Assembly: GCA_964455675.1 (NCBI GenBank)
Contig: CAYVYK010000009.1
Location: 1 to 64,000 of the forward strand
DNA length: 64,000 nt
Source of the DNA: an uncultured Methanosarcinales archaeon
GTDB taxonomy: Archaea > Nanobdellota > Nanobdellia > Woesearchaeales > CAYVYK01
Reading direction: 5' to 3'
Below, one piece after another: positions 1 through 64,000 of the stretch. Numbering within the stretch: the first letter of the stretch is position 1; each line of letters starts with the position of its first letter. The notes beneath the pieces are model-generated. The model was given only the letters and a program-made list of their open reading frames with translations. It searched no databases and had not been told where the DNA came from. The position numbers and the translations under genes are program-made.

Positions 1-2
1 TC

Positions 3-1232
3 ATATATCCGGAATTCAGCAGCAACATACTCTATGAAACATTCGGGGGAGCGCCAACACAATCGTTTTCAAGCGGACAATTCGTGAAACTGCTCATCAC
101 TGGACAGATCCTTGACAGGACTCACAACTTCGGACTATCATACGAATCATTATTCCGTTGGGCAGATAATGCCCACATTTGGCGGCTTCCCGTTCTCACC
201 ATAGCGCTTCTCGTCGGACTCCTGTATCTCATCTGGAACTTTCGCACACACTTGGCATTGATACTGCTCTGGGCACTCACGATCATACTCGTCCTAGGGC
301 CTGACGACATGATACTCCTTCGACTATTACCCTTCGCATCGTCAGTACAGTTCCTGAGGTTTGCGTTCCTCTTCCAGCTACTCTCCATCATCATCGCAGC
401 GGTCGGAATCACATCGGCCCTCACATTTCTGTGGAGTACCCACTCACGCGTTGTACGGTACGGAGGAGTGCTCCTCATCATCGCTCTCGCGGTATCGCCA
501 CTGCATGAGCGGAACGTTAGCGCGACAGGGTATATTGAAGTCAAGCAGCCCCATGTTGAGCTCGGTTATGCGTTGCTCCTCAACCAAACCACTATTCGGA
601 CTGAAGGACGAGTGGTCCCGACAAGCGACTTCCCTTTCTATCTCTCCGGTATCGTCAAGTATTATGGCTATGAATCACTGCTTGACCTCTCCACGCACAA
701 CACAATCTATGGACCAATGATCAGCACCCTTTCCTTTGCAGAACCAGACTACCGCATGTACGAGCTGTTCAATATTCATTACATCCTCACGACCCGTGCA
801 TGGTATGAGAAGCACCGACCGAACGCGAGCATTATCGGCGAGACACCCGAACGGGTCATGCTTAGACTTCACGTTCCTTACGGATACTACCATGCTACAA
901 CAGACTACGCATCCACTACGAACATGAGCGCACTACCATGGCAGCTTGGTGACTGGATAAGGTCATATCAATCATCCAACGCGACATTCCAGGTGTATGG
1001 GAATGTTCCAGTAAGCAATGGATCGTGCAGAATCATTTGGGAGTCCCGCACACCCTTGAAATACACTGCCGAAGTTGACACCGATGCACCCTGCCTTGTC
1101 ATCCTGAAAATGGCATATAGCAAAGCGTGGACAGCGTACATCGATGGGCATGAAGCACGACACTACCTTGTCACGCCAGGATACAACGGAGTGATCGTCG
1201 ATCAGCCATGCCTCGTTGATTTCTCTATCTGA
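3..1232 (+). CDS. Multi-pass membrane protein, YfhO/GT-C-like (5' partial)
   Basis: Frame is open to the left edge; several TM segments; YfhO-like C-terminus (LKMAYSKAWTAYIDG...PGYNGV). Confidence 0.6.
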   Translation: MYPEFSSNILYETFGGAPTQSFSSGQFVKLLITGQILDRTHNFGLSYESLFRWADNAHIWRLPVLTIALLVGLLYLIWNFRTHLALILLWALTIILVLGPDDMILLRLLPFASSVQFLRFAFLFQLLSIIIAAVGITSALTFLWSTHSRVVRYGGVLLIIALAVSPLHERNVSATGYIEVKQPHVELGYALLLNQTTIRTEGRVVPTSDFPFYLSGIVKYYGYESLLDLSTHNTIYGPMISTLSFAEPDYRMYELFNIHYILTTRAWYEKHRPNASIIGETPERVMLRLHVPYGYYHATTDYASTTNMSALPWQLGDWIRSYQSSNATFQVYGNVPVSNGSCRIIWESRTPLKYTAEVDTDAPCLVILKMAYSKAWTAYIDGHEARHYLVTPGYNGVIVDQPCLVDFSI

Positions 1233-1265
1233 AGAATAAAAAAAAGTTAAAAAAATAAGAAAAAA
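1233..1265 (-). terminator. T-rich archaeal-type terminator after hppA
   Basis: A-tracts on the + strand (T-tracts on -) immediately after the hppA stop. Confidence 0.4.
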
Positions 1266-3323
1266 TTACAAGAACAGCGGCGCGAGCACGAGCGTGATCG
1301 TTGACAATAGCTTGATCAACACGTGCAATGAAGGCCCGGCAGTATCCTTGCAAGGATCTCCAACGGTATCACCGACAACCGCGGCCTTGTGAGCGTCCGA
1401 TCCCTTACCACCGTACACGCCAGTCTCGATGTACTTCTTCGCGTTATCCCACGCGCCACCGCCGTTATTCAGCATGGTCGCCACAAGAATTCCCGTTATG
1501 GTACCAACCATCAGGAGAGCGGCAACAGCCTCGTACTTCAAGAGCAGGCCGACCACAATCGGGAAGAGCACGGCAAGCAAACCAGGCAAGATCATGTTAC
1601 GCAAAGCGCCCTTCGTGGTAATGTCAACACACGCGGCATAATCAGGCTTGATCTTACCTTCGAGAATACGCTTGTCCTTGAATTGCCGACGCACTTCCTC
1701 AATGATGTAGCCAGCGGTCTTTCCGACTGCCTTAATCGCGAATGCGACGAACACGAAGACAAGCATTCCACCAAGGAGTGCACCAATGAATACCGGAACC
1801 TTCGCGATGTCAACAACCGAGAACGGTTTACCTGTCAGATTCGTGATCTCATCAAGATACGCGGAAAACAGCAGGAACGCAGCGAGCGCGGCAGAGCCAA
1901 TCGCATATCCCTTGGTCAGTGCTTTTGTTGTGTTACCAACAGCGTCCAAGCGGTCCGTACGCTTTCGCACAGCTTCGGGCGCGTCGGACATCTCAATAAT
2001 GCCACCGGCATTATCCGTGATCGGACCAAACGTGTCCATCGCGAGCACGTACGCGGCAGTTGAGAGCATACCCATCGTTGCAATCGCAGTACCATACAAA
2101 CCACCGTGGGCGATACCACTGTGCGTACCAAGCCAGTACGACATGTACAAGGCAGCACTGATCGCAATCACCGTAAGGCCCGTGTTCTCAAACGCAACAC
2201 CAAGACCAGAGATGATGTTTGTTGCGGAACCAGTCTTGCTCGCCTCGGCAATCTCCTTCACCGGCCGATACTTGTAATCGGTGTAGTAGTATGTAATGTA
2301 GACAATCGCAAGGCTCAAGAGGACTCCCACGATACCTGCTGCAAAGAACCACAAGTTACCTTTCAGCAAGATAGCAGTCGCCGCATAGAGTCCAGCGATC
2401 GCGAGCACCATGGAGACGAAGAAACCAAAGATGAGAGGTTTCATCGGGTCCTGATTCTCCTTAGGCCGCACTGACAGAATACCAATCGCGGAAGCGATCA
2501 GACCAAAGGCCCTTGCCACGAGCGGGAAGAGAACGCCTGCTACACCAAAGACAGGATAGAGAGCGACACCAAGAATCATCGCGCCAATGTTCTCTGCTGC
2601 GGTACTTTCAAAGAGATCAGCTCCACGACCCGCGCAGTCACCAACATTATCACCAACAAGATCAGCGATGACTGCAGGATTCCTTGGATCATCCTCAGGT
2701 ATACCCGCCTCAACCTTTCCAACGAGGTCAGCACCAACATCGGCGGCCTTCGTATAGATACCTCCCCCTAGCTGGGCAAAGAGCGCAACAAATGAAGCAC
2801 CAAATCCAAATCCAACGATAAGGAAAGGCGTATGCTGTGGATCAGCGCCAAACAGGAGGTATAACCCGGTAACCCCAAGCAAGGACATGGCAACAACGAG
2901 CACGCCAGAAACGGCACCTGCGCGCAGCGCAATCGTTAACGCACGAGCAAGACTATTCCTCGCGGCAGCGGCTGTGTGAATGTTCGCACGCACCGAAACA
3001 ACCATGCCTACGATCCCCGCAATTCCTGAGAACACTGCACCTGTCAGGAAAGCAACCGCGGTCATAATCGCAAGGTCCATCTTCCCATAGAGCGCATATC
3101 CCCCAAAGAGCAGGATTGCACACACAATCGCAAGGATTGCGATTGTCTTATATTGACGTTTCAAGAACGCAGTCGCACCCTCACGGATGGCAGACGCGAT
3201 ACTCTGCATCTCGGCAGTTCCCTTCTCCTGCTTCATGACATAATACGCAAGATACACGGCGAACAACAGGCCAAGAATACTTACAGTGAACACAAAAGGC
3301 ATTGCTAGCTGTTCTAAAGGCAT
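1266..3323 (-). CDS. hppA: Membrane-bound H+-translocating pyrophosphatase, K+-independent type
   Basis: Motifs GGGIYTKAADVGADLVGKVEAGIPEDDPRNPAVIADLVGDNVGD, GNTTKA, GGAWDNAKK and GDTVGDPCKDTAGPS. Confidence 0.97.
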   Translation of the reverse strand: MPLEQLAMPFVFTVSILGLLFAVYLAYYVMKQEKGTAEMQSIASAIREGATAFLKRQYKTIAILAIVCAILLFGGYALYGKMDLAIMTAVAFLTGAVFSGIAGIVGMVVSVRANIHTAAAARNSLARALTIALRAGAVSGVLVVAMSLLGVTGLYLLFGADPQHTPFLIVGFGFGASFVALFAQLGGGIYTKAADVGADLVGKVEAGIPEDDPRNPAVIADLVGDNVGDCAGRGADLFESTAAENIGAMILGVALYPVFGVAGVLFPLVARAFGLIASAIGILSVRPKENQDPMKPLIFGFFVSMVLAIAGLYAATAILLKGNLWFFAAGIVGVLLSLAIVYITYYYTDYKYRPVKEIAEASKTGSATNIISGLGVAFENTGLTVIAISAALYMSYWLGTHSGIAHGGLYGTAIATMGMLSTAAYVLAMDTFGPITDNAGGIIEMSDAPEAVRKRTDRLDAVGNTTKALTKGYAIGSAALAAFLLFSAYLDEITNLTGKPFSVVDIAKVPVFIGALLGGMLVFVFVAFAIKAVGKTAGYIIEEVRRQFKDKRILEGKIKPDYAACVDITTKGALRNMILPGLLAVLFPIVVGLLLKYEAVAALLMVGTITGILVATMLNNGGGAWDNAKKYIETGVYGGKGSDAHKAAVVGDTVGDPCKDTAGPSLHVLIKLLSTITLVLAPLFL

Positions 3324-3465
3324 TATTTCACCCCGGCGCTAGACCGTTGGTAGCTATTTAAAAATTTTACGATTTCCTCCATTTGACTTGGAAGAAAGAG
3401 CAGAATCTTAGGGGGGATACTGCACCACGAAGAATTTAAATAGGGCGAAGAGCAAGGAAAATGAC

Positions 3466-4122
3466 ATGGACGGCGCACAGAAACCAACAGGAGCACCGCA
3501 AGGCCAAAAGCAGGAAGTCAAGCCCACACCAAAATCCATCGGAATGCCAAAGCCGTACACTGACACAGAACAAATCCAGCATGAAAAGCACCAGGAATAC
3601 CGGGAACTCTTGTCAAAAGGAGAAATCAGCCTGATGCTCGACACGTACGATGATATCTTCTCAGACTTTGATCCAAGGCCATACCATTCCAGGGCATTAT
3701 CTGTGGACTTCCTTGATGAAGCATCACGCGCCGCGAGGGAAAAGTCGGGAACACTGCAGATCCACTTCCTCCTCCCCGCGCATGAACGCAAATACGCAAT
3801 CGAAGGGATCATCAAGAAACGACTGCGCGCGCATTTCGAGCGGCACTACCATCTCCTCCACAAGGAAGCAAAACAAAAGATCGTAAACGGACTCCTCATC
3901 ACTGCGCTCGGATTCATCCTCATGATCGGGGCCGCATACACATTCATCCATGAGGACGGACAATTCCTCATGATACTCCTTGGAGTCATCCTGGAGCCAG
4001 CAGGATGGTTTGCCGTGTGGGAAGGAATGTACATCATCTTCTTTAGCTCCCGCGATAACAAACAAGAACTGGAATTCTACCACAAGATGACACACGCGGA
4101 CATACGCTTTGACACGTACTAA
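3466..4122 (+). CDS. Hypothetical membrane protein (2 TM)
   Basis: 218-aa ORF with TATA-like tttaaata upstream; YDDIFSDFDPRP motif; two C-terminal TM helices. Confidence 0.75.
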   Translation: MDGAQKPTGAPQGQKQEVKPTPKSIGMPKPYTDTEQIQHEKHQEYRELLSKGEISLMLDTYDDIFSDFDPRPYHSRALSVDFLDEASRAAREKSGTLQIHFLLPAHERKYAIEGIIKKRLRAHFERHYHLLHKEAKQKIVNGLLITALGFILMIGAAYTFIHEDGQFLMILLGVILEPAGWFAVWEGMYIIFFSSRDNKQELEFYHKMTHADIRFDTY

Positions 4123-4729
4123 GCTTTGGTCATCCCGCTTGGAAGCGCGGCTCGAAGGATTGCGTCACGAAGAACCTTATTCTCCTCAAGAGAAGAGCGG
4201 CACTCCACGACGGCGTACCATTTCTCAGCTTCACAAGAGAGGCGGATAGATACCTCTCTCTTCACAGCGCTTTTCACACCGGACTCAACCGCCTTCAATA
4301 TCTTCTGATCAGTTATTGGAATCTTCACGACAAGAGGGACATCAGTTTTCCCAAAATTTGCGACTGGCTTCTCAAGAAAAATACGGTTTGGAATACGCAC
4401 ATAATCGTCGGGACGTTCAGGAGAGTCGTCGATGAGAACGAAAAACGTTCCAATGTGGAGCACACGTCCTTCATCATCACCGATCTTGATATAATCACCA
4501 ATCCTAAAGGGGCGCTTCGTCAGCAAAATGAACCAAACAAGGTAAGAGGTTATCACATCACGAATAGAAAGCGCAATGCCGGTCGCAACGAATCCCACAA
4601 AGATCGTGATGTTAGACGCAGTAACACCGAGCTCCCAGAGCGCGATGATTGTGGCAATCAGAAACACGATCGCACTATACAGCTTCGTGAGCAAAAGCTT
4701 TTGCTCGAGCTCGACAGACTCCTCAAACA
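4119..4729 (-). CDS. mscS: Small-conductance mechanosensitive channel MscS family (5' end lost in gap)
   Basis: GIALSIRDVI...RPFRIGDYIKIGDDEGRVLHIG...VRIPN. Confidence 0.85.
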
Positions 4730-4829
4730 NNNNNNNNNNNNNNNNNNNNNNNNNNNNNNNNNNNNNNNNNNNNNNNNNNNNNNNNNNNNNNNNNNNNNNN
4801 NNNNNNNNNNNNNNNNNNNNNNNNNNNNN
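4730..4829. other. Assembly gap (100 N)
   Basis: Run of N. Confidence 1.
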
Positions 4830-4923
4830 CAACGGAGAAAAAAAGATATTTAAATATTGTGTTATGAGCCCATTCATAAGGCTTTTAAGTATCATCTGAT
4901 TTATTGAGGGAGAGGTGTATTCA

Positions 4924-5136
4924 ATGAAAAAAAGTACAGCACTCAAGAGTGTATTTATCATATCCATAGCGGGAATCCTGTTCTCGGGGTATTTGTCGTT
5001 TACAGAACTCTTCGCAAAAACATGCCCGCTCGGCGGATGCTCGTTCGTCCTTGGCATGCCTGCGTGCGTGTATGGACTCATCATGTATCTCATTGTGGGT
5101 ATTGTCAGCCTCCTTGGGATCATGTCCAAAGAATAA
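4924..5136 (+). CDS. Small 2-TM protein with CxxxxC loop, VKOR N-terminal-like
   Basis: LFSGYLS...TCPLGGCSFVLGMPACVYGL; SD-like gagaggtg upstream. Confidence 0.6.
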   Translation: MKKSTALKSVFIISIAGILFSGYLSFTELFAKTCPLGGCSFVLGMPACVYGLIMYLIVGIVSLLGIMSKE

Positions 5137-5137
5137 A

Positions 5138-6202
5138 TCATTGATAACAGTGATTTCTCAATTTGCACGTAGACACTTTTCCGTCCATGATCGCGGGCAA
5201 GTTTTCGAGGAACCAGGAAAGTTCTCGACGATGGAATTCAAGAAGATCGCCTTCCACCTCCCCATAGGGCTTATGGATGTTTGAGACAACCGCGTGGGGA
5301 CAGGCAACACCCTCAAAGGAACCGCACATGTTAATGCTTCCGTCAGGCTCGACGATCATGCCCGGCCACTTGATAAGATCGGGACAGGTGTAGTCACCCT
5401 GAGACGGATTGCAGGCGCCACCCCTTTCCTCCATGTATGAAATGACTCGACCATGAGGGTAGAGGCGCGAGTCCACATTCGTGATATGAATATAACGCGG
5501 CATAAGATTCCAGACAACCCGGATGTCACGCTCCTTCTTATCGATGATTGGAATACCCGCAAGCATGGCATCCAATGTCGCGTAAAAAGCATCATGCACG
5601 CGGGAAGCCATCGTTGGCGAGAGATCAGGCAAGCGGTCGCCAAGCAGCGCAATCTTGACTGATCTAGAGAAAGAAAGATAGTCCTTAAGGGCGGCGTTCA
5701 TCACAGGCGCGAAACGCTCAGGATCGAAACCAGGCAGATAGTGATGGTACGTGATCATGGAATCAATCGGAACACCATGCATACTATAGTCCGCGAGGCG
5801 CTCGACAACACGCCGCGGGCGCGGAAACACGCTCCCCGCAACAGTGAATTCACTAATCCCAGCCTCAAGCAATACGTTGATTACGTCAGTGATGCTATGA
5901 CCATCCGATGTATACTCCAAAGGATTACCCCTGCGACCAAAATCAGCCGTGGCGAACAAACGCCACAGCGCAGGGTCAACACGAGCGATATCCTGAAAGG
6001 GCAGAGTCGTACCAGAAGGTTTTGAGTCGGAAATGCAGTGAAGACAACCTTGACTACAGTTATCATTCGGAGTAAGGATCAACCGCGGACGATACCGAAA
6101 GCAGTCTTCCAAGCTGACGTGCTCCTTATCCCAAACCTCCTTAACGCGAAGAAGAGTGTCATGAAGCGTGGAAGCAAACCTGGCAGAAAGCACACAGATC
6201 AC
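5138..6202 (-). CDS. Radical SAM enzyme with C-terminal SPASM/twitch-like Cys region
   Basis: CSQGCLHC (CxxxCxxC); C-terminal TCPD...VEPDGSINMC...ACP...TCKLRNHC; GTG start overlaps the upstream TGA. Confidence 0.85.
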   Translation of the reverse strand: MICVLSARFASTLHDTLLRVKEVWDKEHVSLEDCFRYRPRLILTPNDNCSQGCLHCISDSKPSGTTLPFQDIARVDPALWRLFATADFGRRGNPLEYTSDGHSITDVINVLLEAGISEFTVAGSVFPRPRRVVERLADYSMHGVPIDSMITYHHYLPGFDPERFAPVMNAALKDYLSFSRSVKIALLGDRLPDLSPTMASRVHDAFYATLDAMLAGIPIIDKKERDIRVVWNLMPRYIHITNVDSRLYPHGRVISYMEERGGACNPSQGDYTCPDLIKWPGMIVEPDGSINMCGSFEGVACPHAVVSNIHKPYGEVEGDLLEFHRRELSWFLENLPAIMDGKVSTCKLRNHCYQ

Positions 6203-6594
6203 CTGCAGGTCATAAGGCCGCCAGAAACTTCGTCGTCAGGACCATGACATGGCATGAGACCGCCAGTGTTTTCAATGTCATAATCAGGATGAGTACAAGG
6301 TTCAAGGCCGCCAGTCTGCTTAACCTCCCTATGCTCTCTCGTAGGAAGATCGCGCATAATATCTTCGAGCTCCCGACGGTACTTGAACACCTCAAGCCCG
6401 TCTGGATTTACACGGCAACCAGCGTCGAGAACGTGCTGGCCTTGCAGATACTCAACGACTCGTTTGTATGCGTCCCAAGGCACACCCTCATCGACCGGAG
6501 GAAGCTTACCTCCATCGACGAGAGGATGATACAAAGTTTCAAAATGCGTATTATCTATGCCAAGCGCGGCAAGCTCCTCTTGTACTGTTCCCAT
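6199..6594 (-). CDS. Putative RiPP precursor with three C-terminal [T/S]GGLx[P/T]C repeats
   Basis: TGGLEPC, TGGLMPC and SGGLMTC separated by acidic spacers; GTGA overlap with the radical SAM gene. Confidence 0.65.
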   Translation of the reverse strand: MGTVQEELAALGIDNTHFETLYHPLVDGGKLPPVDEGVPWDAYKRVVEYLQGQHVLDAGCRVNPDGLEVFKYRRELEDIMRDLPTREHREVKQTGGLEPCTHPDYDIENTGGLMPCHGPDDEVSGGLMTCR

Positions 6595-6697
6595 GAACCT
6601 TTGAGAAGATGCTGGGGTTCATAAATATTATGTGTGTCCTTGACATGCATAAATCATATATATCCTGAATACCTGAATGCCTTCGGGTGGTCCAATA

Positions 6698-6771
6698 ATG
6701 ATGCCAAAAGTGATCATGCACAATCAGGTCAGTCTTGATTCCAGCATCCATGGATTTACCCCCGACCTTGG
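6698..6771 (+). CDS. RibD/dihydrofolate reductase family protein, N-terminal fragment cut by gap
   Basis: MPKVIMHNQVSLDS resembles the RibD_C start motif (P.V.....SLDG). Confidence 0.5.
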
Positions 6772-6871
6772 NNNNNNNNNNNNNNNNNNNNNNNNNNNNN
6801 NNNNNNNNNNNNNNNNNNNNNNNNNNNNNNNNNNNNNNNNNNNNNNNNNNNNNNNNNNNNNNNNNNNNNNN
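6772..6871. other. Assembly gap (100 N)
   Basis: Run of N. Confidence 1.
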
Positions 6872-7882
6872 ATGATCGAGCTCCTTTTCCCCCTCGCGCT
6901 CTCATTCATCGGGATCATCCTCATCACGAAGGGATCAGACTGGATGACGGACTCAATGGTGCCGGTCGCGCAAAAGCTTGGCACGAGCTACATCGCAGTC
7001 GCAAGCATTCTCGTCTCAATCATGCTGAGCATCCCGGAAATCTTCGTCGCACTTTATGCGTTCTTCATGGGACATGAAGGAATTAGCCTAGGAGTCATCA
7101 TCGGAAGCATCATCTGCAACATCGGGCTCATGACGGGCCTATCTGCAATGATCAAGCCACTCTCTGTTGACAAAAGAGTTGTGATCAGGGACGGAGTATT
7201 CGCACTCATCATCTCCGTCGTTGTTTTCATCTCGGGATTCGATTTGCACTACAGCAGATCGGAAGGAATCATCTTCATCCTCCTCTTCATACCCTATGTC
7301 ATGAACGTCTGGTTCTTCGAAAAATGGGCGAGCGAAAAGGCGCGCGAAGAGGAACTCAAGGAGATCAAGGAAGAGCTTAGCGTCATTGGGCTGCAGCAAT
7401 TCCACCTGCAGCCAGGAGTGCTCCTCTTTGGCATTGGAACGGTTTTTCTCCTCGTTGGATCATTCATCTTCTCCGACGCGCTCATATCCGTCGCGAGACT
7501 GAGCGGATTATCCGATGTCCTCATTGGCCTCACCCTTGGAGCAATCGGGCCAAGCATCCCAAACATCGCAAGCGCGATCCAAGGGACGGTGAAGAACTAC
7601 ACAAAAATCGCGATCACCGAGACATTCGGCGCAGACATCTTCACGCTGCTCGTCACGCTTGGGCTCCTTGCAGTACTCTCACCTTTTAACATCGACAAGA
7701 AATGGCTCTTCCTTGACATCCCCATGATGCTCTTCATGACACTCCTCATGATGTTCTTCATCTTCAAAGGGCATCTCAAAGGAGAAAAAGCGATTCTCCA
7801 ATCAGAGGGAGCAAGCCTCGTCGCGTTCTACATCCTGTTCCTCATCGTGAACATGATCTACCTCACGATCCTCCCAGGATAG
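6872..7882 (+). CDS. Sodium:calcium antiporter (YrbG/CaCA family)
   Basis: Alpha repeats SIMLSIPE...GSIICN and GPSIPN...GADIFT; about 10 TM. Confidence 0.9.
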   Translation: MIELLFPLALSFIGIILITKGSDWMTDSMVPVAQKLGTSYIAVASILVSIMLSIPEIFVALYAFFMGHEGISLGVIIGSIICNIGLMTGLSAMIKPLSVDKRVVIRDGVFALIISVVVFISGFDLHYSRSEGIIFILLFIPYVMNVWFFEKWASEKAREEELKEIKEELSVIGLQQFHLQPGVLLFGIGTVFLLVGSFIFSDALISVARLSGLSDVLIGLTLGAIGPSIPNIASAIQGTVKNYTKIAITETFGADIFTLLVTLGLLAVLSPFNIDKKWLFLDIPMMLFMTLLMMFFIFKGHLKGEKAILQSEGASLVAFYILFLIVNMIYLTILPG

Positions 7883-7893
7883 ACGGCATCCCA

Positions 7894-8502
7894 TTAATGC
7901 TGGCCTAACTTACGATCAGTCTGGTAGTCCTTCACGTCAACCCTCTTCGCATTCGCACGCTCGAGCTGGAACAACACCAAACAGCCAAGAATCGACATGA
8001 TGCCAACGAGCGCGAACGTGTACTTAAAACCGATGTACTGCGCAATCGTCGCACCGATGAACGCAGTGAGCGCAGTCCCGAGGCCAGTGAGCGTTGAATA
8101 CAGCGTCCACTCATAACTCTCGCGCTTGCGGTCAAGATTCGTGCTCCAAAGCCCAAGCCACGTCGGGTATGCAAGACCGCTCCCTACACCATACAGAAGC
8201 TGGGCAACATAGATAAAATTGATGTGATTTGAGAATATGTAAATGAACGGAACAACCGCAACACATGTGCAGCCGATGATCAGCCACTTGACTTTATCCG
8301 CGTGCGTGTCAACATACCGCGAGAAGGGAAGCTGGATGAGGCACTTCGTCACGAGGAACAGCGTGCTCGCAAATCCAGCCGCAAAAATCGTACCGCCCAC
8401 CAGGTTATCCTTAATAAAAATAGCCAGAATCGGCTCAATCAAGCCAAAACCTGTCACGAAAAAAATATCTGATATCATCAAAATCTTGAGCGTGCGGTTC
8501 AT
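7894..8502 (-). CDS. Half-size MFS transporter (about 6 TM)
   Basis: MFS motif-A-like PFSRYVDTHADK; QLLYGVGSGLAYP; 202 aa. Confidence 0.8.
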   Translation of the reverse strand: MNRTLKILMISDIFFVTGFGLIEPILAIFIKDNLVGGTIFAAGFASTLFLVTKCLIQLPFSRYVDTHADKVKWLIIGCTCVAVVPFIYIFSNHINFIYVAQLLYGVGSGLAYPTWLGLWSTNLDRKRESYEWTLYSTLTGLGTALTAFIGATIAQYIGFKYTFALVGIMSILGCLVLFQLERANAKRVDVKDYQTDRKLGQH

Positions 8503-8538
8503 GGTTGAAAACCAAGAAGCGGATTATAAAAAGGTTAC

Positions 8539-8638
8539 NNNNNNNNNNNNNNNNNNNNNNNNNNNNNNNNNNNNNNNNNNNNNNNNNNNNNNNNNNNNNN
8601 NNNNNNNNNNNNNNNNNNNNNNNNNNNNNNNNNNNNNN
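8539..8638. other. Assembly gap (100 N)
   Basis: Run of N. Confidence 1.
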
Positions 8639-9399
8639 TTCTCAAGCAGCAGAACGGCAAGAGGCTGAGTCGCCGCGAGGGACGAGACGATAGTTGCGGG
8701 AAGGCCAGACATCGCAAAATACACCGTAAGAATGCCAACAAACGTCAGCGATTCGCTCAAGACGGCCCATTTGAGGTTATGCCATTCAGTCGGAATGCCC
8801 CTCCTCACCGGACCATAGACAGCAAGAACCATAACCGTGAGTCCCATAAAAATCACACTCACAGCCGTACCATTCCAAAACGGGATATCTGAAACGGCGA
8901 CCTTGATGAAAAACTCATACACCGCGACGACGAGAATCATGAGCGCGATGAGCCAAGCAGTCATCTTAAGCTGCAGCTTACCAATTCTGACGGACAAAAG
9001 CACAACGCCTATCAGGGTGACAACCATACCGACATAGCTCAGCAATGACAACACCTCATGCAGGAAGAGGAACGAAAGCAACGAAACAATCACCGGATAA
9101 AAATAGATAAAACCAATCAGATGGGAGACGTCCTCCTTCTGCAAGAGCAAGTAATACGGAAAAAACTGGGAACCTAAGAGGATACCCGCAAGCACGGGAA
9201 AAAGCATATCCGAAATGCGCACGCTCGACCAATCAAGAAACACGGCAAACACTCCGCCAATCATCACGTTCACAAACGCGGTAATCCATGCATAGCTTAG
9301 GGCATTCTTTACCCTCTGAGATACAACATACTTATCAACAATGTTCATGGACCCCCATGCAAAGGGGGAAATGATCGCAAAGATTAACGGCAGGAGCAT
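8639..9399 (-). CDS. EamA/DMT family transporter (3' end lost in gap)
   Basis: AWGSMNIVDKY, YPVIVSLLSFLFLHEVL, IVSSLAATQPL. Confidence 0.85.
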
Positions 9400-9545
9400 G
9401 CAGGCACTCCAGTTTTCTAAGTATATCAAAGTATCGGATGCTCCATCCCTCTCGTTATCCAGAGCATGCCGCATGATGAGCCGCGCGCAGCGCTAGGACA
9501 ATTCTCGCCTTGAGGGTGGTTACTGATACCAGACGATTGGAGCAA

Positions 9546-11528
9546 CTACAATGAGTATCCACAGCTTCCGCCAGAGGGCTGCAAACCCTGGATGCCCGCG
9601 AGACCCTCATGATACCATCTAAGAAGATTCTTCCGATACCTGCGCGGAAGAACGGACAACTTTTCTGACGCATGCTGATAAAAACCATCAACGGCCTCGC
9701 GGACTCGATCATGAACATCACCTGCGGCATACTCATGATACACACGAGTCAGCTGATCCCTAAAAGCGTCAAACTCACTCATCAAATGGCGAACAATCAT
9801 CAGAGGATTGTAATCCGCATCATTCCTCAACGCTTCATGAGTGATAGCACGGAAATGATCACCGTAAATCGCCTTCGCCACCGCCTCGGGAAATAACTGA
9901 GGATGATCCTTCAGTGTTCTTCCAAGGAATTTCACGTACTCAAACCTGCCCGGCCGCACGACCGTTTGCTTTGCGAGCGAACGCGCCAAAGCCTTAACCT
10001 CATTCATATGAACATCCCTTGCCGGCCGAGGTGAGGGACCAAGATGATCCATGAGGACACTGCACCGCGCATAATAATTCTTGCCGCTCCTATCATACAG
10101 CCTCGCGAGCAGCAGACGGTAGTTCTGCACGATCCGCGATGATTCCTCATCGACGATGGCGCGGTACGCAAGATTCTCAAGATTGGTTGGAATTCCCTGC
10201 TCCAACGCACGATCAACCGCCTTCTGCGGAACAAAGTTCAAAGAAAAGCTGTGCGTGTTATTCCCGAGAGAATCATTGAGGTACCTACCTTCCCTACGCA
10301 TGCGCTCATCCAAACGAGAACCCCTCGCAACAATCAGTAGGCCAGCCATGGCCGTCGGAATACCCGCTTCCTGGCAAAAATCAAAAATCTTATCACAAAT
10401 ATCCGGAGGGTCAGCATCATTTCCCACAATAAATCCGGCAGTAACCTCCATGCCATAACTTTGAATGGACCTCACTGCATCGAGCAAGTTCACCCTCACG
10501 TTCTGGCCCTTATCCATGCTCCTCAGCACGTCCCGGTCAGGGCTCTCGATGCCCACAAACACCATGTCAAAACCAGCGTCGCGCATCAGACCCATGAGCT
10601 CATGATCAACCGAAAGCCCGATGTCCGCCTCAGTATACAATCTAAATGGGTAACCGGCATGCTTCTGGAAGTCAGCCACGTCCCGAAGCACGGGCTTGAC
10701 ACTTTTCCGGTTGCCAATCAGGTTATCATCAACGACAAAAACACCACCGTGATACCCAGTAGCATGAATCGCCTCCAACTCAGCCACGAATTGGCCAGAT
10801 GTTTTCGACCGAAGCGTGTGGCCGTTCAGCGCAGGCTCAGTACAGAATTCACAATCAAACGGGCATCCCCTCCCCATCTGCATCGCCATCGATGCGTACG
10901 CGTTAATCTTGAGCAAGTCAAACCTTGGAATGGGAGAACCGGCCATCGCAGGTCTATCAGCAACCTGCACAATATCACCATCACTGCCCGCAAAGCCCAT
11001 GAGGAGATCCAAAGAGTTCTCATCGATCTTCCGCTCCCCAGACCGTCTTCTCAGCACCGGACGAGCATATACCCTCTTTGCCTCCCCCCTCGCAAAATCA
11101 GTGAGGAACGCATCAAGAACCCCGAGGCCTCCAGCCAGAGGCTCAGCTTCACCGAGCACAAAATGGTCAACACCATCAATCTGATCATAATACTGTGTCG
11201 GAAACGGACCGCCAGCAACAAGAGGGATCTTCCGGTTCGTGGATTTCCCGACGGCCCCTACCTGCCGGACGATGGCATCAAGAGACTTACGCTGGACAAC
11301 CATCGAGGAGGTAAACACCACATCCGACCACGCGATATCATCATCAGACAACTTTTCAATGTTCAGGTCGACCAACCGCACCTCGTCAGCTTTGGGCAGC
11401 AACGCAGCAACCGTGATTAAACCCAAAGGCGGCATGCTCGCCAGTTTCCCGATGTACGGAAGCGCGCCGCTAAAACCCCAATATGTGTCCTTTGGCATTT
11501 CCGGATAAACAAGCAGTATTTTTGACAT
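9546..11528 (-). CDS. B12-binding radical SAM protein (DUF4070-type)
   Basis: KILLVYP, PPLGLITVAALLP, GGPFPT, GEAE, RGCPFDCEFC, VFVGIES, AGFIVG. Confidence 0.92.
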   Translation of the reverse strand: MSKILLVYPEMPKDTYWGFSGALPYIGKLASMPPLGLITVAALLPKADEVRLVDLNIEKLSDDDIAWSDVVFTSSMVVQRKSLDAIVRQVGAVGKSTNRKIPLVAGGPFPTQYYDQIDGVDHFVLGEAEPLAGGLGVLDAFLTDFARGEAKRVYARPVLRRRSGERKIDENSLDLLMGFAGSDGDIVQVADRPAMAGSPIPRFDLLKINAYASMAMQMGRGCPFDCEFCTEPALNGHTLRSKTSGQFVAELEAIHATGYHGGVFVVDDNLIGNRKSVKPVLRDVADFQKHAGYPFRLYTEADIGLSVDHELMGLMRDAGFDMVFVGIESPDRDVLRSMDKGQNVRVNLLDAVRSIQSYGMEVTAGFIVGNDADPPDICDKIFDFCQEAGIPTAMAGLLIVARGSRLDERMRREGRYLNDSLGNNTHSFSLNFVPQKAVDRALEQGIPTNLENLAYRAIVDEESSRIVQNYRLLLARLYDRSGKNYYARCSVLMDHLGPSPRPARDVHMNEVKALARSLAKQTVVRPGRFEYVKFLGRTLKDHPQLFPEAVAKAIYGDHFRAITHEALRNDADYNPLMIVRHLMSEFDAFRDQLTRVYHEYAAGDVHDRVREAVDGFYQHASEKLSVLPRRYRKNLLRWYHEGLAGIQGLQPSGGSCGYSL

Positions 11529-11701
11529 GTTCAAACGTCCCCCATGCAACGGGAAGAAATTATTTATGGTATATAAACGCATGGTTGGAATATTTAACCA
11601 AATTAATCCACCACGGAGGTTTTTCATCCTCCCGATCGTTTCTCCTTTGTGCCAACGCCTCAAGGACGAGGCATGGAGATGATGCTAAATCAACTCAGAC
11701 T

Positions 11702-12181
11702 CTACTCAAACTTCCGCAGAATGTACTCATCGCCCACCTTTTCAAGCGTGCAATCAAAATATTCCTTTTCCTTCCTCCTCACCAGCCTCTCAATGATGAC
11801 AAAATCACTCGGAATAATCTTATCCTTCATCGACACGAGAAGATCAAGATCATACCAGTTGAGCACTCCCTCGGCATCAGTCGTAATATCGGTTGAGAGC
11901 GGATGCAGCTCGCACACATGCAAAATGAAATGCTGAAGAGTAGCACCATTCTCGACCAGCAGCTCAGAGACAACACCTAGATGAGCACGGAACGAAGCAT
12001 GAATACCCGACTCCTCCCGCAGTTCACGAACAGCAGCGGTGCTCACATGCTCATTCTTCTCCACCTTCCCGCCGGGAAGCCCAAGGAGACCTTTGTAATT
12101 ACCCTTTCCCCGCTCGATGAGTAGAAGCTTTTTCTTCCAGATTACAACCGCAACCGCAATAGACATAGGAAAGTGAGCCAT
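11702..12181 (-). CDS. NUDIX hydrolase (MutT-like)
   Basis: Nudix box GGKVEKNEHVSTAAVRELREESGI. Confidence 0.92.
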   Translation of the reverse strand: MAHFPMSIAVAVVIWKKKLLLIERGKGNYKGLLGLPGGKVEKNEHVSTAAVRELREESGIHASFRAHLGVVSELLVENGATLQHFILHVCELHPLSTDITTDAEGVLNWYDLDLLVSMKDKIIPSDFVIIERLVRRKEKEYFDCTLEKVGDEYILRKFE

Positions 12182-12224
12182 ACACAGCGTAGATGATACC
12201 CCCCCATAAATAGATTGCGAGTGA

Positions 12225-12542
12225 TTACAGATAAAGTTCTAAAGGAATAATAGAAAGGTCGGCAGCCACAGAACCGTCCTTCCGTATGGCATACCCCTTG
12301 TCCACAAGCAAGTCAACAGCTCTTGCGATGACATGCTCACCAAGATACGTGTCCCACATAGGGTGATGTAGTACACCGTCCCCTGCACCAGAGCGCTGAA
12401 ACGGATGACCAATGTAACCTTGCGCAACGATGGAGACGAGACGGCAGAATCTCTCCTCACGGATCGGCCGACCATACTCTCGCAAGCAGCGCAACACCAG
12501 CTTCTCTTCATCGCAAAGCATTTGCTCACGATTCACGCGCAT
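12225..12542 (-). CDS. Hypothetical protein, possibly a winged helix
   Basis: ORF fills the intergenic space; TATA-like tttaaa upstream. Confidence 0.5.
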   Translation of the reverse strand: MRVNREQMLCDEEKLVLRCLREYGRPIREERFCRLVSIVAQGYIGHPFQRSGAGDGVLHHPMWDTYLGEHVIARAVDLLVDKGYAIRKDGSVAADLSIIPLELYL

Positions 12543-12640
12543 AATAAAAATTTTTCCCAACAACAACGTTTAAATAGATTAATCCCGAGGAATGACGATA
12601 GAGCCGGAGAGCAAAACAACCCCCTTACCAAGGCATTCCC

Positions 12641-13579
12641 ATGATCGTCACCGATATCATTTTTTTCGTCGCAGCCATGTTCTTTCTCATCAAGAGCGCT
12701 GAGCTCTCCACGCGATTCGCATCTCGGGTGGCACGCGCATTCCACATGAGCGAATTCGTCCTCAGTTTCTTCATCGTCGCAGTCATATCAGCGATGCCGG
12801 AAACCGCGGTTGCCATCAACTCAGCAATCAAGGGAATACCACAATTCGGAATCTCCGCGCTCCTCGGCTCAAACGTCGCAGACCTCACGCTCGTCTTTGG
12901 CGTCGTCGCAATGTTCTCAACAAGCGGGATCGCAGTAAGAAGCCAGCTCCTACGCAAAGACTTCCTCTACGTTTTCCTCCTCCTCTTCCCACTGCTCCTT
13001 GGGAGCGACGGACAGTTCACACGGTATGACGGAGCGCTCCTCCTCCTCTCGGGAATGTTCTTTTTCTTCACGCTATCGATCGAAACAAAAATGTTCCGCA
13101 AGGAAGCACCCGTACCGCACGAGCATTCCACCATCAAGAATGCCATCTACCTCGTGCTCGGAATCCTCGTACTCCTCGTCAGCGCCTCGTATACCGTCAA
13201 GTACGGCGTGTATCTCGCGAAGGATTTGGGCATGCCAGAGACACTCATCGGACTCATCTTCGTGTCACTTGGAACGTGCCTACCCGAACTCCTCTTCTCA
13301 ATTCAGAGTATCAGGCACAATCATGACGCACTCGCGCTTGGAGATATCCTTGGCACAGTGATCATCGACGCAACCATCGTCGTAGGAATCGTATCCCTCA
13401 TCAAGCCCTTCGCAATCAGCCCGCTCCTGGTCGGAACGGCAGGCGGGGCGATGTTCATAGCAGGCATCACCACAATCTTCTTCATACGGTCAGACAAGGT
13501 CATCTCAAAAAAAGAAGGACTCATTCTCATGATGCTGTACCTTTTCTTCGTGTTTCTCCAATTCATCCTCGCACGATAG
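12641..13579 (+). CDS. Sodium:calcium antiporter (YrbG/CaCA family), second paralog
   Basis: SAMPE...GSNVAD and GTCLPEL...GDILGT. Confidence 0.92.
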   Translation: MIVTDIIFFVAAMFFLIKSAELSTRFASRVARAFHMSEFVLSFFIVAVISAMPETAVAINSAIKGIPQFGISALLGSNVADLTLVFGVVAMFSTSGIAVRSQLLRKDFLYVFLLLFPLLLGSDGQFTRYDGALLLLSGMFFFFTLSIETKMFRKEAPVPHEHSTIKNAIYLVLGILVLLVSASYTVKYGVYLAKDLGMPETLIGLIFVSLGTCLPELLFSIQSIRHNHDALALGDILGTVIIDATIVVGIVSLIKPFAISPLLVGTAGGAMFIAGITTIFFIRSDKVISKKEGLILMMLYLFFVFLQFILAR

Positions 13580-13584
13580 AAGCA

Positions 13585-15750
13585 TCATTCAATTCTCGCA
13601 CGACGAAGCAACAAGGAATTACTGACAACACTGACACTACTTGCCGCCATCGCGGCACCAGCGATCATAGGCGAGAGGAGGTAGCCCGTGAATGGATAAA
13701 GAACGCCAGCCGCAATCGGAATACCAAGAATGTTGTAGACGAGCGCCCAGAACATATTCTGCCTGATCGTTGCCATAGTCTTCCTGCTCAAGGAGAGAGC
13801 CTTTGGCAGATCAGCAAGATCATCACGCATGAGCACGATATTACCTGTCTCCATGGCAACGTCCGTCCCAGATCCCATGGCAATACCAATGTCCGCCTGC
13901 GCGAGCGCAGGAGCATCGTTTATACCATCACCCACCATCGCAACCTTTCCTTCCCGTTGCAACCGTTTTACGTGGCTAGCCTTGTCAGCTGGAAGTACAT
14001 CAGCAAAAAAACTCTCGATGCCAACTTGCGCTGCTATCGCCTTTGCGGTCCGGGCGTTATCACCAGTCATCATATGCACATGAATACCCATGGATTTGAG
14101 ATCGGACACCACTTTGCGAGCCTCTGGCTTTACCGTGTCCGCGACAGCAAGCACGCCTAACACTTTGCGCGCACTCGCGAGAAACATTACTGTGCTTGCG
14201 CCATCCTCTAAAGCGCGCGCTTCCTCGTGATAAGGATTAGTTATACGATACTTACTCATCAACCGCTGGTTCCCCAGGTAGTACTTCGTTCCACGTATCG
14301 TGCCGGCAACACCGTGACCCGGAATAGCCTTAAAACCGGTGACTGCATAGAGATGCAAATCCTTGCCTTTCGCGAGAATAGCTTCTGCGAGCGGATGCTC
14401 GCTTCTCTTCTCCAGCGAAGCTGCCAACCTCAGAATATTGTCCTTATCCCGGTCAGAATCTTTTCCATGAATTGTGTGAAGGACAGGCTTACCTTTGGTC
14501 AATGTGCCAGTCTTATCAAAAATGACATGCTTGATCCCATGAGCAGCCTCTAGCGCATCACCACCCTTAATCAAAATCCCCTCCCTCGCACCCTTGCCAG
14601 TACCGACCATGACAGCTGTTGGCGTTGCAAGGCCAAGCGCGCACGGACAGGCGATGACGAGAACTGAAACCGCTGCGATGAGCGCGAAGCCCACATCATC
14701 CTTGACAATCATCCACACGATGAATGTAGCAAGAGAGATAAAAAGTACAATGGGAACAAAATACGCTGAGATATAGTCAGCAAAACGCTGAATCGGCGCT
14801 TTCTTTCCTTGCGCATCCGCAACAAGCTTTATGATTCTCGCGAGCGTCGTATGCTCTCCGATCTTCGTTGCCCGGAACCTGAATGCGCCAAGCTTGTTCT
14901 GCGTGGCACCAACCACTGCATCACCCTTCTTCTTTGCCACAGGCATGGATTCCCCTGTAATCATGCTCTCATCGACGGACGAAGAACCCTCAATGAGGAT
15001 CCCGTCAACCGGAATCTTTTCACCTGGTTTTACTACCACAGTGTCACCGATTTTCACGTCATCAACAGGGATTATCAATTCCTTCCCCTTACGGACGATT
15101 GTCGCGAGCTTTGGTCGCAGACCAATCAGTTTCTTTATCGCATCAGCAGTCTTCATTCTTGCCTTGGCCTCAAGAACCCGGCCGAGAATCACGATTGTGA
15201 TCAGGACCGCGCTTGCCTCAAAATACGTAGTCATACCCCCTGTCAATAATGAATAGACACTAAAAAGATAGGCAGCGGACGTACCAAGGACTATCAAAGA
15301 GTCCATGTTCGCCGAAAAGGAACGCAATGCAAGGAAGGCACTTCTATACATGCCCCACGCACCCACAATCTGTACCGGTGTCGCGAGAGCCCAGAGGATG
15401 TATCCCGAGATTGGAAACCACATGGCTACCATCCCAAGAATAAATGCTGGGATTGCGAAGATGACACAGAAGAGCAACAGATTGCGGAGTTTCTTGAGCT
15501 CTTTGCCCTCAGTCAATTCCAACGGCGCCTGATGCACAGCATGATAGCCCTTACGCTCAACTGCATTCATTAGGGCATCAATCGACGCAAGTTGAGGATT
15601 GTATTCTATAGTAGCGCTCCTCGTGACTAGATTCACATTCGCTGACGACACACCGGGTACATTCTGCAAGCACTTTGACACAACAGACGTGCAACTCGCA
15701 CAATGCATGCCTTCAATCCCGAGATCAACCGTTGCCACACCGCACCTCAA
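13585..15750 (-). CDS. copA: Copper-translocating P1B-type ATPase
   Basis: GMHCASC HMA domain, [35 protein letters not shown] and MAASS motifs. Confidence 0.96.
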
Positions 15751-16202
15751 ACATAACGAAACGCATTCCCCGCGAGTTCTGACTTGCTGATGTACACATA
15801 ATTATCCTGCTCTATGTTCTCAAGTCTTGAGGGCCAGCACCCACCACGCGAGTTGGAAATCCCAATATCCGCGATACTGAAGCGCAGACCACAATTATTG
15901 CACACCACATCCGTTCCATCCTGGGTATAGCCCTTCGCGCCGCACACGTCACAGGCGTCCAAAGCAGTCCGCACTGCACCAGATTCATCCTTCACCACAA
16001 AATACCTGACAGAAACGCCATTCACTTCATACGTGTACTTCTTGAGTTCTGATGAAACTTCGGAACGAGGGATCTTCACATAGTCTTCCTCAAGGATAGC
16101 ACTAGCTGTCACATCAGACTTTATCACATCAGATTGGACCTCTGTACTACAGCCAACGAGCAAGCCTACGAGGAGAACAACAATCAAAAGATACGCTCTC
16201 AT
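15747..16202 (-). CDS. DUF2318-like Fe-S/metal-binding lipoprotein
   Basis: Lipobox [12 protein letters not shown]...[14 protein letters not shown]...GGCWP. Confidence 0.85.
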
Positions 16203-17233
16203 CTTCCACACCCCCCACACGCGCCAGTACCGCCTCCACCGCAGGATCCACCGCAAGATCCGCCACATGAGCCACCGCAGGATCCACCACATGAAGTTGT
16301 ACGCGGTTGAGAATCTACCGCACTACCTTGTACCGCACTACCTTGCACTGCACTTGTCTGAATAGGTGCTGATGCATCTGACGAAGGGGACGGCAATGCA
16401 ATAGGTTCCTTGGTTATCGTCGCAGGGTATGATTTGAAGACGGCCAGCCTAAGCATCTCATCCTTTGACGTTCGCGAGGAGTCGTACGTCACATCAAAGT
16501 TTTCCGGGAAGCTGAACTTCACGTCCACAACGCCATCAATAGACTTAAGGTCCTCACTGATGAGCGGTGCGTGCCCTGGGCAGGGAATATCGACGGACAT
16601 CGACAATGATGCCAGGTTTCCCTCTGCTACGATCGGCGCATCAGATTTGGCAATCGACACATTTGCTGCAAGTGGAAAGATGACGAGGAAGATCAGCAAG
16701 TTCACACCAACGGTTAGACCATACATCGTCGAAAGGTAACCCCACTTACGCTTTGCGCCCTGGTAGCTAAGCAAACCATTACTGCGCAAATAGAGTATTG
16801 AAGAGAGAGTCGCAAATCCGAGCGAAATAAGAATCAGGGCGTGGAAGAAATACCTGCTTAACATGAGCGGCCTAAACACGTTCATCAGGATGGAAACACC
16901 AAAGATGGATCCGATGAGAAACGCAATGCAACCTGCGTGGGGAACGACTCCATACAGAATCCCCTTCCAGAATCCACGCTTGCCAGAACCATTACCAGAA
17001 CCGTTTGACTCGCCATGCTGATCCATGCGCGACACCGAATAACCCAAATCACTGATTTTGCCGTGAATGGCATCCTTACCCACTACGCTCTCATCATACT
17101 CCACTAACGCTTTATTTGAGGAGAGGTCAACCTTCACCTTATTGATACCCTTGAGCTCCGAGAGCCCGGACTCGATTTTTTCCACACAACTCTTACAATG
17201 CATTCCGTGTACTGGTATTGTTACTTTTTGCAT
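16199..17233 (-). CDS. Heavy-metal-associated (HMA) membrane protein with a second HMA-like domain and a Cys/Gly-rich tail
   Basis: GMHCKSC; PHAGC in a TM segment; IPCPGH; C-terminal (SCGG)x5; SD ggaggtg. Confidence 0.85.
   Translation of the reverse strand: MQKVTIPVHGMHCKSCVEKIESGLSELKGINKVKVDLSSNKALVEYDESVVGKDAIHGKISDLGYSVSRMDQHGESNGSGNGSGKRGFWKGILYGVVPHAGCIAFLIGSIFGVSILMNVFRPLMLSRYFFHALILISLGFATLSSILYLRSNGLLSYQGAKRKWGYLSTMYGLTVGVNLLIFLVIFPLAANVSIAKSDAPIVAEGNLASLSMSVDIPCPGHAPLISEDLKSIDGVVDVKFSFPENFDVTYDSSRTSKDEMLRLAVFKSYPATITKEPIALPSPSSDASAPIQTSAVQGSAVQGSAVDSQPRTTSCGGSCGGSCGGSCGGSCGGGGTGACGGCGR
16237..16296. repeat. 12-bp coding tandem repeat (SCGG)x5
   Basis: ccaccgcaggat / ccaccgcaagat / ccgccacatgag / ccaccgcaggat / ccaccacatgaa. 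Confidence 0.85.
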
Positions 17234-17295
17234 ATGAACACCTCCTAACGTTTCCTGAAATGAGGACATATATTACTACCTATGCAGGATCTGGA

Positions 17296-17313
17296 ATGAG
17301 CAATATTGTTCAT
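17296..17313. promoter_or_regulatory. Imperfect palindrome, candidate operator in the cop/regulator divergent region
   Basis: ATGAGCAATATTGTTCAT matches its reverse complement at 16 of 18 positions. Confidence 0.45.
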
Positions 17314-17383
17314 AACTCGCAAATTCCAACGCTCGATCGTTTAAAGGCAAATTTTATATACAATTCCCTGATTGGAAGATCCT

Positions 17384-17926
17384 ATGAAATCGAAGCATAT
17401 CGGAATCATCATCATCATCCTAAGCATCGTGCTCGCGGCTCTCGTTTATGGAGCGAAAATTCGAGAAGATCGATATATCAATGACATCATCGATGAGACC
17501 GGATCCTGTTACCTATCCGACGGCACGTGCCTTCATGAAGACAGAAGCATGACGATCTATATCATCGGATGGGCGATTGCAGTAGCGATGATCCTCTTTG
17601 GCGTGTACCTTACATTCTTTGATCGCACGGAGGAATTCCTTGAGAAACATCAGGTGACAGTCAGCAGAGCACTCGAAAACGCGAAAAAAGAAGATCGGGC
17701 GAAAGACGAATTCAAGGCATTCCTCGCAGGTTTCAATGCCGATGAACGAAAGGTCATTGAAAATGTGTATGACCAGGACGGAATCCAACAGTCAACACTG
17801 CGCTACAAAACAGGGTTGTCAAAAGCGATGCTATCACTCGTACTGAAGTCTCTCGAGGAGAGAGGATTCGTCAACCGGAAAGAAAGCGGGAAGACGAAAC
17901 AAGTGTTCTTTGTCAAGAAGTTCTGA
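17384..17926 (+). CDS. Membrane-anchored winged-helix (MarR-like) transcription regulator
   Basis: Two TM flank CYLSDGTCLH; C-terminal GIQQSTLRYKTGLSKAMLSLVLKSLEERGFVNRKESGKT. Confidence 0.85.
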   Translation: MKSKHIGIIIIILSIVLAALVYGAKIREDRYINDIIDETGSCYLSDGTCLHEDRSMTIYIIGWAIAVAMILFGVYLTFFDRTEEFLEKHQVTVSRALENAKKEDRAKDEFKAFLAGFNADERKVIENVYDQDGIQQSTLRYKTGLSKAMLSLVLKSLEERGFVNRKESGKTKQVFFVKKF

Positions 17927-17949
17927 AGCTTACGCATAGTCTGCACAGA

Positions 17950-18231
17950 CTAGCGCTCATCCAACCCATAGGAACGCATGAAATTCTTGATAATCGTAAA
18001 ATCGCGAATGTAATCGAAGCCCTTCTCCGTCAGCGAGTATGACGTCCTTCCACCAGATTGCTCCCGCGTGATCAGTTCAAGAGCCAGCAGTTCCTGCAAA
18101 TATTCCTTGAGCATTTTGCTTGAGAGGTTTGACTTGTACAGAATGTGCGTCGGCTTCACATGGCCCCTACGGTCACGAATGACGAGCAGGATGTCCAATA
18201 TGATCTCCAACCGTTCACGCTTTCGTATCAT
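17950..18231 (-). CDS. Archaeal winged-helix transcription regulator
   Basis: KRERLEIILDIL...KPTHILYKSNLS...YSLTEKG. Confidence 0.88.
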   Translation of the reverse strand: MIRKRERLEIILDILLVIRDRRGHVKPTHILYKSNLSSKMLKEYLQELLALELITREQSGGRTSYSLTEKGFDYIRDFTIIKNFMRSYGLDER

Positions 18232-18890
18232 CGTCGCAGCACCATGGCGAGGTTTACCATAAGTAGCACATATGCGAGCAATTCTATCACATGCCCCCAG
18301 ATGTAGAGCATCTCCACCCGGAGCGAGAGCAGAAACAGCAGCCGGCTCAGAAATAACCCAGAGAAGGCAGCGGCAACCAACAATGTCTCCACACGAAACG
18401 TCTTGATATACACTCCCATAAAATGCCACGCGATAAAAAAGAGCAAGACCGAAGAGAAGAGCAGGAAGGAATAGACGGGACCAGCGCTGGATATAATCCC
18501 GGCAAAGGAAAGCACAAGCAGAACGGCCAAAGGCCGCACATCACGAGACTGAAATGACATAAACAGCAGGACGAGCAAACCAAGAATCATAAACGCCATA
18601 TGAAGAAGCATTGAATAATCGTGCAGAAATGACTGACTCGGAAGCTGCAACGACCCACAGACGAACTCATCCACTTTCGATAAATCAAACACATGGATGA
18701 GCGATTCTACCCAGTAGGATCCAGCGATCAGAAGAAAAGCGAGACCAAGGAGTTTTGCTGAACGATCCTGGTACGAACGATGGACTCGGAACGCAAGCAA
18801 TGCCAGCAGAGACACAGCTAATGCAAAAATAACTTCGAATACTAGATCCCAAACTAGGAACCATGCAGGCCCACATTCCACCAACAACAT
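18228..18890 (-). CDS. About 7-TM membrane protein coupled to the wHTH gene
   Basis: Hydrophobic 220-aa ORF; ATGA overlap with the wHTH gene. Confidence 0.75.
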   Translation of the reverse strand: MLLVECGPAWFLVWDLVFEVIFALAVSLLALLAFRVHRSYQDRSAKLLGLAFLLIAGSYWVESLIHVFDLSKVDEFVCGSLQLPSQSFLHDYSMLLHMAFMILGLLVLLFMSFQSRDVRPLAVLLVLSFAGIISSAGPVYSFLLFSSVLLFFIAWHFMGVYIKTFRVETLLVAAAFSGLFLSRLLFLLSLRVEMLYIWGHVIELLAYVLLMVNLAMVLRR

Positions 18891-18971
18891 AGTAAACCCT
18901 TCAGGAACTGGCTATATAAGAATTATGGAAGACAAATCAGCATATTCGCGAGCTTCGTATTAAAAAAAGTA

Positions 18972-19178
18972 TTGTTCTGCATACCTTACACATTTATTGT
19001 AGTGTGGAATATGTTATCGATTGTGTGCGGGGTATACTTCCTATGGGGGTTATCACAGGTTCTAGCATCGGCAGTCGTATCAAGCATCTTCCTCACCTTG
19101 ATCACGGTATTCCTTGCTGAAAAAGGGTATTTCCGAGGAATGCACACTTTCTTTCGAGCAGCGCAGTCAAAGATATAA
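18972..19178 (+). CDS. Possible small membrane protein (start uncertain)
   Basis: Two hydrophobic segments; no clear start. Confidence 0.3.
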   Translation: MFCIPYTFIVVWNMLSIVCGVYFLWGLSQVLASAVVSSIFLTLITVFLAEKGYFRGMHTFFRAAQSKI

Positions 19179-19310
19179 TCGGATAAGCGCGCTATGTGCG
19201 ATATTCCTTACTGTGAGCCTTTACTTGAATGAAATGAGCTGATTACCGAGTAATCATAACTACTTATGAGTAGCAATAAGTTTATATAGATAGGAATCTA
19301 CCACCACCCT

Positions 19311-19985
19311 ATGCAGCGAGCAGAAGCAATCGCGTGGGTACGGACCCTTGTCGAGGAACATCCAGAAACCGTCCTTGATCCACAAGGATTTCTCAAACAT
19401 GTCGGGCAGGTGTATGACACCGCAGAAGAAGTCACCAGAAAAATCACTACCCTGTACCCTCGCATGCCATTACAGATCGATGAGGTCGCGCTCGCCGCAG
19501 GCCTTCATGATATCGGCAGGCCACTATCGAAAGATCAACTGTTTCATGAACTCCGCGGAGCAGCATACCTTGAACGCGAAGCAATCGGTCAGGGAGCCGT
19601 GCAGCGACCACTTGACGTATACCGCCTGGCCCAAATGATCAGGTCGCACGGATTCGTTTATGAATTCTGGAACGATCCAGACCACGCAGATCAACGCACA
19701 GAATTCAAACCCCTCGAAGCATGCCTTCTTGTACCACGAACATGGCAGGAATCAATCGTCACATACTCGGACCTTGCGAGCTACCAAGGACAAAGGGTCA
19801 AGGTTGAGGATAGACTACGAGAAATCCTCCACCGCTATGAAACAGACGAAAGGTACAGAAACGGAGCGGTACTGCGCGCCACACGAGAGGCAGAACCGCG
19901 AATCCTTGATCTTGCCGCACGAGTGGAAGCGCTCGAAGCTGGAAAACTCAGCGAAGGAGACATCGCGCGGTACGGATTTCTGTAA
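19311..19985 (+). CDS. HD-domain phosphohydrolase
   Basis: KHV...AAGLHDIGR...HELRGA...RSHG...YSD; TATA tttatata upstream. Confidence 0.88.
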   Translation: MQRAEAIAWVRTLVEEHPETVLDPQGFLKHVGQVYDTAEEVTRKITTLYPRMPLQIDEVALAAGLHDIGRPLSKDQLFHELRGAAYLEREAIGQGAVQRPLDVYRLAQMIRSHGFVYEFWNDPDHADQRTEFKPLEACLLVPRTWQESIVTYSDLASYQGQRVKVEDRLREILHRYETDERYRNGAVLRATREAEPRILDLAARVEALEAGKLSEGDIARYGFL

Positions 19986-20163
19986 ACGCAGTTCACCGCA
20001 AAGAGTATATTTGCAAGTCTCATTCTTCATACGCATGGCACTAGAAGAAACAGTTGACGGACGCGCCAGATACAGGCGCATTCTCGACCATACGGCCAAC
20101 TTCAGATATTTTATGGATCACTGGCCGGAACTCTGCAGAGAACACCATTCCCAAGACTCGCGC

Positions 20164-21096
20164 CTATGACTTGGTGTCCGCCCGAGTGCGACGTGGAGCG
20201 GGAAATTTCCCCTCGCGGATGAGCCACTCGTGATACTCACGAATACCGTCAATCAACGAGTATTTCGCACGGAAATGGAGAAGATTCTCTGCGCGCGAGG
20301 TTTCCGCCTGCGTGTTCGCCTGATACTGCTCGTAGGGATTCTTGATATACTCTGGAGTGATCGTCGTTTTGAGCACCTCGTTTAGCGCAGCGACTACCTC
20401 GTTAAAAGAAATCCCCCTACCAGTACCAACGTTGTAGACGCCTGAAGGCGCATCAAGAGCACACAGCGTAGCCGTGATAACATCATTCACATAGACATGA
20501 TCACGCCGTTGTTCGCCGGCACTGAAGATCCTTGCATGACCCCGAATCATCTGGTCCATCAAATGATAGATCATGCTCGCTGGCCGACCTTTGTGCGATT
20601 CACGTGGACCATACACATTAAAATATCTCAAGCCCACGATATGCATCGATGACGCGAGCCTATCCGCAATTTCATCCATTGCTAGCTTTGATTTTGCATA
20701 CGCTGAAAACGGATCCTTTTTCTGATCCTCTCGCATGGGAATCGGTCCGTTTCCATAAACGGACGCACTCGACGCATAGACCAATTTCGCACGATTCCCC
20801 CGTGCAAGCGCAACCATGTTCTTGAATCCCTTGAGGTTCTTTTCAAAGAGATATTTATCATCCACAAACCTTGGATCGGTAATGGAAGCGATATGAAAAA
20901 TCGCGTCGAACCTTGGTTGCCTTGGAATCGGTTCCGCAATGTCGGCTTCAAGGAAGGTTCCTTTGAACTCCCGAAGATTCTCCATGGCACCCGAGAAAAC
21001 ATTGTCAATTATCATTACTTCATGACCATGATGCTCAAGATCGAGAGCAAGGTTTGAGCCAATAAATCCGGCACCGCCCGTGACGAGGCACTTCAT
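20164..21096 (-). CDS. NAD-dependent epimerase, ADP-L-glycero-D-manno-heptose-6-epimerase-like
   Basis: TGGAGFIGSNL, YASSASVYG, YAKSK, GLRYFNVYGPRESHKGRPASM, RRDHVYV. Confidence 0.9.
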   Translation of the reverse strand: MKCLVTGGAGFIGSNLALDLEHHGHEVMIIDNVFSGAMENLREFKGTFLEADIAEPIPRQPRFDAIFHIASITDPRFVDDKYLFEKNLKGFKNMVALARGNRAKLVYASSASVYGNGPIPMREDQKKDPFSAYAKSKLAMDEIADRLASSMHIVGLRYFNVYGPRESHKGRPASMIYHLMDQMIRGHARIFSAGEQRRDHVYVNDVITATLCALDAPSGVYNVGTGRGISFNEVVAALNEVLKTTITPEYIKNPYEQYQANTQAETSRAENLLHFRAKYSLIDGIREYHEWLIREGKFPAPRRTRADTKS

Positions 21097-21270
21097 AGAG
21101 TACCTTTTTCGATTTAGGTTTATAAGACCTTGGGATATCATGTTACCTCATCAAGATATCAATACCCCATACTACCTGTGAAGGACGGATAAAACAGACT
21201 CAAGAAATTTATTATAACTTAGTAGGACGGTCGGCTATAGGACGTATAAAACAGGTACGGTATCTTCATA

Positions 21271-21365
21271 ATCACAGAGTAGGACGGTCAGCCTCCCTCC
21301 GGTCGGCCTTGAACGGTCGGCATCTTGAGGCATCGCCTTAATGATGCCTTTGTGGTGCGTGATTG
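21271..21365. repeat. Dispersed structured element, copy A
   Basis: Similar to 43871-43960; hairpin ggcatc-ttgaggc/gccttaa-t-gatgcc; shared loop ctcccNNcggtcg. Confidence 0.7.
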
Positions 21366-21396
21366 ATTGGGGAAACAACAAAGCAGTAGACTGCGC

Positions 21397-21672
21397 CTAC
21401 AGATCAAATTCGTCAATAAAACCTAGAATGAGCGAGTATTTTTCCAGGAAACGAAATCCCTTATCAGTCAGCGTGATATACTTTCTTCCCTTTGCGTCCA
21501 CCATCTCCTTGAGCATGTTCTTCGCAATGAGTTCTGCGTAGTACTCTGCAAAACTGGTCGATGAAAGGTTAGAATACCGCAGAAGAGGAGTTGGCTTAAT
21601 GGAGTTATGATGAACGCGGACAAGACGCAAAATATCGTGCATGACACTCAAGCGATCCCTCTTTTTGTTCAT
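21397..21672 (-). CDS. Archaeal winged-helix regulator (paralog of 17950-18231)
   Basis: KRDRLSVMHDIL...IKPTPLLRYSNLS...ITLTDKG. Confidence 0.88.
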   Translation of the reverse strand: MNKKRDRLSVMHDILRLVRVHHNSIKPTPLLRYSNLSSTSFAEYYAELIAKNMLKEMVDAKGRKYITLTDKGFRFLEKYSLILGFIDEFDL

Positions 21673-22307
21673 TTTGTCCACTTTGCAACTTTATACAGCA
21701 AAAAGGTAAACACAACCAGGGACACAATCTGCAAGACGATTTTTATCTCCAAAGGCAGAAATCTTCCGGGGCTCAAGGCAAACAAGTTTATCAGCCAAAA
21801 CAGAGATATCAAAAAGTATAACGCACGCGTGTGACGCTTACCTTCACGAAGGGAAGAAGCGAGCGTGAAGACAATGAGGGGGAGCTGGACGAGAGAAATC
21901 AGCAGAGGGGACCTACTTAAATGCGAAATCACTGCAACAAGAACCGCGATGATGTTTGCCACAATCAAGAAATGCGCATACCGAATGTTCTTCCAGACCA
22001 TGCTGTACGCAAGAAAAAACAAAGCGATCGTGCTAAAGTATCCTACAAAAGGAAACATCAAAGGAAAGACAAAATGCCGCGGAACATCCAGCGCAAAGGC
22101 ACCAAGCTGATAGAGATGGAACACAAAACGCGACGCGTATGCGAGCGCGAAGAACAGGAAAGCATTACGAAAATACCTGATACCACCATATTTCGTCAGT
22201 TCAAAAAGTTCCCTCGTCCTTACATACACCGTAATACACAACACAATAACGAGCAACGAGTAAATGAATTCAGTGCTAAACCGAAACGGATCAAAAAATG
22301 GAGGCAT
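21669..22307 (-). CDS. About 7-TM membrane protein coupled to the wHTH gene
   Basis: Hydrophobic; GIRYFRNAFLFFALAY; ATGA overlap with the wHTH gene. Confidence 0.8.
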   Translation of the reverse strand: MPPFFDPFRFSTEFIYSLLVIVLCITVYVRTRELFELTKYGGIRYFRNAFLFFALAYASRFVFHLYQLGAFALDVPRHFVFPLMFPFVGYFSTIALFFLAYSMVWKNIRYAHFLIVANIIAVLVAVISHLSRSPLLISLVQLPLIVFTLASSLREGKRHTRALYFLISLFWLINLFALSPGRFLPLEIKIVLQIVSLVVFTFLLYKVAKWTK

Positions 22308-22438
22308 ACGAACCAGACGGGCGAGAATATACATATAAAGAAAGTGGACGTGGAGTATACATTTGACATTCCTCCACATTATAAGGAAGCACTTAGCAGT
22401 ACTCTATTGTCCAAGCACAGGCTTGGGGAGGAACAACC

Positions 22439-22807
22439 ATGAAAACACCCATTATTCTGATTGTTGGGATACTCACGGCACTCGTCATCACGTCTGCCGT
22501 TATAGCTCTACCATGGCGCGCGCAGAACAACGATGCAGCACAGACCCGAATGCAAGGATCAGAGCATCGCGCCGAGGTAGAAGCGGCAATCGAAGCGGGA
22601 GACTACGAGGCATGGGTCAGCGCGATGGGAGACTGCCCGCGATCGCAGGAAATGACCAAAGCCATAACATCCGAGAACTTCCCGACATTCATAAAAATGC
22701 ATGAAGCACTGCAGAACGGAGACCTAACGAGCGCGCAAACACTCAGGGAAGAACTCGGCCTTCCCGTCAGAGGATTCCACCGCGGCATGCGCAACGCACG
22801 GCAGTAA
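22439..22807 (+). CDS. Secreted or membrane-anchored helical protein
   Basis: N-terminal hydrophobic segment; AIEAGDYEAW...ITSENFP...REELGL; SD ggggagg. Confidence 0.8.
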   Translation: MKTPIILIVGILTALVITSAVIALPWRAQNNDAAQTRMQGSEHRAEVEAAIEAGDYEAWVSAMGDCPRSQEMTKAITSENFPTFIKMHEALQNGDLTSAQTLREELGLPVRGFHRGMRNARQ

Positions 22808-22833
22808 AGGAATCCCCTTTTTTCTTTTTTTTA
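22808..22833 (+). terminator. T-rich terminator
   Basis: ccccttttttctttttttt right after the stop codon. Confidence 0.45.
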
Positions 22834-22906
22834 ATTGTAGACCATTCATCCACTTAGTTTATAAGCCAACAATACTGAATTTGGGGAAAGCACCACGGAA
22901 GAAACC

Positions 22907-23608
22907 ATGCAAGAGACAATCCTAGAGTTTGATGATGTGTGGAAAATCTACCAGATGGGAGAAGTCGAAGTCCCCGCACTTCGAGGAGTCACGACGACCA
23001 TCAACCAGGGGGATTTTGTCGCAGTGATCGGAGCGTCAGGCAGCGGAAAGTCCACAATGATGAACCTCATGGGATGCCTAGATATGCCAACACGAGGAAG
23101 AATTTTCCTCAAGAACAAGGACATCAGCACGCTCCCAGAATCAGACCTTGCATCCTTACGCGGAAAGACCATCGGATTCATCTTCCAGCAATACAACCTC
23201 ATCCCCTCAATATCAGCGTTCGAGAACGTGCTGCTTCCACTTGAATTTCTTGAAACGAACGAGGACATTGCTGCGAGGAGAGCACGCGAGATCCTCACAA
23301 GGGTTGGACTTGCAGACAAAATGCACCACCGGCCGACACAACTGTCGGGAGGACAGCAGCAGAGGGTTTCTATCGCCCGGAGTCTCGCGAACAATCCCGA
23401 GATCATCCTTGCAGACGAGCCCACCGGAAGCCTTGACAGCGTCACAGGAAAAGACGTGCTTGACATGCTGCACTCGCTCTGGAAGGAAGGAAAGACGATC
23501 ATCATGGTAACTCACGACCTTAAACTCGCGAAATATGCTCACACAATTATCGAACTCAAAGATGGAAAGATCATATCAACAAGGCACACAGCCGAGGTGA
23601 AAGAATGA
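22907..23608 (+). CDS. ABC transporter ATP-binding protein (LolD/MacB type)
   Basis: GASGSGKST, LSGGQQQRVSIAR, ILADEPTG, VTHD. Confidence 0.95.
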   Translation: MQETILEFDDVWKIYQMGEVEVPALRGVTTTINQGDFVAVIGASGSGKSTMMNLMGCLDMPTRGRIFLKNKDISTLPESDLASLRGKTIGFIFQQYNLIPSISAFENVLLPLEFLETNEDIAARRAREILTRVGLADKMHHRPTQLSGGQQQRVSIARSLANNPEIILADEPTGSLDSVTGKDVLDMLHSLWKEGKTIIMVTHDLKLAKYAHTIIELKDGKIISTRHTAEVKE

Positions 23609-24924
23609 ATAAATCCATAGTGTTTGCAGTCATCACGCTGCTATTTCTGCCAGTATTTGCCGCCGCAGCGCTTGACACCACATCATCCATCGCGGTGAGC
23701 CTCGTCAACCAAGACCCTGATCCTGCGATCGCAGGAGACATTGTCGAAATACGGCTTGGCCTCACAAATGTCGGAGGAGCCGCGGCAAACGACATGATCG
23801 TCGAAATCGAGCCAGGGTATCCATTTGAGAGCGCAGGAGAAAGCCTTCTCCAAAATGTCGGAACACTCCTCGGCTACCAAGGAAGCTCAGGTGATGATAC
23901 CCGCATCGTCAAATTCAAATTGCGCGTGAACAAGGACGCACCCGCAGGCACGTATGAACTCAAAGTAAAAACGTACCAGCAAGGCGCAGCCGCCACAATC
24001 ACGCGATCGATCAGCATTGATATCAAAAACAAACAAAGCGCGGAAGTCATCTACATCGACCAAGTAGAACTCATCCCTGGAAAGATCACGCCACTCAAGT
24101 TCACGATCCACAACGTCGGATCAGCACCGCTACGCGAACTCACGTTCCAATGGGAAAACGAAGAGGATATCATCCTTCCCGTCGGAAGCGACAACACCAA
24201 ATATATCAAATACATCGAGATCGGCGATTCTGAAGAACTCTTGTTTGAAGTCATCGCGAGCGCAAACGCAGACCCCGACCTCTACAAACTTGACCTGACC
24301 CTCACGTATGAAGACCCTCTCACAAGTGAAGAGACTACAATCACGTCAAAAGCGGGAGTCTATGTGGGTGGAGCAACGGACTTTGACATCGCATACTCAG
24401 GAACATCCAGCGGCGAGACATCTTTCTCCATATCCAATGTTGGAAGCGTCGCGGCAAATTCTGTCACGGTAAGAATACCTGAACAGCGAGGATGGAAAGT
24501 CACCGGCAGCAACTCAGTCATCATCGGGAACCTCAACGAAGGCGACTACACGATCGCAAGTTTCACCGTAGCATCGTCAACACAACTCGCGGATTCACAA
24601 GCGAGCGGGCAGGCGCCAAACAGGAACACATTCCCCAGAAACATGACACGCAGAGCAGAAAACAACACGATCACCCTTGAGATCATCTACACCGATTCGC
24701 GAGGAAATAGGAACACAATCACAAAAACAGTGCCCCTTGATACTACAACCTCGACGATCATCACGACAACCAGCGCAAACGGACGAGGACCCCAAAGACA
24801 GAGTACAACGCTCTGGAACAACGTGAAATGGGCATTCCTCATCATCGCAATACTTGCGGTCCTAATCATATTCTATTACCGGCATCGCAAGGCAAGAGAA
24901 ACAGATGCAAAACGACACAAATAG
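23605..24924 (+). CDS. COG1361 S-layer domain protein
   Basis: Signal peptide; QDPDPA.AGD.VE; Ig-like repeats with NVG; C-terminal TM anchor; sits between ABC subunits. Confidence 0.85.
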   Translation: MNKSIVFAVITLLFLPVFAAAALDTTSSIAVSLVNQDPDPAIAGDIVEIRLGLTNVGGAAANDMIVEIEPGYPFESAGESLLQNVGTLLGYQGSSGDDTRIVKFKLRVNKDAPAGTYELKVKTYQQGAAATITRSISIDIKNKQSAEVIYIDQVELIPGKITPLKFTIHNVGSAPLRELTFQWENEEDIILPVGSDNTKYIKYIEIGDSEELLFEVIASANADPDLYKLDLTLTYEDPLTSEETTITSKAGVYVGGATDFDIAYSGTSSGETSFSISNVGSVAANSVTVRIPEQRGWKVTGSNSVIIGNLNEGDYTIASFTVASSTQLADSQASGQAPNRNTFPRNMTRRAENNTITLEIIYTDSRGNRNTITKTVPLDTTTSTIITTTSANGRGPQRQSTTLWNNVKWAFLIIAILAVLIIFYYRHRKARETDAKRHK

Positions 24925-24933
24925 ACGAGAACC

Positions 24934-26169
24934 ATGAAACTTCGTAAGGCATTCAAGCACGCACTTACGATGGTGCTGCACAGCAAGCTACGCAGCTGGC
25001 TTACAATCCTTGGCATCGTCATTGGAGTTGCGGCAGTCATATCCATCGTGGCCCTCGGGAATGCGCTTGAGGAAGAGATTGACTCACAGCTTGGCAACCT
25101 CGGAGGAGACCTCGTCACGCTACGCGCTGGAGCTTCACGAGCATTCGGATTTGGGCCGGGAAGGCCGGATGAAGGAGGAGGATCCGCAACGACCGAGGAG
25201 ATCGTTCTTGATAAAACAGATGTCCAAGCGCTCAAGGGAATCAGCGACATCAAGGTTATGGACACAGAGATTAGCGGACGAGTCGATGTGTATTACCTCG
25301 CCAAAAAAGGAACTGTCAGCGTTACCGGCGTCGACCCAGCCGCATGGTATCAGATCACGACGACAGAAATCGCGGAGGGAAGAACACTCGGACCCGCGGA
25401 CACGAACGTCATCGTCATTGGAGGAAAGCTCGCGAGCGACTTCTTCGAACAACAACTCGGAGTTAACCAGCTCATCACCGTTGATGATAAACTATTTCGC
25501 ATCGTAGGAATACTTGATGATGAAAGCACGAGCATCACTATGCCCATCAGCGCAGCGTATGAAATAATCGACGATAAAGAACGCGATGTGTACGACCAGA
25601 TCATCATCAAAGTCAAGAATGAGGAAGAGCTTGACACCGCCATCCAAAACATCCGAGAAAAGCTCATTATCACGCGCCATGCGCCAAAAAACAAACCAGA
25701 TTTCACCATCTCCTCAAACAAGGAACGGCAAGAACAGCGCGCAGAGATGATGTCATCCATGACAACATTTCTCACGGCTCTCGCAGCAGTCGCACTCCTT
25801 GTGGGAGCAGTCGGCATCGCAAACACGATGTTCACATCGGTCCTTGAGAAGACTAAGGAGATAGGAATAATGAAAGCAATCGGGGCACGGAATAGCGACA
25901 TCCTCAAGCTCTTCCTCCTCAATGCCGCACTCATCGGATTCATGGGAGGACTCCTTGGCATACTCCTTGGCGCAATACTTTCAGGAATATTACCAGCGCT
26001 CCTTGGGGGGATGACATTTGGAAGAATGGGCGCCGCGGGAGCAGCGCTTAATCCACAGATCGTCATCGTAGCGCTCAGCCTGAGCGTATTTCTCGGTATG
26101 ATATCAGGAGCAGTCCCAGCATACCAAGCATCACGACTCAAGCCCGTAGACGCCCTGAGATATGAATAA
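24934..26169 (+). CDS. ABC transporter permease (MacB/FtsX type)
   Basis: KLRSWLTILGIVIGV, GIANTMFTSVLEKTKEIGIMKAIGA, PAYQASRLKPVDALRYE. Confidence 0.95.
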   Translation: MKLRKAFKHALTMVLHSKLRSWLTILGIVIGVAAVISIVALGNALEEEIDSQLGNLGGDLVTLRAGASRAFGFGPGRPDEGGGSATTEEIVLDKTDVQALKGISDIKVMDTEISGRVDVYYLAKKGTVSVTGVDPAAWYQITTTEIAEGRTLGPADTNVIVIGGKLASDFFEQQLGVNQLITVDDKLFRIVGILDDESTSITMPISAAYEIIDDKERDVYDQIIIKVKNEEELDTAIQNIREKLIITRHAPKNKPDFTISSNKERQEQRAEMMSSMTTFLTALAAVALLVGAVGIANTMFTSVLEKTKEIGIMKAIGARNSDILKLFLLNAALIGFMGGLLGILLGAILSGILPALLGGMTFGRMGAAGAALNPQIVIVALSLSVFLGMISGAVPAYQASRLKPVDALRYE

Positions 26170-26232
26170 CCCTTTATCTAACGACTCCTAAAAAAAATAT
26201 ATCGGTGAGTGTGGCTCACCGTACTAAAAAAT

Positions 26233-26445
26233 CTAGAATTTCCTTCGCTTTCCGTAGCATTCCTTGCAGAATACGTCACGGCCTTCCTGCGGCTTGAACG
26301 GAACTTCGCATTCCTTGCCACACTCTGCGCATGTCGCCTTGTGCATCTCTCGCGGTCCAAAATCTCTCTTGAATCCGCCTTCGCGTTGGAATCCACCTTC
26401 TCGCTGGAATCCGCCTTCGCGTCTAAATCCACCACCATTTCTCAT
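26233..26445 (-). CDS. CxxC-x17-CxxC zinc-ribbon protein with N-terminal REGGF repeats
   Basis: REMHKATCAECGKECEVPFKP...VFCKECY; SD aggagg. Confidence 0.88.
   Translation of the reverse strand: MRNGGGFRREGGFQREGGFQREGGFKRDFGPREMHKATCAECGKECEVPFKPQEGRDVFCKECYGKRRKF
26363..26433. repeat. 18-bp coding tandem repeat (GGF[RQK]RE)
   Basis: gaatccgccttcgcgttg / gaatccaccttctcgctg / gaatccgccttcgcgtct. Confidence 0.75.
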
Positions 26446-26602
26446 GTTGTTTTCCTCCTAGTTCCGAGGGCAGAATATGCATTCTGCCACGGTAGTTCAT
26501 GATAACGTGCACTCCCTTATAAAGGTATCTGTTAAAGCAGACGTCAATTTCTGGAGGACAGCGAGGGAAAAGCATATAACCAAGTCCCCATTAGTCCCCC
26601 CT

Positions 26603-27448
26603 ATGAGGAGACAAATCCAAGCATTATACATTGCAGCGATCGTAGGAGTTGCGGCAACAGCAAAGCCAATCGACACACCACGAAGCCCACCAAAGTCGCC
26701 GCCACGCACATGCGTCACGCTCACGCTACAGTCGTCACTTAGTGACCTCTATGTCCCGCCAGGCACCCCCATTGACTGGGCGATCTATGCAAGTGTGCCA
26801 ACAGATAGTGAAGGACTTGCACTCATATCCACTGACCTTATCCAAGATGAGGGTAATCCCGCGAAGATTGACATACCGCAGGGAGACTCTGTTCCACCGG
26901 CAATGGTGGGATTCTCGCGGCCGTATGGAGTATCAAACCCCGAAAATGGATACCTCGGATCCATGCGCGGCAATCCTGGAGAACAGAATCTCGTCCAGAT
27001 CGGAGGGGCACAAAACACCCTTGGAGAACCAGGATCTACTATTGGGCTTGATGCTATCGTTGATGGAGGAATTGGCCAATCCGCACCGCAACTGATACTT
27101 TCCGGCCAATTTGGCGCACCAAGCACTCCAGGAGCGTACCAGTTCTACCTTGCGAACGCACTCGCAAACGTCCTAACGAGCGTGCAGACGCCGCCACATT
27201 ACTCTCCTGTCGAGGCAGCACCAATATGCCTTGAGAACGCACTCCAATTCACCGTGAATCCGGACTATCTTGGGGACTGCAACTGCGACGGAACACGGAA
27301 CGGACTTGATGTACAAGCATTCGTGGACGTACTCCTTGGGACGAACACGAATCCCGCGAGCAGAATCGCGGCAGACACGAATAACGATGGGTACGCGACA
27401 CCGGAAGACGTTCCGTCGTTCATGCAATGCTTACTGAACGGATGCTAG
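26603..27448 (+). CDS. Secreted protein with C-terminal dockerin-like double EF-hand
   Basis: Signal-like N-terminus; GDCNCDGTRNGLDVQAFV...ADTNNDGYATPEDVPSF. Confidence 0.8.
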   Translation: MRRQIQALYIAAIVGVAATAKPIDTPRSPPKSPPRTCVTLTLQSSLSDLYVPPGTPIDWAIYASVPTDSEGLALISTDLIQDEGNPAKIDIPQGDSVPPAMVGFSRPYGVSNPENGYLGSMRGNPGEQNLVQIGGAQNTLGEPGSTIGLDAIVDGGIGQSAPQLILSGQFGAPSTPGAYQFYLANALANVLTSVQTPPHYSPVEAAPICLENALQFTVNPDYLGDCNCDGTRNGLDVQAFVDVLLGTNTNPASRIAADTNNDGYATPEDVPSFMQCLLNGC

Positions 27449-27589
27449 CGGCCCGTTCTCTCCAAAGCTCATATAGAGAATCACGACTCTTCTGACAATT
27501 CTAGAACTCGCAGTCCGTTCGCACGCCTATAGGACCACTGGCCACACTTCAGGACAAACTTTAAAAAGCAAATTCCAGACCACCACGGC

Positions 27590-30391
27590 ATGAAAAACAT
27601 TCTCATCAAGGGAGCACGCGAGCACAACCTCAAAAATATCAACCTCGAGCTACCCAGGGATAAGTTCATCGTGATCACGGGGCTTTCTGGAAGCGGAAAG
27701 TCAACCCTTGCGTTTGACACGCTATACGCCGAGGGGCAGCGAAGATACGTGGAATCCCTTTCCTCTTACGCGAGGCAATTCCTCGGGCTCATGAATAAGC
27801 CAGATGTGGACTCGATCGAAGGGCTCTCACCAGCAATAAGCATCGAACAGAAGACAACAAGCAAGAATCCGAGAAGCACCGTCGGGACGATCACAGAAAT
27901 CTATGACTATCTCCGGCTGCTCTTCGCCAGAATCGGAGTGCCATCATGCCCAGATCACAACATCCTCATCGAAGCCCAAACGCCAGAAAGGATAGCGGAA
28001 CGCATCTCGCAAGCAGCGCGAGGAAAAGTCATGATCCTCTCACCAATCATCCGGCAGAAGAAAGGAACGTACGAACAGCTCCTCAAAGACCTCGAGAGCG
28101 AAGGGTACACAAAAGTCCGCGTGAATGGAAAAATCCAACGGACTGACGAAAAACTCACGCTCGAGCGTTACAAGAAACACGACATTGACCTTCTCATCGA
28201 CACCATCGAACCCAAAGATAAATCAAGGATGGTCGAGGCGATCGAGAACGCGCTAAAAAAAGGCGAAGGACTCCTTATCACCGTCGATGCGCAAGGCAAG
28301 GAAACGCTCTACTCCTCGAAGATGGCATGCCCCACGTGCGGCCTCGTATTCGAGGAGCTCCAACCAAGGATGTTCTCATTCAACAGTCCATTTGGCGCGT
28401 GCGAAACATGCCATGGCCTTGGCATCAAAATGGATTTTGACCCTGACCTCATCATCCCTGACAAAAACAAAAGCATCGCGGATGGAGCCGTCGCCATGTA
28501 CCGAAACGCTGTGGACGGATGGAGAGGACAGTACCTTGCTGCAGTCGCAAAACACCACGGATTCTCGGCGCTCACGCCGATCAACGAACTCTCAAAAAAA
28601 CAGCTCAATGTCCTCCTCTTTGGCAGCGAAGAACGAATGAAGTTCACAATGGTCATGAAGCAGGGCGAAGCAAACTGGTCACACACCGGAACATGGGAAG
28701 GACTCATCCCACAAGCAATGAGGCTCTACCAGCAGACGGAATCAGATTACAGGCGAGAAGAGCTCGAAAAGTTCATGCGATCAACACCATGCCCCACCTG
28801 CAGCGGAGCACGGCTCAAGAAAAAAGTGCTCGCCGTAAGAATCAACGGAAAGAACATCATCGAAATCACGGACATGAGCATCAAAGAATGCGGCGCATTC
28901 TTCAACGACATCACGCTCACAAGCAAGGAAACAGAAATCGCAAAGCAAGTCCTCAAGGAAATCCGAGCGCGCATCAGCTTCCTTTCCGAAGTTGGCCTTG
29001 GGTACATCACGATCTCGAGGAATGCAGGAACGCTCTCGGGCGGAGAACTCCAAAGGATACGGCTCGCCACACAGATCGGAAGCAACCTCACAGGAGTCCT
29101 CTACATCCTTGACGAACCAAGCATAGGCCTACACCAGCGCGACAATGCCAAACTCATCCGCACATTGCATAACCTGCGCGACATGGGAAACACGCTCATC
29201 GTCGTCGAACACGACGAAGATACCATCCGGAACGCGGATTACATCGTAGACATGGGACCTGGAGCCGGAATCCACGGCGGGCACATTGTGGCTGTCGGAA
29301 CACCTTCCGCAATCGAGAAAAACACCAAATCACTCACGGGAAAGTACCTCGCGAAAAAACTTGCGATCGAAACACCAACCACTCGACGAACAAGCAAGGC
29401 GTTCCTACGCATGTACGGATGCAGGGAAAACAACCTCAAAGATCTTCATGTTAATGTACCGCTCGGATGCCTCGTCGGAATCACGGGGGTTTCCGGCAGC
29501 GGAAAATCAACGCTCATCCACGAAATCCTCTACAAAGGACTCATGCGCACATTGCACGAGAGCAGGGACGTGCCGGGCGCGCATGACAAGATCACGAGCG
29601 ATCGTCCGGTGGACAAAGTCATCGTCATCGACCAATCACCTATCGGAAAAACACCAAGAAGCAACCCAGCCACCTACACGAAAGTGTTTGACGAAATACG
29701 CGCAGTATTTGCAAAAACACAGGAAGCGCGCACACGAGGGTACAAACCAGGACGGTTCTCATTCAACATTGAAGGAGGACGATGCGAGGCGTGCCAAGGG
29801 GACGGCGTCATCAAGATCGAAATGAACTTTCTTCCCGACGTCTTCGTGGAATGCGAAGAATGCAAGGGCAAGCGATACAACGCGGAAACACTCGACATCA
29901 AGTACAAGGGGCATTCCATCGCGGATTATCTTGCCATGAGTGTTCTGGAAGCCGCGCAGCAGCTGTCCGCAATACCAGCCATACGGGACAAGCTTTCGGT
30001 CCTTTCCGACGTAGGACTAGAGTACATCAAACTTGGACAGAGCAGCACGACACTATCCGGAGGAGAAGCGCAGCGGATCAAGCTCACAAGAGAGCTTTCG
30101 AAACGCGCGACCGGAAACACTGTCATATTGCTCGACGAGCCAACAACGGGCCTCCACTTCCACGACGTCAAGAAACTCATCGCAGTACTCCAGAGCCTCG
30201 TGGAACGAGGAAATACGGTCATCGTCATTGAACATAACCTTGACGTCATAAAAAGCTGCGATCATCTCATCGACCTTGGACCCGAAGGAGGCGATGAGGG
30301 CGGCAGAATCGTTGCCGAAGGAACACCTGAAGCAGTCGCCCAAAATCCACGAAGCTACACGGGACAATTCCTGAAGAACGTGCTCACATGA
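27590..30391 (+). CDS. uvrA: Excinuclease ABC subunit A
   Basis: GAREHNLKNI, GLSGSGKSTLAFDTLYAEGQRRYVESLS, two ABC domains, Zn fingers. Confidence 0.99.
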   Translation: MKNILIKGAREHNLKNINLELPRDKFIVITGLSGSGKSTLAFDTLYAEGQRRYVESLSSYARQFLGLMNKPDVDSIEGLSPAISIEQKTTSKNPRSTVGTITEIYDYLRLLFARIGVPSCPDHNILIEAQTPERIAERISQAARGKVMILSPIIRQKKGTYEQLLKDLESEGYTKVRVNGKIQRTDEKLTLERYKKHDIDLLIDTIEPKDKSRMVEAIENALKKGEGLLITVDAQGKETLYSSKMACPTCGLVFEELQPRMFSFNSPFGACETCHGLGIKMDFDPDLIIPDKNKSIADGAVAMYRNAVDGWRGQYLAAVAKHHGFSALTPINELSKKQLNVLLFGSEERMKFTMVMKQGEANWSHTGTWEGLIPQAMRLYQQTESDYRREELEKFMRSTPCPTCSGARLKKKVLAVRINGKNIIEITDMSIKECGAFFNDITLTSKETEIAKQVLKEIRARISFLSEVGLGYITISRNAGTLSGGELQRIRLATQIGSNLTGVLYILDEPSIGLHQRDNAKLIRTLHNLRDMGNTLIVVEHDEDTIRNADYIVDMGPGAGIHGGHIVAVGTPSAIEKNTKSLTGKYLAKKLAIETPTTRRTSKAFLRMYGCRENNLKDLHVNVPLGCLVGITGVSGSGKSTLIHEILYKGLMRTLHESRDVPGAHDKITSDRPVDKVIVIDQSPIGKTPRSNPATYTKVFDEIRAVFAKTQEARTRGYKPGRFSFNIEGGRCEACQGDGVIKIEMNFLPDVFVECEECKGKRYNAETLDIKYKGHSIADYLAMSVLEAAQQLSAIPAIRDKLSVLSDVGLEYIKLGQSSTTLSGGEAQRIKLTRELSKRATGNTVILLDEPTTGLHFHDVKKLIAVLQSLVERGNTVIVIEHNLDVIKSCDHLIDLGPEGGDEGGRIVAEGTPEAVAQNPRSYTGQFLKNVLT

Positions 30392-31923
30392 GAACAGATC
30401 ACTTGCCAGAAAGCCCGGGATGCTATCTTTACAAGGATGACAAGGGCGATATCATCTACATCGGGAAAGCCATCAACATCCGAAAACGCGTCAAAAGCTA
30501 TTTCTCGAAGGAACAGGACCCCAAAACGACAGCGCTTATCAGCCACGCAATGCGAGTCGATTTTGTTGTGACACGCAACGAACTTGAAGCATTTCTCCTT
30601 GAGAATAACCTCATCAAGCAGCACCAACCGAAATACAACATCGATCTCAAGGACTCAAAACGATACGCGCACCTCTCAATCACCAAAGAACCTTATCCAC
30701 GGCTCCTCATCGCCCGTGATCGACAAGGAGAACTCTTTGGCCCATTCGTCAGCGCAGAGGAGCGCGACTACGTCCGGGACATCGTCATCAGAACATTCCG
30801 CATCAGAACATGCAAAACACTTCCCAAACACGTATGCCTGCGCTATCATCTCGGGCTCTGCACAGGACCATGCGAAGGAAAGGTGACAAAAGAAGAGTAC
30901 CTGCAGCAGATGGAGGGAGCACGCAAGGTATTACACGGCAAGACGGAAGAACTCCTGCACAACCTCGAGAGGAACATGAAAGAAGCATCCAAGAGGGAGG
31001 AGTTCGAAAAAGCAATTGAAAGCCGGAACACGATACAAGCGCTTACAACCCTGGCGGAACGCCAAACGGTCGAGCGGAACAAACGATATGATGAGCATAT
31101 CATCAACTACGCAATCAAGGACGGAACGGTGTACCTTGTCGTCTTCCTCGTCAAGCGCGGAATCCTTGCGGAGAAGAGGGAATACAGCTTCGCGTTCCAT
31201 GATGATTTCCTCGAAGAATTCATCGTACAATACTACGGCGAGAGCGAACCACCAAGAGAACTGATCATTCCAGAAGCAGTAGGATCAGGAGTCGCAGAAT
31301 ACCTCTCAAAAAAAAGAGGGGGAAACGTGAGCATCACGATCCCTTCGCACGGCGACAAATACGAACTCCTCACGCTTGCACAGAAGAACCTGGAAGCGGC
31401 GTTCTTTGCCGCGGACGACAAGATGGCCGACCTCATGGCGGCACTACATCTTCCGGACATGCCACGAGATATCGAATGCTTTGACATCAGCCACCTATCG
31501 GGAACAGCAATGGTCGGAAGCATGGTGCGGTTCCATAACGGCATCACAGACAAACAAAACTACCGCAGATTCAAGATAAAAACAATCGATAAGGTCGATG
31601 ACTATGCGGCAATCGCTGAGATCGTCGGGAGAAGGTACCGAAGGCTCAAAAATGAAGGACAAAAGATGCCAGACCTAGTCATCATCGACGGAGGGAAAGG
31701 ACAGCTCCGCGCAGCGCTTGACGCCATGACGCGAATCGGCGTTAAACTACCAGTTATCTCCCTTGCGAAACGCGAAGAAGAAGTGTTCGTCCCAGGCATG
31801 AGCATGGCGCTACCCATTCCCAAAGGACGAGCATTGCGATTCCTCCAAGAAATACGAGACGAGGCGCACCGGTTTGCAATCGCATACCATCACACCTTGC
31901 GAAAAAAAGAGGTACGCAAATGA
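30388..31923 (+). CDS. uvrC: Excinuclease ABC subunit C (no C-terminal HhH)
   Basis: GIY-YIG (PGCYL...IYIGKA), IECFDISH, DGGKGQ, RDEAHRFA. Confidence 0.97.
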   Translation: MRTDHLPESPGCYLYKDDKGDIIYIGKAINIRKRVKSYFSKEQDPKTTALISHAMRVDFVVTRNELEAFLLENNLIKQHQPKYNIDLKDSKRYAHLSITKEPYPRLLIARDRQGELFGPFVSAEERDYVRDIVIRTFRIRTCKTLPKHVCLRYHLGLCTGPCEGKVTKEEYLQQMEGARKVLHGKTEELLHNLERNMKEASKREEFEKAIESRNTIQALTTLAERQTVERNKRYDEHIINYAIKDGTVYLVVFLVKRGILAEKREYSFAFHDDFLEEFIVQYYGESEPPRELIIPEAVGSGVAEYLSKKRGGNVSITIPSHGDKYELLTLAQKNLEAAFFAADDKMADLMAALHLPDMPRDIECFDISHLSGTAMVGSMVRFHNGITDKQNYRRFKIKTIDKVDDYAAIAEIVGRRYRRLKNEGQKMPDLVIIDGGKGQLRAALDAMTRIGVKLPVISLAKREEEVFVPGMSMALPIPKGRALRFLQEIRDEAHRFAIAYHHTLRKKEVRK

Positions 31924-33857
31924 AACCTGCAAAGCATGCATTCAAGATCAGAGCACCATTCTCACCGAAAGGAAGCCAGCCTGATGCTATCTCAAAGCTC
32001 GCAAAGGGCATTACAAGCATGAAATGCCAAACACTTCTTGGAGTCACAGGATCAGGAAAGACATTCACGATGGCGCACGTCATCGCGAAAGCGCAAATGC
32101 CAACACTCGTGATCGCACACAACAAAACACTCGCGGCGCAACTCTACGCTGAATTCAAAGAATTCTTCCCGGACAACCGCGTGGAATACTTCATCTCGTA
32201 CTATGACTACTACCAGCCGGAAAGCTACATCCCGCAGAGAGACATGTACATCGAAAAAGACGCACAAATCAATCCCAAAATCGAACAGCTGCGCCTCGCG
32301 GCAACCGCAAGCCTCATGACTAGGCCGGATACGATCATCGTCGCGAGCGTCTCCTGCATCTATGGTCTTGGAAATCCCGAGAACTTCCAGAATCTTGGAT
32401 TTGAGCTACGCTCTGGACAGAACATCAAACGGGAAGAAATCCTCCATAGGCTCATCAACATCCAATATGAACGGAATGACATGGAGCTTCTTCCTGGACG
32501 GTTCCGAGCGCGAGGAGGAACGATCGACATCGTCCCAGGATACTACAACAACATCATGCGAATCGAAACCGAGGATGATGTCATTTCCCGAATAGCGGAA
32601 GTTGATCGAATCACAGGAAGAACGATTGAGACGCACCCGTACTTCTTTGTATATCCCGCACGGCACTTCGTTGTACGAACAGAGGACGTTGAGCGCGCCC
32701 TTTCCACGATCCAAGAGGAGCTTACCAATCGGCTACCACAGCTCGGCGCGCTCGAAGCTCACCGGCTCAAGCAAAGGACAACATACGACATCGAGATGAT
32801 CCGGGAAACAGGCACGTGCAAGGGAATCGAAAACTACTCACGGCACTTTGACTTCCGAAAGGAAGGAGAACGCCCCTACTGCCTGCTTGACTACTTCCCT
32901 AAAGAATTCCTCCTCATCATCGACGAAAGCCACCAGACGATCCCACAACTGCACGCGATGCATCAGGGGGATTACACACGAAAGAAAACACTCGTCGATT
33001 ATGGATTCCGACTTCCAAGCGCAATGGACAACCGACCGCTCATGTACAAAGAATTCGAGAAATTCATGAAGCATGTGGTGTTTGTCAGCGCAACACCCGG
33101 AGAGTACGAGCGCAAGAAGAGCGACAGCATCGTGGAACAGATCATCAGGCCGACGGGTCTCGTCGATCCACCTGTGGACGTCCGCGGCACAACAGGACAG
33201 ATGGACGATGCCATGCGGGAGATACGAACAGCAGTAGCGCGAGGCGAACGAGCACTTCTTACGACACTCACTAAAAAACTCGCCGAAGAACTATCAGACT
33301 ACCTCGCCGAGCACGGAATAAAAACACGGTACCTCCATAGCGAAATCGAAACGCTTGAAAGAACCGAGATCATCAGGGAACTGCGCCTTGGAAAATTCGA
33401 CGTGCTTGTCGGCATCAACCTGCTCCGGGAAGGCCTCGACATCCCAGAAATCGGATTCATCGGAATCCTTGACGCTGACAAGGAAGGATTTCTCCGCGAC
33501 GCAAAAAGCCTCATCCAGATCATCGGAAGGGCGGCGCGCAACGCGAACTCAAGAGTCGTCCTCTATGCAGACACGATGACAGACTCGATGAAAACTGCAA
33601 TTCACGAAACACAGCGCAGGCGCGAACTCCAGATCGCATACAACAAAACACACAAGATCATCCCTAAAACCATCGTGAAGCCCATCAAGGAAAAAGAAGT
33701 CGACATCAAGGACACAAAGCACATACCGAAACCTGAGATACCAAATGTTATCATATCGCTTGAAGCAGAGATGCAAGCAGCGGCGGACGAACTCAATTTC
33801 GAGCGTGCGATCGCGCTGCGAGAACAGATCAAGCAGCTACGGGAAAGAATTGCTTGA
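31920..33857 (+). CDS. uvrB: Excinuclease ABC subunit B
   Basis: LGVTGSGKTFT, YYDYYQPE, DESH, GINLLREGLD, C-terminal UVR coiled coil. Confidence 0.99.
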   Translation: MKPAKHAFKIRAPFSPKGSQPDAISKLAKGITSMKCQTLLGVTGSGKTFTMAHVIAKAQMPTLVIAHNKTLAAQLYAEFKEFFPDNRVEYFISYYDYYQPESYIPQRDMYIEKDAQINPKIEQLRLAATASLMTRPDTIIVASVSCIYGLGNPENFQNLGFELRSGQNIKREEILHRLINIQYERNDMELLPGRFRARGGTIDIVPGYYNNIMRIETEDDVISRIAEVDRITGRTIETHPYFFVYPARHFVVRTEDVERALSTIQEELTNRLPQLGALEAHRLKQRTTYDIEMIRETGTCKGIENYSRHFDFRKEGERPYCLLDYFPKEFLLIIDESHQTIPQLHAMHQGDYTRKKTLVDYGFRLPSAMDNRPLMYKEFEKFMKHVVFVSATPGEYERKKSDSIVEQIIRPTGLVDPPVDVRGTTGQMDDAMREIRTAVARGERALLTTLTKKLAEELSDYLAEHGIKTRYLHSEIETLERTEIIRELRLGKFDVLVGINLLREGLDIPEIGFIGILDADKEGFLRDAKSLIQIIGRAARNANSRVVLYADTMTDSMKTAIHETQRRRELQIAYNKTHKIIPKTIVKPIKEKEVDIKDTKHIPKPEIPNVIISLEAEMQAAADELNFERAIALREQIKQLRERIA

Positions 33858-33917
33858 AATGGGTTTAATTCAACATTAAACAACAGATTTATATTTTACA
33901 AAAGCCTCGGCAGACGG

Positions 33918-34640
33918 ATGAAGGGAATCCTCTTTATGATTAGTGCACTTGTTCTGCTCCTTGCGGCATGCGAACCGACTGTAACTTCGTTTGAAGAATG
34001 CGTTGCCGCAGGAAATCCTGTCATGGAAAGCTATCCCTTGCAATGCCGAGCAAACGGCCAGACATTCGTCGAAACAGTCAAGGAAACCCCATTATTTACC
34101 CAGTGCCCACAGAACCAGCAACAAGCGTGCACCCGTGAGTATAACCCCGTCTGCGCGATCCTTGATAACGGAATACGCTGCGTGACCGCGCCGTGCGCGA
34201 GCACGAACGCAGTTACGGACGGAAATGCCTGCATGGCATGCGCGAACAACGCGCAAGGATATTATCAAGGAGCGTGCGACTCGCAAACATTCGTCGTATG
34301 CGGCGAAACAGTCACCGGATTTGACCCGAGGGAATATGCAGCGCAGAGCAACGGAATCTGCGTTGACATTTGCCCAGGAAATTTTGACCCGTACATGACA
34401 CAGATCGGAGTTGAGGTCTGCATCGAGCACTACGGCGTCCAAGAAATTTCCTCATGGCAGACGTGCGATCGGTCAACGGACACGTGCGAATGCGTCAAAG
34501 CGTACGAGACTACCACCGAAGAGCCAATACCTGACGCACAGTACCGGTGCGTACCACCGCAGTACGCCATGCGGCTGCTCTTCCGGTCCGGACAAGACAG
34601 ACTTGACGAGAACGGCGAACCTTCTGTTGCCATCGCTTAA
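33918..34640 (+). CDS. Cys-rich lipoprotein with Kazal-like module
   Basis: Lipobox LAAC; SFEECVAAGNPVMESYPLQC; ACTREYNPVC...GNACMAC. Confidence 0.8.
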   Translation: MKGILFMISALVLLLAACEPTVTSFEECVAAGNPVMESYPLQCRANGQTFVETVKETPLFTQCPQNQQQACTREYNPVCAILDNGIRCVTAPCASTNAVTDGNACMACANNAQGYYQGACDSQTFVVCGETVTGFDPREYAAQSNGICVDICPGNFDPYMTQIGVEVCIEHYGVQEISSWQTCDRSTDTCECVKAYETTTEEPIPDAQYRCVPPQYAMRLLFRSGQDRLDENGEPSVAIA

Positions 34641-34724
34641 GCGCGAGGTTTCACAAAGACGCATTTCTGTATCCAGCAGTTTTATAAAGAAGGTATTCCA
34701 GGTACATGTGCAGGGGGTAGATCC

Positions 34725-36053
34725 ATGAACCGAGGAATAACTGTCCTAATCATTCTCATTACAACGACATTCTTATCTGGATGCAGCCTTGTAGGAACAA
34801 TGGAAAAAACAGGGTGCAGACTTCTCCCTGACGGAAACACGAAAGACCACTGCTGGCAGGATGCGGCAGTACGGCTCTCGATGCCAAGCGTCTGCTACTT
34901 CATCAAAGGACACAAGTTCGGGATTGTGGACAACAGCCCGCCCATGACAAAATGCTTCCTACGCATCGCGGAAAAGGAACGCGACCCCTTCATCTGCAGC
35001 AAGATCGTTGAAGGACATCCGAACGGATACACACAATCCGACTGCTACATGGCAACGGCGCTTGCCGCGAAGAACACCGCGTACTGCGACTTCATCACAA
35101 GGAACGAGAGCCGCGGATTTGGAATACAGATAACAAGTGTGGAGGAATGCTACCGGCAAGTCGGAAACAGACCAAGGTATTGCGAGGGAGATCCAAATCC
35201 AGCCACATGCCTCTCATCCACTGCGATCACGATGCTCGACGTCACGATCTGCGAAGATGCGGGTGATACAAAAACACAGCAACTCTGCCTCATGAACGCA
35301 ATCGAAGGCATCCAGCAAAGCATGATAGCTGGAAAAACAGGGGAATGGAATGCTCAGCAGTGCAGGGGATTCAACGATCCCAACCTCAAATACACATGCT
35401 CACTCTTTGCCGCAGCGGCTGGACAAACAAACGCATGCGACAACATCCTTGAGACACAATACCACGAGCTCTGCACGCTCCTCATCGGATACAGCCAGGG
35501 ACTACCAAGCGAATACAAGGAAGAAGTCAAGCAAAAAGCGGTGGACGAATGCAACACATTCACAATTGAACCATTCAAAGCTGCGTGCCTCATCTCATTC
35601 GGCCATGAGATTGAACTTACCGCAAGCAACATCGGCGACGACGCGACACGCGACGCCATGAACAAGGACGCCGTGGAATTCTACATCAAGGGATGTGACA
35701 TGCTCGGCACTCAGGACATGCCACCCGAAGCAGGATTCATCTGTATCATGCTCCCGAGCGGCATCATGCAATCACCATACTGCACCGCGTATGATGATGA
35801 GCGAACACGCGACCTCTGCCATGAACTTGACGCGATGCAGACAGGAGACTGCTCAAAGATCAAGGATGCAGAGATCAAAGGAGACTGCAAGGAAGGAGCA
35901 CTCGCGTACTACAAAGCAATGCAGAAGAAGTGCGGCAAGCTCTCAGGCGAGCCCTATAAGGAATGCCAAGAAACATTCAAAGCAGGATTCTTCATGCAGG
36001 GCCTAGGAGTCCGCATGCCCGAGACACTGAAGAAATTCATGGACGGAAAGTAA
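34725..36053 (+). CDS. Cys-rich repeat lipoprotein
   Basis: Lipobox LSGC; repeated C..I......C units. Confidence 0.8.
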   Translation: MNRGITVLIILITTTFLSGCSLVGTMEKTGCRLLPDGNTKDHCWQDAAVRLSMPSVCYFIKGHKFGIVDNSPPMTKCFLRIAEKERDPFICSKIVEGHPNGYTQSDCYMATALAAKNTAYCDFITRNESRGFGIQITSVEECYRQVGNRPRYCEGDPNPATCLSSTAITMLDVTICEDAGDTKTQQLCLMNAIEGIQQSMIAGKTGEWNAQQCRGFNDPNLKYTCSLFAAAAGQTNACDNILETQYHELCTLLIGYSQGLPSEYKEEVKQKAVDECNTFTIEPFKAACLISFGHEIELTASNIGDDATRDAMNKDAVEFYIKGCDMLGTQDMPPEAGFICIMLPSGIMQSPYCTAYDDERTRDLCHELDAMQTGDCSKIKDAEIKGDCKEGALAYYKAMQKKCGKLSGEPYKECQETFKAGFFMQGLGVRMPETLKKFMDGK

Positions 36054-36070
36054 GGGACCGCGCTCCTTGA

Positions 36071-36328
36071 CTATTTCTTTTTCCAGAAAGATTTCCAGAC
36101 GCGCGAGCCCTGATCACCCATATTCACCGCTCCTTCCTTCACGCGCTTGAGCAACTTTCTTGCCCACAAGAATTCCGTCGCAAGAATCGCAAGACCAATC
36201 GGGATAACGACAATTGCTGGGCCAGGAAGAACGATGAGCGCAATGCCAAGCGCCAGAACAGTAAAACCGATAACAATGATGATAATGCGGCGCGCCTGCC
36301 GATACGTCGTGATATGCCAGCTGACCAT
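36071..36328 (-). CDS. PGPGW-family small membrane protein
   Basis: LIVLPGPAIVVIPIGLAILATEFLWARKL. Confidence 0.85.
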   Translation of the reverse strand: MVSWHITTYRQARRIIIIVIGFTVLALGIALIVLPGPAIVVIPIGLAILATEFLWARKLLKRVKEGAVNMGDQGSRVWKSFWKKK

Positions 36329-36382
36329 ATACATATGCGCATGACGGATGTATTTAAACGCTTTGTTTACGACAGTTTGCTG

Positions 36383-36507
36383 ACTCAACATTTTTACGGC
36401 CTGGCAATAAGCCCTGTTCGCAAAAGGATTCTGCATACCACTCACCATTTTCAATACGGCCTGACGGCAAGCCCTGTCCGCTCCTCTCAACGATCGACGG
36501 ACAGGGC
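36383..36507. repeat. Two direct repeats at 60-bp period plus a perfect 10-bp stem
   Basis: tacggcctggcaataagccctgttcgc (36395) and tacggcctgacggcaagccctgtccgc (36455); gccctgtccg/cggacagggc. Confidence 0.65.
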
Positions 36508-36712
36508 AATTACTGATTTGGCGATTAGAATTAGGTTATCTGTCATGCCGATACGCACGCACGTCCAGAAGGGGCTGGGGAACCATCAGATTATCTGTAC
36601 GGCAAGTGTACAGTATTCCCCGCTCTTAAAATCCTTTTTCATTTCATTCATACTTGTGCACTGGCCAGGCGCGCGGGCAGGCAATATAAGCAGGGCTCTC
36701 ACACCATAGAAC

Positions 36713-37165
36713 ATGGCACTCATAGGAGTATGGGGTAGTTCTGTCAACAGGAGACTCATGCTGTTTGCGGCACGGCACCGGCCATCGCTCATCATCGACT
36801 GCGCAAACGCGGCAAACCCCCACGCGCTCTTCCCGGAAGTACCGATGGAAGCGCTGCATGACATCTACGTCGTGGAGCTCGAACTCCTGTACAAATTCCG
36901 GGACGTGCTCAAGAAAGCACCGGACATTGTCGGAAGCATCGGAGCAAAATGCGTTGCGATCACAACATTCGAAGGATTGTTTCATTACCGGGATGAAGAG
37001 GAAAACTACAACATCCACGAGCACGCGTGGGAACTCATGAGGGAACTTTCACAGCACGCGCCCGTGCTTGTCGGGATTACGCCGAAACAGAAGCACTTTG
37101 CGCTGCGGTACTGCGACAAGATTATTGGCGATATTGCTCGGAAACCAGTTATGCCTATACGTTGA
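36713..37165 (+). CDS. Degenerate RadA/RecA-fold protein associated with PolB2 (ImuA-like)
   Basis: LIIDCANAANPH...IYVVELELLYKF resembles the RecA-like core; no intact Walker A; upstream of PolB2. Confidence 0.6.
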   Translation: MALIGVWGSSVNRRLMLFAARHRPSLIIDCANAANPHALFPEVPMEALHDIYVVELELLYKFRDVLKKAPDIVGSIGAKCVAITTFEGLFHYRDEEENYNIHEHAWELMRELSQHAPVLVGITPKQKHFALRYCDKIIGDIARKPVMPIR

Positions 37166-37186
37166 TGGCAGCTTTTCGAGCGTTTG

Positions 37187-37331
37187 TCCATCATCGGACT
37201 CCCACCTTGGCACTGGCAGATAAAGGATCGTTTACAGTTACATTTCCATCATAGGCCTCCACCCTTGGCGATCAGCACATTATGTCAAATTGCCTAGTTT
37301 AACCATTCCATCATTGGCTTCCCTCCATGGC
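37187..37331. repeat. Three degenerate 25-bp direct repeats with 33- and 37-bp unique spacers (CRISPR-like geometry, no cas genes)
   Basis: tccatcatcggactcccaccttggc (37187), tccatcataggcctccacccttggc (37245), tccatcattggcttccctccatggc (37307). Confidence 0.7.
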
Positions 37332-37497
37332 GGGCTACGGACTCGCTACGCGAGTCCTACTCCGCCGGCCAGAACCCCACACGTTGTATGGGAACCTGGC
37401 CAGCTCCGTCGCCGCCAGGGAGGCCTTGCTGTGGGGAGGCAGGCTAGCGTCAGGAAGGCTTTGCTGTTGATGAATTACTAATGTTGGGGAACTTACT

Positions 37498-37800
37498 ATG
37501 GGACACACGGTATGGAGCCAGCGCATCGCAACTGACGTCATCATCGCGGAGCTCAAAGCGTACGGAAAATCGCTGAGGGAGGAAGATCGTGAGATTTACG
37601 AACGGCTGCTCAAGCTGCCACTCAAACGCGTGGGAAGCATCTCGTATGCGAGCAGCATCCACGTGTGGGCATTCCTCTTGCTGTCGGCAATGCTTGAGCA
37701 GGAGAAAAGGATCATGAGAATGGAGGCGGAGATTGAAAGGCTGGCTCATGGACGCATATCGGAAGGGGAACTCGATCACTCTATGGTTGAAGACGCCTGA
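37498..37800 (+). CDS. Small helical PolB2-associated protein (arCOG07300-like)
   Basis: MGHTVWSQR...YGKSLREEDREIYERL...LLSAMLEQEK, directly upstream of PolB2. Confidence 0.75.
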   Translation: MGHTVWSQRIATDVIIAELKAYGKSLREEDREIYERLLKLPLKRVGSISYASSIHVWAFLLLSAMLEQEKRIMRMEAEIERLAHGRISEGELDHSMVEDA

Positions 37801-40321
37801 GGAAGACTTCACGATCACGAAAGAATTCCGCGCGCGCATCTATCTCGACCCCGAGGGAGAAGGGTACCTGCGCAGGCGCGGAATCCCTTACCAAAGGGTA
37901 CAACGCCAGACGTATCTTCGCACGACGCGAGACGTGCTTGAAGTGGAAGCGCCGATCGCGGGATTCGAGCACTTCGTTTCGCAGATCGAGCAAGGAACAA
38001 AGCACCGCGTAGGGCTCTTCAATGCAGACATCAAACCAGAACAGATGTACTTGTATGCTTCAGACCTGCGACCATGCGGCGCAGTTGAGGTTGAGGATGA
38101 GCACATCATTATGCTTCCCGAAGAGCATCCTGTGCAGCTTGTCACGCTTCGACTGAAGGTAATCGTGCACGGGGATCCGCGCAGAAAACAGGACAAACCC
38201 ATCACCAAGATCTTCATGAATGATGCTGTGCTCGAAGGAGAGGAACATCACGTTCTTGAGGAATTCTCGCGCAAATTCCGACAGATTGATCCTGACATTA
38301 TCGTGATGGACTATGGATACTCACGACTGCCATATCTCGCCGATCGGCTTGAGAAGCATGGCATCAGTTGCCCACTGCATCGGTGGGATGATGCGCCGAT
38401 CACGTACCGCGGCGGGAGATCGTACTGGACGTACGGACAAGTACGCTATCAGGATTATGCAGTGCGGCTGCACGGCAGATTTTTGCTGGATACGTCAACA
38501 TTTGTGGGAACAGAATGCGACGTTGATGCGGTTGCAGAACTTGCGTACATGTCAGGAACACTGTTCCAGCAAACAGCATCACGAAGCTTTGGCGCGGCGT
38601 TCCAAACAGCGCTCGTACGGGAAATGATACGCAGAGGATACCTCGTACCCTATAAGGAAAAGCCCCTTGAAAAACCCCTGAGCATGTTTGAGATGCTCAA
38701 GTGCGACCGGGCAGGACACACGATGGACCCGAAAGTAGGGTTTCATCGCGACGTCGCCGAAATCGACTTCACGAGCATGTACCCATGGCTCATCTACAAC
38801 CACAACATCAGCGCGGACAGCATCCTCTCAACGCAGGGGCCGTTCTCTGAAGTTCCGGATGTGCCAATCAGCACGACGCTCCAGTTCAAAGGACTCATCC
38901 CTGCAGTGCTGAAGCCATTCATCGAGCGACGCATGTACTACAAAGCACACCCAACGGCCGTTAACAAGCAACGCGCGCAAGGACTCAAATGGCTGCTCGT
39001 GTCATGCTATGGGTATCTACGCTTCCGGGAATTCAAACTCGGAATACCAACAAGCCATATGGCAATATGCGCGTACGCACGAGAAACAATCCTTCGCGTT
39101 GTAAAACTCGCGGAAGAGCGAGGGTACGAGGTCGTGCACGCCATCATCGACTCCGCATATATCAAGAAGAAGAATATCACAGAAGCGGAAGTAAAAGAAT
39201 TCTGCAAAGAAGTTGAAATGGTCACTGGAATACCGATGTCGTTCGAAGGTGTATTCAAGTGGGCAGTTTTCTTGCCAAGCATTGTTGACAAGGACAGGCC
39301 GCTCCCCACAAGCTACTACGGAGCATTCCGAAGTGGGGAAGTAAAAGCGCGAGGCATCGAGGTGCGGCAGCGCAGCACGCCGCTTGTTGTTAAGCACTTC
39401 CAGCAGCATGTGCTCGAAGAGATGGCAAAGTGCTCGACAAAAGAAGAGATCAAAGCACTGATCCCGGAACTTCTCAAGAAACTCCGAGAAACAATTGAAG
39501 CGATTCCACAGATGGATCACCGGCTGCTTGTCGTGAACATGCGCGTGTCAAAAACGGAATACACACATACGACACCGCAAAAGCGCATTGTGGAACGGCT
39601 CAAGCAAAATGGCATACAGGTTGTTGCTGGGCAGTTTATTCACTTCATTTATGGGCGACGAGGAGCAGTATTGCCTGAAGAATACAACGGCAAGCCGGAC
39701 ATTGCACATTACCGGAAACTCCTTGTCAGATCGCTGTTCACAATATTGCAGCCGTTCGGATACACCAGGCAGGATATCGAGGATGGAGCAGAGATCGAAC
39801 GGCAGACAACACTAGGCGATTTCCTGCTCGTCAAGCATGTGTATGTGCAGATGCGAAAGGAGTATGAGGAACGAAGCGGGCTTTCGGAACGACTGATTCG
39901 ACAGAAACTTGAATCAGAAGGATGGCACGTCTGGAGGAGCGACATGATGAACGTGTTCCGGAACGGAGTGGTGATGTACCCGAATGTACAGCGCAAGTAC
40001 GCACGACTCCTCATGGTTCTCTCGCAGACACACGCAGAGAAGATCGAGGAACTCCAGTACATCAACGCCGTGCATCACGGTCTACCAGATTTCATCTGCC
40101 ACCGCGATGGGGATGTGAAGTTCGTGGAATGCAAACTCCAGTACGAACAATTAAGCAAAGTACAGAAGGCATGCATCGACCGACTGCGAGGAATGGGATT
40201 TCTTGTGGAAGTGCATAAACTCGTGGACCACCGCACACACATCGTGACCGCTGACGTTGATGTTCGCACAAAACGGAAATATGTCTCGGAAGCGCAGCTC
40301 AAGATTGCACAGGCTGTATAA
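37733..40321 (+). CDS. polB2: Family B DNA polymerase of PolB2 type fused to a C-terminal VRR-NUC (PD-(D/E)xK) nuclease
   Basis: Motif A IDFTSMYP, motif B KWLLVSCYGY, motif C HAIIDS, KARGIEVR; C-terminal GLPDFIC...FVECK...LSKVQ...IDRLRGMGFLVEV. Confidence 0.9.
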   Translation: MKGWLMDAYRKGNSITLWLKTPEEDFTITKEFRARIYLDPEGEGYLRRRGIPYQRVQRQTYLRTTRDVLEVEAPIAGFEHFVSQIEQGTKHRVGLFNADIKPEQMYLYASDLRPCGAVEVEDEHIIMLPEEHPVQLVTLRLKVIVHGDPRRKQDKPITKIFMNDAVLEGEEHHVLEEFSRKFRQIDPDIIVMDYGYSRLPYLADRLEKHGISCPLHRWDDAPITYRGGRSYWTYGQVRYQDYAVRLHGRFLLDTSTFVGTECDVDAVAELAYMSGTLFQQTASRSFGAAFQTALVREMIRRGYLVPYKEKPLEKPLSMFEMLKCDRAGHTMDPKVGFHRDVAEIDFTSMYPWLIYNHNISADSILSTQGPFSEVPDVPISTTLQFKGLIPAVLKPFIERRMYYKAHPTAVNKQRAQGLKWLLVSCYGYLRFREFKLGIPTSHMAICAYARETILRVVKLAEERGYEVVHAIIDSAYIKKKNITEAEVKEFCKEVEMVTGIPMSFEGVFKWAVFLPSIVDKDRPLPTSYYGAFRSGEVKARGIEVRQRSTPLVVKHFQQHVLEEMAKCSTKEEIKALIPELLKKLRETIEAIPQMDHRLLVVNMRVSKTEYTHTTPQKRIVERLKQNGIQVVAGQFIHFIYGRRGAVLPEEYNGKPDIAHYRKLLVRSLFTILQPFGYTRQDIEDGAEIERQTTLGDFLLVKHVYVQMRKEYEERSGLSERLIRQKLESEGWHVWRSDMMNVFRNGVVMYPNVQRKYARLLMVLSQTHAEKIEELQYINAVHHGLPDFICHRDGDVKFVECKLQYEQLSKVQKACIDRLRGMGFLVEVHKLVDHRTHIVTADVDVRTKRKYVSEAQLKIAQAV

Positions 40322-40949
40322 CTTCCAAGGTATTATGCTGCGGAGAGTTAACAAGATCGGAAACTTTGTAGGTATGGAGCAGGCCTGGGAAAGGCTTGAG
40401 GAACTTTAAGGCTTCTTTCGGATTGCTTTTGAGATAGGCTTCTTCACTCTTACGTTCAAGTATGACGGGCATGCGGTCGTGAATCGGCTTCATGACTGCG
40501 TTTGGGCTTGTTGTAATGATAGAACAGCTCACAATATTCCTGCCGTCCTTTTCCCAGAGGTCATAGATGCCAGCGAAGGCAAACAAGCCATCTTTCAATG
40601 TGATGCGGAAGGGGATTTTTTTCGCACCGACACGCTTCCACTCATAAAATCCGTCGGCGAGGATGAGGCAACGCTGGCTTGCGAATGGGCGCTTGAATGC
40701 TGGCTTTTCGGCAATGGTTTCCGCGCGAGCGTTAATGAGGCGAGCGCCGATCTTGGCGTCCTTTGCCCAGTGAGGGATCAAGCCCCATTTCGCCATGACA
40801 ATCTCGTTTGGATGATCTTGTGTGATGATGGCAGTCTCTTGCGTCGGAGCGATGTTATAGCTTTGCTTGATCGCAGGAACTGCATCGACGTGAAAACGCT
40901 CCCTTAAGAGCTCTTTCTCGACCATTGTCAGGGAGAAACGGCCGCACAT
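40299..40949 (-). CDS. SOS response-associated peptidase (SRAP/HMCES/YedK family)
   Basis: MCGRF, YNIAPTQ, WGLIPHW, INARAET, GFYEW, IHDRMPVIL, VNS. Confidence 0.96.
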   Translation of the reverse strand: MCGRFSLTMVEKELLRERFHVDAVPAIKQSYNIAPTQETAIITQDHPNEIVMAKWGLIPHWAKDAKIGARLINARAETIAEKPAFKRPFASQRCLILADGFYEWKRVGAKKIPFRITLKDGLFAFAGIYDLWEKDGRNIVSCSIITTSPNAVMKPIHDRMPVILERKSEEAYLKSNPKEALKFLKPFPGLLHTYKVSDLVNSPQHNTLEVIQPVQS

Positions 40950-41038
40950 TAGAATGGAGGAGGATTTGATCTATAAAAAGATGCTGTGCAACAAGCATTT
41001 CCACAAGTTTATTAATCCCCATTGCCTCCTGCATTCCT

Positions 41039-41860
41039 ATGCGAATCCTCCTCACGGGCGCGAGCAGCTATGTCGGTGCAAAATTCTATCAGGATCTGAA
41101 GGGCCATCATGTTGTTGGCACATTCTATTCCAATCCTTTCTTTCCCGAGTTGCACAGGCTCGATATCACAAAGCGCGATGACGTTCTTGCCCTCGCGGCA
41201 CACGTCCGTCCCGAGGTGATAATACACGTCGCCGCAAATGCAAGCAGCAATTGGTGCGATCAACATCCTGATATGGCGAGTATGATCAACGCAGAGGGCA
41301 CGAAGAATATTGTCGACGCTGCAAAAGCAGTACACGCTAGGCTTATCTATATCTCATCATTTGCCGCCATAGCACCAACCACACTTTATGGCAGGACAAA
41401 ACGGATGGGCGAGGAACTCGTAAAAAATTCGACGGATTATGTCATCCTACGACCTTCTCTTATTGTTGGATATAGCCCAAATACACACAATGACCGACCT
41501 TTCAACAGGATCCTACAGAATATCACAAACGGGACAAAAGCAGAATATGATACCTCATGGCGATTCCAGCCGACGTGGCTCACACATCTTTCTGATGTCG
41601 TGCAGATATGTCTTGAGGGCAGGATACACAATGAGACGATTCCTGTAAGCGTTCCTGAGATTACTTCCCGCTATGAGCTTGCGCGCGACATTCTCTCGCA
41701 TTTCACCATTATTGCGACACCCGTCAACAATCGAGATACATCCCCAGTATTTGAAGAAAATCTTAGTAAGCTCGCGCAACTTAGCCTTCCCTCTTGCACA
41801 TACCAAGCGATGATTGAAGGGATCGTGAAAGATATACGCGAGCAAGTACTTAGGAAGTAA
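41039..41860 (+). CDS. RmlD-like sugar nucleotide reductase (SDR)
   Basis: ILLTGASSYVG, LDIT, IIHVAA, IYISS, YGRTK. Confidence 0.85.
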   Translation: MRILLTGASSYVGAKFYQDLKGHHVVGTFYSNPFFPELHRLDITKRDDVLALAAHVRPEVIIHVAANASSNWCDQHPDMASMINAEGTKNIVDAAKAVHARLIYISSFAAIAPTTLYGRTKRMGEELVKNSTDYVILRPSLIVGYSPNTHNDRPFNRILQNITNGTKAEYDTSWRFQPTWLTHLSDVVQICLEGRIHNETIPVSVPEITSRYELARDILSHFTIIATPVNNRDTSPVFEENLSKLAQLSLPSCTYQAMIEGIVKDIREQVLRK

Positions 41861-41950
41861 TTCTGCGGATCCCATGACGGGTGATTGACTTCACTTCTTA
41901 GTAGTTACAGACCGATACCTTTATAAGCAACCCCCGTATTACCGACGGAC

Positions 41951-43348
41951 ATGGGAATTGGGGATATGTACCGAAGCGTAGCGCGAGGCATTCGCAAAGT
42001 ATTGCATGACACACCCGTTGAAGTTCTTGTTGGAGCTCTCGCGGTCGGATCAGCAGGATTTGTTGTCGGGCACAAGCTCGAGAGCAACCGAGAAAAAACC
42101 GTGCCGCTTGCGTTTTCTGAAATAGGGCAGCTTGAAGATGCCGCACGAACGGAAGGAAAAGAACTTGACCTATTCACTCGCTATCATGCAGGGCTCAATG
42201 ACCTTGTTATGAAAGTCATGGAGTCATGGAACAGTGCATGGAAGTACAGCACATCTCCCGAAGGAGCATACAAGAAGTTTGCAGAAGAACTCGAAAAGGG
42301 AATGACCACACGGCAATATCGACACAACATTGCGGACTTTATGGAGAGCGTACCGCTTGATGCTGGAGAAGCACTGCATACACTCTCGCCACTCACGACA
42401 GCTAAGCCAATAGTCTCGGAAGCAGAGCAGCAGTTAGGAAGATCCTGGAATGATTCACACCACGACAATTATCACACGGAACTACGGACACGCACCGTCA
42501 GCCATCGCGACTCAAAAGGAAACGTTTCATACAGCACGGAGTTTTACACGGTGCAAGTCTACGACGATACCACCCACACATACCAGTACAACAAAGACTC
42601 AGGAGAAGCAGCGTCACGGACACTTGACATTCTGCTGAGCGACTTCGCAGATTTCTCGCTTGCGATCAACATGAGAACCGCATCAAGAGTACAGCGCGAG
42701 AACTATGAGGCAATGCAAGCGAGCAGAAAGATGGACGACGGAGAAACACTCGCGGAAGACGAGCTCCTTAAGCTCGCAAACACCTGGAATCAAGGATCAA
42801 ACGTGCAACAGTACGCAGGATTCCTCGCGAGGCCTTTTGGGGAACTTGGGGACGATGCGAATGTATGGCGCGTCCATAAGAACACCGCGCACGGTGACCA
42901 GTACAAAACACGAAGTCACTCGGACAGTGGACCTATGGAATTCCAGACCGCAGCGCGAGCACGCACCCATGCGCAACAGTATCTCGCAAGCGTTGATGCT
43001 GTGACTAAGGGATTATTGTTCACCCAGCAGAACATGCCAGAACTTCATAAGAAGATCACAGGATTCATCGAGTACATGCTCAGGCCGCATCCGAATGCAC
43101 AACTTGATCCTGAACAAGCAGCACTTGAAATCAGAAACCAAACCATTGACCTGTATGGCCAGAACTTCGGCAGAGGTTTTGACATGGAACAGTACCGTGC
43201 AGGAATGGTCGTGCTCTATGGAGTCTTAGGAATACTCGCGGGAGCTGCGCTAGGATTTGGATTTGACCAGGGAGCGAGAAAGCTCGGACTCTGGGATGAA
43301 GTAACACGAGATTACAAGAAAGATTTCTCACGGCCAGAGCAAGATTAA
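41951..43348 (+). CDS. Hypothetical protein with N- and C-terminal TM anchors
   Basis: 465-aa ORF; TATA tttataa upstream. Confidence 0.75.
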   Translation: MGIGDMYRSVARGIRKVLHDTPVEVLVGALAVGSAGFVVGHKLESNREKTVPLAFSEIGQLEDAARTEGKELDLFTRYHAGLNDLVMKVMESWNSAWKYSTSPEGAYKKFAEELEKGMTTRQYRHNIADFMESVPLDAGEALHTLSPLTTAKPIVSEAEQQLGRSWNDSHHDNYHTELRTRTVSHRDSKGNVSYSTEFYTVQVYDDTTHTYQYNKDSGEAASRTLDILLSDFADFSLAINMRTASRVQRENYEAMQASRKMDDGETLAEDELLKLANTWNQGSNVQQYAGFLARPFGELGDDANVWRVHKNTAHGDQYKTRSHSDSGPMEFQTAARARTHAQQYLASVDAVTKGLLFTQQNMPELHKKITGFIEYMLRPHPNAQLDPEQAALEIRNQTIDLYGQNFGRGFDMEQYRAGMVVLYGVLGILAGAALGFGFDQGARKLGLWDEVTRDYKKDFSRPEQD

Positions 43349-43792
43349 GAACGCAATCACAAGCAGCGAATAGTTCACGATCATAAACCACTTCTGACCC
43401 CAGCTGAAACCAGGAAACTTCCAGTCAGAGACGGGCCAAAGAAAGGGAGTTGGCAAGAAGTCTCGCGAATGCGTTGGAATGTCAATCAGTACGTGAATAG
43501 GCCAGGCAAGGAGGAAGTAGGGAAATTCTCCCAAGAGTATTGAAGTGATCGTGAACACGAGGATCATCGAAAAGATACTGTGCGTAATTCCATAGAGAGT
43601 GAACACCCACCTCGGAATACTCTTTATGTCTGGCTTACCCCATTTCTTTCCTTTATGCTGGTAGAATCCCACAACCATATAAATTCCCCAGGAGAGAACG
43701 TCGGGCAGTATTCCTGCAAGGACAGCGTACCATACGAATTCTGAGTTATGAAAGATGATATATGACCAGAGGGCGTGGGCGAAGGTGTCCAT
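43328..43792 (-). CDS. Membrane-bound metal-dependent hydrolase (YdjM-like)
   Basis: HALW, LPD, THS, HVLIDIPTH, PFLWP. Confidence 0.85.
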   Translation of the reverse strand: MDTFAHALWSYIIFHNSEFVWYAVLAGILPDVLSWGIYMVVGFYQHKGKKWGKPDIKSIPRWVFTLYGITHSIFSMILVFTITSILLGEFPYFLLAWPIHVLIDIPTHSRDFLPTPFLWPVSDWKFPGFSWGQKWFMIVNYSLLVIAFLILLWP

Positions 43793-43870
43793 ATAGGGTT
43801 CTTCTTGGTATGGAGATAAAAGATTTGTGCTTAAGATAATGGTTTGATATGTTTAATATTTCTAATAATA

Positions 43871-43960
43871 GAGCAGGACGGTCGGGCTCCCGTCGGTCGC
43901 CCGACTTTGGACGCCGTCTTAAAGCGTTCGCTTTAATGACGGCTCTGCTCAGCGTGATTG
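43871..43960. repeat. Dispersed structured element, copy B
   Basis: Closing stem gagcag/ctgctc; hairpins gtcgggc/gcccgac and gccgtc-ttaaagcg/cgctttaa-t-gacggc. Confidence 0.7.
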
Positions 43961-43982
43961 TGCGTTCTCTGTTTGCTGCACG

Positions 43983-44546
43983 TCATTGATCGTCTGGAGA
44001 TGGTGGGGATACAACGTGGCATGATTTCAGATGTTGCATGATGAGTTCTGCAGATTGACGAGAGCCTTGATTGGATGTATCAATATTTAGTTTGCAACCT
44101 TGGAATTCTTGAAAGAGAAGTTCATACGCACGCATCCTACCGTAGAGGAGGCGTGGATTTGCCAAGAGCGAGCGGTGGTAAGGATTGTCCGGGGAGCGAG
44201 CAAGCCTTTGCGCACATTCTGACGCGCTTACCGTGAGGAGAATGAAGACTGTGGGTTTTGGCACTATCCTTGACAGTATCCAGCAGCGACGATACTTGGG
44301 GTACGTCTGGAGAGATTGGATGTAACGATCAAGGATGACTGTTGTCCCCGCGCGCTGTGCATGAGGAATGCGGTAGAGCGCCAGGTGCAACACATGAAGC
44401 CTATACGCCAGAGGCCTTGGGCACCAACTCATAATCTTCGGGACGGAGAGCCCCCGAATGATAACAGAACGAGGAATGAGGCGCGCCAGTTGAGCTGCAA
44501 TGGACGACTTACCCGAGCCATCAACACCCTCAAGAACGAGGATCAT
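43983..44546 (-). CDS. Nucleoside monophosphate kinase, dTMP kinase-like
   Basis: LEGVDGSGKS, VILDRY..S, PKP..FILLTVS...QRL. Confidence 0.85.
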   Translation of the reverse strand: MILVLEGVDGSGKSSIAAQLARLIPRSVIIRGLSVPKIMSWCPRPLAYRLHVLHLALYRIPHAQRAGTTVILDRYIQSLQTYPKYRRCWILSRIVPKPTVFILLTVSASECAQRLARSPDNPYHRSLLANPRLLYGRMRAYELLFQEFQGCKLNIDTSNQGSRQSAELIMQHLKSCHVVSPPSPDDQ

Positions 44547-45459
44547 ACCGAACCTCCGTGAGCGAGAATTTTCGCAAAGGACAAACCGAACGATAGCCAA
44601 GAGGAGCCACTTCATGATACAGGGCGCATGGATTTGCATGCATATCGGCAAGGGAGCGGACTGGCAGGTCACGATCCACGAGCATGATGCATCCGTACAG
44701 ATCGCCTGCAGGCATCACCTGAAGAGGGAGTGCATCATCCAGAAGGCAAGAAGTCTTTGCTCGATGATTCTCCTCGATGAATGGAATACCAACATACACT
44801 GGTATTTCAGGTATCATCCATGACCGGACAATTCCAAGCCAGTCAAGCGGAGGAACCTTTCGCACAGGAATATCTCGCGAGGGCAACGTGAGATAGCAGA
44901 TACGGTGCTCACGCGCTCCGAGCTTCTCGCAAAGGCGGGAAAGATTTGGCAGATCATAGAGATTACCCTCATGCACAACGGAGTTGACCTTCACGAACAT
45001 GCCAGCAGCGGCAGCGTAACGCACAGCAATTATCGCATGCTCAAAAGCCCTAGGGGGGCCTTGATGCAGCAAACCATGGACTTCAGCTGTAGAACCGTCG
45101 ATGCTAATCGCAAGATGGTCAAGACCTGCCGAGAGGAGATTATCAATTGCATGGGGAGTGAGCAAATATCCATTGGAGACGAGCTTCGTGCGATAGCCCA
45201 GATCATGCGCGGCCGACACTATTTCCGATAGGTCGGAACGAAGCGTAGGCTCACCTCCTGAGAACTCCACAACGGAGGCGCCAATGGAACGCGCATCCCC
45301 AAGCAACTCCATGATTGCCGATGCAGGGAGCTCTGCGGAAGAGCGACCACGCAATAGGCAGTGCGAACAGCGGTAATTGCATCGGTCAGTCAGGTTCACG
45401 GACACGGTCTTCACATCGCGCATGGCGATCACTCCCTCGGCTTTCCAATGTACGTGCAC
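44530..45459 (-). CDS. Radical SAM enzyme (start may be 45423)
   Basis: NLTDRCNYRCSHC, FSGGEPTL, LVSNG, ISIDG; C-terminal Cys residues. Confidence 0.9.
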   Translation of the reverse strand: MHVHWKAEGVIAMRDVKTVSVNLTDRCNYRCSHCLLRGRSSAELPASAIMELLGDARSIGASVVEFSGGEPTLRSDLSEIVSAAHDLGYRTKLVSNGYLLTPHAIDNLLSAGLDHLAISIDGSTAEVHGLLHQGPPRAFEHAIIAVRYAAAAGMFVKVNSVVHEGNLYDLPNLSRLCEKLGAREHRICYLTLPSRDIPVRKVPPLDWLGIVRSWMIPEIPVYVGIPFIEENHRAKTSCLLDDALPLQVMPAGDLYGCIMLVDRDLPVRSLADMHANPCALYHEVAPLGYRSVCPLRKFSLTEVRYDPRS

Positions 45460-46565
45460 AAGTAGTTCTCATGCACACGCACGCCATCGTGCGAAGGAAC
45501 AATCTTTGGGAGGATGGGAAGATGGATGCCAGCGCGTTGGGCCATCTTCACACAGTACGGATCCTCGCGATCAAGGGAGCCATTCATGAGCACGGCGCGC
45601 GCAGCGCAGCCGCCCCTACAAGATGGACGGTACTCGCACGCCATATCGTTGCACGACGCGGGAAGAGAAATATTACGTTTGCGTAATGCGCGAAACTCCT
45701 CGGACGCAATGATGTCATTGATGTCCTCTGTAAGAAGATCGCCCGTCTTGTACGCATGCAAATAGATACATGGCGATACCGGCACTTTGCCATCAGGAGT
45801 CTTGGAATGAATGCGCATGGAAGTCGTGCCGCAGGGGCAGCCATGCGTGTCATAACCACAAAGCACCCCCAGCACGGACTCATTCAGGACAGCAAGATCC
45901 GTATGACGCGCAAGGTACTCAAAACAGTCATAAAACTGCTGGACGGAAGGGAGCAGCGCCAGATGGTGATTTTCGGTCGGCCGCAGGGAGTTTATCCTCA
46001 ATTCAGCGTCGTATTCTCTGGCAAGATCAAGCAGCCCGTCAAGATGCCTTGGAGTCGTGTTCCAATTCATCGCACACATGATTATGCTGTGCGGCTTTCT
46101 CTTATCCTTGCAAAGTTTCAACGCGGCAGTCGCACGGTTGAAAATACCCGCGCCCCGATTGCGATCATGCTCCTCACGAAAGGGCGAGTCTAACGAGATG
46201 TCCCAATCATTCACCAGCGCAAAGGCTGCAGGATCACGACGGTGAAGCTCTGTTGCGGTAACCCCATACGTCGTGATACCGAGCACGATCCCTGCACGGT
46301 GCACGCTACGCACGATGTAGGGAAGTGTACTCTTGCCCATGTCAGGGCCATCGGTAAATATCGGCTCATTCCCGCCAAGATTAACGGTATGGACATCTAT
46401 ACTTGACAGTTGGCTGACGATGCGGTCAATCTCAGGAATAGTGAGCGAGCTCGAACCACGCCGAACCTTCCACGAATAACAGTGCTTGCAGCGCGCATCA
46501 CAATAATTGCCCAGTGTCCAGCCCACATTCCTCACGGAAGTTATGCGATCCTCAAGGGATACCAT
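45429..46565 (-). CDS. Radical SAM/SPASM domain protein
   Basis: CDARCKHC, LGGNEP, ISLDS; GCPCG...SPC...CNDMACEYRPSCRGGC...DPYC. Confidence 0.92.
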   Translation of the reverse strand: MVSLEDRITSVRNVGWTLGNYCDARCKHCYSWKVRRGSSSLTIPEIDRIVSQLSSIDVHTVNLGGNEPIFTDGPDMGKSTLPYIVRSVHRAGIVLGITTYGVTATELHRRDPAAFALVNDWDISLDSPFREEHDRNRGAGIFNRATAALKLCKDKRKPHSIIMCAMNWNTTPRHLDGLLDLAREYDAELRINSLRPTENHHLALLPSVQQFYDCFEYLARHTDLAVLNESVLGVLCGYDTHGCPCGTTSMRIHSKTPDGKVPVSPCIYLHAYKTGDLLTEDINDIIASEEFRALRKRNISLPASCNDMACEYRPSCRGGCAARAVLMNGSLDREDPYCVKMAQRAGIHLPILPKIVPSHDGVRVHENYLCTYIGKPRE

Positions 46566-46569
46566 GCTC

Positions 46570-46914
46570 TCATATCCCTTTCAGCGCATCAACAACGCGT
46601 TCCAGCAAGCGATCGAGCTCCTTGCGCTTCTCCTTGTATTCCGGCTCACTGAAGCAGCGGTCGAACGACCAGAGCGCCTCGATGAAAGTGCCATCCACCT
46701 TTTGGAGACCGGAGTGCAGCATCGGATCAGGACGCCTGTCAATGTACATTGAAAAGCTCGCGTCCTGATAGGTACCACGATATTGTGAGGAGCGGTCATC
46801 GTACGTAACAACGACGCCCTCATCGGCAAGAATGCTACCGACAGACCCAAACGATTCCCTGGATGCTTCATACGGCGTGTCGTAGACACCCCAACTAAGT
46901 ACGGTATGCCCCAT
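46570..46914 (-). CDS. Hypothetical protein
   Basis: In operon between the HD and radical SAM genes; SD ggtgag. Confidence 0.65.
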   Translation of the reverse strand: MGHTVLSWGVYDTPYEASRESFGSVGSILADEGVVVTYDDRSSQYRGTYQDASFSMYIDRRPDPMLHSGLQKVDGTFIEALWSFDRCFSEPEYKEKRKELDRLLERVVDALKGI

Positions 46915-47476
46915 TGTTCTCACCTACCAGCCGACGCACGGCTCTGATGTTGGCTTCCAATCCAGGACCACGCAGGGCCCTTGCTGAAGCAGTGTAATAC
47001 TTGTGATTCTCGAGGAAACCAAGCGTTTGCCTGTACCACTGCGCGCGATCCTCCACCTTGAATTCCTCGCGGAGGTTCTCGCACCGAGCGAAAAAGTCAT
47101 CACGGCCGAGATTGTCAAGGTCGGCATCACACATGATCATCTCAAGTTTACTTTTGGGATGGGTCGGGTTTTTCGTCGCAAGCACAAGGCCAGATTCCTC
47201 GTCTATCTCGTACGGAGAGTACCCGAGCGAAGCGAGATACGGACGCGCCATCACAACGCTCTGTTCCTCATTATCTGTTGCTCCTGGAACATACACGAGA
47301 TCGTGCACGTATCCACCACCTGCAAGGAGATGGCATTCATAGGAGGAGCAACCTTCTCTTTGCGCTAGATCCAAAGCGGCGCGCACCATGTCATCCATAT
47401 GCCAAGGATTATGATAGGGAAGATTTGGCATTCTTTCCAACGCAAATTCTCGAATGCTTTGGAGGCGGCGGTCCAT
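46895..47476 (-). CDS. HD-domain phosphohydrolase, phosphodiesterase-like
   Basis: LPYHNPWH...HDLVY...NEEQS...LATK...CDADL..LG. Confidence 0.88.
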   Translation of the reverse strand: MDRRLQSIREFALERMPNLPYHNPWHMDDMVRAALDLAQREGCSSYECHLLAGGGYVHDLVYVPGATDNEEQSVVMARPYLASLGYSPYEIDEESGLVLATKNPTHPKSKLEMIMCDADLDNLGRDDFFARCENLREEFKVEDRAQWYRQTLGFLENHKYYTASARALRGPGLEANIRAVRRLVGENNGAYRT

Positions 47477-47581
47477 GAGTCATCACATTAGAATATGTGT
47501 GGTTATGAATATTAGAAAGATCTGATCGTTTTTCCCGTTTTTTCCGTAATATTTATATGTATATTGCGGAATATTAGGCTC

Positions 47582-48619
47582 ATGTGGTTCTTACCCGACC
47601 TTGGGCCACTCGAGCGGCACCCACAGCCAGTAAAGATCGACGAGAAAGACCGCCAAATCCTCAACATTATTGGCCAAAACGCCCGAATGCCACTCTCTGC
47701 TATCGCAAAGCGTGTCAAAGTATCACGCGACAAGGTGGATTACCGCCTCAGAGGGTTACGCAGCAAGAAAGTGATCTTTCATGCACAGACATTCATCGAT
47801 GTCGCCAAATTCGGGTATCAGTCATACCACATCTTTTTCCGACTCAAAAATCCCCTCCCTGAAACGGGGATCATAGCACACATCTCCGCACTCCCCTACG
47901 TTCGGGCAGTGCTCAAATACAACGGGCGATATGATCTTGACGTATCCGTCATCGCACATGACGTATATGAATTCGACAGGCAGCTCACTGATATCGCAGG
48001 CATTCTTGGAACACACCTCCAAAGCTACGATATCCTCGTCAATTCAGCAGCATACCGCACCGCAGCATTCCCAAATAGCTTCCTCAAGCAGCCACTACCG
48101 ATTGAACCCGCATTTGAACCCTACACTTGCGACGAAAAAGACATGCGCATCCTCAAGACTATCAGAACGAACGCCGAAAAACCACTCCTCAAGATCGGAC
48201 AGGAAACAGAAATGTCAGCTGACACAGTCAGCTATCGCCTCAAGAAAATGCATGCAGCAGGAATCATACGCGCGTACCAGCCAGTCATCAGCTACGGAGC
48301 CATGGGATACACCGTATACACGATGCTCCTCCATGTCAGGCCTCTCGATGCCAAGCGCGAGGCAACACTGCGCACATTCCTCACGACGTACCCCCATATC
48401 CTTTGGGCCGTGAAAACCGTTGGCAAGTACAATCTTCTCCTGTATGTTTGCGTACCTGCGATGAAGGCAGAGAGAGAACTCTATGAGACAATATCAAGAC
48501 TCCGCAGCCTCTTTGCCGAGCAAATAACAGAATACGAACTCCTCCTGCCAATCATTGAGTACAAATACACGTGCGCTCCGGACATCCTATTTTCTCGTCC
48601 CAAGGAAGTGACGAGATAA
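47582..48619 (+). CDS. Tandem (double) Lrp/AsnC family regulator
   Basis: IDEKDRQIL...NARMPLSAIAKRV...VDYRL and DEKDMRIL...NAEKP...TVSYRLKKM. Confidence 0.9.
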   Translation: MWFLPDLGPLERHPQPVKIDEKDRQILNIIGQNARMPLSAIAKRVKVSRDKVDYRLRGLRSKKVIFHAQTFIDVAKFGYQSYHIFFRLKNPLPETGIIAHISALPYVRAVLKYNGRYDLDVSVIAHDVYEFDRQLTDIAGILGTHLQSYDILVNSAAYRTAAFPNSFLKQPLPIEPAFEPYTCDEKDMRILKTIRTNAEKPLLKIGQETEMSADTVSYRLKKMHAAGIIRAYQPVISYGAMGYTVYTMLLHVRPLDAKREATLRTFLTTYPHILWAVKTVGKYNLLLYVCVPAMKAERELYETISRLRSLFAEQITEYELLLPIIEYKYTCAPDILFSRPKEVTR

Positions 48620-48659
48620 TCGCAACGGATTTTTATAGCATGTTGAATTCTCATACAAT

Positions 48660-49838
48660 ATGAATCCAAACGGACGCCTGACCGTGTACGCATGCACGAA
48701 CGGAGTCCACTACGCTTCTCGGCTCGTGAAATGCCTCAACACAATCATTGATGAGGAAAACAAAGGACGTGAAGGATTCACGATGCACGAACCACACGTG
48801 CAGTTCAAAGTACCTGAGGTAAAAGAGTTCCCCGCGACGTTCATCACGACACGCATCAAGGAAGGAGTACGAGGGGAAGACGCATTTCTCGTCCAATGGT
48901 TCCCAGCACCGCCACAAGACAATCACCAGTACTCACTTCCAAAAACGCAGGTGGAGATGGACGCGATCGTCGCAGAAATCACCAACCGCGAGCGAACACG
49001 CCTCACCGCGCCACGAAACAAGGAGGAATTCCTCCAAAGCATCGCGGCCCTCAAAAACGCAGGAGTAAAAAGACTATCACTTGTCACACCATACGCATAC
49101 GCGCAACGCAAAGACACAATCGAGGGAAGAGATTCGATTGACGCGGCACTCTTCTGCCAGCAACTCGAAGGAGTGACGCACCGCCAGCACATGGACGCTT
49201 TCTGCCTTGATGTTCACGCGAACCAGATACCAGGCTACTATCAGCAAGTCAACATCAGCCTTGTCAGCATCGGAGTGTACGCGATGTGCGTGGATTATCT
49301 CAAGAAAAACCATCCTGAACTTCTCGAAAATGCAGTCATCCTCCTGCCAGACACAGGAATGGCAAAGCGAGCAGGAGCACGCCTGTCCGCACTCACAGGC
49401 CTAGACCGCATCACCATGGACAAGGTTCGCATTGGACCGACGGAAACGCGCCTTGAGGCATTCTACAAAGGATCAGGCGCGGACATCGCCGGGAAGGACG
49501 CTCTACTCTTTGATGATATCCTTGGAAGCGGAGGAACAGCAGGACAGGCAACCAACTTCGTGCGCAAGGAGCTCAAGCTCAAAGATGTAAGCTGGGTCAT
49601 GACACACCCCGAAGCAACTCGGCTCGCGGAACTTGATGATATGCATGCACAGGGGTATTGCAGATATGTCTTTCACGCAGACACGATGCCGGTACCGAGG
49701 GATTACTGCGTACCATTCCCAACAGCGCCGCTTGTCGCGCGACTGATGTACAACATCCATACTGACAGAAGCATCGGGCCATACCTCGAAGCCACGACCT
49801 TCCTAGACGGCAAACTCCCACTACCCAAGATCGATTGA
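48660..49838 (+). CDS. Divergent ribose-phosphate pyrophosphokinase (PRPP synthetase family)
   Basis: VRGEDAFLVQ, VTPYAYAQRKD, LDVHA.QI.GYY, PDTG..KRA, FDDILGSGGT, TH. Confidence 0.8.
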   Translation: MNPNGRLTVYACTNGVHYASRLVKCLNTIIDEENKGREGFTMHEPHVQFKVPEVKEFPATFITTRIKEGVRGEDAFLVQWFPAPPQDNHQYSLPKTQVEMDAIVAEITNRERTRLTAPRNKEEFLQSIAALKNAGVKRLSLVTPYAYAQRKDTIEGRDSIDAALFCQQLEGVTHRQHMDAFCLDVHANQIPGYYQQVNISLVSIGVYAMCVDYLKKNHPELLENAVILLPDTGMAKRAGARLSALTGLDRITMDKVRIGPTETRLEAFYKGSGADIAGKDALLFDDILGSGGTAGQATNFVRKELKLKDVSWVMTHPEATRLAELDDMHAQGYCRYVFHADTMPVPRDYCVPFPTAPLVARLMYNIHTDRSIGPYLEATTFLDGKLPLPKID

Positions 49839-49879
49839 ACCACAATTCTTAAATAGGCAAATAGCGGCCAAAGACAAGT

Positions 49880-50461
49880 ATGCCGGACCAGAAAGCCTGG
49901 AACATCATCATTCTTGCATTCTCTACAGCCATCTTCATCGGACTTGAACTATACTCAATCACGACAGACTCGCATTACAAGTGGGACTTCATCTTCATCA
50001 TGCTCCTCATGATCGCAGTATTCCTCTACCAGAAACAACTCAATCTCATAGCAGTGCACTACGCGATGTTCTCACTCATGCTCATCCTCCACAACCTCGG
50101 AACATTCAGAACCTATACCATGTTCCCCCTCGGAATGGAATATGACTATTGGGTCCACATCTACGCAGGGCTCATCCTAGCATTTATCTTCGTACGAGCG
50201 ATGGAGTCCCATGTCACATGGCCAAAAGCAGCGATCTATGTGCAAGTACTCATCATCATTCTCGCCATCGCTGCATTCCATGAACTCTTTGAATATGGCG
50301 GAGCGCTCGTCGTAGGAAAAGGAGAAGGAGTCCTCTTCGTTGGCGCAGGAGACATTGACGAATGGGACACGCAGAAAGACATGTTCAACAACCTCCTTGG
50401 AGGATGCATCGGAATTCTCCTTCTCGAAGGATGGCGGCGCATCAGGAAGAAGAACACCTAA
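49880..50461 (+). CDS. DUF2238-like membrane protein
   Basis: LHNLG, YDYWVHIYAG, HELFEY, WDTQKDM. Confidence 0.8.
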   Translation: MPDQKAWNIIILAFSTAIFIGLELYSITTDSHYKWDFIFIMLLMIAVFLYQKQLNLIAVHYAMFSLMLILHNLGTFRTYTMFPLGMEYDYWVHIYAGLILAFIFVRAMESHVTWPKAAIYVQVLIIILAIAAFHELFEYGGALVVGKGEGVLFVGAGDIDEWDTQKDMFNNLLGGCIGILLLEGWRRIRKKNT

Positions 50462-51863
50462 ACAAGTAGTACTTTGTGCCACTGTCAATCCAGCCACTCA
50501 TCTCTGGACTGCATTTTTCTTTGAGGAACTTATAGATATCAGGATCATCGTCAAATAATCCAGGTGACTGGATTACAACAAAGGCAGGAGGATCAAAGTA
50601 GAGCTGACGCAACCAAGCCTCCCTCTCAATGATTCCTGACGAAAACATATCGGACCGTACGTTCGGCCAATTCTGATACACGGACCTATTTGCCTTCAGT
50701 GCGAGAAGCGGAACAAGAGTGCTGAAACCATAGATCTCCTCATCAGGCTCCGAATTCAATCGAATGTGATCCGCCCAGGAAGAGATGTCAGGATACTTTC
50801 GAAAGTCGTAGGTACGCTCGAGCGAGACCCGCGCCAGGATGAAACAGACAAACAAAAGCCCAAGCACGAGCAGGGGCCGTGCATCCTTCTTCTTCAAGAG
50901 ATTGAATAGATTCATCCAGCCAGCGCCAGATGATAGAGCAATAAGAGGAATGGAGGAGAGAATATTCGAGCTTAGAAAAATTCCAATGAACAACGAAACC
51001 GCAAACTGGAGCACGCCTGCAATAGCAAGCATTGAGACGGCGCGATTCTTTTTCGTCACAAGATACAACACCACTCCCGCAAGCAAAGGAATATGAAATT
51101 TCAGCAGGGCGATAAGCTTGTCCTCGAGAGGCTGGCCCGCAAGGAAGCGCAACTGGAATGGGTAGATAACGGCAGGGTACACAAAAGCATACCCCCACAG
51201 GAGGATACACGCAAGGAATGGAAGCACAAATCCAACTCCCGCTCCATAGAGGACGTTGCGGAAACCGACTTTCCGAGAATTCCAGTACCCATAGATGACA
51301 AGAAGGACCAGAGGAACAAAAAAATCAATCCTTGCCAAGAACGCAAGAGAAAAGCAAACCGACGACCAAAAATATGAATCAAAACGCAACAACAAAAACG
51401 CACCGAGGGATACGAAGAACACCGCAAACTGCACTGCGGCAGGATTTGTCGCATCAAGAAGCACCTTAAAACTCAGCACGTACAGCCCCGCACCGAGAAG
51501 ACCAGCCCAACGATCCTTGAAAACGGCCGACAAGGATAAAAAAATGAAGAGCGAAGAGAGCAGCACGATGATGAGCGGAAGAAGCTTGAACACTGTAATA
51601 TTGAAGCCTACGATACCATACAGCCACGAAAAAATATAAAACTTGACGGGCATCTCATCCGTAAAAAAATCAATGTAGGGACTCTTTCCCTCCGTCATGA
51701 TACTCGCGAAATAATAATCATTGTTCTCATACGAATCCTCAAGAAAGACATGGGCGGACTTAATCCACACCACCACAACCCAAAGGAGCAACAAAAAAAC
51801 GAACGGAAACCAGCGATGGTAGGACGTGTACTTACTCTCCCTTCGCGATCTTGCCCGAGACAT
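50442..51863 (-). CDS. GT-C fold membrane glycosyltransferase (ArnT/PMT-like)
   Basis: YENNDYY...EGKSPYIDFFTDEMP; about 11 TM; soluble C-terminal domain. Confidence 0.75.
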   Translation of the reverse strand: MSRARSRRESKYTSYHRWFPFVFLLLLWVVVVWIKSAHVFLEDSYENNDYYFASIMTEGKSPYIDFFTDEMPVKFYIFSWLYGIVGFNITVFKLLPLIIVLLSSLFIFLSLSAVFKDRWAGLLGAGLYVLSFKVLLDATNPAAVQFAVFFVSLGAFLLLRFDSYFWSSVCFSLAFLARIDFFVPLVLLVIYGYWNSRKVGFRNVLYGAGVGFVLPFLACILLWGYAFVYPAVIYPFQLRFLAGQPLEDKLIALLKFHIPLLAGVVLYLVTKKNRAVSMLAIAGVLQFAVSLFIGIFLSSNILSSIPLIALSSGAGWMNLFNLLKKKDARPLLVLGLLFVCFILARVSLERTYDFRKYPDISSWADHIRLNSEPDEEIYGFSTLVPLLALKANRSVYQNWPNVRSDMFSSGIIEREAWLRQLYFDPPAFVVIQSPGLFDDDPDIYKFLKEKCSPEMSGWIDSGTKYYLFRCSSS

Positions 51864-51964
51864 ACCGCAGGGGAAGAACTTATCGCTATATATACCTTGT
51901 TTCCCCCCCTTTTCTCTATACCGTGACGAAAAAGTTAAAAAGTACACTTCCTTTTGACACGGTT

Positions 51965-52381
51965 ATGAAGATACTCCCAAGAATTGAACGATACCAGAGG
52001 TTCCAGGTCTTCCTAGCTAGACACAAGCTTGAGAAAGCATTCCTTGACATGAAGCACCAAGAACTACGCAACGGACTTGAACGGGCAACACGGAAAAAAT
52101 ACCAAGTATTCTGGGTGATGATCGCACTGTACGCACTGCTCTTCTCGTCAGTCATCACGACAGCATTATCCGGAGTATCGTTCTTTCGAGGGATTGGGGA
52201 CGCGCTGATGTCCCTTTCCGGAATCCTTGGAAACGGATTGATCGTCCTTACGATCTACATCTCGCACAGAATCATGGGCGTGTATGACATCGAGCAGAGC
52301 TTCTATATCTCGGCGATCATCGCAAAAATCATGAACAGGGCGGATAGATCACCAGACATTGATCGTCCAAGAAAACATTAA
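51965..52381 (+). CDS. Hypothetical membrane protein
   Basis: 2 TM segments. Confidence 0.65.
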   Translation: MKILPRIERYQRFQVFLARHKLEKAFLDMKHQELRNGLERATRKKYQVFWVMIALYALLFSSVITTALSGVSFFRGIGDALMSLSGILGNGLIVLTIYISHRIMGVYDIEQSFYISAIIAKIMNRADRSPDIDRPRKH

Positions 52382-52638
52382 TAACAAGACAGCCATTTCC
52401 GAGCACTCCTTACACAACTCCATCACCACCGCATATGCGGACAAACCAATTCCACAGGGCTTCCTCACCCACAATCTTGAGCGCAGTCCGCGGGAAAGGG
52501 CCGGAAACACTACTCACATCAAGAGCACCGGTAGAACGAACGAAAGACTCATTCTAGATTAGGCCATAGACGGAACGTATGAGCTTCGTGAGAAACTCAT
52601 CAGATATTCCTACACCAGAACCATTAGGAGAAACCATC

Positions 52639-53112
52639 ATGAACCACCTTCGCAGAGGACACCAACAAGAACTCCTTGTACCAATCGCAATTGTGTGCCT
52701 GCTGATCTCCATCCTCCTGCCATCGATCGCCAGAGTGCGGGAAAACGCGAGATTCAAGACACTGTTCCCTATCGACACCGCTGCATGGAACGAGGGGAAG
52801 GTTAGCACAAAGACTATCCAATTCCTCTCCAAGGACGACGCGGACGACATCAAGGCACTGAAGAAAGGAATCGCCGCCTTAAAGACCACTCCCAAATACA
52901 AAGGTGAAAAACTGCTCATCGACCTTGAGGGCAATATCACCCAAGGCCCGCACCCGATCGGGTACATCCTCATCGCAGGAGAAGGAAGTGCAGTCACTAC
53001 GGAAGACGCAGTGATCATCACATTCACGGCATACCACGGTGGAAAGTACACGATCAGCGTGAGGAACGACAAGATGGGCAACTACATTATTGAACATGCG
53101 CCAAGCAAGTGA
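52639..53112 (+). CDS. Protein with a degenerate prepilin/pseudopilin-like N-terminal helix
   Basis: RRGHQQELLVPIAIVCLLISILLPSIARVRENAR; SD aggag. Confidence 0.65.
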   Translation: MNHLRRGHQQELLVPIAIVCLLISILLPSIARVRENARFKTLFPIDTAAWNEGKVSTKTIQFLSKDDADDIKALKKGIAALKTTPKYKGEKLLIDLEGNITQGPHPIGYILIAGEGSAVTTEDAVIITFTAYHGGKYTISVRNDKMGNYIIEHAPSK

Positions 53113-53133
53113 CGGCACGCTCCAGCACTCGCC

Positions 53134-53173
53134 AAAAAAATCCTTCACACCCCTGGTGCTGGGGGATTTTTTT
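53134..53173. terminator. Hairpin flanked by A and T tracts (intrinsic terminator-like)
   Basis: aaaaaaatcc...ggattttttt. Confidence 0.5.
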
Positions 53174-53260
53174 GCAGTCTTTATTTTCTATATAGATACG
53201 TATTATGGATACTGACCTGGAGCACAAACTATATAAATCGCCGGCAGACTCTTCGTCACC

Positions 53261-53449
53261 ATGGCAAAAGAAGGAGCAAAAGGCAAGAAAGGCGGCAAAT
53301 CACGACAACTCTGGAAACTCTACCAAGTACAGGGAGACAAAGTCGTGCGCAAGAACAAGTACTCTCCAAAGTCACCAGGAGACTTCCTCGCCGAGCACAA
53401 GGATCGAAGAACGTGCGGCAAGACAGGATACATGGAGAAAAAAGTTTAA
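53261..53449 (+). CDS. rps27ae: 30S ribosomal protein S27ae (eS31), variant lacking most Zn ligands
   Basis: WKLYQVQGDKVVRKNKYSPKSPGDFLAEHKDRRTCGKTGYME. Confidence 0.9.
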   Translation: MAKEGAKGKKGGKSRQLWKLYQVQGDKVVRKNKYSPKSPGDFLAEHKDRRTCGKTGYMEKKV

Positions 53450-53493
53450 GATTAAAGCACATCCTTAAAAATGGATTTTCTTCTTCACACTGC

Positions 53494-54051
53494 ATGAGAT
53501 ACACAATACTATTTGGCATACTAGCCATTCTGGCACTTGCCAGCTGCGCGCAACCACCATCAGATGTTCCGCGCGCACAGATCAGCACAACACCAGCAGA
53601 GACACTCTCCGCGACACAAAACAAGCCGGCGGACATGACACTCAGTTCGTTTGAGTTCGAAGGATACGGGCCGGGAAAATCACACATCGGAACATTCGAA
53701 GAATGGGAAGGAACACTCCTCTATGAAGGCGAGACGATCAAAGGATTCACAGGAACGATCAACGCAGGCAGTGTGAACACAACCATCGAACGACTCGACG
53801 CTCACCTGAAGACGGAAGATTTCTTCGACGTCGCACTGTACCCGGAAATCGTATTTGAGACGATGAGCATCAACGAAGGAACGGCAAGTGGAAAGCTCAC
53901 GTTCCACGGAGTAACACACGACATCAGCTTCCCAGTAACGGTAAGCGACGCAGGCGTCACATCAGAGTTCCTCCTTGACACGACACCATTCAACATCAAG
54001 TACACCGGGATCAACAAGGACGTACGGATAAAATTCATGCTAGCGCCGTAA
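53494..54051 (+). CDS. YceI family lipoprotein
   Basis: Lipobox LASC; SVNT..ERLDAHLKTEDFFDVALYPEI.F; GKLTFHGVT. Confidence 0.92.
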   Translation: MRYTILFGILAILALASCAQPPSDVPRAQISTTPAETLSATQNKPADMTLSSFEFEGYGPGKSHIGTFEEWEGTLLYEGETIKGFTGTINAGSVNTTIERLDAHLKTEDFFDVALYPEIVFETMSINEGTASGKLTFHGVTHDISFPVTVSDAGVTSEFLLDTTPFNIKYTGINKDVRIKFMLAP

Positions 54052-54077
54052 AGATCATGGTACATTGAGAAGACTTA

Positions 54078-54686
54078 TTACAATCCAGGAAACGATCTCG
54101 TCGTGGAGCAGCCAGCAAACGCAGAAGGCCTATCAAGATAGTTCCATTGATCGGACTGCACACTGAGGATGTCACCGACAAAATACCAGACGGAACCTTC
54201 GCCAACACCTTGCCTACGTAGCATGTCATGCGCACGACGCATGGTACTACCAGACTCCCAGAGATCATCTGCAATAACATAGACAAGGGAAGGATCGGTG
54301 ATGTGCGGAATACACTCTTCCCTTCTCCGCCGGTCACCAAGCATATGGTACGCAACAAGCGCAGCTGTAGGCATCCTGTCTGCCATACTTTTAATCATGG
54401 GCAATACCAAAGCAACCGAGCCAACACTTACGGGAGGAATGTATGGGTACACCCTTTCTCTTGGAATAGCTGGCGAAATCAGATCAGCGTACTGCGGTTT
54501 CCAGAGCTCGCCATTCATTCCAAACCTTGATGTTGAGACTACCTCAACAACACCAATCTGATCAACGGACGTCTCTCTCAGGAGCGCTGCCAAGCCATCC
54601 TTGAGGTACATCGGAACCATATTACTTGAGAGTCGCTCATCATTTTTAAAGCTACCGTCGGCACTCGCCACAGAAGGATTATACAA
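54078..54686 (-). CDS. Phosphoribosyltransferase-like protein (start uncertain)
   Basis: PRPP-binding-like VYVIADDLWESGSTM. Confidence 0.6.
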   Translation of the reverse strand: MYNPSVASADGSFKNDERLSSNMVPMYLKDGLAALLRETSVDQIGVVEVVSTSRFGMNGELWKPQYADLISPAIPRERVYPYIPPVSVGSVALVLPMIKSMADRMPTAALVAYHMLGDRRRREECIPHITDPSLVYVIADDLWESGSTMRRAHDMLRRQGVGEGSVWYFVGDILSVQSDQWNYLDRPSAFAGCSTTRSFPGL

Positions 54687-56712
54687 GCGGATCCAGTTCT
54701 AACTCCCTCACGGTCGTGGGGATGGCGCCATTTGAAATCGCGGTCAGGATTTCCGCACGATAATGATCCGGAAGGGAAGGATCCTCGACGAGCACGGGAC
54801 CATCACGGTAATAGATGTTCCACGGATGGTCGAGCGTGATGATGTACGAGCGGTACTTGATCATCTCCTTTACGTCATGCAGCGACAGGGGACCACCATA
54901 GCTCCCACCGCTCCAAGGCTTATGCACGATCGGATACCAGGAAACTCTCCCGGCATATGGGGAGGACTGTGAATAATACGAAAATCCGAGCTCCCAGAGC
55001 GTCCTTGCATACGCATCTTCAGAACCAAGCACACTCAAGTATGGTGCCCTGAACCCGTACACTGTCGTGTTAAAGAATTCCTCAAGAAAGATCTTTGATT
55101 CATAGATCTCACGCCGACCGAGTTCAGGACCCACAAGATTCAAGTTCGTATGATACCTTGTATGCGAACCAACTTCCATCAAACCATTCTGCACTAGTGC
55201 TTTTGAGCGATCAACAAGCACAGGATCAAGGATCGCAAACGCGAGCAAGTCTTTCTTTGTAAAATAATTTGTGGTTGGGATACCATAACGCTCGGAATAC
55301 CCAACAATCTCTCGAAATCCGAGCAGACCTGAAACCTGAGGATACGGGAACTCATCATGAAGATACGGGGACGCACGAGGGGACATCCAGGCAACAATCG
55401 CAGGACTAGAGCACAGAAGTTCATCATCCGCAAGGCCAAGCGAATAGTTCGCGTCAGTGCAGGGCGAGAGGGCTCCCGATGCTGCAATGTCAGAAACATA
55501 TCTTCCGGATTCGATGTCAAAAGAGAAGGCAATGTCGAGCCTGCGCTTGGCATGATTCAGATCAGGAAGAACAAAAGAGAACGATGAGGAACCGAGGATA
55601 TCCCGCACGACTAGATCAGTAATATCAGCATCACCGATCGAACGAGGGATCGCCCCCGATAATACTGACCGATAGCAGTCGCCGACGCTAGGAACAGCAG
55701 CTCCCTCGACAAACACCTGATCCCTTGGAATGAAGAATGTACGAACCGACACATTCATTGCATCATAGGTCATGATTTCGCACCAGAGGAAAAGCATCTT
55801 ACCAGGAGAGAGTACCTCATCCCTCTGGAACAGATAGAATTGATCCGGAAACCCGAGGTCGTCCTCATCCAAAAGATTCCTTGCGGAGAAATTCAGATAG
55901 TCATGCAAAAAATTCTGCACGTATCCGGCTTCATTATCAGAAAGAATAAGAAACTGGTCACCAGGATCAAGAATAACATTCCTTGAAACTAGACCGTCCA
56001 CCAGAAAAGCATCACCGTGAAATTCCACGTCAGAGGAAAAGAGACCGTCTTCTGCATGAATGAAGTAATCACCGTACATCAGAAGTTGAGGCGACGGATA
56101 TACCTCCGAAACCAACTCGCCAAGGACATTCCTACCGCGAACGGACAATGAAGGGGAAAGATTGAGATACGTTGTCGGATCATGGAACTCGAATGCAGCG
56201 AGATCAATATACTTAGGATCAAGCACGACCACCTGTCGGACAATCCTATTCCACCTGATGCCGAAGGGCACGGAAACCTGGTACTCTTTTGGCACAAACC
56301 CAACCGAATGCACAACGACATGATACGAACCCTTCCACAACGTTAAATTGAGAACGCCCCTCGTGCCATTGAACACCGTACGGTTCTGGTCATCCTGCAA
56401 CGTGATCCTCGCAAGGATTGGATTTTCGAGGGAATTCTGGATCTCGACATCATACCGAAAAGGCCAGAACAGATACGCGAGCGCAATCGCAACGACCACG
56501 ACGACAAAACAGATAATCCAGATATAGCGCGGCATTCCTCGCTGCAGAGCCAAATATATTCCGCAAGTCAAACCAGTAAGACCAACACAGAGGATTGCGG
56601 ACCACAGTACAAAATATCCCCCCCGAATACCAAGAAAACCAATAATGGATAGAGAGAGCACCATACTTGCGGCAAGCAGTGCACGAGTTGTCTTCATCTC
56701 AGTATACCTCAT
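54679..56712 (-). CDS. Membrane-anchored polysaccharide deacetylase (CE4/NodB-like)
   Basis: FSFDIE, EVGSHTRYH, GFRAPYL; 3 N-terminal TM. Confidence 0.85.
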   Translation of the reverse strand: MRYTEMKTTRALLAASMVLSLSIIGFLGIRGGYFVLWSAILCVGLTGLTCGIYLALQRGMPRYIWIICFVVVVVAIALAYLFWPFRYDVEIQNSLENPILARITLQDDQNRTVFNGTRGVLNLTLWKGSYHVVVHSVGFVPKEYQVSVPFGIRWNRIVRQVVVLDPKYIDLAAFEFHDPTTYLNLSPSLSVRGRNVLGELVSEVYPSPQLLMYGDYFIHAEDGLFSSDVEFHGDAFLVDGLVSRNVILDPGDQFLILSDNEAGYVQNFLHDYLNFSARNLLDEDDLGFPDQFYLFQRDEVLSPGKMLFLWCEIMTYDAMNVSVRTFFIPRDQVFVEGAAVPSVGDCYRSVLSGAIPRSIGDADITDLVVRDILGSSSFSFVLPDLNHAKRRLDIAFSFDIESGRYVSDIAASGALSPCTDANYSLGLADDELLCSSPAIVAWMSPRASPYLHDEFPYPQVSGLLGFREIVGYSERYGIPTTNYFTKKDLLAFAILDPVLVDRSKALVQNGLMEVGSHTRYHTNLNLVGPELGRREIYESKIFLEEFFNTTVYGFRAPYLSVLGSEDAYARTLWELGFSYYSQSSPYAGRVSWYPIVHKPWSGGSYGGPLSLHDVKEMIKYRSYIITLDHPWNIYYRDGPVLVEDPSLPDHYRAEILTAISNGAIPTTVRELELDPLV

Positions 56713-56797
56713 CGCCCTCCCCCGAAGTCCAGTTTTTTAAACTTTCTTGATCCTCTACCATCTCTTGCGCACGAGCAGGATCGACTCATTACCTTCA

Positions 56798-57835
56798 TCA
56801 GATTATATCACTAATCTTGTGAACAGCAAGTGTTGACCAAAACATGTTGCCATACCTATTCGTTCCTGGAGTAACGCTGTGGACAGACAATTGGTCACCC
56901 GGCTGGTACCACGTGATCGTCGAAAACTGATGGTCATAATAGGTGAGGCCGCTCGTCGCGTTCCTCACGCCGTAGCCGAGGCTATTCTGAACACTCCCTG
57001 TGTTCCTTCGCAGCTCGACTTCTGTGCGCTCAACATCTGATAGGTCCGAAACAACAACGTTTACAAACACCTCGTAGTACCCTTCTTTTTGTATCGTGAT
57101 GAATTCCTGACCCTGCTCCCAGGCAAACGTGGATGGATCTATGTTGAAGTCCTGCATATCCCAGATGTAGGGGCCAGGACCCTGACGCGTGGGGCTATGC
57201 ACCCACCGCCCAACAGCAGTTGTACTTTGTTCTACCGGCTGCCACGTACCCTTCCCCTCACTATCAGAAGTCAATACAAAACCTTGCGAGGCACCAGTCG
57301 GCATCACGAAACCAGTGGATTTCACAGTACCTGCCACATCCAGACACTCAGCGGGATTTGAAACCCCGATACCAAAGTATCCCGCATTTGTCAATGCCGC
57401 CAGTTCTGCCTGAGCACCACTCACCTTTAGCTTGTTTTCAGAACCGTCATAGAACACAACGAATCTGTCAGAATCTTTCAATCGGAAATGGATCTTGCCA
57501 TCAGCCTGCTCAAACCTCGTCGTCAAAAAAATTTCAGGATTCCAGTACCCGATCAGATTCAACCGTGCTTCGGAAGACGATGATGAACCCTTGATCTCTA
57601 CCTTGTTCTTTGGCTGGTTCGTGCCGATGCCCACATTCCCCGTCGGAATTGCATACATATTCGGCGCACTCGACCAGTAGTTCCAGTCATTGTCCTGACC
57701 TTTCGGTTCACCGTCGGTATCTGATATGTCCTCTACGGTCTCACCAGACACTTCGGCAAGTTCTGGAACGTCGTCTGCATACACACCGCCCAGTACTACA
57801 AACACCACGAATCCTAGTAGAATTCCTTTGTTCAT
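56798..57835 (-). CDS. Secreted fibre-like protein with C-terminal C1q/TNF-like domain
   Basis: Signal peptide; GNVGIGT and GYFGIGV repeats; VLTSDSEGKGTW; ITIQKEGYYEV...PGDQLSV. Confidence 0.7.
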   Translation of the reverse strand: MNKGILLGFVVFVVLGGVYADDVPELAEVSGETVEDISDTDGEPKGQDNDWNYWSSAPNMYAIPTGNVGIGTNQPKNKVEIKGSSSSSEARLNLIGYWNPEIFLTTRFEQADGKIHFRLKDSDRFVVFYDGSENKLKVSGAQAELAALTNAGYFGIGVSNPAECLDVAGTVKSTGFVMPTGASQGFVLTSDSEGKGTWQPVEQSTTAVGRWVHSPTRQGPGPYIWDMQDFNIDPSTFAWEQGQEFITIQKEGYYEVFVNVVVSDLSDVERTEVELRRNTGSVQNSLGYGVRNATSGLTYYDHQFSTITWYQPGDQLSVHSVTPGTNRYGNMFWSTLAVHKISDII

Positions 57836-57931
57836 AACAACCCCCCCAAGAGAGCCCAAAGAAGACGACTATATAAACAATATCACAGACAATAACAAAA
57901 ACAGTGACAAAGGTTTAGCAAGTATGCCAAG

Positions 57932-59170
57932 CTACGATGACACAACATGGGAAACTTGCACCGCAGCATGCTCGCGGGGCGTTCGCACACTCTCGATAAT
58001 ATCCAGATACGCCGGCAGGTAACTATCCGCAGAAAACCTGCGCACCCACAGCGCCTGGAGCTCATGCGCGCTGTATTTCCTTTTGTCAAATGAACGGATC
58101 ACGCGCTGCAAATCCCCCATATCCTTGTATTTGAAGATGAGATTGCTGTCAACTTGGCGAATCAAGTCAGGAATCCCTCCAATGGCAGGACCAATCGCAG
58201 GGATGCCCATGGAATACGCTTCGAGGATGGTGTTCGGACAATTGTCTGGACACTCAGAAGAGAGCACCAACGCTTCCGCCATGGAGTACCAAGCAAAAAG
58301 ATCAGATTGATTCAGAAATCCAAGCAGATGAATGTTCGCAATCCTATTTTTCCGAAGGTACGACTTTATCTCGTTCTCGAGAACACCAGTCCCTGCCATG
58401 TACAGACGCTGATCGGGCATTTTACAAAACGCACGAATCAGCGACCAGACACCTTTCCCTCTCTGCAGCATCCCCACAAAAAGGAAGAACGGGTGGAGAG
58501 GAGCATCATGCTTGGCGATACTTTTTGGACCATGGATAAAGTTTGGTAGGACGACAATAGTATTCTTGATTCCCTGACGCATATAAAACTGCTTGATGTA
58601 ATCGGATGGGGCGATTATTGTGTGGATATGGGACAAACCACGCCTCAATACATCCGTAAATCGCCAGATTTGCACCGGACGATGGTTCTTCAACATACAC
58701 ACCGCACACGTCTCGGGACTAACGGATTTTGAGCAAATCCTGCCGCTCTCAAAAAAATCGTTCATTCCGCACGTGAGCCAGTGATCATGGGCCGTATACA
58801 ATTTTGGCGCGTCACCCCAAAAGAAGATCTGAGGACCGAGCAAGGAAATATTGTGATAGTGAATGACATCAAAATCCTGCGCGAAAACCTTCCTCGCGCC
58901 CGAACTCAAAGGCATACCACCAAAAACATAGGAATGAAGGGGACCATACCTTCCAAGAGTCGTGCGAATATTATGCAAAACCACATTCTGATGGTTAGGG
59001 TAGTCCTTTTTAACACCAGGCTTTCTAATCAAGCGATATGCGTCCTCGGAAAATAGCACATGAACCTCATGCCCACGCTCCGCAAGAGCGTTTGCCAAAT
59101 AGTACACATGCGTGCAGCCGCCCCCCACATGAAAAGGAGGATAAAATGAGGTCACCATGAGGATCTTCAA
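57932..59170 (-). CDS. Glycosyltransferase family 4
   Basis: FYPP..VGG, HDHW, FVG.L...KG, DNCPNTILEAYSMG.P. Confidence 0.92.
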   Translation of the reverse strand: MKILMVTSFYPPFHVGGGCTHVYYLANALAERGHEVHVLFSEDAYRLIRKPGVKKDYPNHQNVVLHNIRTTLGRYGPLHSYVFGGMPLSSGARKVFAQDFDVIHYHNISLLGPQIFFWGDAPKLYTAHDHWLTCGMNDFFESGRICSKSVSPETCAVCMLKNHRPVQIWRFTDVLRRGLSHIHTIIAPSDYIKQFYMRQGIKNTIVVLPNFIHGPKSIAKHDAPLHPFFLFVGMLQRGKGVWSLIRAFCKMPDQRLYMAGTGVLENEIKSYLRKNRIANIHLLGFLNQSDLFAWYSMAEALVLSSECPDNCPNTILEAYSMGIPAIGPAIGGIPDLIRQVDSNLIFKYKDMGDLQRVIRSFDKRKYSAHELQALWVRRFSADSYLPAYLDIIESVRTPREHAAVQVSHVVSS

Positions 59171-60327
59171 CTGAGCACCTCATCATAGAATCTTCTCGTT
59201 TTTTCCGCCATGACCTTTGAGTCATATCTCTCAAGCGCGGCCTTTCGCCCAGCAGAACCCATCTTCGCGCGCAAGGATTCATCACGAAGCAGCGAGCGAA
59301 TTCTCTCGGAAAGCCTTGCGCTATCACCGACAGGAACGAGATAGCCAGTTTTGCCCTGCTGCACGAGCTCAGGAATTCCCCCAACAGGAGTTGAAATCAC
59401 AGGAAGACCAGAAGCCATCGCCTCAATGATTGTCAGGGGAAGAGTCTCACTTAAGCTAGGGAGCACAAGAATATCAGCATGGTTGTACAAGCGATGAATG
59501 TCCTCATACTTCACGTACTGCAGGAATTTTGCATGCTTCCTTGACAGGGGATCCATCTTCTGCCTCCAATGCGTGATGTTCCCAGAACCTGCAAACACAA
59601 ACTCGCACTCGTCCGTACGCAGGACGTCCCGCATGCTCCGTATCAGGATGTCAAGACCTTTAATCGTCAAGAGACGACCGCAAAAAAGGACGACGGGCTT
59701 CCTATTCGCTGATTTCCTTGGGCGAAAACGCATCGTGTCAACACCATTTGGAATCACACGAGCCTTCTTTCCTCTCGGAAGAAATTTCGTGATCCAGTCA
59801 GAGACAGCAATAAAGTTGCTTGAACGCCGGAAATACAACGATTCCAACGCCGCAATGACTGGATAGGTCACGCGTGCCCAGCGCTCGGGACTAGTTGCCG
59901 GAAGAAAGAGAGGAATTTGCCCATTGATGTGGCTCTGGCTCTTCAACGTCGTGTGGATGGTCGTGACGCTTGGGAGGAGCGGAGGAAAAAACTTAAGGCC
60001 AATGTCCGGCATGTGGACGATGTTTGCGGAATGCAGCAAGTCAAAATGCTCCCGCTTCTGCAACGAAGAAAAATTCGCCAGGACTGATAGCTGAAACTTC
60101 GGATTGTAGAGAAATCCGTCATTCGCCGTCGAGAGATTATGGATCGTAATCCGATCATCAAAAAACGCAGAAACATCCCTTTTACTGTAGGAGTCCCCAC
60201 GTTTTGGAGTGATCACGTGGATATCAAGCTTTGGATCACGCGAGAGCTGACGGATTAACTCGACAGAATAAGTACCAACACCGCCCCACGTTGGCAGAAA
60301 CTCCGGAGCAAGATAAGCGATCTTCAT
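59167..60327 (-). CDS. Glycosyltransferase family 4
   Basis: IPNGVD, GRL...KG, PSLSETLPLTIIEAMASGLPV. Confidence 0.94.
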   Translation of the reverse strand: MKIAYLAPEFLPTWGGVGTYSVELIRQLSRDPKLDIHVITPKRGDSYSKRDVSAFFDDRITIHNLSTANDGFLYNPKFQLSVLANFSSLQKREHFDLLHSANIVHMPDIGLKFFPPLLPSVTTIHTTLKSQSHINGQIPLFLPATSPERWARVTYPVIAALESLYFRRSSNFIAVSDWITKFLPRGKKARVIPNGVDTMRFRPRKSANRKPVVLFCGRLLTIKGLDILIRSMRDVLRTDECEFVFAGSGNITHWRQKMDPLSRKHAKFLQYVKYEDIHRLYNHADILVLPSLSETLPLTIIEAMASGLPVISTPVGGIPELVQQGKTGYLVPVGDSARLSERIRSLLRDESLRAKMGSAGRKAALERYDSKVMAEKTRRFYDEVLS

Positions 60328-60602
60328 GCAGACCTCCCAAGCGCCTGAATCGTGATGATGATAAGGAAAACAGCACTCAATCCGAACGTACACATCAGAA
60401 CCGAAAAGCTTGTAATCGCTCCCAATCCAAACATTCTGCCAAATAGCGTCAGAATCATGAAGCAGATAAACAAAATCGCAGTATTCAAGCCAAATGACAA
60501 CATGATACGCTCATAGGGCCCCTGCGTACGCAAGAGGATCAAACTCAACAGAAAACCGGGTACGAACAGTGTGAAGAGCACGAGAAAGATTTGAAGGATC
60601 AT
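60324..60602 (-). CDS. DUF1616-like small membrane protein
   Basis: LFVPGFLLS...ERIMLSFGL. Confidence 0.7.
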   Translation of the reverse strand: MILQIFLVLFTLFVPGFLLSLILLRTQGPYERIMLSFGLNTAILFICFMILTLFGRMFGLGAITSFSVLMCTFGLSAVFLIIITIQALGRSA

Positions 60603-60985
60603 ACGAGATTCACCCACGTGCCAATGGATCTCCCGTCAAGACGGACCTCAACAAGTACCGTACTATTCTTTGGTTCAGCGCTCAGCAGAATGCTTTCCGT
60701 TACCGATACGAGCTTCCCCGGCTCAAGAGTTATCTGGCGCCACAACACAGGCACGTCATCGATCAAGACCGTATATGCACGAAGTACCTTCTCGTCACCA
60801 TGAATCATTGCTTGGAAAGCAATAGTATACGCTGACCCTTGTTTTGCCAACTTTGCCGGAGGAGCGGAATAAGCGAGCTCAACAAACGAGTGAGCACGTT
60901 TCGTCTGAAGCTGAAAAACAAGCATACCTCCAATACATACGAACAGCACTATGATTATCACATACCAGACGAGATTCTCCCCCAT
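60599..60985 (-). CDS. Single-TM protein, DUF1616 C-terminal-like
   Basis: N-terminal TM, SFVELAY, beta-rich domain; ATGA overlap with the next gene. Confidence 0.6.
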   Translation of the reverse strand: MGENLVWYVIIIVLFVCIGGMLVFQLQTKRAHSFVELAYSAPPAKLAKQGSAYTIAFQAMIHGDEKVLRAYTVLIDDVPVLWRQITLEPGKLVSVTESILLSAEPKNSTVLVEVRLDGRSIGTWVNLV

Positions 60986-61129
60986 ATCAATGAGCACCAT
61001 GGGCTGATATAAAAACTTTTTGAGTGTTGCTACTCTAGAATAGAATCGAAATCGACAACTATAAAAACTTGAACACCGAAGAGAATCAGACGTTTTTAAA
61101 GACTGTACAATCCGGGGGGATAGAATCAT

Positions 61130-61984
61130 ATGAATGAGATGAAGCCACGTCTGACAGTTATCATTCCATGCTACAATGAGGAGAAAGGAATCGCAAAAGT
61201 GCTCTCCCGCATTCCAAATACATTTCACGAACGGTATCAACTCGAAATCGTTGTTGTCGACAACAACAGTAGCGACGCAACAGCCGCTGTCGCGCACTCG
61301 TATGGAGCAACCGTCATCAGCGAACGTAGACAAGGCAAGGGGCATGCCATGCTGAAAGGTTTTTGGCACATCACGAACGAAGTTGACTATGTAGCCATGA
61401 TCGATGGAGACGGATCGTACGAGATCCAAGAACTCCCAAGGCTCATGGAACTCCTCGAAAGCAAGTTCTGCGACGCGGTCATCGGATCACGACTGCACGG
61501 ACGGGTATCCTATGGCTCGATGCCTCGATTCAACAGGTATGGCAACTGGCTGTTCACATTCCTCTCGCGGGTGGGCTACGAAACGAACGTCACTGACGTA
61601 TGCAGCGGATTTTTCGCGTGGAGAGCAGACGTTGTACGAACACTTCGCCTGTACTTACAGGAACCGCGGTTCTCGCTTGAAATGGAAATGATGGCAAAAA
61701 TGGCACGCCTTGGGTACCGCACAAATTCTGTGCCTATTACGTACAAACTTCGAGCGGGCAAGTCAAGCCTTCACCCCGTCAAGGACGGCGCAAGAATCAT
61801 GGGAACATGGCTCAAGAATCTTTCATGGAGCCCAGAGCGATCACGGCAGTCCGGTACGCACCGATGGGCACCACAACCGAATCCTGCTCCAGCGGATATT
61901 CCCTTCCGACCGGATCATGAGCTTGTGCAATCGAGCGTCCGATCCAACCGATCCGAACATCGTGGGCGCGAGGTTCCTTATTGA
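61130..61984 (+). CDS. Glycosyltransferase family 2 (DPM synthase-like)
   Basis: IIPCYNEE, VDNNSSD, GKG.A, IDGDGSY, GSR, TDVCSGF. Confidence 0.93.
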   Translation: MNEMKPRLTVIIPCYNEEKGIAKVLSRIPNTFHERYQLEIVVVDNNSSDATAAVAHSYGATVISERRQGKGHAMLKGFWHITNEVDYVAMIDGDGSYEIQELPRLMELLESKFCDAVIGSRLHGRVSYGSMPRFNRYGNWLFTFLSRVGYETNVTDVCSGFFAWRADVVRTLRLYLQEPRFSLEMEMMAKMARLGYRTNSVPITYKLRAGKSSLHPVKDGARIMGTWLKNLSWSPERSRQSGTHRWAPQPNPAPADIPFRPDHELVQSSVRSNRSEHRGREVPY

Positions 61985-63269
61985 CAATAGTCACGAAAAT
62001 ACCCTGCTCATTTTCGACGGTAAGACAGTCAAAAGGCCATTCGCACACCGTGCTATAGATAATTGAATCATGAGTGTTGTACTTGGCAAAAAGACGCTTG
62101 ACCTCGTATGTTGGCCAGAGCCTTGAAGGCGAACGACCCCATAGTCCAAAACCAGAATCAGACTCAAGACTCGTGCCGCTATAGAATGTCTCAATGTCAA
62201 CAGCGCCCGACCTGATCATCCAAATAAGCGCAGATGAGAGGTATGCGGATGCTGGAAGCTCATCAAGATGCTGCATGTATTCAGCTCTCCAGTCAAGACT
62301 ATACTCAGACATGATAATCTCCTTATCGGTCAGAGTGGATAGCTCAATCATCAGATCATGGTACAACACCTTGGTGTTTCGCATCCGATCCTCCAACCCC
62401 GCGAATTCATCCTCAGAATTACCATAATGGTGGATACTGATAAAATCCGGCTCCTCTTCAAGGAAGTAGACAAGCCGCTCGTTCTCGTAACTTGGATAAT
62501 ACACAAGACTGTAGCCACCAATCTTCGTCCCGGGAGACGCTTTCAGCAGTTCCTGCTTCGTCAGCCTAAATAGCCTTGGATACAGAGAATCCCACCAAAA
62601 GTCCTCCCAAGGCTCATTCCACACCTCAACATACCAGTCGCTCGTGTTGCAGGGCGCGGCAAGCAGATCAGCATCACACAGCACACGATAATGCGACAAC
62701 ACCGTTCCAGCATACCGCGCAAACTCCTCAACATCCCTTGGAGGATTCTGCTCATCACTCACGCCATGCATCGACAATTCCCTTGGAGCATGCGCAAAGA
62801 CCATGATAGGAGTAACATTTGCGCGCAAGGCGGCGTTCACAAGCTCATCGAGCTTCTGATAGTTGTATGGATCACCATACGGAATCGTACTCTCCCTCCA
62901 ACCTGGATTACTCACCCAGATACGAATGAAGCGGGAACCAACGCTCCTATGTAGACCGATTATTCTTTCATCCCGAGCAAAATCCATCCAGTTATCATTC
63001 TCATTCACGCCGTAGCGAAGCGAGACGCTACCTGCCTTTGCGTTGAAATCAGCAAGAACGTCAACTGGCGGAGGAACGTACCCTGGCGGATGGATCTGCA
63101 CGGTCTGCTCGACATGCTGCGATGGAGGCGTCACCAAATGAAGCGGATTCCCCGATATGAGGGTATTGACAAAAGTTCCACCATCAACATCCTGATCCAA
63201 GTTTGAGTATAAGGCCACAGAAAGGACAATGAGAATTCCAATGAGCAAGGCAAGGAGGAGGTTTTTCAT
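61812..63269 (-). CDS. Secreted glycoside hydrolase, GH39-like (clan A)
   Basis: EVWNEP acid/base, DFISIHHYG, IIMSEY nucleophile. Confidence 0.8.
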   Translation of the reverse strand: MKNLLLALLIGILIVLSVALYSNLDQDVDGGTFVNTLISGNPLHLVTPPSQHVEQTVQIHPPGYVPPPVDVLADFNAKAGSVSLRYGVNENDNWMDFARDERIIGLHRSVGSRFIRIWVSNPGWRESTIPYGDPYNYQKLDELVNAALRANVTPIMVFAHAPRELSMHGVSDEQNPPRDVEEFARYAGTVLSHYRVLCDADLLAAPCNTSDWYVEVWNEPWEDFWWDSLYPRLFRLTKQELLKASPGTKIGGYSLVYYPSYENERLVYFLEEEPDFISIHHYGNSEDEFAGLEDRMRNTKVLYHDLMIELSTLTDKEIIMSEYSLDWRAEYMQHLDELPASAYLSSALIWMIRSGAVDIETFYSGTSLESDSGFGLWGRSPSRLWPTYEVKRLFAKYNTHDSIIYSTVCEWPFDCLTVENEQGIFVTIVNKEPRAHDVRIGWIGRSIAQAHDPVGREYPLEQDSVVVPIGAYRTAVIALGSMKDS

Positions 63270-64000
63270 TTTCGCGCGAAGATAAGATATGCAGGAAGGA
63301 TGTATTTCAAGATTCCGGTGCGAGCAAGAATCCTGACAACACGCCGGAGAGGCCTTGGCACATCATGAAGAGCAAGGCCTGGAAACGCACTGTACGGATA
63401 GTTGGAGGATACAGGCAACATGTACGTCGGAACATTATAATCAGGAATGGCATTATAGAATTCCAGAGTGCCAAAACCAGCATCGCGGAAAAGACGCTCG
63501 TACCCCCACATGCTGTAAATATATGTTCGATAGGGTTTTTGAAGTACAATCCATGTGAGCATACTTGCGAGGAACCGCGGGAGAATCGTGACGAATGGGA
63601 CATTCACATGCGGATCGAAACGGCCCATGAACTGACGATAACACAGCCGATTCTCAATGCCAACATACAAGATTCCACCGGGCTTCAATAGGGAATGCAT
63701 TTTTTTAAGGACACTCTCTTGTATACGCCTTGGACTTCCTGTTCTACCCTCTGCTGTCCACTCAAGCACGCCGTTCATCACGATTAGATCAAAACTATTC
63801 TTCCTGAAGGGAAGGTTATGGGCATCAGCACGGAGCAGGGTGACGTTGCCAAGATTCTCCTCGCGAAAGCGATGCTTACAAAATTCTAACCGTTCCGGAA
63901 CAACATCAACAGCAATCACGTGCCCATAATGTCGGGCAAGCTCCTCGGCAATTGTACCCATGCCAGCGCCAACATCGAGCACGACCGCATCCTTCTTAAG
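63266..64000 (-). CDS. Class I SAM-dependent methyltransferase (5' partial)
   Basis: VLDVGAGMG, ADAHNLPF...SFDLI, LKPGG. Confidence 0.9.
   Translation of the reverse strand, partial: LKKDAVVLDVGAGMGTIAEELARHYGHVIAVDVVPERLEFCKHRFREENLGNVTLLRADAHNLPFRKNSFDLIVMNGVLEWTAEGRTGSPRRIQESVLKKMHSLLKPGGILYVGIENRLCYRQFMGRFDPHVNVPFVTILPRFLASMLTWIVLQKPYRTYIYSMWGYERLFRDAGFGTLEFYNAIPDYNVPTYMLPVSSNYPYSAFPGLALHDVPRPLRRVVRILARTGILKYILPAYLIFARK

Follow-up and report, generated by a model that had tools for sequence, protein, structure and literature searches.

A PolB2 mutasome operon whose polymerase continues in frame into a PIP-type motif and a FAN1-like VRR-NUC nuclease

The stretch of DNA considered here (the window, 64,000 nucleotides) contains a B-family polymerase gene whose reading frame runs on into a nuclease-like tail, which raises the question of what a damage-tolerance polymerase might do with a nuclease in the same polypeptide. 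The present analysis identifies the locus as a PolB2 "mutasome" operon from a DPANN archaeon of the Woesearchaeota type, in which a translesion PolB2 without proofreading continues in frame into a PIP-type motif and a FAN1-like VRR-NUC domain. The features of the locus, in window positions, are as follows.

27590-30391, + strand: uvrA, context 3 kb upstream
30388-31923, + strand: uvrC, context 3 kb upstream
31920-33857, + strand: uvrB, context 3 kb upstream
36713..37165, + strand: iRadA-like gene, 150 aa; RecA/Rad51 fold without the P-loop Lys/Thr, Walker B Asp position changed
37166..37497, no strand: spacer of 332 nt between the iRadA-like gene and PPB2
37498..37800, + strand: PPB2 (arCOG07300-type small helical subunit), 100 aa, N-terminus MGHTVWSQR
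37733..40321, + strand: PolB2-PIP-VRR-NUC fusion gene, 862 aa, single uninterrupted frame
37733..39802, + strand: PolB2 polymerase module, residues 1-690; palm, fingers and thumb after a decayed exonuclease region
38765..38788, + strand: polymerase motif A, DFTSMYPW, D345 invariant
38987..39016, + strand: polymerase motif B, KWLLVSCYGY, K419 invariant
39137..39154, + strand: polymerase motif C, HAIIDS (residues 469-474); Ile for the first Asp, second Asp (D473) invariant
39803..39826, + strand: QTTLGDFL, a PIP-like clamp-binding motif at residues 691-698, lying between the thumb and the nuclease
39830..40318, + strand: FAN1-like VRR-NUC nuclease module (residues 700-862), from the Pfam VRR_NUC match over cut-off, the model and the invariant residues
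39887-39889, + strand: catalytic residue E719, invariant in 55 fused proteins
40088-40090, + strand: catalytic residue D786, invariant in the same 55
40127-40135, + strand: catalytic residues E799 and K801, invariant in the same 55
40163-40165, + strand: catalytic residue Q811, invariant in the same 55
40299..40949, - strand: SRAP gene, 216 aa, N-terminal MCGRF; Pfam SRAP E 3e-71, convergent

The fusion gene and its polymerase module

The preliminary description of this DNA listed a RadA-like gene, a small helical gene, a PolB gene and an SRAP gene, and all four reading frames lie as placed there. The 862-residue PolB with its in-frame tail of about 160 residues is likewise borne out, the frame being free of stops from its TTG start, which overlaps PPB2 by 68 nt as it also does in the related locus L002. 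The Pfam profiles of both domains match the protein: DNA_pol_B at residues 291-641 (E 1e-13) and VRR_NUC at residues 759-827 (E 5.5e-8; score 33.3 bits, cut-off 23.8). For the exonuclease domain, the score of 17.9 bits (E 0.0022) stays under the cut-off of 23. The motifs quoted earlier are all present, namely HAIIDS, GLPDF (783-787), FVECK (797-801) and LSKVQ (807-811).

The polymerase module matches NCBIfam NF004416 with an E of 8.4e-98, under that model's cut-off, and archaeal PolB structures align with residues 268-683 (E 1e-28); there, DYGYS-RLPYL is the counterpart of NGDSFDLPYL, the Exo II sequence of Deep Vent polymerase. Across 55 fused proteins, whose identity to that of the window is 41-59%, D345, K419 and D473 do not vary. 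Motif C had been described as altered, but IID is the norm in PolB2 and is also found in the S. islandicus enzyme (PMC11791011). Since targeted mutagenesis in S. islandicus requires PolB2, formerly thought to be catalytically inactive (PMC11791011), the IID sequence is no argument for inactivity. No Y-family polymerase (PF00817) was found in the window's genome, which is 99% complete, and this points to a need for a translesion enzyme.

The nuclease tail and the clamp-binding motif

Judged by its residues, the tail is a VRR-NUC domain with a complete E-PD-ExK-Q active site, in agreement with the initial assignment. In 18 shorter, mostly stand-alone proteins, D786, E799, K801 and Q811 are also invariant and E719 is at least 90% conserved; given such conservation in fused and shorter proteins, an inactivated site is not expected. 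When the tail profile was compared with the PDB, 11 sequences were found at E <= 5e-5, all of them FAN1 (best 2.1e-6), and the one other entry at E <= 10 is an unrelated protein (E 2.3). The predicted structure (pLDDT 91.7) gives the same answer: the top match is human FAN1 (VIA Z 10.0, 128 residues aligned), with P. aeruginosa FAN1 at Z 9.7. FAN1 chains overall align over 120-134 residues at Z 9.3-10.0, compared with 81-85 residues for minimal VRR-NUC domains (4qbn, Z 7.9, 85 residues), and Hjc chains give Z 5.5-6.5. The model places helices between strands 1 and 2, the site of an insertion in FAN1 that is proposed to block the dimer interface (PMC4103454). The tail is thus predicted to be FAN1-like, with the helical insertion, rather than a minimal VRR-NUC, a distinction that the preliminary description had overlooked. 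FAN1 is described as a 5' flap endonuclease; the VRR-NUC proteins that stand alone in bacteria and phages resolve Holliday junctions as dimers (PMC4103454). The window's genome also encodes FEN1, Hef/ERCC4 and Hjc, so there is no absent flap or junction nuclease for the tail to replace.

A predicted clamp-binding motif between the two modules had also gone unnoticed. The linker carries the pattern Q-x-x-[LIMV]-x-x-[FYW] in 55 of 57 fused proteins. Of 53 unfused PolB2, 37 have it among their final 60 residues, and of 38 stand-alone nucleases, 29 have it at the N-terminus. In a predicted complex with PCNA, the interface is formed by residues 687-697 and 699, with scores of 0.80, 0.81 and 0.75 against 0.00 for the best control, a result that shows likeness to solved PIP-PCNA complexes and not binding. 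The partner pLDDT is at least 74 and the contact agreement at least 91%; the pass mark is attained by 116 of 157 solved complexes and by 2 of 215 mismatched pairs, and the prediction may pass through resemblance to the solved complexes. The sister clade of the window's protein consists of 11 unfused proteins, four with bacterial names; where the clamp motif would be, seven of them have strings such as QLELSF and QYELDF, which resemble the bacterial beta-clamp motif QLxLF.

Neighbouring genes and spread of the fusion

The 150-residue protein encoded first in the cassette has no Pfam match, but its AlphaFold model (pLDDT 90.3) has the RecA/Rad51 fold, so the label "degenerate RadA-like" is correct. 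Among the 43 Foldseek matches listed (ranks 1-50), all are RecA/Rad51/DMC1/RadA, Rad51-paralog (Psy3-Csm2, BCDX2/CX3) or KaiC chains, the best being DMC1 (4hyy, E 1.2e-6, TMq 0.73). The loop after strand 1 reads WGSSVN in place of the GSGKT of RadA, and ITTF falls at the Walker B position in a weak hhalign alignment (prob 12%, E 0.0024). The spacer that follows contains three 27-nt direct repeats (37186, 37244, 37306) and two 20-nt repeats (37413, 37448). Its repeat pattern is confined to it genome-wide (3 forward, 0 reverse, control 0), its sequence occurs once in the genome, and no Rfam family matches it. In loci L002 and L003, unlike the window, the iRadA-like gene and PPB2 abut.

In both of these fused loci, and in 11 of the 17 fused loci from the scan of species genomes, the gene immediately before PolB2 is a PPB2 orthologue with the N-terminus seen in the window, which is in line with the conserved N-terminal "MGRT" motif reported for PPB2 (PMC11791011). 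The published table likewise has PPB2 as the gene just before a PolB2 for which the residues printed agree with the L002 protein (PMC11791011). The SRAP gene, as noted earlier, converges on the polymerase, overlapping the 3' end of the fusion gene by 23 nt. SRAP is found within 4 kb in 5 of the 17 fused loci of other species and also in L002, and none was found beside 38 stand-alone nuclease genes; the association of SRAP with polB2 is genuine, though previously published (PMC11791011). The uvrA-uvrC-uvrB genes 3 kb upstream of the cassette had been overlooked before.

The fusion is common among Woesearchaeota/Nanoarchaeota metagenome genomes. The tail motif is present in 65 of 120 listed homologue clusters, 58 of them full-length fused, and of 64 loci in genomes of other species, 17 have the same continuous frame. 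Among 401 genomes of the order, 16 carry the fusion, five more have polB2 and the nuclease as separate adjacent genes, and in one they are 1.3 kb apart. PolB2 occurs in 48 of these genomes, the tail in 55 and both in 32, against about 6.6 expected by chance, a figure to be read with the relatedness of the genomes in mind, as they are not independent. The association is not obligatory: 16 of the 48 PolB2 genomes showed no tail, and 23 of the 55 tail genomes showed no PolB2 at E <= 1e-45. In G021 and G004, which are more distant, polB2 and the nuclease gene overlap at the 3' end of the former. The fused state requires at least eight changes on the PolB2 tree, which indicates that the nuclease has often been lost or split off.

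At the junction, the contigs of two runs show 0 differences and 0 indels across 39400-40400, with no stop or frameshift; the runs belong to one study and may be the very sample from which the window was assembled, so they are not independent support.

The cassette is the iRadA-PPB2-PolB2 "mutasome" already published (PMC11791011), with the same gene order, which confirms its reading as a PolB2 operon; the nuclease tail is the new part. Neither "VRR" nor "nuclease" occurs in the main text of that paper; in its supplements, "nuclease" and "PF08774" are likewise absent, and the single "VRR" is a peptide string. Its table does list close relatives of the window's polymerase as PolB2, one of them matching the L002 protein in its printed residues. 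Our literature search found no paper describing a PolB2-VRR-NUC fusion, which is apparently widespread yet undescribed. As to whether it is a common annotated architecture, precomputed Pfam matches for both domains are already attached to the fused proteins in the database listing; however, their source names are those of polymerases or, once, "VRR-NUC domain-containing protein", and none of the names listed covers both domains.

Proposed role and comparison with known systems

The explanation that we favor, at roughly even odds, is that the fusion protein serves damage tolerance as a polymerase-nuclease tethered to PCNA. Once DNA is damaged, the complex would be loaded on PCNA via the internal motif, PolB2 would then extend a 3' end opposite or beyond the lesion, and the tethered FAN1-like nuclease would remove what lies in front, either a 5' flap or the 5' end of that strand. 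Gap filling across the damage would in this way give a ligatable nick, i.e., a nick-translation-like patch, and the same pass could excise an adduct or crosslink from the downstream strand. The neighbouring SRAP would shield abasic sites in single-stranded DNA, and the upstream UvrABC could supply incisions. As the separate nuclease gene has its own N-terminal clamp motif, the fusion would hard-wire a partnership also able to run in trans on PCNA.

The preliminary description had instead suggested that one polypeptide could cut and then extend at lesions. In such a scheme, nicking of the damaged strand by the nuclease, close to a lesion or at a stalled structure, would provide the 3'-OH that PolB2 extends, an action in the style of alternative excision repair that differs from the above only in the order of events. 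Nuclease and polymerase, both with intact active sites, do share one polypeptide, and the nearby SRAP and UvrABC point to lesion processing. We consider this order unlikely, since the nearest structural matches are FAN1 chains determined in complex with 5' flap or nicked DNA (PDB titles), FAN1 enzymes act on existing strand ends and not as lesion-recognizing nickases, and Pfam shows no damage-recognition domain in the fusion protein. Somewhat less probable still is a junction resolvase or dimerization module, i.e., a dimer that cleaves Holliday junctions or reversed forks and pairs two mutasomes. The dimeric four-way-junction resolvases among stand-alone VRR-NUC domains (PMC4103454) and the Hjc matches would fit such a role, but the FAN1 matches are better and longer, the helical insertion sits where that of FAN1 is proposed to block the dimer interface (PMC4103454), and the genome already has its own Hjc. 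A non-catalytic tail that only binds DNA or the clamp is very improbable in view of the conservation of all five catalytic residues, even though many nuclease folds are reused as binding modules and the polymerase works without the tail in unfused relatives. A frameshift or misassembly joining two genes, of the kind that the separate adjacent genes of some relatives might bring to mind, is in our view ruled out by the recurrence of the fused frame across genomes and the base-for-base agreement of the contigs, which may come from the window's own source sample.

The proposed PCNA-tethered polymerase-nuclease has purely functional analogies in better-known systems. In bacterial DNA polymerase I, the polymerase is coupled with a 5' nuclease that removes the strand in front of it, and in eukaryotic crosslink repair the FAN1 nuclease is followed by the B-family translesion polymerase Pol zeta; the nuclease folds and polymerase families of DNA polymerase I are unrelated to those of the fusion, and FAN1 and Pol zeta are separate proteins. 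The ImuA-ImuB-ImuC (DnaE2) mutasome, with which the preliminary description drew its analogy, resembles the PolB2 cassette in combining a RecA-like accessory protein with an error-prone polymerase in damage tolerance. It uses the C-family DnaE2 and the Y-family-like ImuB, i.e., another polymerase family than PolB2, and to our knowledge it has no fused nuclease and is not homologous to the PolB2 mutasome as a cassette.

With the FAN1 nuclease domain (human and P. aeruginosa; PDB 4ri8, 5y7q and others), its best profile and structure match, the tail shares the E-PD-ExK-Q site and, between strands 1 and 2, the helical insertion. FAN1, too, acts together with PCNA, and the structure of PCNA-activated FAN1 has been solved (PDB titles 9eoa, 9cl7; PMC12078661). 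The tail is not a FAN1 orthologue, however: it is fused to a polymerase, it has 163 residues where the aligned part of FAN1 spans about 233, and Pfam finds no SAP, TPR or UBZ domain in the fusion protein. The stand-alone bacterial and phage enzymes psNUC, stNUC and saNUC belong to the same Pfam family, and their catalytic residues, the conserved Gln among them, are those of the tail (Pennell et al. 2014, PMC4103454). Such proteins match the tail model less well (Z 4.8-7.9), the tail having an extra N-terminal strand, the helical insertion and two extra C-terminal strands.

The closest system remains the PolB2 (Dpo2) mutasome of PolB2, a PPB2 trimer and iRadA (Timinskas, Timinskas & Venclovas 2025, PMC11791011), which has in common with the window the motif C IID, the decayed exonuclease region, the N-terminal MG-x-T of PPB2, a nearby SRAP and a clamp-binding motif after the thumb. 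The table of that paper files relatives of the window's polymerase as "partial operon - no iRadA" or "only PolB2", without a clamp motif. The filter applied there kept only motifs at most 30 residues from the C-terminus and would miss that of the window, which is internal; and, unlike in those entries, the upstream gene of the window folds as RecA/Rad51. What sets the window's PolB2 apart from the published mutasome is some 165 extra C-terminal residues, which form the nuclease.

The cassette and its genomic setting

The cassette occupies 36713–40949, and a uvr set lies 3 kb upstream of it. The open reading frames are as follows.

27590–30391, + strand, uvrA
30388–31923, + strand, uvrC
31920–33857, + strand, uvrB
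36713–37165, + strand, iRadA-like ORF, 150 aa
37498–37800, + strand, PPB2 ORF, 100 aa
37733–40321, + strand, fusion ORF, 862 aa, TTG start, 68-nt overlap with the PPB2 gene
40299–40949, − strand, SRAP ORF, 216 aa, converging on the fusion gene with a 23-nt overlap

The published operon order is iRadA–PPB2–PolB2 (Timinskas, Timinskas and Venclovas, 2025, PMC11791011), and the cassette, with PPB2 and iRadA alongside the polymerase gene, is this PolB2 mutasome operon. The preliminary description had read a polymerase and a VRR-NUC nuclease in one frame, with a convergent SRAP gene. The single frame is confirmed by the 862-aa ORF, which contains both Pfam domains, and the motifs quoted for it are found as HAIIDS (residues 469–474), GLPDF (783–787), FVECK (797–801), and LSKVQ (807–811). 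The SRAP assignment also stands, the 216-aa protein matching PF02586 across the whole model (E 3e-71) and starting with MCGRF, so that the catalytic Cys2 is present. SRAP is reported to be enriched near polB2 (PMC11791011).

The 100-aa product corresponds to PPB2 (arCOG07300) in its size, its N-terminal MG-x-T arm, and its position directly upstream of PolB2. It starts with MGHTVWSQR, as do the orthologues directly upstream of PolB2 at 13 fused loci; a conserved N-terminal "MGRT" arm is described for PPB2, and the published table places PPB2 upstream of a PolB2 of the type found at L002, a fused locus of a relative (PMC11791011).

The 150-aa gene is identified as iRadA because its predicted fold is that of RecA/Rad51, homology not being established by sequence alone; the earlier reading of a degenerate RadA-like gene is thus borne out by the model. 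The protein has no Pfam hit and gave nothing useful with NCBIfam, and its profile retrieved no RecA-family chain from the PDB by sequence, the top match being named only "OT3". The hhalign alignment to RadA is weak (probability 12%, E 0.0024), with the register that would be expected, in which WGSSVN is matched to the P-loop GSGKT, IDCAN to IDTEN, and ITTF to the strand of Walker B. A protein atlas pointed to a cluster, 28% of whose members carry Rad51 (score 0.90), which we treat as a lead only. In the AlphaFold model (pLDDT 90.3), the protein is predicted to adopt the RecA/Rad51 core fold without the N-terminal helical domain, and all 43 Foldseek rows found among ranks 1–50 are RecA, Rad51, DMC1, RadA, Rad51-paralog, or KaiC chains (E 1.2e-6 to 3.3e-5; best DMC1 4hyy, E 1.2e-6, TMq 0.73). 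The loop after strand 1 reads WGSSVN instead of the GSGKT of RadA, and the P-loop Lys and Thr are therefore absent; ITTF is placed at the Walker B position by the weak hhalign alignment alone. The ATPase motifs thus appear to have been lost. The presence of iRadA in the window adds to the published work, whose table lists eight relatives as "partial operon - no iRadA" or "only PolB2" and whose census marks the clade as lacking iRadA (PMC11791011).

At two loci in other species (L015:1171–2016 and L040:1264–2019), iRadA and PPB2 form one frame with the MGHT motif internal, and iRadA–PPB2 fusions of the same kind are described in other lineages (PMC11791011). In the window, a 332-nt spacer (37166–37497) parts genes that abut in relatives. 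It contains three 27-nt direct repeats, spaced by 58 and 62 nt, and two 20-nt repeats, has no Rfam match and no second copy in the genome, and might represent an operator array or else the remains of an insertion.

The genome (1.72 Mb in 25 contigs, 99% complete, the window being contig 9) belongs to a DPANN archaeon, since the nearest source-named homologues of the fusion are labelled Woesearchaeota, Nanoarchaeota, or Nanoarchaeia. Elsewhere it encodes RadA, a RadB-like paralogue, PCNA, Hjc, FEN1, and a Hef-type ERCC4 protein. No domain of the Y-family polymerases (PF00817) came up when the genome was searched in six frames, 10 of 14 control genomes being positive, and PolB2 may therefore be the main bypass enzyme of the host. 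In a six-frame search, the tail of the fusion is the sole VRR_NUC match in the genome (31.3 bits).

The uvrA–uvrC–uvrB operon (27590–33857) of this DPANN archaeon is of the bacterial type. Between uvrB and the cassette (33918–36053) lie genes for two Cys-rich proteins (240 and 442 aa) that match no Pfam family and have N-termini resembling signal peptides, followed by a PGPGW membrane protein gene (36071–36490, − strand). A mobile-element origin of the cassette was considered and dropped, the base composition being even across the window and the flanks consisting of housekeeping and repair genes.

The polymerase and nuclease modules

The polymerase module is recognized by Pfam as DNA_pol_B at residues 291–641 (E 1e-13) and aligns with archaeal PolB structures across residues 268–683; the best NCBIfam model, NF004416 ("type B DNA-directed DNA polymerase", E 8.4e-98), is below its curated cut-off. 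The B-family palm, fingers, and thumb are present with the catalytic residues of motifs A, B, and C, and D345 (motif A), K419 (motif B), and D473 (motif C) are invariant in 55 aligned fused proteins, which are 41–59% identical to that of the window. In motif C (HAIIDS), the first Asp of DxD is replaced to give IID. Most PolB2 proteins lack this Asp, that of S. islandicus having IID as well, and PolB2, formerly thought to be catalytically inactive, is needed for targeted mutagenesis in S. islandicus (PMC11791011). The active site is conserved, and the module is probably a translesion-type polymerase. Its membership of the PolB2 clade is indicated indirectly: eight close relatives that share its sequence from motif B to motif C appear in the published PolB2 table, and the printed residues of one of them match the L002 protein (PMC11791011).

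The preliminary description had noted no recognizable exonuclease motifs, in agreement with the exonuclease Pfam domain scoring below its cut-off (17.9 bits versus 23, E 0.0022). When the fusion is aligned by HMMER, its DYGYS-RLPYL lies opposite NGDSFDLPYL, the Exo II stretch of a Pyrococcus-type polymerase, which places Arg or a gap at the Exo II Asp. The proofreading active site has probably been lost, a conclusion short of residue-by-residue proof because the Exo I region does not align with the archaeal PolB structures. The PolB2 exonuclease domain is described as decayed (PMC11791011).

The tail carries VRR_NUC (PF08774) at residues 759–827 (E 5.5e-8, 33.3 bits versus a cut-off of 23.8), and its E-PD-ExK-Q site is complete, with catalytic E719, D786, E799, and K801 and the family Gln, Q811, residues with roles described for VRR-NUC proteins (PMC4103454). 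The nuclease residues invariant in the 55 aligned proteins are E719, G783, P785, D786, E799, K801, E805, and Q811. A profile built from the tail and 18 shorter, mostly stand-alone homologues retrieves from the PDB 11 sequences at E <= 5e-5, all of them FAN1 (best E 2.1e-6), the single other row at E <= 10 being an unrelated protein (E 2.3); the GLPD, ExK, and conserved Gln of the tail align on those of FAN1.

The PD-(D/E)xK fold, which the preliminary description proposed to check by structure prediction, is present in the AlphaFold model of the tail (pLDDT 91.7, pTM 0.86) as a restriction-endonuclease-like α/β core. Numbered within the tail, strand 2–7 comes first, followed by helix 18–29 (bearing E719), strand 33–36, and helices 37–41 and 51–81; strands 88–92 (PD) and 95–103 (ExK) and helix 110–121 (Q811) come next, and strands 125–132, 138–143, and 150–155 come last. 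Foldseek returned no match at E <= 0.001 and ranked FAN1 first, weakly (E 7e-3, probability 1.00). VIA-align ranks the structural relatives more clearly. FAN1 scores highest, with Z 10.0 for the human enzyme (rmsd 2.7 Å over 128 aligned residues) and Z 9.7 for that of P. aeruginosa (130 residues); the minimal VRR-NUC proteins 4qbn (85 residues) and 4qbo (81 residues) reach Z 7.9 and 7.1, respectively, and Hjc reaches Z 6.5.

By both profile and model, the tail resembles the nuclease module of FAN1. The fusion protein is not a FAN1 orthologue, since the only Pfam domains above cut-off are DNA_pol_B and VRR_NUC, with no SAP or TPR domain (or the UBZ of animals). The tail family is small: among 1.84 billion representative proteins, its profile finds 380 at E <= 0.001, 87 at <= 1e-10, and 49 at <= 1e-30.

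Distribution of the fusion and the predicted clamp-binding motif

An assembly or frameshift artefact joining two genes is excluded for practical purposes. The preliminary description had called for read support at the junction, and over 39400–40400 the contigs of two runs are identical at every base, both runs coming from a single study and possibly being the source sample. The tail motif G-x-PD-[FLY]...[FVI]-E-x-K is found in 65 of the 120 best homologue clusters, and 58 of these 65 are full-length fused proteins in the tree, compared with 53 unfused proteins of at least 660 aa. To these counts can be added a search of 401 genomes, evenly sampled from the order, with each half of the fusion.

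Occurrence of the two halves of the fusion in 401 genomes
Genomes with the tail: 55
Genomes with PolB2 (E <= 1e-45): 48
Genomes with both halves: 32
Halves fused in a single frame: 16
Halves side by side on one strand, in separate frames: 5 (G004, G021, G161, G190, G267)
1.3 kb apart: 1 (G095)
Different contigs: 10 (PolB2 cut by the contig end in two)
PolB2 without detected tail: 16
Tail without detected PolB2: 23

Independence of the two halves would predict about 6.6 genomes with both, against the 32 observed, a comparison that is descriptive and carries no test because related genomes are not independent. In G021 and G004, the PolB2 proteins of which are only 32–34% identical to that of the window, the 3′ end of polB2 and the nuclease gene have 119 and 62 nt in common, respectively. 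In G161 (contig C44, 6164–8611), the PolB2 and tail matches lie 40 nt apart on one strand in open frames of 823 and 844 aa, which may represent a frameshifted or recently split fusion.

A scan with the tail profile, taking one genome per species, gave 64 loci: 17 full fusions, 1 fusion cut by a contig end, 38 stand-alone genes (no PolB2 within up to 4 kb, or less where the contig ends sooner), and 8 at contig ends, where the fused or stand-alone state is undecidable. The lineage labels are Woesearchaeota, Nanoarchaeota, Nanoarchaeia, or Nanobdellota, with one Undinarchaeales; many loci carry the catalogue label "uncultured Methanosarcinales", and two short contigs have bacterial labels. On a FastTree phylogeny of 111 PolB2 modules, rooted with two outgroup sequences only, the fused state changes 19 times, at least 8 of the changes being forced by well-supported branches, and the deepest branches are fused. 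The simplest reading of this tree would be repeated loss or fission from a linked ancestor.

Between the two modules, the post-thumb segment ERQTTLGDFL contains a PIP-like motif, QTTLGDFL (residues 691–698), which conforms to the PIP-box pattern Q-x-x-[LIM]-x-x-[FY]-[FYL]. Among 57 fused proteins, 55 have the search pattern Q-x-x-[LIMV]-x-x-[FYW] in the linker, and 37 of the 53 unfused PolB2 proteins have it no more than 60 residues from the C-terminus. Of the 38 stand-alone nuclease frames, 29 carry it immediately before the domain, typically as (M/V)RQ(S/T)TLLEF at the frame start. The 2025 census counted clamp motifs only within 30 residues of the C-terminus, and its table lists none for the fused proteins because this filter misses an internal motif (PMC11791011).

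The sister clade of the window PolB2 consists of 11 proteins (P0035–P0037, P0040, P0048, P0066, P0081, P0082, P0092, P0093, and P0111), all unfused and all within the 16 unfused proteins that lack the motif. Four are named Omnitrophica or Brocadia, and the other seven have no source name. In 7 of the 11, strings such as QLELSF, QLEFDY, and QYELDF stand where the archaeal motif would be. They resemble the β-clamp motif QLxLF reported for PolB2 proteins transferred to bacteria (PMC11791011), a switch as would be expected of a clamp-binding motif. This replacement suggests a transfer to bacteria instead of mis-binning.

Complexes were predicted for the PCNA of the genome, encoded on contig C1 at 185709–186452 (alignment of 14), with fusion residues 672–862 (alignment of 55). 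The scores were 0.80, 0.81, and 0.75, compared with 0.00 for the best control, with a partner pLDDT of at least 74 and a contact agreement between runs of at least 91%. Of 157 solved complexes, 116 attain this mark, as do 2 of 215 mismatched pairs, rates that hold only roughly because our own alignments were used. The confident interface joins partner residues 687–697 and 699 to PCNA residues 39, 42–46, 122, 124–127, 129, 240, and 242–247. The geometry is that of classical PIP–PCNA binding, and the pass may thus stem from likeness to solved complexes; the prediction supports PCNA binding by the fusion and does not show it.

The tail homologues that occur as stand-alone genes (150–256 aa; 38 loci between L013 and L071, e.g., L060:1014–1598 and L066:1713–2288) may constitute a small nuclease family, FAN1-like and tethered to the clamp. 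None of the neighbouring genes is shared by all 38 loci. An ATP-dependent DNA-ligase-like gene, named by sequence, lies 0.5–2.8 kb upstream at 8 of them, which looks like lineage synteny.

Proposed function and relation to known systems

On balance, we propose a complex riding on PCNA in which PolB2 would extend past a lesion and the nuclease, acting like FAN1 on flaps, would trim the 5′ flap or 5′ terminus of the strand in front. Bypass synthesis would thus leave a nick that can be ligated, and the same pass might also remove adducts or crosslinks from the downstream strand. We give this reading an even chance. Because the stand-alone nucleases possess their own N-terminal motif, the data suggest that the partnership can also run in trans on one PCNA ring, the fusion fixing it. 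Strict functional dependence is disfavoured both by the facultative nature of the link and by the presence of FEN1, Hef, and Hjc in the host.

An order in which incision precedes extension, as suggested in the preliminary description, would make use of the same two active sites, and the likeness to FAN1 on flaps fits clearance ahead of the polymerase better; we regard it as unlikely. A dimeric junction resolvase appears somewhat less probable still. Stand-alone bacterial and phage VRR-NUC proteins are indeed dimeric four-way-junction resolvases, while FAN1 is monomeric and flap-specific, a difference attributed to the dimer interface of FAN1 being covered by helices inserted between strands 1 and 2 (Pennell et al., 2014, PMC4103454). 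Like FAN1, the predicted tail has helices between strands 1 and 2 at the same position; unlike the helix-turn-helix insertion of FAN1, it shows one long helix. A non-catalytic appendage is very improbable beside the complete and invariant nuclease site.

The cassette, the IID motif, the SRAP association, and the clamp motifs in PolB2 are already published. As to whether the fusion is a common annotated architecture, both domains are already detected in databases, but no source name covers both: the listed fused proteins are named as polymerases or, in one case, "VRR-NUC domain-containing protein". No description of a PolB2–VRR-NUC fusion was found in the literature searched, which included few subscription journals and leaves absence from print unproven. 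The main text of the 2025 paper contains neither "VRR" nor "nuclease", and its supplements contain no "nuclease" or "PF08774" and one "VRR", a peptide string (PMC11791011). Helicase–pPolB and Bro-N–VRR-NUC fusions are described elsewhere, the PolB2–VRR-NUC fusion not being among those reported in that text (PMC12721341).

The PolB2 mutasome has been modelled only recently, and the natural fusion, together with its adjacent-gene form, would indicate which activity it needs, a FAN1-like structure-specific nuclease, and where the two meet, on PCNA. The published census, in which the clade lacks both iRadA and a clamp motif, is corrected, the stand-alone nucleases with an N-terminal clamp motif would form a new small archaeal family, and a single protein offers separable polymerase, PIP, and nuclease sites for direct experiment.

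A more far-reaching possibility, which we consider doubtful, is a self-contained "unhook-and-bypass" enzyme of these DPANN archaea, with a Pol-ζ-like B-family translesion polymerase and a FAN1-type nuclease combined in a single PCNA-tethered protein within the iRadA/PPB2 mutasome. In one loading event, such an enzyme would remove the damaged downstream strand by resection or unhooking and fill the resulting gap. Its targets would be crosslinks and abasic-site-derived adducts on the downstream strand. If this were true, the stand-alone PIP–VRR-NUC proteins would represent an unrecognized archaeal family of clamp-dependent FAN1-like repair nucleases and a prokaryotic counterpart, possibly a relative, of the eukaryotic FAN1 nuclease module.

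Follow-up and report, generated by a model that had tools for sequence, protein, structure and literature searches.

Results

Gene organization at the locus

The window, i.e., the whole 64,000-nt stretch of DNA analyzed here, harbors five packed minus-strand genes in the order HD, ORFan, R1, rSAM2, and Tmk-like, divergent from a tandem Lrp and a PRS-like gene; an ORF check of the window found all seven ORFs at the coordinates given beforehand. The features are as follows:

43983..44546 (ORF up to 44672), minus strand: Tmk-like NMP kinase of the thymidylate-kinase family (PF02223), last gene of the operon
44530..45459, minus strand: rSAM2, second radical SAM enzyme (PF04055), whose C-terminal auxiliary domain is reduced and has four cysteines
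45429..46565, minus strand: R1, radical SAM/SPASM enzyme (PF04055 + PF13186), anchor of the cassette family
46570..46923, minus strand: 117-aa ORFan located between HD and R1, without family, coding-like
46895..47476, minus strand: small HD-domain phosphohydrolase, first gene of the operon, assigned by alignment motifs and AF2 model
47477..47581, no strand: AT-rich divergent intergenic region between HD and Lrp, presumed shared control region from reading the sequence
47564..48619, plus strand: tandem (double) Lrp/AsnC-type regulator, divergent from the operon (two HTH_AsnC + AsnC_trans_reg)
48660..49838, plus strand: atypical PRPP-synthetase-like (PRS-like) gene (Pribosyltran_N, TIGR01251)

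The overlap between HD and the ORFan amounts to 29 nt, and a 4-nt gap separates the ORFan from R1; further overlaps are 31 nt between R1 and rSAM2, counted with a GTG start, and 17 nt between rSAM2 and the kinase gene, counted with the M43 start. This M43, at position 44546, is probably the kinase start, since family matches begin at residue 42–45. The intergenic region contains an A/T-rich stretch with TATA-like runs, and its control role is putative; the ATG at 47582 is an alternative Lrp start.

Extent of the conserved unit

The conserved unit consists of Lrp and, divergently, HD-R1-rSAM2-Tmk, with the ORFan and the PRS-like gene outside it. All four metagenome loci with an R1 60–63% identical to ours (L132, L135, L137, L151) have Lrp and HD arranged as in the window, Lrp being retained at E values of 9e-77 to 7e-96 and also in L017; rSAM2 comes next in 3/3 of the close loci that extend far enough, and the Tmk-like gene in 2/2. 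The latter lies downstream of rSAM2 in L132, L151, and L017, and a more distant version in G004 has kept Lrp divergent from R1-like-rSAM2-Tmk. The predicted co-conservation of the core genes was thus borne out by this neighborhood check, including that of the regulator facing the operon. The divergent Lrp/HD pair was also found without R1 (G004:C33 and G008:C29), so that HD could form a regulated unit of its own that the rSAM-rSAM-Tmk module joined.

For two genes of the original prediction, membership in the cassette was not supported. The ORFan is missing from 4/4 close loci (L132, L135, L137, L151), where HD abuts R1; profile searches (Pfam, NCBIfam, PADLOC, PHROG) assigned it to no family, and among 1.84 billion representative proteins it retrieved only itself, while its GC content by codon position (0.58/0.42/0.61) resembles that of the adjoining genes. 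The PRS-like gene adjoins the cassette in 0/3 close loci with enough flank (L132, L135, L151) and is the sole PRS-type match of this genome (G000); it is adjacent to the cassette, yet probably not part of it. Its predicted atypical character was confirmed: ‘FPATF’ aligns to ‘FANGE’ of a solved PRS, about 32 extra residues are inserted at positions 85 to 125, and scores amounted to 36 bits for Pribosyltran_N and 104.4 bits for TIGR01251 (cut-off 113). Only 13 other such proteins were found, at 41–50% identity, and no cassette genes lie near the homologue in G135.

That the only PRS-type gene of G000 adjoins the cassette would be in line with a housekeeping role in reduced genomes, such as an alternative route to dTMP/deoxynucleotides or nucleotide-pool sanitation. 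Also in line with this, the cassette often turns up in reduced genomes (CPR, DPANN, Rickettsiales-like, small gut Clostridia), and G416, a CPR genome, has no PF02223 match other than the cassette Tmk. However, G000 encodes ThyX, class I/II ribonucleotide reductase, and, elsewhere, another, better Tmk; ThyA is present in 5/5 and a second Tmk in 4/5 cassette-bearing CPR/Woesearchaeota genomes tested, and occurrence in 3/401 genomes of the phylum speaks against an essential function. The presence of the standard enzymes largely refutes this reading, which we consider very improbable.

The two radical SAM enzymes

R1 matches the Pfam models Radical_SAM (44.2 bits) and SPASM (27.6 bits), and its top NCBIfam match is MftC (100 bits versus a cut-off of 265). 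Its AF2 model (pLDDT 88.6) retrieved PqqE, anSME, and SuiB as top Foldseek matches at a TM of only about 0.6, with DesII among the weak fold matches; in PADLOC, R1 gave weak pVip matches and none to any other model. The nearest solved folds of R1 are thus peptide- or protein-modifying SPASM enzymes, an observation that goes against a nucleotide substrate. For rSAM2, Pfam detected Radical_SAM (84.2 bits) and no SPASM domain. In 12 relatives, C27/C31/C34, C257, C278, and C293 are invariant, and C238 is nearly so. Its top NCBIfam models cover the core only, and all score far under their cut-offs (PqqE 106, AhbD 107, MoaA 97, viperin 74 bits, the latter against 180 for NF038283); likewise, the PADLOC pVip models align at 78–80 bits with the radical SAM core only. 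The top PDB sequence match is BlsE, spanning residues 20–192, and AbmM (8wm2) is a weak core-only match (E 2.6e-6). Since neither enzyme reached a curated NCBIfam cut-off, falling 2.6- to 5-fold short, both are placed outside viperin, MoaA, PqqE, NirJ/Ahb, and MftC, in keeping with the original prediction, which had stopped short of calling them viperins.

The best curated and structural matches of R1 being peptide/protein maturases (MftC, anSME, PqqE, SuiB), one might envisage RiPP maturation, with the 117-aa ORFan as precursor and two SPASM-type maturases; the AhbD score of rSAM2, together with weak matches of the Lrp protein to AhbA/AhbB and the NirDL HTH, could instead suggest an Ahb/NirJ-type tetrapyrrole pathway in which the double Lrp would serve as AhbAB-like decarboxylase. 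Beyond the missed cut-offs, several findings speak against these proposals, to which we assign hardly any probability. The loci lacking the ORFan have no conserved small ORF in its place, and no conserved protease or precursor family was seen across 164 loci. The 99%-complete genome has no ALAD/HemB and hence no tetrapyrrole precursor. The Lrp protein, with two AsnC-type HTH domains and RAM domains (Pfam), is part of a regulator family matched 13 times in this genome and reached 46 bits on AhbA (cut-off 140), below its scores on LysM/AsnC regulator models.

The HD phosphohydrolase and the Tmk-like kinase

Although the HD gene had no Pfam match at E<=0.01, the ORF at 46895-47476 is a real HD protein: H22, H26, H58-D59, D117, and D119 are invariant in a 23-sequence alignment, relatives score 21.7–26.6 bits on PF01966, and the protein also matches the PHROG ‘phosphohydrolase’. 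Those of its 27 homologues that bear names are HD phosphohydrolases of Nanoarchaeota. The top Foldseek match of its AF2 model (pLDDT 95.9) is B. subtilis YpgQ (TM about 0.70), which passages of an HD-superfamily review describe as a Mn-dependent (d)NTP pyrophosphohydrolase (PMC8177086); parts of another article present the YpgQ-like PenF as a nucleotidase in a nucleoside-antibiotic cluster (PMC11592144).

The window kinase scores 43.7 bits on Thymidylate_kin (PF02223) and is very divergent, reaching 37.4 bits on the dTMP-kinase equivalog TIGR00041 (cut-off 83.25); its translation shows the P-loop GVDGSGKS and a DRY motif. In PADLOC, it matched VakA at 24.4 bits and PDC-M51B at 34.8 bits, the latter over two short stretches, the better of which spans the P-loop. 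The divergence of this kinase weighs against a nucleotide-tailoring role of the operon, as does the lack of an exporter gene in the window operon.

Distribution and gene context of the R1 family

R1 has 613 homologues at 45–62% identity, which constitute a family without a name in CPR, DPANN, Clostridia, Alphaproteobacteria, and Actinomycetes, partly on plasmids and sporadic in its own phylum. Dereplication at 80% identity gave 25 loci with 4 kb or more of flank on each side. A second radical SAM gene, of either the OxsB-like B12 type or the SPASM type, occurs in 20 of them, a Tmk-like kinase gene in 10, and a phosphohydrolase gene (small PPase-like, Nudix, HD, or His-phosphatase) in 11, with all three present in 9; before dereplication (n=71), the respective numbers were 53, 36, 50, and 35. 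Because ORF calling was naive and grouping relied on BLAST, these figures undercount high-GC loci. With the Tmk-like gene absent from 15/25 and the phosphohydrolase from 14/25 loci, the nucleotide context is frequent, not universal.

Certain architectures recur: CPR and Woesearchaeota have B12-rSAM>R1>PPase>Tmk, gut Alphaproteobacteria have Nudix>B12-rSAM>R1>adenosine-deaminase-like>Tmk, and gut Clostridia have HisPhos>R1>B12-rSAM>MT>..>Tmk>kinase>GK-like>PPase. In two DPANN genomes, CTP synthase, R1-like, amidohydrolase, B12-like rSAM, Nudix, and Tmk genes occur together (G204) and an amidohydrolase is fused to a radical SAM enzyme (G196). For the alternating deaminase/phosphorylase genes, the nearest matches are 5'-deoxyadenosine/MTA deaminases and MTAP, which would fit disposal of the radical SAM by-product. 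The R1 family was thus repeatedly encountered among nucleotide kinases and nucleotide phosphohydrolases.

The loci without a recognizable Tmk-like gene raise the question of a non-nucleotide small-molecule substrate (sugar, aminocyclitol, or amino-acid derivative), the kinases/phosphatases then providing cryptic phosphorylation or self-resistance. Sugars are the substrates of SPASM/twitch enzymes such as BtrN and DesII, the latter being among R1's weak fold matches, and Actinomycete and Phaeobacter copies are accompanied by APH-type phosphotransferase, GNAT, AMP-binding, and glycosyltransferase genes. On the other hand, the Tmk-family, Nudix, YpgQ-like HD, MTAP-like, and adenosine-deaminase-like proteins are all nucleotide/nucleoside enzymes, one cassette kinase (L072) clears the dTMP-kinase equivalog cut-off (92.3 versus 83.25), and OxsB, the closest solved relative of the partner B12-rSAM (E 1.2e-9), acts on nucleotides. 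We therefore regard a non-nucleotide substrate as doubtful.

Discussion

The analysis directly shows gene order and its conservation, family assignments, catalytic motifs, the repeated occurrence of nucleotide enzymes around R1-family genes, and the exclusion of both radical SAM enzymes from known families. We favor, with somewhat better than even confidence and by analogy to ThmABC, OxsAB, and viperin-kinase systems, the reading that the window carries the DPANN-archaeal version of a widely transferred, uncharacterized R1-centered cassette for nucleotide tailoring. The cassette family probably makes an unusual nucleotide or nucleoside. The modified-nucleotide/nucleoside pathway of the original prediction is thereby retained as regards core co-conservation, protein families, and nucleotide neighbors, and has to be amended regarding the ORFan and the PRS-like gene.

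The pathway might start from a common nucleotide at the mono- or triphosphate level, with a pyrimidine (deoxy)nucleotide as the likeliest substrate, and R1 and rSAM2 would each remodel the sugar or base of this nucleotide via the 5'-deoxyadenosyl radical in two successive steps. The Tmk-family kinase may set the phosphorylation state of substrate or product (NMP to NDP), and the YpgQ-like HD hydrolase would strip pyrophosphate or phosphate, thereby either freeing a nucleoside product or keeping a toxic triphosphate from the producer's own pools. The Lrp protein would turn the operon on or off. Substrate class, step order, product, and biological role, whether as antibiotic or antimetabolite, in antiviral defense, or otherwise, are, like each chemical step, deduced from the gene neighbors.

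The same chemistry could serve intracellular immunity rather than a secreted metabolite: in a viperin-type anti-virus module, the radical SAM enzymes would convert a cellular NTP into a chain-terminating analogue upon infection, the Tmk-like kinase supplying substrate and the HD protein protecting or resetting the pool. The pVip matches of the rSAM2 core would be in line with this notion, as would those of cassette kinases to VakA and PDC-M51B (the latter up to 59 bits) and of partner B12-rSAMs to PDC-M51A (50–57 bits), the patchy spread (3/401 genomes), the integrases and UvrD/GajB-like helicase adjoining gut Clostridia copies, and the exporter-free window operon. We nevertheless consider an antiviral role rather unlikely. 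The viperin cut-off is not attained, auxiliary-cluster cysteines are conserved in rSAM2, whereas viperin is not known to have any, and PDC-M51 is a candidate system only. Moreover, plasmid copies in cultured bacteria adjoin MATE or MFS exporters and carry GNAT and AMP-binding enzymes, as in biosynthetic clusters, and a Pfam scan saw no known defense genes beside the window operon.

Among known systems, the PADLOC candidate PDC-M51 (B12-type radical SAM + Tmk-like kinase), for which a literature search found no published text or test, resembles the bacterial R1 cassettes, two components of which match its models; the window, however, lacks the A component, and its kinase matches B at just 34.8 bits. 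The nucleotide-tailoring reading also recalls viperin/pVip with NMP kinases (RSAD2-CMPK2; pVip-VakA), where a radical SAM enzyme lies beside a thymidylate-kinase-family kinase; rSAM2 aligns with pVip in its core and cassette kinases match VakA. Apart from the core-only viperin score (74 versus 180 bits), the window differs by the four conserved C-terminal cysteines of rSAM2, a second SPASM-type enzyme, and the HD hydrolase. With OxsA/OxsB (oxetanocin-A), it shares the pairing of an HD phosphohydrolase, the role of OxsA according to passages of PMC8177086, with radical SAM chemistry on a nucleotide, and most bacterial R1-family members have a B12-type partner whose best solved relative is OxsB. 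The window operon instead has SPASM/twitch-type rSAM2 as partner and no B12-type enzyme, its HD model is closest to YpgQ rather than OxsA, and R1 and the kinase are extra. Finally, excerpts of PMC12691670 describe thmABC as a radical SAM, nucleoside kinase, and self-resistance NTPase set that makes 4'-thiothymidine; the thm cluster of Photorhabdus asymbiotica is reported there from Gammaproteobacteria only and moves between genomes as a unit. The related albomycin steps involve AbmG/AbmM, AbmM being only a weak core match to rSAM2. While ThmABC has one radical SAM enzyme instead of two, and the window cassette is archaeal, with an HD protein as phosphatase and an Lrp regulator, both resemble each other as minimal clusters of radical SAM enzyme, nucleoside/nucleotide kinase, and, in ThmABC as described in PMC12691670, a producer-protecting triphosphatase, to which the HD protein of the window may correspond.

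Composition and conservation of the operon

All seven genes were recovered by the ORF list where the original prediction had placed them, with the operon genes overlapping or almost abutting.

Genes of the operon and of its divergent neighbours
43983–44672, minus strand: Tmk-like kinase, thymidylate-kinase family by Pfam and NCBIfam
44530–45459, minus strand: rSAM2 (309 aa), radical SAM protein without SPASM match
45429–46565, minus strand: R1 (378 aa), radical SAM plus SPASM
46570–46923, minus strand: ORFan (117 aa), no family
46895–47476, minus strand: HD protein (193 aa), no Pfam match at E ≤ 0.01
47564–48619, plus strand: tandem Lrp, two AsnC-type HTH/RAM units
48660–49838, plus strand: PRS-like protein, TIGR01251 at 104.4 bits, cut-off 113

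Translation of the kinase probably starts at M43 (44546), since its family matches open at residue 42–45. The catalytic motifs are intact in the sequences of all four operon enzymes (HD, R1, rSAM2, and Tmk). A Pfam scan of the rest of the window shows ordinary chromosomal content (H+-PPase, UvrABC, PolB, transporters, and glycosyltransferases); the genome (G000) comprises 1.72 Mb in 25 contigs and is 99% complete, and Nanoarchaeia/Nanoarchaeota supply the nearest named homologues. The family-B DNA polymerase (37733–40321, plus strand) ends in a VRR-NUC nuclease domain (PF08774, 33 bits). The stretch 9546–12181 (minus strand) encodes a 705-aa radical SAM protein of the B12-binding type that includes DUF4070; a NUDIX hydrolase gene comes next. 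This pair was rejected as the missing cassette partner and is regarded as a separate unit, because it is only 22% identical to the B12 enzymes of cassettes elsewhere, and this in the radical SAM core only.

Scanning metagenomes with R1 yielded four loci of 60–63% identity (L132, L135, L137, and L151). In all four, a tandem Lrp gene is divergent from HD and HD abuts R1; rSAM2 comes next in all three loci extending that far, with a Tmk-like gene behind it in both of those that extend further. The expected co-conservation thus held for the core, Lrp facing HD-R1-rSAM2-Tmk, but not for the ORFan, which is not a member, or for the PRS-like gene, which is probably not one. HD, R1, rSAM2, and Tmk form a conserved unit, probably co-transcribed, under the divergent tandem Lrp gene. 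None of the four close loci contains the ORFan, and no relative of it turned up among 1.84 billion representative proteins, for which reasons we rejected it as a RiPP precursor. Its GC content by codon position makes it look coding.

The divergent pair of tandem Lrp and HD also occurs without R1, at L198:3190–6635 (contig C33 of genome G004) and L199:7345–9449 (contig C29 of genome G008). Downstream of HD, the former has an unknown ORF and a different radical SAM gene (391 aa), whereas the latter has an ORF of 109 aa together with an ABCE1-like gene; the ORFan is unlike these small ORFs, a further reason for rejecting it as a precursor. Directly downstream of the operon, a YdjM-like membrane protein is encoded at 43328–43792 (minus strand), and a close homologue (E 4.5e-56) lies at L196:5813–6277 in G196, another genome of this archaeal order, 2.6 kb from the R1-like cassette there. 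The presence of this gene near both cassettes may reflect shared synteny or a functional link.

The PRS-like gene as a neighbour

The peculiarities of the PRS-like protein that had been noticed at the outset were borne out by alignment: FPATF aligns with FANGE of a solved enzyme, in the flag region where FxDGE is usual, with roughly 32 additional residues after it. The catalytic loop and the ribose-phosphate loop of a solved PRS have aligned counterparts in DKVR and DDILGSGGT, respectively. The protein is the sole TIGR01251 match in the genome, slightly under the cut-off; it shares about 30% identity with PRS proteins from related genomes, and its family comprises just 13 other proteins (41–50% identity) among 5.8 billion. 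Only one relative in the phylum is better (genome G135, 35% identity), and the genes around it include none of the cassette. Beyond Lrp, PRS is absent in all three close loci with enough flank; the gene in that place has a glutamate-synthase domain in L132 and is AdoMet-decarboxylase-like in L151. Cassette membership of the PRS-like gene is therefore unsupported at the close loci, and its absence there, its being the sole TIGR01251 match, and its tiny family mark it as an odd but probably housekeeping neighbour. A canonical class-I PRS gene does adjoin R1, in convergent orientation, in two related peat-type metagenome contigs (L162:1297–2307 and L165:2323–3324). This is a second, independent PRS-R1 adjacency.

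Two radical SAM enzymes outside the curated families

That the radical SAM enzymes would fall outside the viperin, MoaA, PqqE, and NirJ/Ahb clades was examined with curated HMM cut-offs (NCBIfam), and neither enzyme reached any of them. R1 scored best against MftC (100 bits, cut-off 265); it had 61 bits against NirJ2 (cut-off 500) and 38 against PqqE (cut-off 381). For rSAM2, scores were 106 bits against PqqE (cut-off 381), 107 against AhbD (500), 97 against MoaA (325), and 83 against BlsE (400), and its matches to these and to the viperin models were restricted to the core.

R1 passes the SPASM model (PF13186, 27.6 bits, cut-off 21.5) and has conserved cysteines at positions 243, 245, 266, 310, 316, 320, 338, and 370. 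Its structural model (pLDDT 88.6) matches PqqE, anSME, and SuiB at a TM score of only about 0.6. With a radical SAM core and a C-terminal Cys-rich auxiliary-cluster domain, R1 belongs to the SPASM/twitch subfamily; rSAM2 retains four conserved cysteines at its C-terminus. The latter has its CxxxCxxC motif at C27/C31/C34 and is without a Pfam SPASM match of its own, though relatives have one (42 bits in that of locus L017). Conservation across 12 relatives is complete for C257, C278, and C293 and almost complete for C238, which points to an auxiliary cluster; as judged from the sequence, the rSAM2 C-terminus is a reduced auxiliary-cluster domain.

Viperins have a single CxxxCxxC cluster and a C-terminal nucleotide-binding extension and are not known to have an auxiliary Fe-S cluster, a pattern from which rSAM2 would thus deviate. 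This bears on the reading of the operon as a viperin-like defence system, which we consider unlikely. Matches in PADLOC speak for it, those of rSAM2 to pVip and those of cassette kinases to VakA and PDC-M51B, as do the patchy distribution and the mobile contexts of R1. However, the pVip matches span only model positions 2–152 of 257, rSAM2 reaches 74.2 of the 180 bits set for viperin (NF038283), and this family is absent from the best 25 listed for R1. PDC-M51 is moreover a candidate system only, on which our literature search found no text.

HD hydrolase, kinase, and regulator

The HD metal motif (H22, H26, H58-D59, D117, and D119) is invariant in 23 sequences. Relatives score 21.7–26.6 bits on PF01966, a model that did not match the window copy at the threshold applied. 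The AF2 model (pLDDT 95.9) has B. subtilis YpgQ (5dqw) as its best Foldseek match, at TM 0.69–0.72. The metal motif and the predicted all-helical HD fold identify the 193-aa product as a true, YpgQ-like HD hydrolase; a YpgQ-type pyrophosphohydrolase activity is putative. YpgQ is described as an Mn-dependent (d)NTP pyrophosphohydrolase whose ligands are H..HD..D (PMC8177086), and the YpgQ-like PenF as dephosphorylating Ara-AMP in a nucleoside-antibiotic cluster (PMC11592144).

The kinase reaches 43.7 bits on PF02223 (cut-off 27) and 37.4 bits on the dTMP kinase equivalog TIGR00041 (cut-off 83.25), and its translation contains GVDGSGKS and DRY, the P-loop and a motif of the thymidylate kinase family. 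Cassette kinases elsewhere score 51.8–92.3 bits on TIGR00041, one of them (Woesearchaeota/CPR-type) passing the cut-off. A housekeeping role of the operon, as an alternative route to dTMP or dNTPs, was rejected as very improbable: G000 has ThyX, a second Tmk, and ribonucleotide reductase, and ThyA is present in all five cassette genomes tested. In G000, ThyX (C7:79615–80901) has two Thy1 domains within one open frame of 543 aa and is apparently the product of a tandem fusion. In the 1.0-Mb CPR genome G416, to which locus L087 belongs, the cassette Tmk (C1:51386–51940) may double as housekeeping dTMP kinase, as it is the sole PF02223 match there.

Lrp/AsnC proteins with two units have multiplied greatly in this archaeal order, the tandem Lrp family having 13 matches in G000 and up to 24 in relatives, with a match in 37 of 41 genomes. 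The tandem Lrp would behave as a pathway regulator. A haem pathway of the Ahb type, in which the double Lrp would be the decarboxylase, was rejected on this massive expansion as regulators, on scores far under the cut-offs (AhbA 46 bits, cut-off 140; AhbB 27.9 bits, cut-off 125), and on ALAD, which was not found in the 99%-complete genome. The more general idea that the operon modifies a ribosomal peptide or a tetrapyrrole deserves hardly any credence, given the lack of ALAD, the missed family cut-offs, and the absence of the ORFan elsewhere.

Gene neighbourhoods of the R1 family

R1 is associated family-wide with nucleotide kinases and nucleotide phosphohydrolases, in several recurrent forms that mostly include a B12-type radical SAM enzyme (B12-rSAM) as the bacterial partner.

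Forms of the R1 cassette
CPR and Woesearchaeota: [Hsp70/YegD-like] B12-rSAM > R1 > small PPase-like > Tmk
Gut Alphaproteobacteria: Nudix > B12-rSAM > R1 > adenosine-deaminase-like > Tmk > Hsp70-like
Gut Clostridia: His-phosphatase > R1 > B12-rSAM > methyltransferase > unknown > Tmk > P-loop kinase > guanylate-kinase-like > PPase-like; often beside integrase and UvrD-type helicase
Other Clostridia: unnamed c14 (no Pfam family; PHP-like only by eye), R1, amidohydrolase, P-loop protein, PPase-like, HAD
Actinomycetes: B12-rSAM > R1 with PPase-like, APH-type phosphotransferase, or MTAP-like
Acidobacteriota: R1 and several further SPASM-type radical SAM genes
G204 (DPANN, R1-like, 35% identity): CTP synthase, R1-like, amidohydrolase, B12-like rSAM, Nudix, Tmk
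G196 (DPANN, R1-like, 35% identity): Hsp70-like, R1-like, 941-aa amidohydrolase-rSAM fusion

Neighbours were counted from naively called ORFs, grouped by BLAST and named by Pfam, so that high-GC loci are probably undercounted. At the 71 R1 loci with at least 5 kb on both sides, a second radical SAM gene was present in 53, a Tmk-like gene in 36, a phosphohydrolase in 50, and all three in 35; after dereplication at 80% identity, with flanks of at least 4 kb, the corresponding numbers were 20, 10, 11, and 9 of 25 loci. The second radical SAM enzyme is hence the most constant partner of R1 (53/71 and 20/25), and nucleotide enzymes beside R1 are frequent, not universal. That the cassettes act on something other than a nucleotide strikes us as distinctly unlikely. 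Amidohydrolase, adenosine-deaminase-like, and MTAP-like genes alternate with one another in the cassettes, and their closest relatives are 5'-deoxyadenosine/MTA deaminases and MTA phosphorylase. 5'-Deoxyadenosine is an inhibitory by-product of radical SAM enzymes, and the deaminase- and MTAP-like cassette genes would serve to dispose of it.

Distribution and mobility of R1

R1 has 613 homologues, mostly 45–50% identical and unnamed. Nanoarchaeia, Aenigmatarchaeota, Paceibacterota, Azambacteria, Anaerolineae, and Xanthobacteraceae are the sources of those with an organism name, and 80 genome loci add Acidobacteriota, gut Clostridia, gut and Rickettsiales-like Alphaproteobacteria, Nocardia, Streptomyces, Bradyrhizobium, and Paenibacillus. 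Within its own phylum R1 is rare (3 of 401 genomes at E ≤ 1e-40, the other two copies being only 35% identical). In a quick tree, whose placements are provisional as the careful search was unfinished, the window copy groups with those of L132, L137, and L151, and one Woesearchaeota copy falls inside the CPR group.

R1 is carried by five plasmids of Phaeobacter inhibens, one of an Enterococcus sp., and one, linear, of Streptomyces clavuligerus, exemplified by NZ_CP081267.1, NZ_CP040462.1, and NZ_CP065243.1 (loci L201, L202, and L203), respectively. The Phaeobacter and Enterococcus plasmids are predicted to be conjugative, and their cassettes adjoin MATE/MFS exporters and a small 'inorganic diphosphatase'. 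Since exporters adjoin R1 on these plasmids and also on L200, a secreted metabolite is favoured in those hosts; the archaeal operon is without an exporter. A phage origin was rejected: 50,697 phage records contained no R1 match at E ≤ 1e-10, and the single match among IMG/VR contigs was on a contig where Pfam detected no viral hallmark. We found no name or description of the family or cassette in the literature; automatic names, including those of ESM Atlas clusters, stop at 'radical SAM protein'.

Proposed pathway and comparison with known systems

The pathway to a modified nucleotide that had been proposed retains its core genes and their nucleotide-enzyme setting, but loses the PRS-like gene and the ORFan. 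In such a pathway, two successive radical steps would remodel a nucleotide, probably a pyrimidine (deoxy)nucleotide, the Tmk-like kinase would fix its phosphorylation state, and the HD hydrolase might free the product or shield the producer. We tentatively extend this to R1 cassettes at large: they could possibly constitute a large undescribed class of two-radical-SAM pathways to nucleoside or nucleotide analogues, which transfer would have taken through Bacteria and Archaea alike, their carriers ranging from plasmids of Streptomyces and Phaeobacter to ultra-small CPR/DPANN symbionts, with the archaeal Lrp-HD-R1-rSAM2-Tmk form making its own product variant, usable against hosts, rivals, or viruses. 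If this were true, R1 and its partner would be a new enzyme pair, probably making a new class of nucleotide analogue, and tiny symbiotic archaea and bacteria would be shown to carry such chemistry. The plasmid copies in cultured Phaeobacter and Streptomyces, both tractable hosts, make bench testing possible.

Among the nucleoside analogues that owe their origin to radical SAM enzymes are antiviral and antibiotic compounds: ddhCTP (viperin), oxetanocin, and 4'-thiothymidine. The kinase/phosphatase settings of R1, a family of hundreds of members conserved at 45–50% identity across phyla and matched by no curated model, suggest the same sort of chemistry, and OxsB is the best solved relative of the bacterial B12-type partner (E 1.2e-9). 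The kind of system, radical SAM nucleotide tailoring with kinase and phosphatase, is known, while the R1/rSAM2 pair and the archaeal Lrp-HD form are not. In thmABC (PMC12691670), 4'-thiothymidine is made by a radical SAM enzyme together with a kinase and an NTPase, the NTPase alone conferring self-resistance; the operon has a matching gene composition, and the division of labour proposed for it here would be the same.
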